Part shown: positions 1-32,000 of the stretch, one piece after another | Position numbering within the stretch: position 1 is the first letter of the stretch | Layout of the letters: every line of letters begins with the position of its first letter | NCBI RefSeq assembly: GCF_900079115.1 | Contig: NZ_LT549890.1 | Location: forward strand, 2,430,001 to 2,462,000 | Direction: 5' to 3' | Length of the DNA: 32,000 bases | DNA from: Saccharolobus solfataricus | Lineage (GTDB): Archaea > Thermoproteota > Thermoprotei_A > Sulfolobales > Sulfolobaceae | Translations under genes and position numbers: made by a program | Notes under the pieces: generated by a model | Databases searched by the model: none | What the model was told of the DNA's origin: nothing | Seen by the model: only the letters and a program-made list of their open reading frames with translations

Positions 1-194
1 TCTATTCTGGAATAGTCTTCTACGCTTTAGGATTTCCAGTATACATGTTTACTGCCTTATTTGCCTTATCGAGAACTTTAGGTTGGTTAGCACATATAAT
101 AGAATATGTAGAGGAACAGCACAGACTTATTAGACCAAGAGCCTTATATGTTGGACCAGAATATCAAGAGTATGTTTCTATAGATAAACGATAA
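1..194 (+). CDS. gltA: citrate synthase, C-terminal fragment (gene begins upstream of the window)
   Basis: The frame starting at nt 3 reads YSGIVFYALGFPVYMFTALFALSRTLGWLAHIIEYVEEQHRLIRPRALYVGPEYQEYVSIDKR, then TAA at 192-194. This matches the conserved C-terminal region of Sulfolobus-type citrate synthase as I remember it. A T-tract follows. Confidence 0.85.
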   Translation, partial: YSGIVFYALGFPVYMFTALFALSRTLGWLAHIIEYVEEQHRLIRPRALYVGPEYQEYVSIDKR

Positions 195-197
195 GTC

Positions 198-211
198 TTT
201 TTTATTCTTTT
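198..211 (+). terminator. T-tract (T6 then T4) archaeal-type terminator after gltA
   Basis: The sequence tttttt a ttc tttt lies directly after the TAA. Archaeal RNA polymerase terminates at oligo-T. Confidence 0.4.
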
Positions 212-228
212 CTCTAAAATATACATAG

Positions 229-600
229 ATGCCTTTAATAGTAGGTCTAATAGGTTCTGTTATAGCCTTTATAGTAGCGTGGATAGTGGTTTCAATACCC
301 ACGTGGATAGCTGGAAAAATAGTTACACCAAGAACTGCCACGTTTGGTAGAGCAATGTTGGCAACGTTAATTGGAGTAATAGTTTATGCAATTTTCACTG
401 CATTATTCTCACTTATATCTCCAATAATTGGAGTAATAATAGGATTTATAGCATTTCTAGGAGTATACAAGGTAGTCTTTAACACTGGCTGGTTACAAGC
501 GTTAGGTATAGCAATTTTAGCAATAATAGTTGCATTCATAATACTATTTATCCTAGGGCTAATAGGGATTGCATTGCCTCATTTAGGTCCTTTCAAGTAG
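229..600 (+). CDS. small integral membrane protein (about 4 TM helices), function unknown
   Basis: A 123-aa ORF that is almost entirely hydrophobic (IVGLIGSVIAFIVAWIVV, LATLIGVIVYAIFTALF, IIGVIIGFIAFLGV, ILAIIVAFIILFILGLIGI). No family was recognised. Confidence 0.6.
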   Translation: MPLIVGLIGSVIAFIVAWIVVSIPTWIAGKIVTPRTATFGRAMLATLIGVIVYAIFTALFSLISPIIGVIIGFIAFLGVYKVVFNTGWLQALGIAILAIIVAFIILFILGLIGIALPHLGPFK

Positions 601-1094
601 AACTCAAAGTAATTTTTTCTTTTTAGTTCAAAAGGAAATCTTTTAGATACCAGGTAAATAATCCCATCATCAGCTCTTATTTCCTCTGCGTATCCTAAAT
701 CGTAAGCCATAGCAGCCATTGCACACAATGCAGCATCCACATAATCCTTAATTTCATGTAAGTCTTTCCAATTCAAACCTACAATCTTCATGGAAGATGT
801 TGGATGAGTCTCAATTACATTATATAATTTTTCCTTCAATTGGATAGCCCTTTGCACGAGGGTTTTCATGAAGGATGGAGGCAATACCCTCAGTTTTCTT
901 TTTATCATTTCCTTATCTACATTTCTAAAACCGTTGTGATAAGAAAGAGGAGAATCTATGGCAGTAATTTTCGCTACCTTACAACTTTCAATAATTTCCT
1001 CGTTTGTTACTAGTTCGATGATTTTTATCTCGTTGTCTATGAGTATTGCTACTGCAGTCTTTCTTCTTACTGCCAGATCGATTCCACAATACAT
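579..1094 (-). CDS. DUF429-like predicted nuclease (RNase H-like fold)
   Basis: A 171-aa ORF with N-terminal MYCGIDLA, then AIDSPLSY, and a C-terminal DAALCAMAA. This is the pattern I associate with DUF429/COG2410 proteins. It overlaps the previous gene by 22 nt in convergent orientation. Confidence 0.6.
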
Positions 1095-1099
1095 ATTTA
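1092..1099 (+). promoter_or_regulatory. TATA-like box for tpiA, inside a 27-bp divergent intergenic region
   Basis: The sequence atatttat is centred about 26 nt upstream of the GTG at 1122. The start codon of the divergent gene (1092-1094) overlaps it. Confidence 0.35.
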
Positions 1100-1121
1100 T
1101 TTCCCTTATTATCTTCTTATT

Positions 1122-1805
1122 GTGAAACCTCCTATTATTATAATAAACTTTAAGGCATACGAGAACTCGTTTGGTGATAAAGCAGTAAATTTAGGTAAAA
1201 AAATAGAAAAAATAAGTAAAGAGTACTCAGTTGAAATCATATTGTCAACACCAGCCACCATGATATATAGAATGTCTCAGGAAGTAGATTTACCAATTTA
1301 TGCTGAACATGTAGACCCAGTACCTTTAGGAGCATTTACTGGAGCGATATTACCAGAAATGGTAAAAGATGCAGGTGCTAAGGGTACTTTAATAAATCAC
1401 AGTGAGAGACGTCTAAGAGCTGATGAAATAGATGATGTGCTAAAAAGGACCAAAAAATTAGGTTTAAAGAGTATATTATGTGTTGACAGATATGAATTGG
1501 TATATCCCTTTAGTTTGCTGAAACCTGACGCAATTTTAATAGAGCCCCCAGAATTGATAGGAACTGGTGTCTCAGTTTCGAAGGCTAAACCTGAGGTAAT
1601 AACTAGAGCTGTAGATGAGATAAGAAAGTCCGAGGGAATATATCTAATAGCAGGGGCTGGAATTACTACTGGTGAGGATGTTTATAAGGCGTTGAAGCTT
1701 GGAGCTCATGGAATAGGTGTAGCAAGTGCTGTTATGAAGGCTAAAGAGCCTGAAAAGGTTGTTGAGGACTTTATTACAAGTGCATTGAGGGCGATCTCTT
1801 CGTAG
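1122..1805 (+). CDS. tpiA: triosephosphate isomerase (short archaeal type)
   Basis: 227 aa with a GTG start. [25 protein letters not shown] and GAGI..GEDV are the archaeal TIM signatures. Confidence 0.93.
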
Positions 1806-2145
1806 CTATTTTCAATAGGTATATGTAAAGTTCTGGAAAATTATTTTTACAAATGTCCTTTATTTCATTGTTCTCAAATCTAATTAACGAGAAATATACG
1901 TAAAGATATATTGCTGCAGAAAACAGAGCGCAGTCTTTTATTTCCATGCACAATCCTTCCAATCTTATTACGTTTATTAGCAAGCTCTTATCAATTAGTT
2001 TCATCAATCTACTTCCGTCAAAGTCCGAATAGTATCTAACATCCAACTCCAATTCTTTATCATAGTTTTCTTTTACAAATTGCCTAATTTTATTTAAATA
2101 ATATCTCATAGAGTTTATATATTGGTGATTCTTTTCCATACTCAT
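1774..2145 (-). CDS. hypothetical protein; possibly the 3' fragment of a disrupted gene (see findings)
   Basis: A 123-aa ORF with no recognisable family. It overlaps the upstream ORF by 56 nt in the +1 frame and overlaps the tpiA 3' end by 32 nt. Confidence 0.4.
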
Positions 2146-2470
2146 TTCTAATTATTTCCTCCATTCTTTTTGTTCCAACTAAGCTGTATAAGGATGACAA
2201 AAGAAGAAATGCTGACACTATTTCACTTTGACCTGAAGCCTCATTTGCTATTTCATCATACTTTAACACATTTATGATTACTTTATTATCTTTATAAGTT
2301 GCGAGTCCATCTATATTTTCCAATACTATTTCTGTAATATTTTTTCCTATACCATATCTATTAAGGAGCGCATTTAACGTATCTTTAACACAAGACGTAT
2401 CTTTACAACCTATCATTATTCTTAACCAACTTGTGATATCACTCTCTATGTTTATAACTTTTCCTTTCAA
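2090..2470 (-). CDS. hypothetical protein; possibly the middle fragment of a disrupted gene
   Basis: A 126-aa ORF whose only available start is TTG at 2470. The same frame continues upstream through a single TAG (2477-2479) into a 33-codon hydrophobic segment. Confidence 0.45.
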   Translation of the reverse strand: MKGKVINIESDITSWLRIMIGCKDTSCVKDTLNALLNRYGIGKNITEIVLENIDGLATYKDNKVIINVLKYDEIANEASGQSEIVSAFLLLSSLYSLVGTKRMEEIIRNEYGKESPIYKLYEILFK

Positions 2471-2639
2471 ACTAGACTAATGGCTCCTCATTGCCATAAT
2501 TATCGCTATAATACTTAAAATAATACCTAAAATCGATAAGGAGATTGCAATATAAGATATAAGTTGAACCTTATTCACTACATAAAAATTAGGTACTTTA
2601 CTTAAAAATGCTTTCCTTTAGTATTATTGTTTAGTAAAG

Positions 2640-2910
2640 AGGAGGGTTTAGACTTCATAGGATTTCACGATATTTAATATCAATCCTCAGCTCTTGGACT
2701 TCACTGAAGTCATGGACAAACCTATATAGAACACCGCACATCTTTAGCATTTTCAGCACTAGCTCGTCGGGGTATTTGCCCCATTGGCTAGCGCTTCACT
2801 GTGAGAAGCTATCATGAAAAGCATATAAACTTTACAGTTTGTCTGAACTGATGACAGAAGAAAGGCAAGCCTCGCCCCTTCTAGAGGCAGGGAGGGGTCA
2901 GAATGGCGTT
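2640..2910 (+). ncRNA. candidate structured non-coding RNA of unknown class (strand tentative)
   Basis: No ORF longer than about 20 codons on either strand. Stacked hairpins are present: 2659-2687 (AGGAUU/AAUCCU plus GAUAU/AUAUC), 2697-2711, 2759-2791 (CUAGC/GCUAG plus GGGG/CCCC), 2793-2809 and 2875-2897. The last has two G-U pairs that become C-A mismatches on the minus strand, which hints at the plus strand. Confidence 0.3.
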
Positions 2911-2977
2911 GAGTAAGATAATGCCCTTAACTAAGGGGTTTAGTAAATTTTATATTCTTAAAATACTATTGCATTCT

Positions 2978-3427
2978 GTGACCTACTGGTTAGTACCAAT
3001 ACAAGAGGACATGTGGGACGTAATTAGAGATAAAGGAATATATGGATACAAAGAAAACCTAGAGGAGTTCATAAAAGAAGGTGACTACATTATTATATAC
3101 GTTAGTAAGTACTATGCGAAACGATATGGAGGAAAGATTGTCGGTATCGTAAAAGTGCTTTCAAACTGGTATGAGGATCAGACGCCAATATATCCAGAGG
3201 AGACAGTGAGAAATAAAGGAATATACATTTATAGGGTTAAAGTTGAGCCTGTGGTAATTGGAGAGTGTGATATGAAAAAAATTTTAGATAAGATTAGATT
3301 TATTGAAGATAAGGGACAAATAGCTAAATACCTTAGAAATGCTCCAGCAAACCTCAAGAGACCTATCCCAGAAAGTGATGCTAAAATAGTAGAAGAGTGT
3401 CTTAAGGAATCACTGCTCAATATCTAA
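2978..3427 (+). CDS. EVE/PUA-like domain protein (UPF0310 family)
   Basis: The tracked ORF starts at 2903. However, an in-frame GTG at 2978 gives TYWLVPIQEDMWDVIRDKGIYGY, the usual N-terminus of UPF0310/EVE proteins, and a TATA-like tttatattcttaaaat sits about 25 nt upstream. The 25 extra codons look like run-in. Confidence 0.85.
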   Translation: MTYWLVPIQEDMWDVIRDKGIYGYKENLEEFIKEGDYIIIYVSKYYAKRYGGKIVGIVKVLSNWYEDQTPIYPEETVRNKGIYIYRVKVEPVVIGECDMKKILDKIRFIEDKGQIAKYLRNAPANLKRPIPESDAKIVEECLKESLLNI

Positions 3428-3773
3428 CATGGTTGCTTACTTCTTCTAATAACGTCTTTATAGATTCATAAAGTCTAGATACTAAAGTGTTAACTAGTAT
3501 TTTGTAGATGAAGAATATTGCGTACCTTATGTTTATAATTAAGAGCAATCTTTTAGCTAATTTCTGTTGGTATTGAATCGCTCTTCTCAATCTCTTATCT
3601 AATATATTATTCTTTATATCTCTTACGAAGTTCAATAGTTCTTTTAATCCTTCTTTTAATGTTTTTAAATTTCTAGAGTTAAGTTTAGTTATAATATTTT
3701 GATAAGTTCTTTTAATAATCTCGTATTGTAGTATGTCATTAAATGTAATATTGTTACCACTTACATCAGTCAT
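3417..3773 (-). CDS. hypothetical helical/coiled-coil protein
   Basis: A 118-aa ORF with a TTTTTAAGATAA-type TATA about 28 nt upstream of the ATG. No family was recognised. Confidence 0.5.
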   Translation of the reverse strand: MTDVSGNNITFNDILQYEIIKRTYQNIITKLNSRNLKTLKEGLKELLNFVRDIKNNILDKRLRRAIQYQQKLAKRLLLIINIRYAIFFIYKILVNTLVSRLYESIKTLLEEVSNHVRY

Positions 3774-3811
3774 ATTTATAATATTTAGTGGTATTATCTT
3801 AAAAACTGGGA

Positions 3812-3862
3812 GTGATGATATTTTCGGGGATTTAGATTGATGATATACTTTCAGCGGGCTGA
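3812..3862 (+). ncRNA. candidate C/D-box sRNA
   Basis: GUGAUGA (3812-3818), UGAUGA (3838-3843) and CUGA (3859-3862) fall within 51 nt of an intergenic gap. A possible D' box, UAGA, lies at 3833-3836. The spacers are 14-15 nt rather than the canonical 12, and there is no terminal stem. Confidence 0.3.
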
Positions 3863-5005
3863 GAATAGAACCTCTTCAACTGCCTTTACTCCTTCACCAA
3901 ACCTTATAGGTTCACCTAATTTCCTTAGGGTTCTCTCAATGACACTTATTGCAATTATCGCATCGTTGGGCGTTACCCAGCCCATATGACCTATTCTGAA
4001 ATATTTAAATGCAGGATGGACTCCAGGTGCAAATTCTACCCCCTCATTAACGGTCCCCGCGAGAACCTTTTGTGGGTCCGCAACCTTTAGGATTACTCCA
4101 GTTACAGTATTACTATAAGACTCTGGTCTTCTGGCTACTATCTCTAATCCTAAAGCTTCTAAGCCAGCCCTAATTGCGCTAGCTACCATTGTGTGTCTTT
4201 TTATTCTATTTTCTATACCTTCTTTCTCTATCAGTCTAAAGGCTTCGGCTAATTGTAAAATTACATGAACTGGAGGAGTAGCAAAATAAGCAGCCTTACC
4301 TTCTTCAGCCCCTCTCATAACTGGTAGCCAATTTCTTAAATCCAGATAATACCCGGCGATTGAATTTTGGGAATCCAATATTGATAAAGCCTTAGGAGAA
4401 AGTAATAGCAAGCCTAAACCAGCTGCCGAACCCAATGCCTTTTGACTGGCTGTCAGATAAACGTCGACATTCCATTCTTCAGCCTTAACTTCCTCAGCCC
4501 CAACGCTTGAAACACCGTCTACCACTATCAGCTCTACGTATTTTCTTATTTTATTTATCACATCCTTTACTGGCTCTCTAACTCCGGTGCTAGTCTCTAC
4601 GTGAGTCAAGGCAACTAACTTATACTCACTCTTCCTAACTTCTTCCTCAACCTCCCCTGGTTTAACGTAATCGCCAGGAGAAGGTCTTAATACCTTTACA
4701 TTAACTGGATATCTCTTGAATATTTGCTCCCATCTATCACCAAAAACTCCATTCGAAACTACTAGTATTTTATCATTAGGTTTGAGCAATGATGTAACAC
4801 TTTCCATAGCAGATGTTCCACCTCCAGGGATTATTAATGGCTGATAGTTCTTACTTGCACCCATTACATATCTTAATCCCTTTAGCGAATATGCCAGTGC
4901 TTCTACGAATTCTTTAGAAGTAAAGCCAACGTTATTTTCAAGCCCCGCAACTAAAACATCTTCCTTGATAGTAGTAGGGCCTACATGAAGTAGCAGTTTA
5001 TCCAT
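3851..5005 (-). CDS. agxT: class V aminotransferase (serine-pyruvate / alanine-glyoxylate aminotransferase type)
   Basis: 384 aa with the GGGT..ME, VDGVSS and TASQKALG (PLP lysine) motifs typical of AGXT/SPT-family enzymes. Confidence 0.9.
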
Positions 5006-5019
5006 AAAAGGTAAGTTAG

Positions 5020-5694
5020 TTACACTCCTTTATTTTTTTCTGTAGGAAAAGGAAACCTCTCTAATCTATACGCAGAGTCCCAAAACATGTATTCATATAT
5101 AGATGCAGTTCTAAAATGAATCTTCATCTTGTTAAATTCCTCTTCACTAACTTTCAAGCTATTCACAATATCTAATACTGCTCTAACTCCCTTTTCATAT
5201 TCTTCTCCACCGTACGTTTCTATCCACTTTTGATAATATTTATCTTTAGATCCTTGTTTAAGCAATTCCTTTCCTACCTTCATATATATCCAATAGCAAG
5301 GCAATACTGCAGATATTACCTCATTAAAAGGTCTTGAATAAGCTACTGCAAGCAAGTAAGATGTATAGGCTAGATTAGTTGGGCTCATCTCATAATCTTC
5401 TATATCTAAATTAAATTCCTTTATGTAAAATTTATGTAACGCCTTTTCTACCTTAATGGCATCTTGTATGTGCGTCGTAAACAACAATGTTTGTTCCTCA
5501 TCTTCTGCCTTTGCCGCTAATAAAGCCAATGCCTTAGAGAATTCCCTTAAATACAGATAATCCTGGATTATATAGTACTTGAATTTATCTCTGCTTAGAA
5601 TTCCTTCAACCAATTCAAGAATAAATGGGTGTCTAAGGATTGAAGAATAAATATCCGAAATAAAATTCCATAACTTTTCACTGTTTTCCATCAT
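5020..5694 (-). CDS. tenA: TenA family protein (thiaminase II / aminopyrimidine aminohydrolase)
   Basis: 224 aa. [28 protein letters not shown] and LPCYWIY match the haem-oxygenase-like TenA fold signature. A 14-nt gap separates it from agxT on the same strand. Confidence 0.88.
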
Positions 5695-5809
5695 ATAAGG
5701 AAATGAAACATGCCTGTTATTTAAATTTTAAGGCTTACAAGGTATTCTCAGTTAAGTTGAGGAGTTATCAACATATTTATTAAAAATCATCTTTAAATAG
5801 TTAATAAGT

Positions 5810-6520
5810 ATGAGTGCAAAAGACGACATATTAAGGTCCATAAAGAATTCAAAATTAGCAAATGCGTTTATAAAGGTTAATAGGGAGGATTTTTTGCCAC
5901 AATTACTGAAAAAATATGCATATGATCCTAATTATGTAGACAAGCCCTTTTACATAACGCCTAATGTGACGACAACTGCATTAAGTTTAGGCATGTATAT
6001 GCTCGATATTCTTAATTTGGGAGAAACTCAGAAAGTTTTAGAGATAGGTACGGGCATAGGTTATTATACTGCGTTAATGGCTGAAGTTGTTGGCGATAAT
6101 AACGTTATCTCATTAGAAATTGATGATACGATATTTGAATACGCTAAAAATATTCTTCTGCCGAAATATCCGCGAATCAAATTAATTAAGACTGATGGAA
6201 GTCTAGGATATGATAAGGAGGCTCCTTATGATAGGATCATAATATGGGCAGCTGCGCCAACAGTCCCTTGTAAACTGTACGATCAACTTAGGGAGAACGG
6301 TATTATGGTAGTACCGATAGGTAGTGAAAAAGCGCAAGGTCTCTATAGAATTACTAAAATTGGATATGAACCTAAGATAGAAAGACTTGGAGATGTAATA
6401 TTTATGAAAATGAGAGGATTATTTGGATTTTATGAGGATGACGATCCGAATGAGAGGAGAATAAAGAAAATAGAGGAGAAGGTTAATAGATTACTGTCAA
6501 AATTTATGAGCCAGAGCTAG
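5810..6520 (+). CDS. pcm: protein-L-isoaspartate O-methyltransferase
   Basis: 236 aa with the SAM motif VLEIGTGIGYYTALMAEVVG and ITPNVTTTAL, then DRIIIWAAAP..L.ENGIMVVPIG. Confidence 0.9.
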   Translation: MSAKDDILRSIKNSKLANAFIKVNREDFLPQLLKKYAYDPNYVDKPFYITPNVTTTALSLGMYMLDILNLGETQKVLEIGTGIGYYTALMAEVVGDNNVISLEIDDTIFEYAKNILLPKYPRIKLIKTDGSLGYDKEAPYDRIIIWAAAPTVPCKLYDQLRENGIMVVPIGSEKAQGLYRITKIGYEPKIERLGDVIFMKMRGLFGFYEDDDPNERRIKKIEEKVNRLLSKFMSQS

Positions 6521-6573
6521 CTTGCAAGGTTAGATTAAAGGTTAATAATAAGGTGGTAAATTTATATTACATA

Positions 6574-7302
6574 ATGCTCTTGAATGTTAGAAACCTTACA
6601 GTGAGATATGGTTCTTTTATCGCAGTTAATTCATTAAACTTCTCCGTTAACTCAGAAGTTTATTGCCTTTTAGGACCTAATGGTGCTGGGAAAAGTAGCA
6701 CTTTAAAGGCTATAATGGATATGGTTCCTTTTGAGGGAAACATAGAAATCTTAGGGAAAAGTAATAAGGAGAAATTTGTGAAAAATTATGTTGGTTATGT
6801 ACCCGAACAGCCGGCTCTCTATGAATACATGACACCGTCTGAGATAATAAGTTTCGTCGCAAGTTTAAGAGGTATCAACGATCTAAACAGAATAAATGCG
6901 TTAGTTAAGGCATTTTCGTTAGAGATGTTTATGAATACACCTATAGCTTCCTTATCTATGGGTAATAGACAAAAGGTTTCCATACTATTGTCTTTAATTC
7001 ACGAGCCCAAATTACTAATTCTTGACGAACCTTTTAACGCATTAGATGTCCTATCAGTTAAAGTTCTTAAAGAGCTAATCCAGAGTCACGTTAAGAATGG
7101 AGGTGGAGTACTGTTCTCTACCCACATAATGGAGGTTGCAGAAAAAATATGTAATAGAATAGGTATAATGAATAAAGGAATTATGGTAATGGAAACTTCC
7201 TCAGATAACATTAGAGAAGCTGGAAGATCGCTTGAAGATGTTTTCCTCTCCGTTACTGGATTAGACGAGACTATAAAGGATATACTAAAGGGATTGGAAT
7301 GA
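6574..7302 (+). CDS. ABC transporter ATP-binding protein (ABC-2 exporter type)
   Basis: Walker A GPNGAGKSS, signature LSMGNRQK, Walker B LLILDEP, H-loop STH. I prefer the ATG at 6574 (MLLNVRNLTVRYG) with the TATA-like ttaataataa about 28 nt upstream. The tracked GTG at 6553 sits inside a GGTGG. Confidence 0.9.
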   Translation: MLLNVRNLTVRYGSFIAVNSLNFSVNSEVYCLLGPNGAGKSSTLKAIMDMVPFEGNIEILGKSNKEKFVKNYVGYVPEQPALYEYMTPSEIISFVASLRGINDLNRINALVKAFSLEMFMNTPIASLSMGNRQKVSILLSLIHEPKLLILDEPFNALDVLSVKVLKELIQSHVKNGGGVLFSTHIMEVAEKICNRIGIMNKGIMVMETSSDNIREAGRSLEDVFLSVTGLDETIKDILKGLE

Positions 7303-8660
7303 GCAACGTCAAGATTCACGATGTAGTTTATAAGCAAATAATCTATTTAATGTACACAAGTAGATCTTTCGGCTTATCACCAAAGCCTGATGCAATAAGT
7401 AAAATCAGAAGGAATGCAGTTACAATTAAGATAAGTAATATTATTGCATATACTATAGCCACAATAGTTTCGGCATCTATTTCACTAATAAATAAAGATG
7501 CCCCTTTTTCCTTTATATTTCTAGATTTAATTATACTTGCCAATATTTTCACTACTGGATTAAATGTAATTTTCTTTGTTACAAACTATGATTTAAAAAC
7601 TTTCTTATTATCGCTTCCTCTATCTGAAAGAGATGTGAATAGAGCCGTATTTAGGGGTATATTTGAATTTTTCTACTACGGCTTTCTAGCATCAATAGTA
7701 ATCGCTCCTATTTCCACTTACATGATAACGTCATCTGTTTTACAAGCCCTCATGGCTGAACTTGAAATAATATTTTTCTTTTCACTATCATTCGCGTTAG
7801 TAATGCTATTGGGAAAGAGAATAAGATTAGGAATAACTTCTGCACTATTTAGAATAGGAACATCACTGATTTGGATAGTATTTATAATGCTACCTTATGG
7901 TCTTACCTTCAAATATGTCACCATCCCCACTTATATCCTACCAATCTTTCCCTTTGGTTTCTTGAATATTGAAGGTCTTTTGATCTCCTTACTATACACG
8001 GGTCTTTCCGTATTCTTTGCCTATAAACAATCCTTAAAATTCTTATCGTTTAGACTTAATTCTCAATATTCAACAAAATATAGTATAAAGTTACGATCTC
8101 CACTAATAACATATCTTTATAAAGATATTAGGGGTCTTCTTAGGGTTCCTCAAGCCAGCTTCCTACTAACAATACCTGTATTTGCTCTTATTTTCTCATT
8201 TTTTGCACCCGTTTATGCCATCTTTTATACAATCTTTATGATAACGACATCCTCTATAATGCTGATATTACTTGAGGCTTCTGGAATGCAACTATTACTA
8301 TCTCTACCAGCAGGGTTAAGGAGTTCCTATATTTCAAAACTATTAATTATTTTGATAATCTATCTGATAGATGTGCTAATCTTCTCATTTTTTAATCGAG
8401 CCTCGTTGAGCCTAATTATGTTACCATCAACAATTACCAGTGTTGAACTAAGTCTTTTCATATCTTACAATAACGTTATTAAGGGAAAAGGAATGAGGCT
8501 TGCGGATCCCCTATCGTTTATAATAAGGGAAATAGAAATAAACTCAATCATAGGTATTGCTTCCATTCTAACATTCTTTGCTAATATATACTATTCTCTA
8601 CTTTTCTCAGTTCTTTCACTAATCATGATAAATATAGTGGTATATAAAAAAATAAAGTAG
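7299..8660 (+). CDS. polytopic membrane protein, putative permease partner of the ABC ATPase
   Basis: 453 aa with at least 10 hydrophobic segments. Its ATG overlaps the ATPase TGA (ATGA at 7299-7302), which suggests translational coupling. Confidence 0.75.
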   Translation: MSNVKIHDVVYKQIIYLMYTSRSFGLSPKPDAISKIRRNAVTIKISNIIAYTIATIVSASISLINKDAPFSFIFLDLIILANIFTTGLNVIFFVTNYDLKTFLLSLPLSERDVNRAVFRGIFEFFYYGFLASIVIAPISTYMITSSVLQALMAELEIIFFFSLSFALVMLLGKRIRLGITSALFRIGTSLIWIVFIMLPYGLTFKYVTIPTYILPIFPFGFLNIEGLLISLLYTGLSVFFAYKQSLKFLSFRLNSQYSTKYSIKLRSPLITYLYKDIRGLLRVPQASFLLTIPVFALIFSFFAPVYAIFYTIFMITTSSIMLILLEASGMQLLLSLPAGLRSSYISKLLIILIIYLIDVLIFSFFNRASLSLIMLPSTITSVELSLFISYNNVIKGKGMRLADPLSFIIREIEINSIIGIASILTFFANIYYSLLFSVLSLIMINIVVYKKIK

Positions 8661-8661
8661 C

Positions 8662-11577
8662 TTAAAACTTTGGTCTGGACCTTCTTATCGTTAAGAACAA
8701 TATTGCTATGATTATAATTGCTATTAGTATTATGACACTCCCTACAAAACTCCCATTTATGTTCTTTACGAAAGTTTCAGTTATTGGTTGATTTACGGTT
8801 ATTGCTACACCATTACTAACGTTATAGGAGCCCTCCCACTTGCCTTGTTCATATATGGGCACGGATTGGGTTAACGTTATTACGCTTCCTCTTGGTAACC
8901 ATTCTGAATTTCCATCTATTGTTACTAAATATTCTATTATTGGTTTAACATTAATACTAGTTGGTTGGGTTATATTTATTAAATACGAAGAAGTATTATA
9001 GAATATTCTTTCATTATTGCTTATATTTACGTATTTAGGTATTAATAAAGTTTGCCCAGCTGGTACCCAAATTTCACTAGTATTTAGGGTCCTATTTGCT
9101 ATTGTAATCAGTATTGGCTCATTCACAGTAACCAGATACTCCTTTAACGTCGTTACTTTCACAGTTAAGCTTCTATTTACTGTAAAGTTAAATGGTAATA
9201 TGGATAATATTATATATCTTGTATTGTTGGAGATATAATACGTCATGTTTATGAACGAAATAGGAGTTACCGCATTATACCATCCTGGACTAAAAGTAAC
9301 TAAGGTTGAATTGATTAAGGCTTTTATTGGTATGTTGGAAATTAAGTTTATATAGTATTGTAGGACATAGTGCAGTTTTAACGAGACTGGCCCATTAACT
9401 ATTATAACATTATTGGAAGTTGGCTTTCCATTTAGACTGATATTGACTAAGTTTTGTCTTTCAGTTTGATTAATATACCAAATTGTATATAATTCAATTT
9501 CAGTATCATTATTATACCATCCGTTACTTAAGGTGGTGTTTTTACCGTTGAAGAGTACATAGACTGGGTAGTTACTACTAACGTTTAAGAAATATTGAGG
9601 TAGTGTAATTATAGTTATATTAATTGGTTGGAGTAATGTAAAGTTTGAATATGGTAAAACTTTTTCCATGAGAAATCTTGCAGTACTATTTATATAGTAT
9701 GTGATGTTCTCTATCTGTATTCTACTTCCAGCGTTGAACCAAGAGTATTTTTGTAACGTCTCGTTAGTACCATTGACTAGTGCGTAAACTGGTATCTTGG
9801 AATAGACAATCAGAGGGTATTGCTTTACCGTTATGATTGATATTGTGATTGGATTTTCAACCGTAATGTTTCTGGAAGGTAAAATATTAGATATTACATA
9901 CCTATATTCGTTATTTTGTCCATAATATGTTATGTTTTCTATATTAATATTCGTACCTATATTATACCAATTACTGGTTAATGTACTATTAGTTCCATTA
10001 ATAAGTGCATAAATGGGTATCTGTGATTTTACAATAATATAATATTGTATTAACTCATTTGCAGTTATTGTATAAGACATATTTACGAGGATTTTATTTG
10101 CGGGTAAGATCTTAGTAATTACCGCTCTAGTTTCATTGCTTTGATAAAACGTTATATTATAAATTTGTATAACCGTGTTCTTATTGTACCACCCAGAGGA
10201 AATTGATGCGTTTGTCCCATTTATTGATCCGAAAAGTGGAATTAATGAGTTAACGTGCACGTAGTATTGTAAAATATAAGTTATTGTGAGGTTAGTGGGG
10301 GTAATTAATGTAAATTCATTAGTTGGGTATGAAAATACCATTATTCTTGAATCATTGGGATAATATGTAAACGGGCTAATTACCACTTTTATAGAGGCGT
10401 TATACCATCCACTACTCAGAGTTGTATAAATTCCATTGATACTTGCGTTTACTGGAATGTTTATATTAATGAAATACTGAAGTTGATAATATACTGTTAT
10501 GTTTCCACTCCTGTTTGCTAAAATTGGAGTAGAATTTAAGCTAACAATCCTGCTTAACCCGTTTAAGACAATAGATGGTAAACTTATATTAGAATTAGCA
10601 TTCACGAAAATCAAGGAAGGCAATCTTGCGATCTCTTTAAGACCGTCGGAAAAATATGAAACGTTTATAGGTATATTAAAGCTTCCTCCAATTACCTTAT
10701 AATTTAAGAATATTGGATATAAATTACCAGTTATAAAGTAATATCCATTTGAGGCTGTAAATGCTCCTATATAGGACAAATTATAGAAGGTGTAGTTATT
10801 TGAAACCGAATATGCAATCTCGTCAGTCGCTATACCTTGTGGAGGGGAGGTTAAATATATTTCATTAATACCTAAAGTGAAGCTAGTTGTTAAATATTGT
10901 AATCTATATATAACTCCCAGTTCTCCTCCAAAATATGCCTTAAGATGATACCATTCTGTCATTAATCCAGTTATGAAACCATGTAAAAAGTTAAGATCCG
11001 TAACGATACTGGATGCACCGTTAGCGTTAACAATTGCAATTGCTTTGGCACCAGTGCTATTATCATAAGCGGAAAGTATTATATTGCCATTTGATATTTC
11101 GATTTCTAGCATCATCTCATCCCCGCTATTCACAATTCCATTGAAGTTTAGCAGAACTGGTCCTATTACCGGATCCCCGCTACTATTCCAGACCATGTAG
11201 ATCATATGAAATCCTGGGTCAAATGAACCATTTGTATAAGGCCAATTATAGGCTACACCAACTTGATACCACCAGTCATTATTGGTTATTGCATTTAACA
11301 AATACGCTGGACCGTAACCAGAATCACTAGTTTGTGCAATTACTTTTACATAAATTACTAAATTTGTACTAACTGGATATGCATTTAACGCCATGAATAG
11401 CTGCTCGTCGTAGAAAGTTATCCCTGGGTCATTAGAATTTAACGTGGATAATGGTAGTGGTTTAGTATTACTATGAGATACTGGGGTTAATGGAATAAGA
11501 GATATAATTAAAAGGATTGTTATAATAATTACTTTCCACTCCATATTTTTTGTCTTTATACAAAACCTTTTAAGCAT
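8662..11577 (-). CDS. large secreted, heavily N-glycosylated, C-terminally membrane-anchored protein: thermopsin-like N-terminal region plus eight tandem beta-repeats
   Basis: The maximal ORF is 990 aa (to 11634). Likely starts are the ATG at 11577 (MLKRFCIKTKNMEWKVIIITILLIISLIPL, signal-peptide-like) or at 11544. There are about 44 N-x-S/T sequons by hand count. The C-terminus is VGSVIILIAIIIIAILFLTI followed by RRSRPKF. TSPPQGIATDEIAY and WWYQVGVAY...IYMVWN resemble thermopsin (peptidase A5) segments from memory. Confidence 0.85.
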   Translation of the reverse strand: MLKRFCIKTKNMEWKVIIITILLIISLIPLTPVSHSNTKPLPLSTLNSNDPGITFYDEQLFMALNAYPVSTNLVIYVKVIAQTSDSGYGPAYLLNAITNNDWWYQVGVAYNWPYTNGSFDPGFHMIYMVWNSSGDPVIGPVLLNFNGIVNSGDEMMLEIEISNGNIILSAYDNSTGAKAIAIVNANGASSIVTDLNFLHGFITGLMTEWYHLKAYFGGELGVIYRLQYLTTSFTLGINEIYLTSPPQGIATDEIAYSVSNNYTFYNLSYIGAFTASNGYYFITGNLYPIFLNYKVIGGSFNIPINVSYFSDGLKEIARLPSLIFVNANSNISLPSIVLNGLSRIVSLNSTPILANRSGNITVYYQLQYFININIPVNASINGIYTTLSSGWYNASIKVVISPFTYYPNDSRIMVFSYPTNEFTLITPTNLTITYILQYYVHVNSLIPLFGSINGTNASISSGWYNKNTVIQIYNITFYQSNETRAVITKILPANKILVNMSYTITANELIQYYIIVKSQIPIYALINGTNSTLTSNWYNIGTNINIENITYYGQNNEYRYVISNILPSRNITVENPITISIITVKQYPLIVYSKIPVYALVNGTNETLQKYSWFNAGSRIQIENITYYINSTARFLMEKVLPYSNFTLLQPINITIITLPQYFLNVSSNYPVYVLFNGKNTTLSNGWYNNDTEIELYTIWYINQTERQNLVNISLNGKPTSNNVIIVNGPVSLKLHYVLQYYINLISNIPIKALINSTLVTFSPGWYNAVTPISFINMTYYISNNTRYIILSILPFNFTVNRSLTVKVTTLKEYLVTVNEPILITIANRTLNTSEIWVPAGQTLLIPKYVNISNNERIFYNTSSYLINITQPTSINVKPIIEYLVTIDGNSEWLPRGSVITLTQSVPIYEQGKWEGSYNVSNGVAITVNQPITETFVKNINGSFVGSVIILIAIIIIAILFLTIRRSRPKF
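8761..10485 (-). repeat. eight tandem in-frame repeats of 69-79 aa within the glycoprotein gene
   Basis: Repeat units start at aa 386, 456, 530, 605, 680, 759, 832 and 901. The shared pattern is QYY(I/L)xVxSxIP(I/V)YALINGTNxTLxSGWYNxGTxIxIxNITYYxxNxxRYVIxxILPxxNxTVxxPIxIxxxxxK. Confidence 0.8.
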
Positions 11578-11693
11578 TTTTCCAACTGAACTTTCTTCAG
11601 TAGTACTATATATTAAAATCATAATATTAGTCAATCATTTCCATTATCATAAGATATATATATTCCGCTTGAGAATAAAGAATGTGGTGTTGA

Positions 11694-11888
11694 ATGATTT
11701 CACCAATAATATTTGTTAAGATTTCCTTCTTGGTTATAGCCTTAGTTATGGCGATCTTTGGGGTTACCTATGTTGGCTTGGCTTACTTTAATCTCTTTCC
11801 ACGAGTTAGAAACGATTTATATATTATTGGTTCCACATTAGTTGCGATAGCTACAGCTTTTGTAATACTCACGATAATTTTACTCTGA
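11694..11888 (+). CDS. small membrane protein (2 TM)
   Basis: A 64-aa hydrophobic ORF preceded by GGTG 5 nt upstream of the ATG. A hairpin and a T6 tract follow it. Confidence 0.55.
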   Translation: MISPIIFVKISFLVIALVMAIFGVTYVGLAYFNLFPRVRNDLYIIGSTLVAIATAFVILTIILL

Positions 11889-11898
11889 TGCTGAGAAG

Positions 11899-11929
11899 GG
11901 CTCGGCTTGATCTGTGATGAACCCGAGCC
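11899..11929 (+). other. GC-rich hairpin (7-bp stem GGCUCGG/CCGAGCC, 17-nt loop)
   Basis: A perfect inverted repeat read directly from the sequence, 11 nt after the stop of the 64-aa ORF. Confidence 0.5.
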
Positions 11930-11967
11930 ATGCTAACTGAGTTTAATAGAGTTACTTAATGTAATGC

Positions 11968-11973
11968 TTTTTT
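11968..11973 (+). terminator. T6 tract
   Basis: The sequence gcttttttgg lies downstream of the small ORF and hairpin. Confidence 0.35.
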
Positions 11974-12105
11974 GGAGTCGTTGAATTTTGGGGCATTTTA
12001 GAGCCATTGTAAATCTGATTGTGATCCTGATAATAATTGAAATGCAAGATAATAGTAGTTTATGCTAAAAATATCCAATAGACCAACTAAGCATTAATGT
12101 AAGTA

Positions 12106-12115
12106 ATATTTATAT
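12106..12115 (+). promoter_or_regulatory. TATA box of the hsp20 transcription unit
   Basis: The sequence atatttatat is centred about 26 nt upstream of the ATG at 12138 and about 100 nt upstream of the hsp20 ATG. Confidence 0.45.
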
Positions 12116-12212
12116 CACAATCCCACTAACATATATTATGAGAAGAATTCTAAGATGGTATCTAATATACAGATTGCTCAGAGCTCTATGGAGGATAAGA
12201 AGGTGATAAGTT

Positions 12213-12587
12213 ATGATGAATGTGATAATGAGAGAAATAGGTAAAAAATTAGATGAACTGTCTAGAGAATTTTATGAATCAGTTATTCCGCCCATAGATA
12301 TGTATGAAGAAGGGGGAGAGTTAGTAGTGGTAGCAGATCTAGCGGGTTTTAATAAAGATAAGATAAGTGTAAGGTTATCTGCACAGAACGAACTGATAAT
12401 TAACGCTGAAAGGGAAATACAGTATATTGGTACTAAATACGCTACTCAGAGACCTCTTAAGATACATAAGGTAATTCGTTTACCGGTAAAGGTTAAGAGG
12501 GATTCTCAAGTTACAGCGAAATATGAAAATGGTGTATTGACTATAAGGATACCAGTGGAGGGTTCAGTCTCAATCAGAATAGAATAA
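12213..12587 (+). CDS. hsp20: small heat shock protein, alpha-crystallin/Hsp20 family
   Basis: 124 aa. DMYEEGGELVVVADLAGFNKDKISV ... KYENGVLTIRIP is nearly co-linear with the Sulfolobus Hsp14-type sHSP I remember. GGTGA lies 6 nt upstream of the ATG. An alternative ATG is at 12228. Confidence 0.92.
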   Translation: MMNVIMREIGKKLDELSREFYESVIPPIDMYEEGGELVVVADLAGFNKDKISVRLSAQNELIINAEREIQYIGTKYATQRPLKIHKVIRLPVKVKRDSQVTAKYENGVLTIRIPVEGSVSIRIE

Positions 12588-12588
12588 T

Positions 12589-12596
12589 TTTTTTTA
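12589..12596 (+). terminator. T8 tract after hsp20
   Basis: The sequence taa tttttttt aag lies immediately after the stop codon. Confidence 0.45.
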
Positions 12597-12598
12597 AG

Positions 12599-14089
12599 TT
12601 ATGTATTTTTTCTTCCACTTAGTGATATTGAGAATGCTAGAATAACCATAAGGAGGGTAATGATAATATCTTTTGTTATAGCATAAAATATTATGGTTAT
12701 AACCAATATCATTTGAGGAATATAATTAGTTATTGCACTACCTTTCCTACTGCTTTGTATGTTTATCAGCTCTTGCTGTTGTGAATATGATAATAGAAAG
12801 CTCCTAAATCTATTCCAAATTCCATTAACTAGTTCTCTTACTTGTTCTATAACAACTTTCGTTGTATACCCTTCTTCTTCTAAAAAAGTTATAGATGATT
12901 TGACAAAGTCAAAATCTTTATCTATTTCTCTACATGTCCCATCTAAAACGTTAACCATTCTAAAAGGCAGAACAAGTTTAGATGGCATTCTAAGTGGAAA
13001 CTTAAAGAATACTTGATCAGCCAGTTTCATAAAATCTTCCAGCTCTAATTCACTAACTTCTATTCCTTGCATTGCTTGCATGAAAAGCCTCAATCCCTTC
13101 GCTAATACCCTCCTATCCGCGAAAGGCTGTATTGCCCCTAACTCGTCTAGTACCCTTACTAGTGAATCTGCATCCATTCTAATCATTGCCACATATGCCC
13201 TAATCAATAGATTTCTAGTCTTTTCATCTATTTTTCCAGACATTCCAAAGTCGTAGAGTACCAAATTCCCTTGCTCGTCAACCGCTATATTACCAGGGTG
13301 AGGATCTGCATGAAAATAGTCCTTATTAAGCAACATATACATGAACAATCTAAATACTCTATATGCCAATATTCTGTTATCAACTATCTTTTTTGCCTCT
13401 TCGCTTGTAACTTTATACCCTTTAATATACTCCATCACTAAAACTCTTTTAGTAGCCTTTATTATTGAAGGTATTCTTAAGGACGGATAATCTGACAATT
13501 CCTCTTTGATCTTATTTAAATAAAAGGCTTCCTTAGTATAATCCATTTCTTCAAATATTCTTCTGGAAAATTCTTCTAGGAATACTTTTATTATTTCGAT
13601 GAATGATTCATCAAATACAAATCTAAGGAGTGGCAACAATTTCTTTACTACTTGAATATCTTCATTTACAGTTTCCTTTATTCCAGGTCTATTTACCTTA
13701 ATAGCAACGATCTTTCCATTATATTCTCCTAGATAGACTTGACCTAAAGACGCTGAAGACAGTTCTTTTAAAATTTTTACACTATTGCCGAGTTCCTCAT
13801 CGATAATTTTACTTACTTGGCTAAATGGAGCAGGTGGGACTTCATCTTGTAATCTGGCTAATTCTTTAATATACGTTTCCGGCATAATGTCAGGTCTAAC
13901 TGAAAGAATTTGTCCGAACTTGATGAATGTGGGACCTAGTTCAATTAGCGTGTCAACAAATTTCTTAGCCTCTTCTGCCATCTCTTTTTCATCGATTGGA
14001 ATTTCCTTTAGGATTTTATTTCTAAACTCTCTATACGCTAGTACTCTAGGGGCCAATTTGAAAAACACTTCCAGTAATCTTCTAATCAC
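12599..14089 (-). CDS. ABC1/UbiB-family atypical protein kinase with C-terminal TM helices
   Basis: 496 aa. LGPTFIKFGQILSVRPD, ASLGQVY, AIKV, HADPHPGNI and YDFG are ABC1/aarF kinase motifs. The C-terminus is hydrophobic. Confidence 0.88.
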   Translation of the reverse strand: MIRRLLEVFFKLAPRVLAYREFRNKILKEIPIDEKEMAEEAKKFVDTLIELGPTFIKFGQILSVRPDIMPETYIKELARLQDEVPPAPFSQVSKIIDEELGNSVKILKELSSASLGQVYLGEYNGKIVAIKVNRPGIKETVNEDIQVVKKLLPLLRFVFDESFIEIIKVFLEEFSRRIFEEMDYTKEAFYLNKIKEELSDYPSLRIPSIIKATKRVLVMEYIKGYKVTSEEAKKIVDNRILAYRVFRLFMYMLLNKDYFHADPHPGNIAVDEQGNLVLYDFGMSGKIDEKTRNLLIRAYVAMIRMDADSLVRVLDELGAIQPFADRRVLAKGLRLFMQAMQGIEVSELELEDFMKLADQVFFKFPLRMPSKLVLPFRMVNVLDGTCREIDKDFDFVKSSITFLEEEGYTTKVVIEQVRELVNGIWNRFRSFLLSYSQQQELINIQSSRKGSAITNYIPQMILVITIIFYAITKDIIITLLMVILAFSISLSGRKNT

Positions 14090-14308
14090 AACTATAATAT
14101 AGTAAAAAGGAAGTATTTGTACCTATTCTAAGTTGTTAGAGTGCAGTAATAAAGTTCTAAATAAATTTTTCTTAATAGTATTAAAGATTAGTTAGCTGTA
14201 AATAATGTAAGAATGTTGAACTTAGAGGGGCAGATAAAATCTTATTATCGTTCATTTTTACCGTCTATTTTAGGAAGAATTTAATAGTTTTGTTAGTTAT
14301 AGATATAC

Positions 14309-15574
14309 ATGAAAATACTAATAATTGCCCCCTTAACTGAGGTATCGGAAGAAGAAAATGAGATCAGACCGATAGAAGTTACAAATTGGTCAAATTCACC
14401 AGTAGGAATTAGCTCCAAGTATTCTTTTTTAGCCGAAAAGAAGTTCCTTGAAGAAGAAAGGCATGAGGTTAAAATTTTAACTCTAGTCCCGACCGAAATA
14501 AGAAAGAATCTTAACGTTAAATTCAGTAACTATAATGAGCTAGTCAGTAATATTTTGGAGGCTCTAAAGTTCGGTAATGATAATATCGCAGTTGAGGTGA
14601 TACCCTTTGAGGATTCAGTAAGTTTGGGTACTTCCCTATTCTTCTCTTATTTGAAAATTTATTATGCTATAAAGACTTTCTTACCTAGTTTAATAATTTT
14701 AGATGTATCACACTCTAGTTCTTCCTTTTCCACATTAGTTTTAACAGCGTTAGATATAGCGATAACTGATTCACTTCTCACCCAACAAGTTGAAAATTAT
14801 ATTTACGCAAAAGTAAGTAAAAGGAACGATTCTATACAATTAATTAGTCATATGTTTAAGAATATGTATAGTATTAAATTATCTGAATATTTCTTAAGGG
14901 AGATGAAGATAATGAAATCGGAAAACCAGGCTAATTTACCTCAGTTTGTAGGAAGGGCTGAATTTAGAAGGCTTGGTTTTTGTATAGAAAATTGTTACCC
15001 TCTAGTTGTTCTTCATGTTCTGGATGGAATGGACTTAGAGAAACTGGTTAGTGAGGAAAAGATTATGGAGATAGTTGTTAACAATTTAGAGATCAAGGAT
15101 GGTAAATTAATACAGAATGTCGAGTTATTAGAGGGCGCGACGTATTATGTCCTTGCTACACACTTGGTAAAGAGGTATAAGGTTAAAAAACCATTTAGTG
15201 TTGATAATGTGAGGAATATTCTAAATTTAACTTCCCCAACTTGCAGGCGAATTTCCAATCAGATCATAGACGAAATGATGATAGAGTTGAACTACCTCCT
15301 AAGACATTTAGGATTGAGAGAAGGTGAGTATAGCTTAGAGCAAATATCTAATTTATTAAAACAACCTTTAACTGAGATTATACGAAAAGAAGAGAGCATT
15401 GGTGATATATTAAGTAGATATAAGCGTGAATGTGGAAGTATTAATTTAAGCGGAATTGGTTTAGACCCTGGTGCGACTATTATAAAGATAGATAGTGACA
15501 AGATTTACGTATATTACGCTGATGAATGTGAAGATAGTGTGTTAAGTAAAGTCAAAGATCAGATGGGCGATTAG
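14309..15574 (+). CDS. hypothetical protein; possible degenerate Csx1/CARF (DxTHG-family)-like protein
   Basis: A 421-aa ORF with a TATA-like aatttaatag about 26 nt upstream. Three features are co-linear with CRISPR-associated Csx1/DxTHG proteins from memory. The N-terminus is MKILIIAPL (Rossmann beta1-like). LDVSHSS at aa 131-137 sits where DxTHG is found. The C-terminal SGIGLD...IYVYY sits where RNxxAHxGLE...IxLxY is found. Both the catalytic R and H are absent. That it is a CDS is likely; the family call is weak. Confidence 0.5.
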   Translation: MKILIIAPLTEVSEEENEIRPIEVTNWSNSPVGISSKYSFLAEKKFLEEERHEVKILTLVPTEIRKNLNVKFSNYNELVSNILEALKFGNDNIAVEVIPFEDSVSLGTSLFFSYLKIYYAIKTFLPSLIILDVSHSSSSFSTLVLTALDIAITDSLLTQQVENYIYAKVSKRNDSIQLISHMFKNMYSIKLSEYFLREMKIMKSENQANLPQFVGRAEFRRLGFCIENCYPLVVLHVLDGMDLEKLVSEEKIMEIVVNNLEIKDGKLIQNVELLEGATYYVLATHLVKRYKVKKPFSVDNVRNILNLTSPTCRRISNQIIDEMMIELNYLLRHLGLREGEYSLEQISNLLKQPLTEIIRKEESIGDILSRYKRECGSINLSGIGLDPGATIIKIDSDKIYVYYADECEDSVLSKVKDQMGD

Positions 15575-16152
15575 CAGAAGTCCAATTTTACGCAAATTCT
15601 ATCATTATCGCAACTTTCATCTAATTCGATTATTTGAAAGTTTTCCTTAAGAGTTTCCGTTATTATGCGAAGGAATTTAATTATATTTGGGTTAGTTGAG
15701 ACATTGATCATCTCAAATTTTGTTTTTCCGTCTGCAACTAGTTTTATGTTATCCCCTAGAATATACGCTAGTCCTCTAAGGACATTCTCTAAAATTGATC
15801 TCTCTTTACAATTGCTTTCAAAACTCTCTAAAAGTAGTAAGCCTGTATCTTGCGCCTCATTAGTTATTATTGATAGCAACGAATTAGCTATTTCCTTGTA
15901 AATTTTTTCATCGTGGATACTTGAGATAAGATTATAGAATAGATTAGATGCTATAAGGTATTTAATTCCAAGTACTGCATTTCTCGTACTAGGATTAGTT
16001 ATATCAATATCTTCCATTATGAGTTCAGATGCGCTCTGTATTATTTTGTCTGTGCAATTGTATGATTTCTTATTGTCTAGCTTTATACAAATCTCATCCA
16101 ATTTCTCCCAAATATCACTTCTAATTCTCCAAGGTCGAGATTGTAAAGTCAT
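15571..16152 (-). CDS. hypothetical protein with a possible N-terminal ribbon-helix-helix-like segment
   Basis: 193 aa with a TATA-like tctatatat about 24 nt upstream of the ATG. The N-terminal RPWRIRSDIWEKLDEICIKLDNKKSYNCTDKIIQSASELI fits a strand-helix-turn-helix-like pattern. No family was recognised. Confidence 0.6.
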   Translation of the reverse strand: MTLQSRPWRIRSDIWEKLDEICIKLDNKKSYNCTDKIIQSASELIMEDIDITNPSTRNAVLGIKYLIASNLFYNLISSIHDEKIYKEIANSLLSIITNEAQDTGLLLLESFESNCKERSILENVLRGLAYILGDNIKLVADGKTKFEMINVSTNPNIIKFLRIITETLKENFQIIELDESCDNDRICVKLDFC

Positions 16153-16198
16153 GTGTTTAAATATGATATATAGAGTAATTATGGGTTTTGCATATCAG

Positions 16199-17272
16199 TT
16201 ATGAGAATATTCTCTTAGTCATTCTTATTTTAAAGTAAAAACGATTATTTTTTTCTATTTCTGGTTCATCTAAAACATGTCTTATAAAACTAGAGAGGTT
16301 TTCATCGAAATCAGTTAAACCAGAAATAATAAATTCTTGATTATTTATCTTTATCAGCTTAATTCTAGGATCAATAAGAAGGGTAAAGATGTCAAGGTTC
16401 TTATTAATTATTTCCTTATCTATCAGTCTATAATTAATGTATTCAATTCCTCTTATATAAGGGTATAAAATATGGCCTGTTTTTCTAAGTTCCAGGAATA
16501 AGGTGTAGATATCATTTAATCTATCTAAAATATTATATAGGGGTAAATTATTTTTGAATAGAGTATCATATATTGTAAGCAGTTGATACATAGACCAATC
16601 GTTTATGAGTTTATCATATTTATCATTATTTTTGAGATTGTTATGAGTGAACTTGGTTATTATTTGGTTTCTCTTACTAATTACGCTACTTTCAACTCTT
16701 ACTAAATGATGGTTTCGGTTTCCAAAATCTATAAGAGATTGATATGGTGCGATTATCTCTATATTATCTTTAGAACTATTTATCTTTCCTATGCCTAATA
16801 CCGTAACAATATTTTCCAAAAAATTCTGGACATAATCTCTTAATTTTTTATTTATATTATTTAAACTGATTTTATAAATTAAAGTATTTCTATTCGTAAC
16901 TACCAAGGGGGTATATGGAGATGGAATTAAATACTCCAGAAGATGTTTTAGATGTATTGGATTCATGAAGTTGAAGTACTTCTTAAATAGATATCCTATA
17001 ATTTCATCACCAGAATACACATCAACTTTATCCTCTATATATGAAGAATGTATAAACGAGAAATTCTCATGAATTAGAATATAGGGTATAAGAAAGCAGA
17101 GATCGATTCCCAATAAGGAGTCATCCTTTTCCATCATGTTCATCATAGTCATGAGAGCATTGGTGTAGAAGTCTTTCTCATCCTCTATTCCATACATCCT
17201 CATAATGACCTCTGCTCTTTCTCTGAGACTTTCACTAATTGGCGTTAGTCTAATGTCGGCAGATCTTGGCAC
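16199..17272 (-). CDS. hypothetical protein with a possible N-terminal ribbon-helix-helix-like segment
   Basis: 357 aa with a GTG start. ADIRLTPISESLRERAEVIMRMYGIEDEKDFYTNALMTMM fits an RHH-like pattern. The protein is very Asn/Lys/Ile/Tyr-rich. No family was recognised. Confidence 0.65.
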   Translation of the reverse strand: MPRSADIRLTPISESLRERAEVIMRMYGIEDEKDFYTNALMTMMNMMEKDDSLLGIDLCFLIPYILIHENFSFIHSSYIEDKVDVYSGDEIIGYLFKKYFNFMNPIHLKHLLEYLIPSPYTPLVVTNRNTLIYKISLNNINKKLRDYVQNFLENIVTVLGIGKINSSKDNIEIIAPYQSLIDFGNRNHHLVRVESSVISKRNQIITKFTHNNLKNNDKYDKLINDWSMYQLLTIYDTLFKNNLPLYNILDRLNDIYTLFLELRKTGHILYPYIRGIEYINYRLIDKEIINKNLDIFTLLIDPRIKLIKINNQEFIISGLTDFDENLSSFIRHVLDEPEIEKNNRFYFKIRMTKRIFS

Positions 17273-17293
17273 TATATAAAGTAAGAATAGAGG

Positions 17294-17300
17294 TTTATAA
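17294..17300 (-). promoter_or_regulatory. TATA box (TTATAAA) for the 16199-17272 gene
   Basis: Centred 25 nt upstream of the GTG at 17272 on the minus strand. This is consistent with a leaderless transcript and supports the GTG start. Confidence 0.4.
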
Positions 17301-17346
17301 GGTTTCTAAGACCTTTCATATAATATTACGATACACTCGAGGAAAC

Positions 17347-17700
17347 GTTTAATCATTAGAGTAAAATAAGGCGTTCTGAATTATGCAGTTGTCAGCTGTC
17401 TTCGATGAACTACCCCACCCTCATGACGGGGCATCCTCACCTCATGATTCTCCGCTTCTTAGAACAATCTCGATCCCCATAGCGGAGGTTCCATCAAACC
17501 ATTCTGCAATGCCCCGTATGGAAGAGGGGTTATGGAGGGTTTGCTCTACATAGGCATTAAGGGGAGTCCCACGAACCCAGCACTTCCAGCCAAGGTCGGA
17601 TTCATTTTATCACCTTTTTGATAATAAACTTTTCCGGGGTTATCCATCTCCTATCTGACGGAAGGAGGACTTTCGCTCCCTCAACCACGATAAGTTAAAC
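17347..17700 (-). ncRNA. rnpB: probable RNase P RNA
   Basis: The minus strand carries three conserved motifs in the expected order. GAAAGUCC (CR-I-like) is at 17667-17674. AGAGCAAACC, identical to the J11/12 CR-II stretch of bacterial M1 RNA as I remember it, is at 17538-17547. CAGAACGCCUUAU (CR-V-like) is at 17366-17378. A terminal helix pairs 17690-17700 with 17347-17356. A 9-bp helix ACGGGGCAU/AUGCCCCGU (17509-17517 with 17426-17434) encloses a CUCCGCU/AGCGGAG hairpin. G+C is clearly above the surrounding DNA, and there is no ORF. Confidence 0.6.
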
Positions 17701-17919
17701 TGTGAAATTTGTAAACCTAATAATACGTGGATTGTATAGTATATGCATCGAATGCGGACACTTACCCATAAATAAAGTGGTACTAAAAATAAGTAGGTGA
17801 TTTTTCAGCACCAACGAGTAAGTGTTAATTGGTTTTTATTCATAGACGAAGAATGAACGGGTGTTCAGTAATAAATCTTATTATATAGGGTTGCCCGTAA
17901 AATCGATGAAACTTAAGTG

Positions 17920-19161
17920 CTAATGATTAGATATAGATTCATGAGAATTCAATGAAGCCAAACCCCTATTAGCTACATAGACTATTGTCATTAGGTAGTC
18001 CCTGAGTTCTCTAGTTATGAGGAAATTTCTCCTTATGTGTTCTCTGGCATTAGTACCAAGTCTCCTCCTTATCTCCTCATTCCTAATTAAGTATATTATG
18101 TAATGCGATGCGCCTTGTGGGCTATTAACTAAGAATCCAGTAATTCCATTTATCACTTGTAAGGGAATTCCTCCAGTGTTTCCACCTATTACTGGTTTTC
18201 TCTTCCACATGGCCTCACTAACAGTAAGTCCAAAGCCTTCCTTTATAGACTTCTGCATAACTACCGTTGATGCTGTTTGAAATACATTTATTTCCAAATC
18301 ACTATAAGGCGGTAACATTAGTAAATGTATATCCTTATCTCCTTCAGAGGCCTTAACTACTTCACTATAAACCTTCTCACCTTCTGGATCATCGGTGGCT
18401 GGGCTTCCTACATATAATAATTGTATGTCAACATGCCTTTTCGCTAACTTATAAGCCTGTATGACACCTAAAGGATCTTTAGCGTAATCAAATCTGGACA
18501 CTTGAGTTATTAATGGCTTTTCAAGATTAATACCAAACTTATATAATATTCTCAATATAGTAGTCTCAGACATATCCCTATTCTTTATACTTAATGGATC
18601 TATTGATGGTGGTATTACGAATTGCGGAATTTCGATATCATCTCTCCCAAACGAGGGAACAGAGATTATCATACTATCATATTTGGAGATATACTTCCGT
18701 AAGAAGTTCCACACTGGTGGATATGGATTTGAAATGTCAATGTGACATCGCCAAATCCACTTATTACTATTACCTTTTTTGAATTTTATAAGCCCCGCCG
18801 GTTGGGGATCATGTATAAACATTATATCGTAATCTAACGGAATTTCAGACAAGTTTATCTCTTGCCATTTATCATATATTTTAAAGTATTCATCTGGTAT
18901 ATTTCCAGTTCCATTTTGTAATGAATTGTGAAAGGATTTGGTTACGTTAAAGAACTCATTATCTCCTTTTATAACCTTCCAATCAACATTAAGACCTAAC
19001 TCTTTCATTAATGGTAGCATTCTATTTAATATCTCAGCTACTCCACCTCCAGCCTTAGTAGAGTTTACATGAAGTATTGATAAATCCTTAATTTTCTCCG
19101 CTATCTTAAAGATAGCGTCAAGCTCATGCTCTCCTATAAATTCCACGTATTTCTCAATCAT
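17920..19161 (-). CDS. treT: trehalose glycosyltransferring synthase (GT4 family)
   Basis: Nearly co-linear with Thermococcales/Thermoproteus TreT from memory: HVNST..GGGVAEIL, FFNVTK.FHN.LQ, HDPQPA, WRCHID, PPSIDPLS.KN, ITQVSRFD, DDPEG, SI.EGFGLTV.EAMWK.KPVIG. I prefer the ATG at 19161, which overlaps the upstream TGA as ATGA and has GGTGG 9 nt upstream. The tracked GTG is at 19173. Confidence 0.88.
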   Translation of the reverse strand: MIEKYVEFIGEHELDAIFKIAEKIKDLSILHVNSTKAGGGVAEILNRMLPLMKELGLNVDWKVIKGDNEFFNVTKSFHNSLQNGTGNIPDEYFKIYDKWQEINLSEIPLDYDIMFIHDPQPAGLIKFKKGNSNKWIWRCHIDISNPYPPVWNFLRKYISKYDSMIISVPSFGRDDIEIPQFVIPPSIDPLSIKNRDMSETTILRILYKFGINLEKPLITQVSRFDYAKDPLGVIQAYKLAKRHVDIQLLYVGSPATDDPEGEKVYSEVVKASEGDKDIHLLMLPPYSDLEINVFQTASTVVMQKSIKEGFGLTVSEAMWKRKPVIGGNTGGIPLQVINGITGFLVNSPQGASHYIIYLIRNEEIRRRLGTNAREHIRRNFLITRELRDYLMTIVYVANRGLASLNSHESISNH

Positions 19162-19814
19162 CTTAACAACCACCTTTCTAGTATTCTAATTATGTCCCTC
19201 CTAAGTACTTCCTCATAAACATAGGTTTGTGGATCAATTTTGCTTAAGTTCTCAGCTAATTCTGAGAGTCCAAAATTAGATTCTAACCATTCTGAAAAAT
19301 CATTTCTCTTTGAAATTCCGAGTATTCTTTTGCTTACGAAATGCCACACCAATGCCCTATCGGGTATTATCTGTATTAAATCTAAGAACTCTGCGAGTGT
19401 GTTCGCAACATAATTTGTCTTGTATACTATTGGTGTACATGAGACAAACACAAACTCTCTTATTCCTCTTCTCTCATTTATTCTAGGTTCTAAGATTTCT
19501 ATCAGATCATTTCTAATATCTTCTATGGTTCTAGGTTCAGCACCAGGTATGTCCGATACCAATTCTGCTAACTCTTTATCTCCTAGACTTTCAGCTATCC
19601 AATGAGCAAAATCATTAGAATATTCTTCAGGTATTAAATGGGAGCTAAAAATTGGGTGGAAAACGTGGTAAAATAACGTATACTTATCCGCTTTCCTAAT
19701 ACCTTCTACTAGTTCTCTCAAAGATATGGCTTTAAGTTTAGAATAGAGCGGTGGATAGTAAGCAGCGTAAAAGATAAAAGGTATTCCTTTACCTTTAGAG
19801 TCTAGATCCATCAT
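19158..19814 (-). CDS. conserved hypothetical protein translationally coupled to treT
   Basis: A 218-aa acidic soluble ORF whose stop overlaps the treT start. It may belong to the uncharacterised family seen next to archaeal glycogen/trehalose glycosyltransferases (DUF5752, from memory and uncertain). Confidence 0.7.
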   Translation of the reverse strand: MMDLDSKGKGIPFIFYAAYYPPLYSKLKAISLRELVEGIRKADKYTLFYHVFHPIFSSHLIPEEYSNDFAHWIAESLGDKELAELVSDIPGAEPRTIEDIRNDLIEILEPRINERRGIREFVFVSCTPIVYKTNYVANTLAEFLDLIQIIPDRALVWHFVSKRILGISKRNDFSEWLESNFGLSELAENLSKIDPQTYVYEEVLRRDIIRILERWLLR

Positions 19815-19870
19815 TAAATATAATTACGTATCAAAAGCATATTAACTTATCCACAACATAATATTGTAAT

Positions 19871-20371
19871 TTAACTAATGACCTCAGCAGTTATTGAAGG
19901 ACTTATTATTATTTGCCCATTGGCGTAAGTTATGTGAGGAAAACTTATTAGTAGGGATTGTGAAGAACCCCCTTTTAGATCCATACCATTTATTATATGT
20001 ATTTTGAATACTCCGCTAGGTATTTTTGCTGAAATATTAACGTTTCCAAGTTGAACTTGTGCGAAAGATATCTCAAGAAATACCTCGTTGTATTGCCCAG
20101 AAGGTATTCTAGAAGAAGCTAGAAATGTCATATTGGAAGTTAGTAGTATAGTAATTGTCTTATTGGAAATCGTTATCCAAGAGTCATTGCTAGCATTAAC
20201 TTTATGTATCATTATGGAAGATATAGTTAAGTATATTTTAACTCCTTGACTAGTTGGAGGGTCCTGAATATACACATTTACAACTCCAGTAGTTAAGTAA
20301 TAGAAACCATAATATACCCCACCAGCTAGTACTAATACCACTATGACGATGCCTAATATTGCCTTATTCAT
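19871..20371 (-). CDS. membrane-anchored/secreted DUF4382-like protein
   Basis: 166 aa with an N-terminal TM/signal segment (ILGIVIVVLVLAGGVYYGF). It then shows the V.VYIQD.P...I.LTISSI.IH...W......IPSG.Y..V.L.I..V.....IPSG..K pattern that I associate with DUF4382. Confidence 0.65.
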   Translation of the reverse strand: MNKAILGIVIVVLVLAGGVYYGFYYLTTGVVNVYIQDPPTSQGVKIYLTISSIMIHKVNASNDSWITISNKTITILLTSNMTFLASSRIPSGQYNEVFLEISFAQVQLGNVNISAKIPSGVFKIHIINGMDLKGGSSQSLLISFPHITYANGQIIISPSITAEVIS

Positions 20372-20516
20372 GTAGTTAATGTCGTTTAAATACCTTAAAA
20401 GGATTTTTGAGTTTATTTTCGTTCCACTTAGTGGTATTTCAGAATCTACAAGAGTAATCAGGAAAGTCTACGATAAGTTCTTCTTAATTTAGATGTTTTT
20501 AATGATCTTTTTTCAA

Positions 20517-20534
20517 TTTCACCTTAAGGTGAAA
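20517..20534. promoter_or_regulatory. 18-bp perfect palindrome TTTCACCTTAAGGTGAAA abutting the htrA TATA box
   Basis: Read directly from the sequence. It ends 2-3 nt upstream of the TATA-like atataaata (20537-20545), in the BRE/operator position. Confidence 0.4.
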
Positions 20535-20536
20535 GA

Positions 20537-20545
20537 ATATAAATA
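20537..20545 (+). promoter_or_regulatory. TATA box of the htrA-like gene
   Basis: The sequence atataaata is centred 28 nt upstream of the ATG at 20569 (leaderless geometry). Confidence 0.45.
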
Positions 20546-20568
20546 ATTAGGCAGACTTAATATGTACC

Positions 20569-21462
20569 ATGTACGAGGATTTAGTAGAAAGGGTAACTCC
20601 ATCAGTAGTCACTATAATAACGAAGCAGATAGCTTTAGACCAGTTTTTTATGCCACAAGTTGCTGAAGGCATAGGATCTGGTTACTCTATAGGGAAAAAT
20701 ATCCTAATAACATCTTATCATGTTATATCAAATGCTGAAGAGATACTGGTAATATCTGAAGATGGATTTAGAGAAGAAGCGCAAGTAATTGCAATAAATC
20801 CCTTTCATGATTTAGCAATGTTAAGAAGTACCATAGAATTGCCTAGTCTGAAACTAGCTAAAGAGTGCAAAACCGGAGAGGTAGTTTTAGCAGTAGGAAA
20901 TCCTCTAGGTCTATATAGTGTAAGTATGGGTATAATTAGCAGTGAGGAAAGGGCCATAATGACACCTAATGGTCTTCCCATTTATGTGGTCCAGACAGAT
21001 GCAGCTGTTAACCCCGGTAATAGTGGAGGGCCTCTTATAAATACCAGAGGTGAGGTTGTGGGTACTGTTACTGCGATGATAAGAGAAGCTCAGAATATAG
21101 GTTTTGCAATCCCTTCTAAACTTGTTGATAGTTTCGTAAAAAACGTCATGAAGTTTGGTAGATACATAAGACCGTATGTGGGAATTGGTGTAATAAAGTT
21201 AAACAAAGCTTTAGCGACATACTTGGGAGTGAGGAAACAAAATGGCTTGCTTGTTACGAACATAGATCCAAATGGAAGCGCTTACAAGTATGGAATAAGG
21301 AGAGGTGATATCATACTAAAGGTTAATAATCAAGAAGTTAAATCTCCTATAGATTTGCTAGCTGTATTAGAAGAGATGGTTGGTTCACAGATTAATGTAA
21401 AGATGTTAAGGGATTCTAAGGAGATAGAACTTTCGATACCAGTCCCTGGTTTATCTACTTAA
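20569..21462 (+). CDS. HtrA/DegP-like trypsin-fold serine protease with a C-terminal PDZ domain
   Basis: 297 aa. The catalytic triad context is TSYHVI, HDLAML, GNSGGPL. A PDZ-like region follows (GLLVTNIDPNGSAYKYGIRRGDIILKVNNQEV). Confidence 0.88.
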   Translation: MYEDLVERVTPSVVTIITKQIALDQFFMPQVAEGIGSGYSIGKNILITSYHVISNAEEILVISEDGFREEAQVIAINPFHDLAMLRSTIELPSLKLAKECKTGEVVLAVGNPLGLYSVSMGIISSEERAIMTPNGLPIYVVQTDAAVNPGNSGGPLINTRGEVVGTVTAMIREAQNIGFAIPSKLVDSFVKNVMKFGRYIRPYVGIGVIKLNKALATYLGVRKQNGLLVTNIDPNGSAYKYGIRRGDIILKVNNQEVKSPIDLLAVLEEMVGSQINVKMLRDSKEIELSIPVPGLST

Positions 21463-21519
21463 ATTTTTTAAAAGTCCTTTAGTGTTAAGCTTTTTACCTC
21501 TCTTTGCAAAATCTTTTGT

Positions 21520-21990
21520 ATGGTAGAAATAGGGGAAAAAGCTCCAGAAATAGAGTTAGTAGATACAGATTTGAAAAAAGTTAAAATACCATCTGATTTC
21601 AAAGGTAAGGTAGTTGTTCTAGCGTTTTACCCTGCTGCGTTCACTTCAGTTTGTACTAAAGAGATGTGCACTTTTAGGGACTCCATGGCAAAATTTAACG
21701 AAGTTAATGCAGTAGTTATAGGAATCAGTGTAGATCCACCATTCAGTAATAAAGCGTTTAAAGAGCAGAATAAAATAAATTTCACTATTGTTAGTGACTT
21801 TAATAGGGAAGCTGTAAAGGCTTATGGGGTAGCTGGAGAGTTACCAATCTTAAAGGGATATGTACTAGCTAAGAGATCAGTATTTGTAATTGATAAAAAT
21901 GGCATAGTAAGATATAAATGGGTTTCTGAAGATCCGACAAAGGAACCAAACTACGATGAGATAAAGGATGTCGTAACCAAATTATCTTAA
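21520..21990 (+). CDS. bcp: peroxiredoxin, Bcp (thiol peroxidase) type
   Basis: 156 aa with FYPAAFTSVCTKE (peroxidatic Cys in the PxxxTxxC context) and a thioredoxin fold. The TATA-like ctttttac lies about 26 nt upstream of the ATG. Confidence 0.9.
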   Translation: MVEIGEKAPEIELVDTDLKKVKIPSDFKGKVVVLAFYPAAFTSVCTKEMCTFRDSMAKFNEVNAVVIGISVDPPFSNKAFKEQNKINFTIVSDFNREAVKAYGVAGELPILKGYVLAKRSVFVIDKNGIVRYKWVSEDPTKEPNYDEIKDVVTKLS

Positions 21991-22025
21991 ATGATGTTAT
22001 GGCTAGGCACTGATAATATGATGAC

Positions 22026-22433
22026 TTAAGGGCGGGAACTCTGAATTTTTTCAAGAAATGTTTCTGGGTTTTTTATATCGTATAAGACTGTAATTTTACC
22101 GTTTTTTAAAATAATGTAAATTGAGCCACACTTTAATTTTTTTGCTATAGGCCCTTGTGAGATAAAAGTATCCTTAAAATTTTCCGCTTTAACTACTTTT
22201 TTACCTAATAATGATTTTATTATTATCCCACTCTCAGAGATGCAGTAAGTATAACTCTTGAACCACGCAATTATAAAAAGTAATATAGCATACCATATGC
22301 CAACGAAAATAAGATAATTAATTACGCTAGTTATCTCCAAGAATAAGGAAAAAATGGTAAGTATAATAGTCCCTTCAACGAGAAGCCTTCTTCCAGTTGG
22401 TTTCGTACAACCAACAAGCGACTTTTCTCCCAT
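22026..22433 (-). CDS. membrane protein with bacterial PH-like (DUF304/bPH_2) domain
   Basis: 135 aa with two TM helices followed by ISESGIIIKSLLGKKVVKAENFKD...GSIYIILKNGKITVLYDIKNPE. It overlaps the dppF 3' end by 59 nt. No alternative start lies downstream of the overlap. Confidence 0.6.
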   Translation of the reverse strand: MGEKSLVGCTKPTGRRLLVEGTIILTIFSLFLEITSVINYLIFVGIWYAILLFIIAWFKSYTYCISESGIIIKSLLGKKVVKAENFKDTFISQGPIAKKLKCGSIYIILKNGKITVLYDIKNPETFLEKIQSSRP

Positions 22434-23346
22434 TTATTTCCACCAATGGTGGTTCCTTTTCCTTACATACTGACATAGCAAAAGGACATCTGGGATTGAA
22501 TCTGCATCCGCTAGGCGGATTTATTAAGCTGGGCACTTCCCCGCTTGGTGGCTTAAGCTCCTTCTTTCCCAATTCTGGTACTGAGCTAAGCAGTGATTGA
22601 GTATATGGATGCATTGGTTCCGAAATAACTTCTTTTGTATTTCCTTCTTCAACAATTTTTCCCGCATACATAATTATGACTCTATCAGATATGTATCTAG
22701 CTACCGCGATGTTGTGGGTAATGAAGAGGTATGTAAGTTTTCTTTCCTTTTGTAGGTCTACAAGTAGATTAAGAATTTGTGCTTGTACTGATGCATCTAA
22801 AGCTGAAGTCGGTTCATCTAAAATTAAAAAATCCGGCTCTTTTGCAAGCGCTCTTGCTATTGCAACTCTCTGCGTTTGCCCTCCAGACAATTCTCTAGGA
22901 TACTTATCTTTTACGTAATTATAATCAAGACCAACTTCCTCTAATAACTTCTTGACTCTTTCTTCCCTTTTCTCCTTCATGGCTTCTCTAACAATATCCT
23001 TGACTTTCATTCTTGGATTTATGGATGTCATAGGATTTTGGAAAACCATATGTATATGTTTTCTAACATGATTTATATTGCGATCATTTACCTCCATTCC
23101 CATAAAGATTAAATTTCCACCAGTAGGCTTTTCCAATGTAGCTAGTACCTTGCCTAATGTGGTTTTACCAGAACCACTTTCACCCACAACACCTAAAACT
23201 TCGCCTTTCCTTATCTCCACGGATACGTTATCTAATGCTCTAACATAAATTGGGGGCTCTCTCGCTAATGATTCCAGTATTCCCCTCTTCTTTGCAAGGT
23301 AGTATTTATTTATATTAATTGCCTTGTAAAGTATACTATCACTCAT
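22375..23346 (-). CDS. dppF: Dpp/Opp-type ABC transporter ATP-binding protein (OppF-like)
   Basis: Walker A GESGSGKTT, signature LSGGQTQR, Walker B LILDEPTSALD, a C-terminal oligopeptide-type extension containing HPYT, and a Cys cluster. Confidence 0.9.
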   Translation of the reverse strand: MSDSILYKAININKYYLAKKRGILESLAREPPIYVRALDNVSVEIRKGEVLGVVGESGSGKTTLGKVLATLEKPTGGNLIFMGMEVNDRNINHVRKHIHMVFQNPMTSINPRMKVKDIVREAMKEKREERVKKLLEEVGLDYNYVKDKYPRELSGGQTQRVAIARALAKEPDFLILDEPTSALDASVQAQILNLLVDLQKERKLTYLFITHNIAVARYISDRVIIMYAGKIVEEGNTKEVISEPMHPYTQSLLSSVPELGKKELKPPSGEVPSLINPPSGCRFNPRCPFAMSVCKEKEPPLVEINGRKVACWLYETNWKKASR

Positions 23347-24313
23347 ATAACCAACACCTTATTTTTCTTCCATTTTTCTCAATAATGCTTGGCTCTTTCT
23401 TTCTACAAATATCGAAAACTTTACTACATCTATTACTAAACTTACATCCAGTAGGTAATGCAAAAAACGATGGTGGATTACCTGGAATAGCAGTTAACTT
23501 TTGATTTTTATCCCCAGATGGTATACTCGCTACTAACCCTTGGGTGTATGGATGCATTGGTGATTTTAAAACTTCTTCAACTTTTCCGTCCTCCATAATT
23601 CTTCCTGCGTACATTACTACTATTCTATCTGATACTACGTAAGCTAAGGAAATATCATGGGTTATAAAAAGAATGCTTGTATTTATTTCCTTATTTAATT
23701 GTTTAAACAGATTAACCACTTGCGCTTGTATTGTAACGTCCAATGCAGATGTTGGTTCATCCGCTATGAGCAATTTGGGCTTTAATAATAAAGCCATAGA
23801 AATAACTATTCTTTGAACTTGTCCACCTGAAAGTTGGTGAGGGTAACGATCAATAATGGAATAAGGATCTGGAAGTCTTAAATCTTTTAGAACTTCAATA
23901 ACATCTCTCATTAAACTTTCTTCTTCAGCCTTCTTTCCTTCTCTTTGATATCTTATTTTAACAGCTTCTAAGAGCTGAGAGCCTACCTTCTTTACTGGAT
24001 TTAAGCTATTTAATGGATTTTGAAATATCATGAAAACCCATGTTCCTCTATATTTCTGCAGTTCGCTATCTTTTAACTTAGCTAAATTAACTCCATCTAC
24101 TATGATATCGCCTTGAATTCTCGCATTCGGAGGTAAAATTCTGGATATTGCGTGGCCTAATGTAGATTTTCCAGAACCGCTTTCTCCAACAACTCCTACT
24201 ATTTCCCCTTTTTCTACATCTAGGTTTACATCACTTAATACTTTAACCCAGCTAATTAGTGTATTATAGTAAACGTTCAAATTTCTAATCTGAAGCACTA
24301 CCATATTATTCAC
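23339..24313 (-). CDS. dppD: Dpp/Opp-type ABC transporter ATP-binding protein (OppD-like)
   Basis: GESGSGKST, LSGGQVQR, LIADEPTSALD, HPYT and a C-terminal Cys cluster. It overlaps dppF by 8 nt. Confidence 0.9.
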   Translation of the reverse strand: MNNMVVLQIRNLNVYYNTLISWVKVLSDVNLDVEKGEIVGVVGESGSGKSTLGHAISRILPPNARIQGDIIVDGVNLAKLKDSELQKYRGTWVFMIFQNPLNSLNPVKKVGSQLLEAVKIRYQREGKKAEEESLMRDVIEVLKDLRLPDPYSIIDRYPHQLSGGQVQRIVISMALLLKPKLLIADEPTSALDVTIQAQVVNLFKQLNKEINTSILFITHDISLAYVVSDRIVVMYAGRIMEDGKVEEVLKSPMHPYTQGLVASIPSGDKNQKLTAIPGNPPSFFALPTGCKFSNRCSKVFDICRKKEPSIIEKNGRKIRCWLYE

Positions 24314-25210
24314 CTAATAGACTATTCTTCCAGCTACTACATCTTGTAATCTGTCACCTAATAGTACAAAACCTACGACAATAATTAGAATAGTCAACCC
24401 TGGAAATAAGGCCCACCACCAGTATTGCGGTAAACCAGTAACACCATTTGCTGCCATTTCTCCTAATTCTGGGATTGGAGGCGTTATTCCTATTCCTAGA
24501 AACGCTAAGGTCGAATAAGTTAGTATTACGTTACCAAAATCCAATGCTGCATAGGCTAATACAGGGTCTATGGCGTTTAGAAAAATATATCTGTAGAACA
24601 GTGATATTCTAGATACGTTACTTAATTTTGCGGCAGAGATGTAGTCCATGTTCTTTATCCTTAACGTTTGTGCCCTATAGAATCTAGCATAGGTTGGCCA
24701 CCACACTACCGCTAAGCCTAGTATAGTGGCGAAGAAGGTAGCCTTTAATGGTACAGTTATTGCGATAACTAATATTAATGCGGGCAAGGATAGAAAGGCG
24801 TCAGTAACTCTCATTAGGATTTCATCTACAATACCGCCTAGATAACCCGCAAGTATTCCTAATATTCCTCCTATGATTATAGCTGAAAACACTACCACTA
24901 TTGCTACGAATGCATCTCTAGGTAATGCGTATAAAATTCTTGAAAGAATATCTTCCCCTTCTGCATTAGTACCTAAAAGGAAAGTAGATGAAGGAGGATG
25001 AAAAGCCAACTGTAAATTATATTGGAAGGGATTATGTGGAAGGAGTATATAACCTAAATATTGTTTTCTAAGATAACTTGACAATATCTCTAATATTCCT
25101 TGTATGAGAGACCATATTAGGAAAAGGCTTACTATAATTAATCCCAATAATCCAGCCTTATCTCTAATTAGCGCCTTTAACATAAATCTAATTCCGGAAC
25201 TTTCACTCAA
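24314..25210 (-). CDS. dppC: Dpp/Opp-type ABC transporter permease (DppC-like)
   Basis: 298 aa with 6 TM helices and a BPD_transp_1-like EAA region (YISAAKLSNVSRISLFYRYIFLNA). It abuts dppD with no gap. Confidence 0.9.
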   Translation of the reverse strand: MSESSGIRFMLKALIRDKAGLLGLIIVSLFLIWSLIQGILEILSSYLRKQYLGYILLPHNPFQYNLQLAFHPPSSTFLLGTNAEGEDILSRILYALPRDAFVAIVVVFSAIIIGGILGILAGYLGGIVDEILMRVTDAFLSLPALILVIAITVPLKATFFATILGLAVVWWPTYARFYRAQTLRIKNMDYISAAKLSNVSRISLFYRYIFLNAIDPVLAYAALDFGNVILTYSTLAFLGIGITPPIPELGEMAANGVTGLPQYWWWALFPGLTILIIVVGFVLLGDRLQDVVAGRIVY

Positions 25211-26234
25211 CTATCCTCACCCTTGGATCTAGAACCCCGTAAAGTATATCTGCTATAAGATTCGCTATTATTATTGCAATTCCAACAATTATTGTTGTCC
25301 CCAAAATTGATGTGTAATCTAGACTTTCTATTGCTTGAGTAATGAAATACCCCATTCCATGATATTGGAATATATCCTCAATCACGACTGCCCCAGCTAC
25401 TGAGTATCCGAAAAGCAAAGCAATCAATGTTACTAATGGTATCGATGCATTTCTTAAAACCACACCATATACAACTCTTCTTCTACTAAGCCCCTTCATG
25501 AGACTAAGTTTAGCGAAGTCAGATTCCATATAATCCAGCATTGAAGCTCTGGCTATTCTAGTCACTATTCCAAAACTGACCAACGCAATCGCTATAACAG
25601 GCAAGACCATATGGTGGACTAAACTAGAAAAATAAGGCCAATCCCCTGCTAACATCGCGTTAAGCAAAGGAAAAGGTGTTATAGACTTTGGCGGAGTAAG
25701 AACTGGGTTGACAGTACCGGTAGGGGGTAATAATCTGAGATAGTATGCTATAACTAGCTGTAATATAACAGCAATTAAAAATGGCGGAGATGCCCAAGTA
25801 ACTAAGTAAACGCCACGGACCAGATAATCCAGCGGTTTATTTCTGTTTGATGCAGCTATGGCGCCAGTAAACAAACCAATAACTACGGAAAGTATTGTTG
25901 CTGGTATTACCAACTCTAGGGTTCTTGGTAAATATTTTCCAATCAGCGTAATCACCGGTACCTTATATGTTGGATCTATACCGAAATTTCCATGTAGTAC
26001 ATTAATTATGTAGTTAATTATTTGGATGTAAAGGGGTTGGTCAAGTCCATATTGTTTGGCTACCTGTTCTAACTCTGTGTAGGTCGCATGTGGCCCAGTG
26101 TATAGCCTTGCTAAGGCTAAGGGATTTGGTGCTATTATATGTATCATAATAAAAACCAATATAATTAGTAATATTAGGGTAATGAAAGCATTAATGATTC
26201 TTCTTATGATAAAGAAAACTATATTTATGGACAT
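25203..26234 (-). CDS. dppB: Dpp/Opp-type ABC transporter permease (DppB-like)
   Basis: 343 aa with an N-terminal IIRRIINAFITLILLIILVF and an EAA-like DFAKLSLMKGLSRRRVVYGVVLRNA. It overlaps dppC by 8 nt. Confidence 0.9.
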   Translation of the reverse strand: MSINIVFFIIRRIINAFITLILLIILVFIMIHIIAPNPLALARLYTGPHATYTELEQVAKQYGLDQPLYIQIINYIINVLHGNFGIDPTYKVPVITLIGKYLPRTLELVIPATILSVVIGLFTGAIAASNRNKPLDYLVRGVYLVTWASPPFLIAVILQLVIAYYLRLLPPTGTVNPVLTPPKSITPFPLLNAMLAGDWPYFSSLVHHMVLPVIAIALVSFGIVTRIARASMLDYMESDFAKLSLMKGLSRRRVVYGVVLRNASIPLVTLIALLFGYSVAGAVVIEDIFQYHGMGYFITQAIESLDYTSILGTTIIVGIAIIIANLIADILYGVLDPRVRIVE

Positions 26235-26323
26235 ACCATGTCCATTTAAATAAAGTTTGAGGGTACTAATATATTTATTCTCACAAAGTAAACGAGGAAA
26301 GAAAAAGAAAAATAAAGATGACT

Positions 26324-28504
26324 TTAGAACCCTGGACCTCCTCTACCTCTTCCTCTTAAGAGGACTACTGCTACTACTATTATAATTATCACGATGACTA
26401 TTCCTATTACTGCATAAATTAGTGTAGATGAGGAAGATGAAGTAGTTGTCGTCATACTGGTTACTGACGTAGTAATATTCGTAGCACCACCAAATACAAT
26501 ACTTGTTGTCGTAGTTTGAAGCGTAGTAGTTGTTGTAGAGGAGGTCGTGCTGGTTGAAGTTGATATAGTTATAGTGTATGGTTGATAATACATTAGGTTA
26601 TAGTAATAGCCTATGAATGGGTTATATACAAATCCTTTCACATAGGGCTGGACAAAGTAATATACTACAGGGTTTGGTAACCAAGCGTATGGTGCTTGTT
26701 GATACAATATCTGATATACTTTAGCCACCTCTAAAGTTTGTTGTGTTTGATTTGTTAAGAAGGGTAAATTCTCGTATATTTGCTGTAATGTTGAAATATT
26801 AACCCACGCTAAATCTCCAGATATTCCACCGTATAATACATCAGTTTGTGCCATTAATTCTTGGAAAATCGGATCTGGCCAATCAGGGAACCAGCCTAAA
26901 TCTATCAGAGCAGGTGTGCCACTTGGTGTTATCCAGTTGTCGGTTACGGAAGGTAGGACATACTGTATTGATGTTGAAATCCCTATCTTTTGTAAGCTTT
27001 CTTGAATTATTGTTAGTTGTTCTTGCTCTAACTCATTCACAGGTGCTAAAGCGTATATAGTTAATGTGCCTAATTGCTTACCATTAGTATCACCTATCGT
27101 AGTTCCGTTAGGCAATACAACATAGAAGTGCCCTTCATATCCAGCTTCATTCAAGTAGTGTAAGGCTAAGGATAGGTTGTAGGTGTAGGGGTGTAACTTA
27201 TCTAATTGCATAACTTCGTTATAGAGTGGGAATACCGGAGATATTGGACCTAAATACTCTATTGCTAGCGTTTGATTTTGGAATTTGAATATATCTAATT
27301 CTGCGGTATAGTTTATAGCGTGAACTATTGCTTGCCTAAATGCAGTAATGTTAGTAGGGAAGATTTGCGTATTCATTGCAATGTAGAATACTGCTGCCTC
27401 ATAACCTAAATTTGCAAATATTTGGTTAAAACTTACATATTTATTATACTGATATGCAGAGTACATTTGCTGTAAGAATGGTAAGCTAACGTATGAAATT
27501 TGTGCTTGATTCGTAGCAAAATCCTCAACTCTATTATTGTGGCTTAATCCGTATTTTATGTCAATAACTGGTATATGTCCCGGTTGAGCTACAAGTGGTA
27601 TGTTAGATAAATTGGCAGCCCAATAATGTGGATTCTTCACTAATACGATCTCAGATAAACTAGGTCCCACACTCTTAATCACATAAGGACCAGTTCCTTC
27701 CATACCATTGTCATTAATATATGAGTTAGGAGTATTTGGCTGAACTCCACCATGTTCATCAATAAAGACTGGATTAACTATTGCTCCCCACCAGCTAGCT
27801 ATATCTAATAGGAAGTACCTATAGGGTTCAAGTGTATTTATCTCGACCTCATAAGGACCCTTAACTACTACCGCTTGGTATGGGTATTCCATGATTTTCT
27901 GTATTGTAGTATTCGCAGCGTTGAAATGAGATAGTATTGATGCAAGTACATTCGCAGCTAGTGTTGCGTTCTTAGTAGTCGGTAATCCAGTAACGTTTTG
28001 TATTGCTGCTGCTACACCCCACGGTAAGGCATATCCAGTCTGTCCATATTGAGTTGAATTGAATAGTAGTTCAATATAGTTAGCTACACCAGGGCCTTGT
28101 CCCATTAGTATGGTCCTATAGAACGAGAACCAAACAGTACTAGCGTTTACTTGTACTCCATCTGGGAAGTATACTCCATGTCTTATGAAGAATGTCCAGT
28201 TCTCATAGTTTGTGGTTGACCAGTTCTGGGCTATAACTGGAACAACTTGTAAATAATTCGAACCGTTAAATTCCACTAGTTCTTGAAATATTGCTTGATA
28301 TAACGGTCCATCTTGAACGTAAAATCCAGTAGCTGGGTCAAGTGCATCAGGAGGTGCTGTTTGGGAAACGTCAATAAGTATAGATGAGTTTGGCGGAGAT
28401 ATTGTTAGTGATGTTTGTGCTGAAGTTTGCAATAAAAATAGTGATGGTAGAATTATGCCTATTAACATTATTGATAAAAGCGCTAAACCCTTGAGGCTAG
28501 ACAT
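26324..28504 (-). CDS. dppA: family 5 (Dpp/Opp-type) substrate-binding protein with Ser/Thr-rich stalk and C-terminal TM anchor
   Basis: 726 aa with an N-terminal signal sequence and an SBP_bac_5-like body (GTGPYVIKS, NPHYW). The tail is TISTSTSTTSSTTTTTLQTTTTS...TTTTSSSSST, then the hydrophobic LIYAVIGIVIVIIIIVVAVVLL, then RGRGRGG. This is the Sulfolobus-style anchored binding-protein architecture. Confidence 0.88.
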   Translation of the reverse strand: MSSLKGLALLSIMLIGIILPSLFLLQTSAQTSLTISPPNSSILIDVSQTAPPDALDPATGFYVQDGPLYQAIFQELVEFNGSNYLQVVPVIAQNWSTTNYENWTFFIRHGVYFPDGVQVNASTVWFSFYRTILMGQGPGVANYIELLFNSTQYGQTGYALPWGVAAAIQNVTGLPTTKNATLAANVLASILSHFNAANTTIQKIMEYPYQAVVVKGPYEVEINTLEPYRYFLLDIASWWGAIVNPVFIDEHGGVQPNTPNSYINDNGMEGTGPYVIKSVGPSLSEIVLVKNPHYWAANLSNIPLVAQPGHIPVIDIKYGLSHNNRVEDFATNQAQISYVSLPFLQQMYSAYQYNKYVSFNQIFANLGYEAAVFYIAMNTQIFPTNITAFRQAIVHAINYTAELDIFKFQNQTLAIEYLGPISPVFPLYNEVMQLDKLHPYTYNLSLALHYLNEAGYEGHFYVVLPNGTTIGDTNGKQLGTLTIYALAPVNELEQEQLTIIQESLQKIGISTSIQYVLPSVTDNWITPSGTPALIDLGWFPDWPDPIFQELMAQTDVLYGGISGDLAWVNISTLQQIYENLPFLTNQTQQTLEVAKVYQILYQQAPYAWLPNPVVYYFVQPYVKGFVYNPFIGYYYNLMYYQPYTITISTSTSTTSSTTTTTLQTTTTSIVFGGATNITTSVTSMTTTTSSSSSTLIYAVIGIVIVIIIIVVAVVLLRGRGRGGPGF

Positions 28505-28648
28505 TTATAATCCCGAAAATGCTTATCACTTTACGTTTAAAAAATTTATGGAAATATACATCGATCATATGTAGACTTTTTTAAAATAGTAATGGCAAAA
28601 TTTTACAAATTAAAATTTAGCCTATCTTCTAATGGAGAAATATCTGGA

Positions 28649-29596
28649 CTATATCTTAACACTTTTATGTACTCCATCATCCATTAAGGCTACACAGTAA
28701 CTTGCTATTCTAGCCAATTCCCTTGCCAGTTCTCTGCATTCTATCTTGCTTCCATACACTATCTTGTTTATTTCTTTCATACTTTCCCTTATACTCCTTA
28801 CGTGATCTATATTTTCGTCGAAAAATACTTCTCGAGATTTCTCAAACATATTTACAATGATTTTAATTATGGAATTCAGTTCTTTATCGTTGGATGTGTT
28901 TCCACATTCTGTTATGGCTAGGGATGCGGTTTTTATATGAGATAGCATTCTTCCCATGTCACGCATTGCTATTGCATAGAGTATTAGATCTCTAGTTGGC
29001 AAGCCTTTTACTACAAATTCCTCCTCTTTCTGTGAGACTAGTGCTATTTCCCTTATTACTGAATTGTATAATTTGTTTAACTCTTCAGCACGGTTTTTCA
29101 AATCTATAGCCATCTCCTTACTAGGATTTTCAATTATCTTTTCCAGATCCTTTAGTAGTACTAGTAATTTACTAGAGAAAGTTTTCATTCTTTCGACCAC
29201 GTTAGTATTAACATCATCTTGAACTTTGAACGTAATATAGTTAAAGCTTTCACTCTCAATTGTTAAACCTGGTAAATATAATTGCAAATTTTTTAGCTCA
29301 TCCTTTATAGGTGCTGATATTACGGACTTCGATTTTATCTCTATTTCTGAAATCCCTTGCATATAGTATACCGTTATCAAGTATTTGGTAGTTTCTAGAT
29401 CAATAAGATCAAGGTCAATTATCTTTCTAGTAATATAATCCCTTATAGGTTTTATTAATAGCTCTCCATTCTTTTCTATAACAAAAACCTCACTTTTAGC
29501 ATCTAAGTTATTTCTCCTAACCCATTCTGGAGGTAATGTTATTATGTAACTGCCACCTTTAATTTTCTGAATTCTTCTCCTTAGATTCTTCTCCAT
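28649..29596 (-). CDS. AbrB/SpoVT-domain plus PhoU-like-repeat regulator
   Basis: 315 aa. The N-terminal IQKIKGGSYIITLPPEWVRRNNL is a swapped-hairpin AbrB motif. The rest is helical with two PhoU-like repeats (COG0704-like archaeal architecture). Confidence 0.7.
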   Translation of the reverse strand: MEKNLRRRIQKIKGGSYIITLPPEWVRRNNLDAKSEVFVIEKNGELLIKPIRDYITRKIIDLDLIDLETTKYLITVYYMQGISEIEIKSKSVISAPIKDELKNLQLYLPGLTIESESFNYITFKVQDDVNTNVVERMKTFSSKLLVLLKDLEKIIENPSKEMAIDLKNRAEELNKLYNSVIREIALVSQKEEEFVVKGLPTRDLILYAIAMRDMGRMLSHIKTASLAITECGNTSNDKELNSIIKIIVNMFEKSREVFFDENIDHVRSIRESMKEINKIVYGSKIECRELARELARIASYCVALMDDGVHKSVKI

Positions 29597-29638
29597 TAAT
29601 ATATAAAAATTAAAGACCTAATAAAAAGGTTTGTGAAT

Positions 29639-30649
29639 TCAGAATATTGAAGCTACTAAATCATCTTCCTTTAGTTCTATATCTTCATCCCCATTTATCC
29701 CAATCTCCGGCATTGAGGGAACCTTAACGTTAAATCTCTTAACATTACTAGCCACTCTGGCAACAGCTTCTCTCCAAATCCTCTCTCTTTCCTCAATCGT
29801 TGGCAATCCTAAACCAGCGTCAATTGCTAGCTCCTCCATTTTCTCGTGTACCTCTTTGTACCATGGAGGCAATTTCCAGAACTCCTTAGGGGGTTTATAG
29901 GTTATTAAAGATAGGAAGACAAAACCAGCTCTTATCTGTTTAGTTACAAACATCTTCTTCTCTTCATTCATTTTATTTAAGTTATCAGTTAATATTAAGT
30001 GTGTAAAAGCATAATGTCTAGTCTCATCTACAGTTAAATTTCTAAACGCGTCCTTAAATGTGGGTATTTTAGTCTTATCCTTCATTCCACTAAATACTGT
30101 TGTAGCCGCAGCTTCACCCATCATAAAAGATGTAAATAGAATATCCAGAGTGTATTTATTATAAGCTTCAATATAACCTTTCCAATACCTAGAACCGTTC
30201 CACCAAACCCACTCAACGTTTAGCTTAGCCTTCCTTTCCAAATCATCTTGTGGTTTAAAATTAAAGGGAAATCCTTTCATTGCCTTATCTATTGCAAATC
30301 CACACAGCACATTATGTCTATTCTCATCAAATGTTATCGTCGTTAGGAGGGCTTTTATGGTTACTGGTAATCTTTTTTCACTAGCTTTTACTAATGCGTA
30401 AGCGAAAACCGGTGTCGCGTTATCGAAGTTAGATAACAGAGCCCACCAATAGGCCAACGCTAATCTCTGTTTTCTATCAAGGCCAGATATTATTTCCTCG
30501 TATTTTTTCCAGTCTAAATCTTCCTCATCCCATTGCTCCTTTTTGGCCCTCCTATAAAGTCTCATAGCTTTCTCGTTATCAAACTCCCATGCGGGTGGAT
30601 AGACATTATCCTCAGGATATATTGGATCATCATTATAATTTATATCCAT
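29639..30649 (-). CDS. ferritin-like di-iron carboxylate protein (acyl desaturase/AurF-like motifs)
   Basis: 336 aa with two ExxH motifs about 100 aa apart: FDENRH at aa 107-112 and VDETRH at aa 207-212. Each is preceded about 30 aa earlier by an acidic residue (D76, E179). This is the classic 4-helix di-iron ligand pattern. Confidence 0.7.
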   Translation of the reverse strand: MDINYNDDPIYPEDNVYPPAWEFDNEKAMRLYRRAKKEQWDEEDLDWKKYEEIISGLDRKQRLALAYWWALLSNFDNATPVFAYALVKASEKRLPVTIKALLTTITFDENRHNVLCGFAIDKAMKGFPFNFKPQDDLERKAKLNVEWVWWNGSRYWKGYIEAYNKYTLDILFTSFMMGEAAATTVFSGMKDKTKIPTFKDAFRNLTVDETRHYAFTHLILTDNLNKMNEEKKMFVTKQIRAGFVFLSLITYKPPKEFWKLPPWYKEVHEKMEELAIDAGLGLPTIEERERIWREAVARVASNVKRFNVKVPSMPEIGINGDEDIELKEDDLVASIF

Positions 30650-30758
30650 GTATCCACCATATATATGTTATTGATTCAAATATATAAGCTTTTCCAGACA
30701 CTTAAAAAAAATGAAGATTAAGTAAACTATAAGATAAGAATAGAAATTAGGTTCTCCT

Positions 30759-31124
30759 CTAATTATCCAGATGGTATACTAAAGCAGTAACGTAAGCCAC
30801 GAGCTTTCCATCTTCATTTTTTACAATTATCCTATAAAGGGAAGTAGTTTTTCCGCTGCTTTCCTCAAATGCTTCTGCTATTACTTTCTCTCCTTCTTTT
30901 ACCGGCCTTCTAAAATCGATATCCATATGTAAGGCTACTGAATCACGAGAGAAGTTACTAATGTATTCGAAAGCTGCATCAGCGATGGCGAAAATAAAAG
31001 AACCATGGGCGGTGTTATGTAAGTTTAAGAAATCTTTAGCCACAACTCCAGAAACCCTAGCGTAACCTTCCCTTATCTCCTCCAATTCTATGTTAAGAAA
31101 TTTAAGAAAAGGACTCTCTTTCAT
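30759..31124 (-). CDS. PaaI/4HBT-type hotdog-fold thioesterase
   Basis: 121 aa. NLHNTAHGSFIFAIADAAF matches the PaaI-family N..G..HGG....L.D core with small deviations. The size and position next to crotonases fit. Confidence 0.78.
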   Translation of the reverse strand: MKESPFLKFLNIELEEIREGYARVSGVVAKDFLNLHNTAHGSFIFAIADAAFEYISNFSRDSVALHMDIDFRRPVKEGEKVIAEAFEESSGKTTSLYRIIVKNEDGKLVAYVTALVYHLDN

Positions 31125-31127
31125 TAT

Positions 31128-31877
31128 TTAAACTCCCTTAAATTTAGGCTCTCTTTTCTCTTTGAATGATGATATACCTTCCTTAAAGTCCTCAGTTTTT
31201 CCTAAATAACCTTGTATGGCGGATTCGTACTCTAAAAACCTTTCTAGATCATTATACAATACTAAATTAGCCATTCTCTTTCCAGCAATATAAGACTGGA
31301 ATGGACCATTTAGGATTTTATTAGCCATTTCCTCAGCGTCGTAAAGTGGATTTTCCGATATCTTCAACAATCCCCATCTCTCGGCATCCTCTGCAGTAAA
31401 TTCCCCTCCTAGGACAGCAATCTCATAGGCTCTTTGATCTCTAGTCAGCTTCAAAAGGAAGTACGCTACTCCAGTGTCTGAAGCTAATCCAAGTCTTTGA
31501 AATGCAGTAACGAATTTGACTTCACGCTTAGCGAATTTGAAATCTGTAGATAAGCTTATCCCTATACAAGCTCCAGCTGTAACACCATTTATTGCAGCTA
31601 TGTAAATTTTATCTGAAAAACGTATCTCCCTAATTATTGGATAAAACGTCTCCCGTAAGTCTATCGTAAAATCTGGGGCGAACTCATTTACGTCAGCCCC
31701 TACGCAGAATGCCCTTCCTTCACCAGTCAGTATTACAGTTCTAATTTTCGGATTAGCGTTAATTTCTTTAAGTTTTGATATCAGTTCATTTCTCATTTCC
31801 AAGTTCAACGCGTTTAATTTATCAGCTCTACTTATTGTAACTACTACGTACCCATCTTTATTATCTACTTTTATCAT
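31128..31877 (-). CDS. enoyl-CoA hydratase/isomerase (crotonase) family protein
   Basis: 249 aa with [33 protein letters not shown] and a C-terminal [16 protein letters not shown]. Confidence 0.88.
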
Positions 31878-32000
31878 TCTCCCACCTAGGTTTTCTCTTC
31901 TCTAAAAACGCTCTCATACCTTCTTTAGCCTCTTTTGTATTTAAAGCCAAATAGAAATTCCTTCTTTCGAAGTCTAATCCTTGCTGTAGTAAAGTATCCC
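31861..32000 (-). CDS. enoyl-CoA hydratase family protein, C-terminal fragment (gene starts beyond the window)
   Basis: The minus-strand frame reads ...[45 protein letters not shown], then TAA at 31861-31863. [12 protein letters not shown] is the crotonase C-terminal signature. It overlaps the next gene's start by 17 nt. Confidence 0.75.

Follow-up and report, generated by a model that had tools for sequence, protein, structure and literature searches.

A conserved, stand-alone Csx1-family protein with a predicted dead HEPN site, encoded beside two orphan genes in Saccharolobus solfataricus

The first of three adjacent genes of Saccharolobus solfataricus, here called P1, P2 and P3, encodes what is by its sequence a highly diverged, stand-alone protein of the Csx1 family, with CARF, middle and HEPN-derived domains. 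The HEPN-derived domain lacks the catalytic arginine and histidine and is predicted to be a dead nuclease site. [quoted passage not shown] The genes were analysed within a 32-kb segment of the S. solfataricus chromosome, referred to below as the window, meaning the whole stretch of DNA that was analysed. Features of the locus are as follows.

14309-15574, plus strand: P1, 421 aa (GenBank AAK42727.1), from the open reading frame call
15571-16152, minus strand: P2, 193 aa, from the open reading frame call
16199-17272, minus strand: P3, 357 aa, GTG start, from the open reading frame call
15571-15574, both strands: overlap of 4 bp between the convergent genes P1 and P2 at their stop codons (TAG and TAA), read in the sequence
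14280-14287, plus strand: TATA-like box TTTAATAG, centred ~26 nt upstream of the P1 ATG at leaderless-type spacing, read from the sequence
17294-17300, minus strand: TATA-like box TTATAAA, 22-28 nt upstream of the P3 GTG, read from the sequence

An earlier inspection of the letters alone (the sequence-only reading) had placed one gene on the plus strand and two on the minus strand within 14309-17272, with physically overlapping stops (TAG 15572-15574, plus strand; TAA 15571-15573, minus strand), and both observations were confirmed. Gene-call coordinates give the same 4-bp overlap in S. islandicus and, with its P1 fragment, in S. tengchongensis; the P1-P2 gap is 9-42 bp in more distant lineages. 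The conserved N-terminus of P3 (L9, T10, S13, E14, L16, R17, R19, A20) indicates that the GTG start, or an equivalent, is in use. The boxes upstream of P1 and P3 are taken only as putative promoters. The proposal that both minus-strand genes have their own TATA at leaderless distance holds for P3 (17294-17300), and for P2 the spacing is ambiguous. No convincing operator-like repeat shared by the three promoter regions was found. Neither cas genes nor a CRISPR array were detected anywhere in the 32-kb window, in agreement with the remoteness from cas genes first described, and none were found in the orthologous loci. As for the flanks, a UbiB/ABC1 kinase gene does lie upstream of P1, but the RNase P RNA gene described on the other side has no Rfam match. 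Searches for Rfam RNase P models were negative at the gathering threshold over the whole window, at E <= 1 over 14000-18100 and at E <= 10 over 17273-17919, and on these results the last stretch, which has a fold z-score of -0.96, was rejected as an archaeal RNase P RNA.

The suggestion that P1 is a CARF/Csx1-type protein was upheld by a PADLOC match and by profile links to Pfam Csx1 proteins. PADLOC profile PDLC01954, 'CARF9--CARF_HEPN', was matched over residues 1-421 (E 6e-251, 830 bits) and PDLC01957 at E 2e-40; since the first match runs end to end at 830 bits, the lineage is already present in a computational CARF catalogue. P1 itself gave no direct match to Pfam or NCBIfam, the Pfam Csx1 models included, and nothing in the PDB by single-sequence or profile search. 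An exhaustive profile search with the P1 clade yielded 13 representatives only, all full-length relatives. Pfam Csx1_CARF (PF22230) was matched by 7 of the 13 aligned family members (best E 2e-26) and Csx1_HEPN (PF09455) by 5 of 13 (best E 7.5e-21), and the C-terminus of P1 is collinear with the PF09455-matching relatives through the anchors C375, G384, Y403 and C407 (alignment A6). Because P1 lies beyond the reach of the Pfam Csx1 models, its ligand pocket may have changed. The two diagnostic segments, both located with alignment A6, are given below.

14702-14710, plus strand: CARF signature D132-V-S134 (D-x-[ST] after strand 4)
15437-15460, plus strand: degenerate HEPN motif S377-I-N-L-S-G-I-G384, aligned on C375 (invariant) and G384 (nearly so)

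In the same alignment D132 is invariant (13/13), position 134 is occupied by S or T throughout, and relative P0024 carries a canonical D-T-T-H-G-I-N at the signature columns. The HEPN motif has fared differently. At the columns occupied by S-I-N-L-S-G-I-G in P1, relatives P0022 and P0024 have R-N-F-x-A-H-x-G (E-R-N-F-[SM]-A-H), whereas Arg and His are absent from the C375-G384 segment in all five P1-clade sequences, and a conserved R-x(4-6)-H was found nowhere in these five. Relative P0018 is likewise HEPN-degenerate. The first impression of a sensor lacking an obvious effector was thus correct as far as a working effector is concerned, with a HEPN-derived domain present and its catalytic Arg and His gone. 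None of the relatives P0018, P0019, P0022 and P0024 lies in a cas locus, and the stand-alone habit appears to be common to the P1 subfamily. P1 of S. solfataricus is missing from the CARF gene list in PMC8699464, and a literature search covering sources other than the NAR 2020 CARF classification (gkaa635) found no published mention of the P1 locus, of CARF9 or of an inactivated HEPN domain.

Type III systems that make cA4 and CARF proteins that respond to it are established in S. solfataricus (PMC8699464; bioRxiv 10.1101/380436), and two kinds of these proteins were compared with P1. Csx1, the cA4-activated RNase of CARF-HTH-HEPN architecture (for example Sso1389 of S. solfataricus and S. islandicus Csx1), has the same overall length and a collinear domain order; P1 shows full-length, profile-level homology to proteins with both Pfam Csx1 domains and keeps the D-x-[ST] signature. 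It differs in lacking the R-x4-H catalytic dyad of the HEPN domain and a neighbouring cas gene, and in being too diverged for the Pfam Csx1 models; the label 'CARF9--CARF_HEPN' does not flag the loss of catalytic residues. The stand-alone Crn1 ring nucleases (Sso2081 and Sso1393 of S. solfataricus; Sis0811 and Sis0455 of S. islandicus) are CARF proteins that have no nuclease effector and that process cA4 while leaving RNA uncut (PMC9638899; bioRxiv 10.1101/380436). They serve as the working model for P1, which by analogy may have a ring-nuclease role. Whereas Crn1 proteins are described in PMC9638899 as small CARF or CARF-HTH proteins, P1 has 421 aa and a full HEPN-derived domain, and the sequence relationship demonstrated here is that of the CARF superfamily only.

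As envisaged in the preferred reading, P1 would still form a Csx1-type dimer through its HEPN-derived domain and, judged by family membership, would bind the cA4 that is made by type III CRISPR complexes from other parts of the genome. It would be unable to cut RNA and for that reason would act as a non-nucleolytic cA4 receptor, either damping the signal as a buffer or slow ring nuclease or serving as a ligand-dependent binding partner of another component. P2 and P3 would be expressed from their own promoter or promoters on the opposite strand.

Neither P2 nor P3 matched anything in Pfam, NCBIfam, PADLOC, PHROG or the PDB. Homologues of P2 were found in Saccharolobus and sister lineages only, and those of P3 are confined to the same clade as the P1 lineage; at the level of the databases searched, each is a clade-restricted orphan protein without a detectable family. 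The P2 family has four invariant cysteines (C22, C33, C115, C181). Structure models were built with AF2 and searched with Foldseek, a check that the sequence-only reading had recommended; it was carried through for P2 and P3 and returned only weak H-NOX-like and LAGLIDADG-like matches to models that are of low confidence because the alignments are shallow. Nothing was found at E <= 0.001 in the PDB or BFVD, and the TM values of the fold matches were 0.12-0.30. The P2 model (pLDDT 62.5) has five helices followed by a beta-beta-alpha-beta-beta unit, and its best Foldseek matches, to H-NOX and Bet3 (E about 0.01), share this order of elements with the H-NOX / V4R / TRAPP-Bet3 fold but have no sequence-profile support. 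An H-NOX heme sensor was rejected for P2, since no invariant histidine that could ligate heme exists in the family and the fold match is weak (E 0.008, TM 0.27).

The P3 model (pLDDT 53) has a helical N-terminus and two alpha-beta-beta-alpha-beta-beta units at about residues 105-176 and 293-350, with block means of about 56-84. Its top matches, I-LtrI, I-OnuI and I-SmaMI, are weak (E about 0.01, TM below 0.2). Single-chain LAGLIDADG scaffolds such as I-OnuI and I-LtrI resemble the P3 model in the order of secondary-structure elements and in having the unit twice, but the acidic residue at the helix end is not conserved in P3 (the candidate position reads D/S/S/T/S/D in alignment A3), and the likeness has no sequence-profile support. 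A Pfam scan at E <= 10 found no LAGLIDADG, NurA or ribbon-helix-helix (RHH) domain in seven P3 family members, and NurA, which appears in one UniRef name as 'NurA domain-containing', was rejected on this result. The predicted architectures of P2 and P3 are alike, each with an extended N-terminus, two helices, further helices and beta-hairpin/helix/beta-hairpin units, present once in P2 and twice in P3. From this similarity of predicted secondary structure, P3 looks like a duplicated P2-like module; hhalign comparisons of P2 with P3 and with each P3 half were not significant (E 0.04-0.4).

The strongest alternative makes the trio one signalling module, in which nuclease-dead P1 senses cA4 or another nucleotide and contacts P2 and P3 as the real effectors or regulators, which might for example bind DNA or small molecules. 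UbiB and TreT always flank the trio in S. solfataricus, S. islandicus and S. shibatae as well as in sister 'Sulfolobus' lineages; the order UbiB-P1-P2-P3-TreT was identical in every lineage checked, and in strains of S. islandicus and S. shibatae the three genes carry consecutive accession numbers. In this sense they form a conserved unit among related genomes, one of the outcomes that the sequence-only reading had envisaged. Genomes with any of P1, P2 and P3 have them strictly co-located, P2 and P3 have no homologues beyond the clade of this P1 lineage, and the three genes have diverged to a nearly equal extent that sets them apart from the flanks (80/82/80 % identity, dN about 0.10, dN/dS 0.13-0.14). 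Distant P1 relatives with an intact HEPN domain have no P2- or P3-like neighbours, which fits an effector swap; however, HEPN-degenerate relatives such as P0018 have none either. The whole 20-kb neighbourhood is syntenic in the clade, so that the adjacency of the trio is one evolutionary observation and carries little weight. P1 is convergent to P2 and P3 and hence not co-transcribed with them, the promoters have no operator-like repeats in common, and neither P2 nor P3 matches any PADLOC defence-system profile. In S. tengchongensis P1 is broken into three reading frames beside intact P2 and P3, which makes a dependence of P2 and P3 on P1 doubtful; together with a C-terminal frameshift of P1 in one metagenome contig, it indicates that P1 is dispensable in some lineages. 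A single module is accordingly a tentative possibility on the unlikely side. Its fuller form, a non-nucleolytic cyclic-oligoadenylate signalling branch away from CRISPR-cas in which P1 would relay the cA4 signal to P2 and P3 and these would carry out the response through a new ligand- or DNA-binding fold, is considered decidedly unlikely.

The locus could instead be the decaying remnant of a defence locus, P1 being a Csx1 protein en route to loss and P2 and P3 left-over accessories under relaxed constraint. The loss of the HEPN catalytic residues and the P1 pseudogene of S. tengchongensis are consistent with decay, as are the much faster divergence of the trio relative to the flanks (33-63 % against 70-93 % identity) and a dN/dS of 0.56 in the C-terminal 67 residues of P3. 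Over whole genes, however, dN/dS is 0.133 for P1 (against S. islandicus), 0.142 for P2 and 0.133 for P3, and it is 0.133 in the HEPN-like third of P1; these values clearly point to purifying selection on all three genes, which evolve about twice as fast as their flanks, and full-length open reading frames persist even in lineages whose identity has fallen to 33-47 %. The idea of a decayed defence island, raised from the letters alone, keeps its dead nuclease site and is opposed by selection on all three genes; we regard it as quite unlikely.

P2 and P3 might also be RHH-type DNA-binding regulators, or a toxin-antitoxin-like pair, independent of P1. By eye, a strand-helix-loop-helix pattern like that of CopG-type proteins can be read in the N-terminus of P3, D-I-R-L-T-P-I-S-E-S-L-R-E-R-A...G-I-E-D-E-K-D-F-Y, and the AF2 models place helix pairs after an extended N-terminus in both proteins (residues 11-26 and 32-49 of P3; 12-24 and 31-45 of P2). 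In these monomer models, however, the N-terminal segments have a pLDDT of 34-59 and no modelled strand. The RHH-like starts first described for both proteins found no counterpart among Pfam, NCBIfam or PDB profiles: no RHH family was detected at E <= 1 for P2 or at E <= 10 for all seven P3 family members, and profile searches of the PDB with P2 and P3 returned no RHH chain at E <= 10. Palindromic operators were not found upstream, and at 193 and 357 aa the proteins are far larger than typical RHH proteins. This assignment is judged improbable.

The low G+C content noted earlier was reproduced for three 60-nt lines in 16261-16440 (31.7, 21.7 and 26.7 %, against a claimed 22-32 percent). No other 1-kb region of the window has a G+C content as low as that of the P2/P3 stretch (0.266 against 0.343 +/- 0.025), but P1 is average (0.333) and GC3 of the trio (0.28-0.32) is like that of the neighbours (0.285 +/- 0.024). 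Since GC3 matches, the low G+C is attributed to amino-acid composition (I/N/K/Y/F content 0.42 in P3 against 0.32-0.33) and not to foreign codon usage. The stretch adjoining P3 (17273-17919) has no counterpart at this position in S. islandicus and the other lineages; it is an insertion of about 600 bp, specific to S. solfataricus, with a GC-rich element that also occurs in conjugative plasmids. A scan of the genome collection with the P1 alignment confirmed nothing, and one anchored on the neighbour DUF5752 returned two distant Sulfolobaceae (L013 and L014), in the second of which the genes after TreT are unrelated and the trio was not found; neither scan had a Saccharolobus genome among its results. 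Gene order, GC3 and the lack of viral or plasmid homologues show the block to be a vertically inherited, clade-specific part of the Saccharolobus chromosome. Recent acquisition as a viral or plasmid cassette, an origin of the kind that the sequence-only reading had also offered, would agree with the low G+C over P2/P3 and with the plasmid-related insertion next to P3, but is largely refuted by the neighbour-like GC3, by the lack of trio homologues in IMG/VR viral contigs, phage-derived families and PLSDB plasmids (tblastn), by a core chromosomal position constant across the clade, and by the absence of the insertion from all other lineages, which indicates that it arrived later and independently of the trio.

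Among archaea, two genetically tractable species, S. solfataricus and S. islandicus, serve as the main models of type III CRISPR cA4 signalling. To our knowledge, the cA4 players described there (Csx1, Csa3 and the Crn1 ring nucleases) are all encoded in or near CRISPR-cas clusters. P1 is an additional CARF protein, conserved, retained by selection, predicted to be nuclease-dead and located away from CRISPR-cas, and at least one published inventory (PMC8699464) does not include it. Such a protein could contribute to the buffering or decay of cA4, or to a non-nuclease output. P2 and P3 represent two fast-evolving families with homologues only in the Saccharolobus and sister-Sulfolobus lineages sampled; if they are linked to P1 they would constitute a new type of effector, and if not they would be ordinary lineage-specific orphans.

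Three open reading frames (ORFs) were called at the locus, with exactly the coordinates, strands and lengths proposed in the sequence-only reading:

14309-15574, plus strand: P1 (GenBank AAK42727.1), ORF of 421 aa
15571-16152, minus strand: P2, ORF of 193 aa
16199-17272, minus strand: P3, ORF of 357 aa with a GTG start

The overlap between the stop codons of the convergent P1 and P2 genes, also claimed there, was read from the sequence as 4 bp. Overall, that reading was mostly borne out in its observations and in part in its interpretation. The window belongs to the S. solfataricus chromosome, and the P1 sequence is identical in CP033235.1 and many other assemblies; the P1 orthologue of S. islandicus is WP_014513335.1.

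No match to P1 was found in Pfam or NCBIfam. The PADLOC profile PDLC01954 ('CARF9--CARF_HEPN') covers the protein end to end (E 6e-251), its sister profile PDLC01957 also matches (E 2e-40), and the generic Csx1/Csm6 PADLOC profiles match weakly; P1 is thus already represented in a computational catalogue. Its gene is absent from a published inventory of the CARF genes in S. solfataricus (sso1389, 1393, 1397, 1444, 1445 and 2081; PMC8699464). The family is small, with five clusters among 5.8 billion proteins in a word-indexed search and 13 members among 1.84 billion representatives in an exhaustive HMM search with a clade profile. Pfam Csx1_CARF was matched by seven of the 13 aligned full-length members (best E 2e-26) and Csx1_HEPN by five (best E 7.5e-21), which, with the full-length PADLOC match, bears out the CARF/Csx1-like layout suggested earlier for P1.

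In the family alignment, P1 retains the CARF signature D-x-[ST] as D132-V-S134, and its relative P0024 has the canonical D-T-T-H-G-I-N at these columns. The HEPN catalytic motif reads E-R-N-F-[SM]-A-H in the homologues P0022 and P0024, and only its His is kept in P0019, P0020 and P0023. P1 and its four orthologous clusters carry G-S-I-N-L-S-G-I-G or equivalents at this site, where the segment bounded by the anchors C375 and G384 is devoid of Arg, Lys and His, and no conserved R-x(4-6)-H was present elsewhere in the alignment of the P1 clade. Because the Arg and His are missing and no such motif occurs elsewhere, P1 is predicted not to be an active HEPN RNase by the defining catalytic criterion. 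It differs from known Csx1 proteins in being nuclease-dead, stand-alone and highly diverged, and is best classified from its sequence as a diverged, nuclease-dead Csx1 variant. The earlier description of a sensor lacking an obvious effector therefore holds in substance, since the catalytic residues are gone, but a HEPN-derived domain is present.

The gene order HSP20-UbiB-(MscS in some)-P1-P2-P3-TreT-DUF5752-DUF4382 was found in every lineage with any of the three genes, so that the trio is conserved as a unit, and its accession numbers are consecutive in about 10 S. islandicus and S. shibatae genomes. One more distant Sulfolobaceae genome has unrelated genes after TreT and no trio. Two scans of the GTDB genome collection returned no Saccharolobus genome although the query proteins belong to that genus, and absence there is consequently uninformative on how the trio is distributed. 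In the Sulfolobus sp. A20-like lineage (loci L005-L009), the MscS-channel gene lies between UbiB and P1, and the P2-P3 spacing is 300-350 bp; in the lineage of loci L010-L012, P1 is immediately preceded by an extra co-oriented ORF of 167 aa that matches no family.

The trio evolves fast, with 33-63 % identity to three or four other lineages versus 70-93 % for the flanking genes. When S. solfataricus was compared with S. islandicus, dN/dS was 0.133 for P1, 0.142 for P2 and 0.133 for P3, and 0.03-0.16 (median ~0.07) for their neighbours; it was 0.133 for the HEPN-like third of P1 and 0.56 for the last 67 residues of P3. The values for the three genes and for the HEPN-like third argue that selection maintains the whole trio, including the catalytically dead domain of P1. 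Csx1/Csm6 proteins form dimers, and by analogy selection on the dead HEPN domain would fit a structural role such as dimerisation.

The searches turned up homologues of P2 and P3 in S. solfataricus, S. islandicus, S. shibatae, Sulfolobus sp. E5-1-F, S. tengchongensis and a small number of metagenome lineages from hot springs, and nowhere else. Neither protein matched Pfam, NCBIfam, PADLOC, PHROG or PDB sequences in single-sequence or profile searches, and profile-profile comparison did not establish that they are paralogues. The P2 family has four invariant cysteines. AlphaFold2 confidence was low (pLDDT 62.5 for P2 and 53 for P3) because the alignments are shallow. Both low-confidence models start with an extended N-terminus followed by two helices, and contain alpha-beta-beta-alpha-beta-beta units: one in P2, C-terminal and among the better-predicted parts, and two in P3, at residues ~105-176 and 293-350. 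This predicted secondary structure is compatible with the ribbon-helix-helix-like starts once proposed for P2 and P3, for which no sequence test gave support. Foldseek returned no significant match for either model, and a viral structure library yielded nothing. The top ranks were weak and may serve as leads only: H-NOX and TRAPP-Bet3 domains for P2 (E 0.008, TM 0.27), whose family, unlike H-NOX, lacks an invariant His, and single-chain LAGLIDADG enzymes for P3 (E ~0.01, TM <0.2), although the P3 family varies at the would-be acidic LAGLIDADG position. Both are uncharacterised orphan proteins, with a putative link to P1 at most.

That the three genes form one system is considered unlikely. They are always found together and have a common unusual evolutionary rate, and the distant P1 relatives P0018, P0019, P0022 and P0024 have no P2/P3-like neighbours. 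However, the whole region is syntenic in the clade, so that their adjacency amounts to a single evolutionary observation; P1 converges on P2 and P3 and is not co-transcribed with them; and the promoters have no operator-like repeat in common. S. tengchongensis, moreover, has intact P2 and P3 orthologues adjoining a broken P1 (CP146016.1, locus L017, 9687-11222), split over three frames into ORFs of 46, 166 and 179 aa that are identical to the homologous ORFs P0027, P0017 and P0016. The metagenome contig L026 likewise changes frame close to the C-terminus of P1, which could reflect a sequencing error.

The suggestion of a virus- or plasmid-derived cassette finds no support, since P1, P2 and P3 have no relatives in IMG/VR contigs or PLSDB plasmids and their order is the same in all lineages; the block is, as judged by these comparisons, part of the chromosome of a single clade, inherited vertically and at a fixed position, rather than a mobile cassette or variable island. 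The three low G+C values reported earlier were recomputed as 31.7, 21.7 and 26.7 %, and the P2/P3 stretch is the G+C minimum of the window at the 1-kb scale (0.266 vs 0.343 +/- 0.025). The low G+C is real, but GC3 (0.315 for P1, 0.284 for P2 and 0.279 for P3) is at the level of 16 neighbouring genes (0.285 +/- 0.024) and the I+N+K+Y+F fraction of P3 is 0.42 versus 0.32-0.33; the low G+C thus reflects protein composition and is no evidence for foreign origin.

Beside P3, an RNase P RNA had been placed at 17273-17919; Rfam found neither RNase P nor anything else credible there, and this candidate was rejected. Most of the stretch belongs to an insertion, revealed when the locus was compared across S. 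islandicus and four further lineages:

~17363-17965: S. solfataricus-specific insertion of ~600 bp, between the P3 promoter and the TreT 3' end
~17400-17700, minus strand: insertion core of ~300 nt with plasmid similarity
17920-17965, minus strand: extended TreT 3' end, whose additional C-terminal codons lie within the insertion

The insertion replaces ~23 bp and adds 12 codons to TreT (413 aa versus 399-401 aa in other lineages). Its core resembles, at ~70 % identity, intergenic non-coding DNA of two conjugative plasmids from S. islandicus, pHVE14 (NC_006425.1 31457-31781, E 2e-31) and pARN4 (NC_006424.1 25266-25596, E 4e-29), has an estimated G+C much above the 34 % background, and is preceded on the minus strand by an invariant TTTAACTTA box. 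In the RNAalifold consensus, 9 of 106 predicted pairs are kept via two-sided changes, from effectively two independent sequences. The core, which is not part of the trio, looks like a candidate unclassified structured RNA or other conserved plasmid-derived element that landed beside P3. Over ~60 nt, the distal end (17907-17966) has an 82 % match next to a gene of the TnpB family on NC_012624.1, a plasmid of S. islandicus Y.N.15.51; this is a hint that an IS200/IS605-type element was involved.

An ORF of 986 aa without a Pfam match, a large uncharacterised protein, lies in the same syntenic region (85 % identity in S. islandicus, 57-67 % in more distant lineages; dN/dS 0.12). Other ORFs in the window were as follows:

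579-1094, minus strand: partial DUF429 protein
2903-3427, plus strand: EVE-domain protein
8662-11622, minus strand: the 986-aa ORF
28649-29596, minus strand: protein with a MazE/AbrB-type N-terminus and a PhoU domain

P1 combines a CARF domain with a dead HEPN site in a Csx1 paralogue that is stand-alone and under selection, in a host whose type III systems produce cyclic tetra-adenylate (cA4) (PMC8699464; bioRxiv 10.1101/380436). It would dimerise via its HEPN-derived domain and bind cA4; if it cannot cleave RNA, it may buffer cA4, degrade it as a slow ring nuclease, or pair with other proteins in a ligand-dependent way. Near one relative, P0019 (L023 11537-12357, AP031322.1), which retains the HEPN His, has lost the Arg and is far from cas genes, a nucleotidyltransferase/HepT-like toxin-antitoxin pair lies ~280 bp downstream. 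Members of the subfamily (P0018, P0019, P0022 and P0024) are habitually located outside cas loci, and the alignment has HEPN residues lost in several branches, which together suggest that nucleases have turned into pure receptors more than once. The hosts, S. solfataricus and S. islandicus, are the experimental models for cA4 signalling, in which the role proposed for P1 is directly testable.

Follow-up and report, generated by a model that had tools for sequence, protein, structure and literature searches.

Does the open reading frame at 14309-15574 of this archaeal DNA encode a relative of the CRISPR-associated ribonuclease Csx1, and what could such a protein still do? The stretch that was analysed, in the following called the window, comprises 32,000 nt of Saccharolobus solfataricus (assembly GCF_900079115.1, contig NZ_LT549890.1, positions 2,430,001-2,462,000 of the forward strand). 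An initial annotation had described the product as a Csx1/DxTHG-like protein outside any CRISPR locus, in which the signature residues of both the CARF sensor and the HEPN nuclease appeared eroded. The features of the locus are the following; positions are those of the window.

14309-15574, plus strand: complete open reading frame, ATG start, 421 aa plus stop, with a Csx1-like CARF / helical middle / HEPN-like layout
14309-14878, plus strand: CARF domain, about aa 1-190, from the secondary structure of the model; boundary approximate
14702-14716, plus strand: remnant of CARF motif II, D132-V-S134-H135-S136, which is D-x-T-H-G in Csx1, from the alignment columns
14879-15208, plus strand: helical middle, about aa 191-300, from model and alignment; boundary approximate
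15119-15148, plus strand: VELLEGATYY, aa 271-280, family-specific and near-invariant in the alignment
15209-15571, plus strand: HEPN-like domain without the catalytic residues, about aa 301-421, from the full-length alignment to Csx1_HEPN-positive relatives
15356-15367, plus strand: L350-K-Q-P353, aligned to the invariant G-N-x-R of the Pfam-positive relatives
15431-15433, plus strand: C375, invariant in 13 of 13 clade members
15434-15454, plus strand: former Rx4H catalytic loop G376-S-I-N-L-S-G382, from the alignment columns
15476-15517, plus strand: Csx1-type beta-hairpin behind the former active site, aa 390-403, from model and alignment
14280-14286, plus strand: TATA-like element TTTAATA, centre about 26 nt 5' of the ATG, from the sequence and kept in orthologous loci

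The strings on which the initial annotation was built are found at the residues where it had placed them: MKILIIAPL at aa 1-9, EVKILTLVPT at aa 53-62, RNILNL at aa 302-307 and the C-terminal KRECGSINLSGIGLDPGATIIKIDSDKIYVYY at aa 372-403. For LDVSHSS the residue numbers 131-137 are correct; the nucleotides quoted, 14702-14716, encode only DVSHS, and the whole string occupies 14699-14719. The strands of the CARF domain in the AlphaFold2 (AF2) model are b1 2-8, b2 53-61, b3 93-98, b4 128-132 and b5/b6 163-185, of which the first two bear out the Rossmann-like start and the second strand read from the sequence. The C-terminal hairpin ending in Y is likewise seen in the model, with strands 390-395 and 398-403; its last residue, Y403, is clade-invariant.

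Neither the window protein alone nor a profile of its five close orthologue clusters gave a Pfam, NCBIfam or PDB sequence match, and only a single orthologue matches PF22230 (Csx1_CARF) at E 0.011. In a word-index search the orthologues are limited to five 90% clusters, and wider alignments added almost no homologues. When 1.84 billion representatives were searched exhaustively with the orthologue-cluster profile, 13 proteins were matched, and seven of them are additional relatives of full length, with E values of 1e-9 to 1e-41. Five of the seven (P0009, P0010, P0012, P0013 and P0014) exceed the Pfam gathering cut-offs of Csx1_CARF (PF22230) as well as Csx1_HEPN (PF09455). A profile of the five orthologues, compared by hhalign with one built from the Pfam-positive relatives only, scores 99.95% (E 4e-38, 407 of 420 columns), and the profile of the clade matches the S. 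solfataricus Csx1 structure 2I71 at E 7.6e-10.

AlphaFold2 on the 13-sequence alignment gave a model with pLDDT 90.1 and pTM 0.89; on the shallow five-sequence alignment the pLDDT was 47, and that model was unusable. The best Foldseek match to the PDB is 2I71 (E 6e-18, TM 0.66/0.73), the runner-up is Csm6 of T. onnurineus (TM ~0.70), and Csx1-Crn2, SisCsx1 and Csa3 follow. The protein also matches the PADLOC model PDLC01954, 'CARF9--CARF_HEPN', from end to end (E 6.2e-251, 831 bits); CARF9 models of that collection were matched at E 6e-251 and 2e-40. An N-terminal Rossmann-like CARF domain is thus indicated by the orthologue profile, hhalign, PADLOC CARF9 and Foldseek. For the C-terminal Csx1-type HEPN fold with its hairpin, the alignment reaches the C-terminus, the hairpin 390-403 is present in the model, and the TM to 2I71 and 6O6S is ~0.7.

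The initial annotation had proposed profile searches and a superposition on Csx1, and had considered the homology lost if no profile matched and the fold was not that of a CARF protein. Instead, the searches reached relatives positive for Csx1_CARF and Csx1_HEPN, the profile-profile comparison agrees, and Foldseek puts Csx1 first for the model, so the suspected Csx1/DxTHG-like homology is genuine. The gene encodes a paralogue of Csx1, the ancillary ribonuclease of type III systems; it belongs to the CARF9 group, stands alone and is specific to Sulfolobaceae. Since a dedicated PADLOC CARF9 profile exists and some orthologues already carry the UniProt/NCBI names MJ1666 or TM1812 family CRISPR-associated protein, its assignment to the Csx1-group CARF proteins is not new. 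What may be new is its recognition as an inactivated, conserved derivative in the core genome, and of a clade with graded loss of the HEPN site.

In the window protein S377, I378 and G382 occupy the columns in which the relatives have R, N and H of the Rx4H motif. All five orthologue clusters have lost these three residues at the homologous site, which confirms the erosion of the nuclease site claimed before. No R-x(4-6)-H is found anywhere in the 421 residues. As about 52% of residue shuffles of the same protein contain such a motif by chance, this bare absence is weak evidence; strong evidence for the predicted loss of the site comes from the S377, I378 and G382 substitutions in homologous columns. 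The loss is graded within the clade. In the clade alignment P0012 and P0014 retain E-R-N-F-x-A-H, P0009, P0010 and P0013 form an intermediate grade in which the Arg is lost and His and GNxR are kept, and neither Arg nor His is left in the family of the window protein, its sister P0008, P0011 and P0016. The G-N-x-R motif does not vary among the five Pfam-positive relatives, and it is absent from exactly those lineages that miss both Arg and His. Taking as clade-invariant the positions that do not vary in the five Pfam-positive relatives, the HEPN domain keeps 5 of 16 identically and 3 more conservatively. The equivalent change in SisCsx1, H404A, abolishes RNA cleavage (PMC6754442). With R, N, H and GNxR lost and given this effect in SisCsx1, RNA cleavage by the HEPN mechanism is very unlikely, as judged from the alignment.

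The sensor fared differently. Of the clade-invariant positions in the CARF domain 10 of 14 are kept identically and 1 more conservatively, compared with the 5 of 16 of the HEPN domain, and D132-x-S134 is invariant, so that the claim of a likewise eroded sensor is overstated. In the CARF superfamily the signature consists of S/T after b1 and [DN]-x-[ST] after b4. The invariant T10 at the end of b1 and D132-x-S134 would correspond to this signature. Across the family D132 and S134 do not vary, and four of the five orthologue clusters retain H135. The D-x-T-H-G motif thus survives in part; it reads D-V-S-H-S in the window protein, and its G is replaced by S or A across the family. No K/R is found six residues downstream of D132 of motif II; this position is S138, an invariant Ser. 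The G-x-F of the b3-a3 loop is altered in the window protein, and the loop is 13 residues shorter than in the other clade members. We considered this deletion as a sign of a destroyed pocket and rejected it, because in the profile alignment 8 residues of the same hairpin are missing from SSO1389 (2I71) too, which is functional. By these comparisons the CARF core is largely intact. Csx1 contacts cA4 largely via main-chain atoms of its loops (PMC6754442), and for that reason the binding of cA4 is not a property that can be established from the sequence.

The gene is under purifying selection. The dN/dS is 0.135 overall against the S. islandicus orthologue (80% identity), with 0.19 for the CARF domain, 0.07 and thereby the lowest value for the middle, and 0.13 for the HEPN-like part; it is 0.14 against a 54%-identical metagenomic orthologue. 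The orthologues, at 45-80% identity, are all full length, intact and without frameshifts. The motifs VELLEGATYY, GRAEFRR and SFLAEK are new and invariant in the family and would point to neofunctionalisation, not decay. VELLEGATYY is partly common to P0008, the other RNase-dead relative, and within the helical middle the alignment shows a clade-invariant G215-R-[AS]-E. Two invariant Cys, C375 and C407 (nt 15527-15529), flank the former active-site loop and the hairpin; one may speculate on a disulfide or a metal site.

The TATA-like element is preceded by a purine-rich GGAAGAA and occurs as TTTAATA or TTTAAAA at the same distance, about 26 nt 5' of the start codon, in four of four orthologous loci. 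A spacing of about 26 nt is the geometry expected of a leaderless Sulfolobales transcript, and TTTAATA is inferred to be a putative promoter element. The orthologue in S. islandicus REY15A is probably SiRe_2599, an assignment made by gene order alone, with the Hsp20 gene SiRe_2601 and the ABC1 kinase gene SiRe_2600 / Sso2605 as anchors. SiRe_2599 is annotated as 'conserved hypothetical protein' and was detected in the S. islandicus proteome. A placement of the locus tags around SSO2427 was discarded; the SSO2427 sHSP has a different N-terminus.

The 32-kb window contains no cas gene, CRISPR array, tandem repeat, CRISPR-like direct repeat or Rfam match, which leaves no cas gene within 14-17 kb of the gene. 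Cas genes and arrays are also absent within +/-6-10 kb in the orthologous loci, so the gene lies, as had been assumed, outside any CRISPR-cas locus. As a single-copy gene of the core genome it has constant neighbours: the arrangement Hsp20 / ABC1 kinase / target / 193-aa / 357-aa / TreT / DUF5752 is shared by loci of the S. islandicus type, of Sulfolobus sp. A20 and of the S. caldissimus type. A functional link to the convergent neighbours of 193 and 357 aa was considered and dropped, as they co-occur with the gene in this narrow syntenic group only and are absent near the distant clade members. The latter, including the motif-intact P0012 and P0014, are also found among housekeeping genes, and the clade apparently left the cas loci before the nuclease was lost.

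As judged by the source names of the homologues, all named sources of the family are Sulfolobaceae or Sulfolobales. Type III systems are carried by nearly all Sulfolobales. An origin as a viral or plasmid decoy was also considered and rejected, with no homologues found in BFVD, IMG/VR, INPHARED and PLSDB. Published lists of the CARF genes of S. solfataricus comprise sso1389, 1393, 1397, 1444, 1445 and 2081 and omit the window gene (PMC8699464). Going by accessions, the gene has orthologues in S. islandicus Y.G.57.14, M.14.25 and M.16.27, three strains that a review scores as without csx1 (PMC7694759); census-type analyses may therefore misread the gene.

Which function would fit such a protein? 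Our leading reading, held tentatively and at not quite an even chance, is that of a homodimeric CARF receptor without catalysis, which binds cA4 or a related adenylate and acts by binding; it is drawn from the conservation pattern. The CARF / helical / HEPN scaffold is kept whole and the catalytic HEPN residues are lost, so that RNA would not be cleaved by the HEPN mechanism. A Csx1-type homodimer would most likely still be formed, and cyclic tetra-adenylate or a related adenylate would most likely be bound in the CARF pocket. From there two options are conceivable. Acting as a sponge or threshold setter, the protein could buffer cA4 signalling; alternatively, a ligand-induced change of conformation could be passed to an RNA or protein partner via the conserved middle and the HEPN-like surfaces. 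The more specific proposal that it is a host-encoded cA4 buffer or threshold setter, or couples type III cOA signalling to the stress response of Saccharolobus, we regard as rather unlikely. Some observations speak against a receptor. Both the HG of DxTHG and the G-x-F in the b3-a3 loop have been altered, and an exapted role that has nothing to do with cOA would agree just as well with the housekeeping location in the core genome and with the persistence in strains reported without canonical csx1.

Such an exaptation is the main rival, less probable than the receptor and still to be taken seriously. Here the Csx1 scaffold would serve as a housekeeping protein, for example in binding of another nucleotide or RNA or in stress, and the conservation of the CARF domain would reflect constraints of fold and dimer, not binding of cA4. 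The fixed position among Hsp20, ABC1 kinase and TreT in every orthologous locus, the distance from cas genes and the S. islandicus strains mentioned above agree with it, as do the family-specific new motifs, the altered DxTHG and b3-loop motifs and an increased protein level of the probable orthologue SiRe_2599 in acid stress. It does not easily explain why the positions of the superfamily ligand site, S/T after b1 and D-x-S/T after b4, are invariant. Moreover, the motif-intact relatives of the same clade are orphan genes too, and cOA acts in trans, so that distance from cas genes is no argument against cOA signalling. A ring nuclease, in which the CARF domain would degrade cA4 and serve as off-switch for type III signalling, is considerably less probable. 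Some full-length Csm6/Csx1 CARF domains do cleave cA4 (PMC10897365, PMC7694759), and D-x-S-H resembles the D-S-T-H of the self-limiting ToCsm6, one of the best structural matches. The basic residue of motif II that is essential in Crn1-type enzymes is replaced by S138, however, which disfavours a ring nuclease of the Crn1 type. In addition, S. solfataricus Csx1 with its DTTHG shows no ring nuclease activity, and when S. solfataricus lysate was fractionated, the activity that degrades cA4 followed one band only, Sso2081 (10.1101/380436).

That the HEPN-like cleft is a ribonuclease with a non-canonical active site is improbable. Some HEPN families do function with variant motifs (PMC3710099), and invariant polar residues are available in the C-terminal part (E340, K372, D409, H285 and R302); against this, non-polar or small residues stand in place of both GNxR and ERNxxxH in five of five orthologue clusters, and HEPN domains without conserved polar residues are viewed as inactive nucleic-acid binders (PMC3710099). 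A decaying relic or a mis-called ORF without function could be suspected from the lost catalytic residues and from the absence of a direct Pfam or NCBIfam match. This reading is contradicted by the selection data and effectively refuted: the orthologues, with 45-80% identity, run intact over their full length, the dN/dS is 0.13-0.14, the promoter element is conserved, the AF2 model is confident and well packed, and the probable orthologue is detected as a protein.

Three players are usual in the type III signalling of Sulfolobales: the Cas10 cyclase, the cA4-activated Csx1 RNase and the ring nucleases. To these a conserved and expressed Csx1 paralogue with a sensor and without a nuclease would add a fourth kind, possibly a non-catalytic receptor, a buffer or a regulator. 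Should it indeed buffer or couple the signal, a layer of non-catalytic receptors would stand beside effectors and ring nucleases in cOA signalling, and the clade would document how an active orphan Csx1 turned step by step, by way of a form without the R, into a receptor with no activity left. The gene could also illustrate cleanly the exaptation of a defence protein to housekeeping. As the family is present in genetically tractable model organisms, including S. islandicus REY15A, the question is directly testable.

Among known systems the Crn1 ring nucleases Sso2081 and Sso1393 (CARF7) are comparable in that they have a CARF domain without RNase output, and Sso2081 is also encoded away from cas genes. 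They are much shorter and consist of CARF plus wHTH, whereas the window protein has 421 aa and the full Csx1 architecture. Their motif II Lys/Arg is required, the catalytic basic residues of this motif being K168 in Sso1393 and R105/K106 in Sso2081, as well as K137 in TtCsm6 (PMC10897365, 10.1101/380436); the window protein has S138 in its place, though T10 after b1 is present. The PDLC01954 family, whose name suggests an origin in a CARF census, includes the window protein. Its label implies a CARF-HEPN effector, whereas by sequence the HEPN site is inactivated here.

Csx1 SSO1389 (2I71) and ToCsm6 (6O6S) share the three-part architecture and the fold over the whole length with the window protein. 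The D-x-[ST]-H motif of the CARF domain is common to them, as is the Tyr-ending beta-hairpin behind the HEPN loop, the latter being a hallmark of Csx1 (PMC3710099). The identity to Csx1/Csm6 is only 11-13%, however, with R, N, H and GNxR missing, and unlike Csx1 the window gene is a single-copy core gene in fixed synteny away from cas genes. A further comparison is offered by two motif-intact orphan relatives in Sulfolobaceae, P0012 from Sulfolobales archaeon HS-7 and P0014 from an uncharacterised assembly, which belong to the same clade and match the family profile over the full length (E 2e-21 and 2e-11). Like the window protein they have both invariant Cys, and their genes lie apart from cas genes; in contrast to it they keep E-R-N-x-x-A-H and GNxR and pass Pfam Csx1_HEPN, and P0014 keeps DTTHG.

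Three full-length relatives of the Csx1-like protein, P0014 (loci L008/L009), P0012 (locus L010) and P0009 (locus L011), retain the HEPN motif intact or, in P0009, half-intact. Their genes are orphans surrounded by housekeeping genes, and no cas genes lie within 10 kb of any of the three in these loci. The P0009 gene in L011 is followed immediately downstream by a nucleotidyltransferase/HepT-like toxin-antitoxin pair, and in L010 an NTP_transf_2/HEPN pair as well as an IS605 OrfB are found within 10 kb of the P0012 gene.

The Csx1-like gene is followed by two convergent genes and a non-coding spacer, which extends towards TreT:

15571-16152, minus strand, conserved hypothetical protein of 193 aa
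16199-17272, minus strand, conserved hypothetical protein of 357 aa
17363-17919, non-coding spacer of about 550 bp, flanked by the 357-aa gene and TreT

The stops of the Csx1-like gene and the 193-aa gene overlap by 4 nt. Both hypothetical genes accompany the Csx1-like gene in the narrow orthologue group only, and sequence searches of Pfam, NCBIfam, PADLOC and PDB gave no match for either protein. The 193-aa protein diverges faster, with 33-35% identity, whereas the Csx1-like protein keeps 47-54%.

The core of the spacer (17380-17700) has a G+C content of 48% in comparison to about 33% in its surroundings. In S. islandicus and in the metagenomic sequences, the orthologous loci lack the spacer and have only the first ~90 nt past the 357-aa gene in common with the window. 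An Rfam search of the spacer gave zero matches, its fold is not significant (z -0.17), and it contains a single, weak inverted repeat of 24 nt. It is possibly the remnant of an insertion or a so far undescribed RNA.

Three further genes belong to this region:

8662-11634, minus strand, conserved ORF of 990 aa
12213-12587, plus strand, Hsp20 gene
28649-29596, minus strand, 315-aa protein with an AbrB/MazE-type and a PhoU domain

The 990-aa ORF is present in all orthologous loci (57-85% identity) and has no match in Pfam. According to tblastn, segments of it are repeated internally and also match the thermopsin-family gene region of the Sulfurisphaera javensis locus L011. The Hsp20 is not the studied SSO2427, as its N-terminus reads MMNVIMREIG versus MPKREEKD from the SSO2427 cloning primer; it is probably the second sHSP of S. 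solfataricus. Its S. islandicus counterpart, SiRe_2601, was down-regulated under acid stress (PMC10465181). The 315-aa gene adjoins an oligopeptide ABC transporter operon (22375-28504).

The S. islandicus-type orthologue of the Csx1-like gene starts with GTG (locus L013, 6001-6003) instead of the ATG found here, and its upstream TATA element is conserved. A cysteine pair is shared by all 13 clade members:

15431-15433, plus strand, C375
15527-15529, plus strand, C407

The two residues flank the HEPN active-site loop and beta-hairpin, one on each side, and are invariant in active and dead members alike. They may form a disulfide or a metal site; in P. furiosus Csx1 a Zn ion was reported close to the site (PMC3710099).
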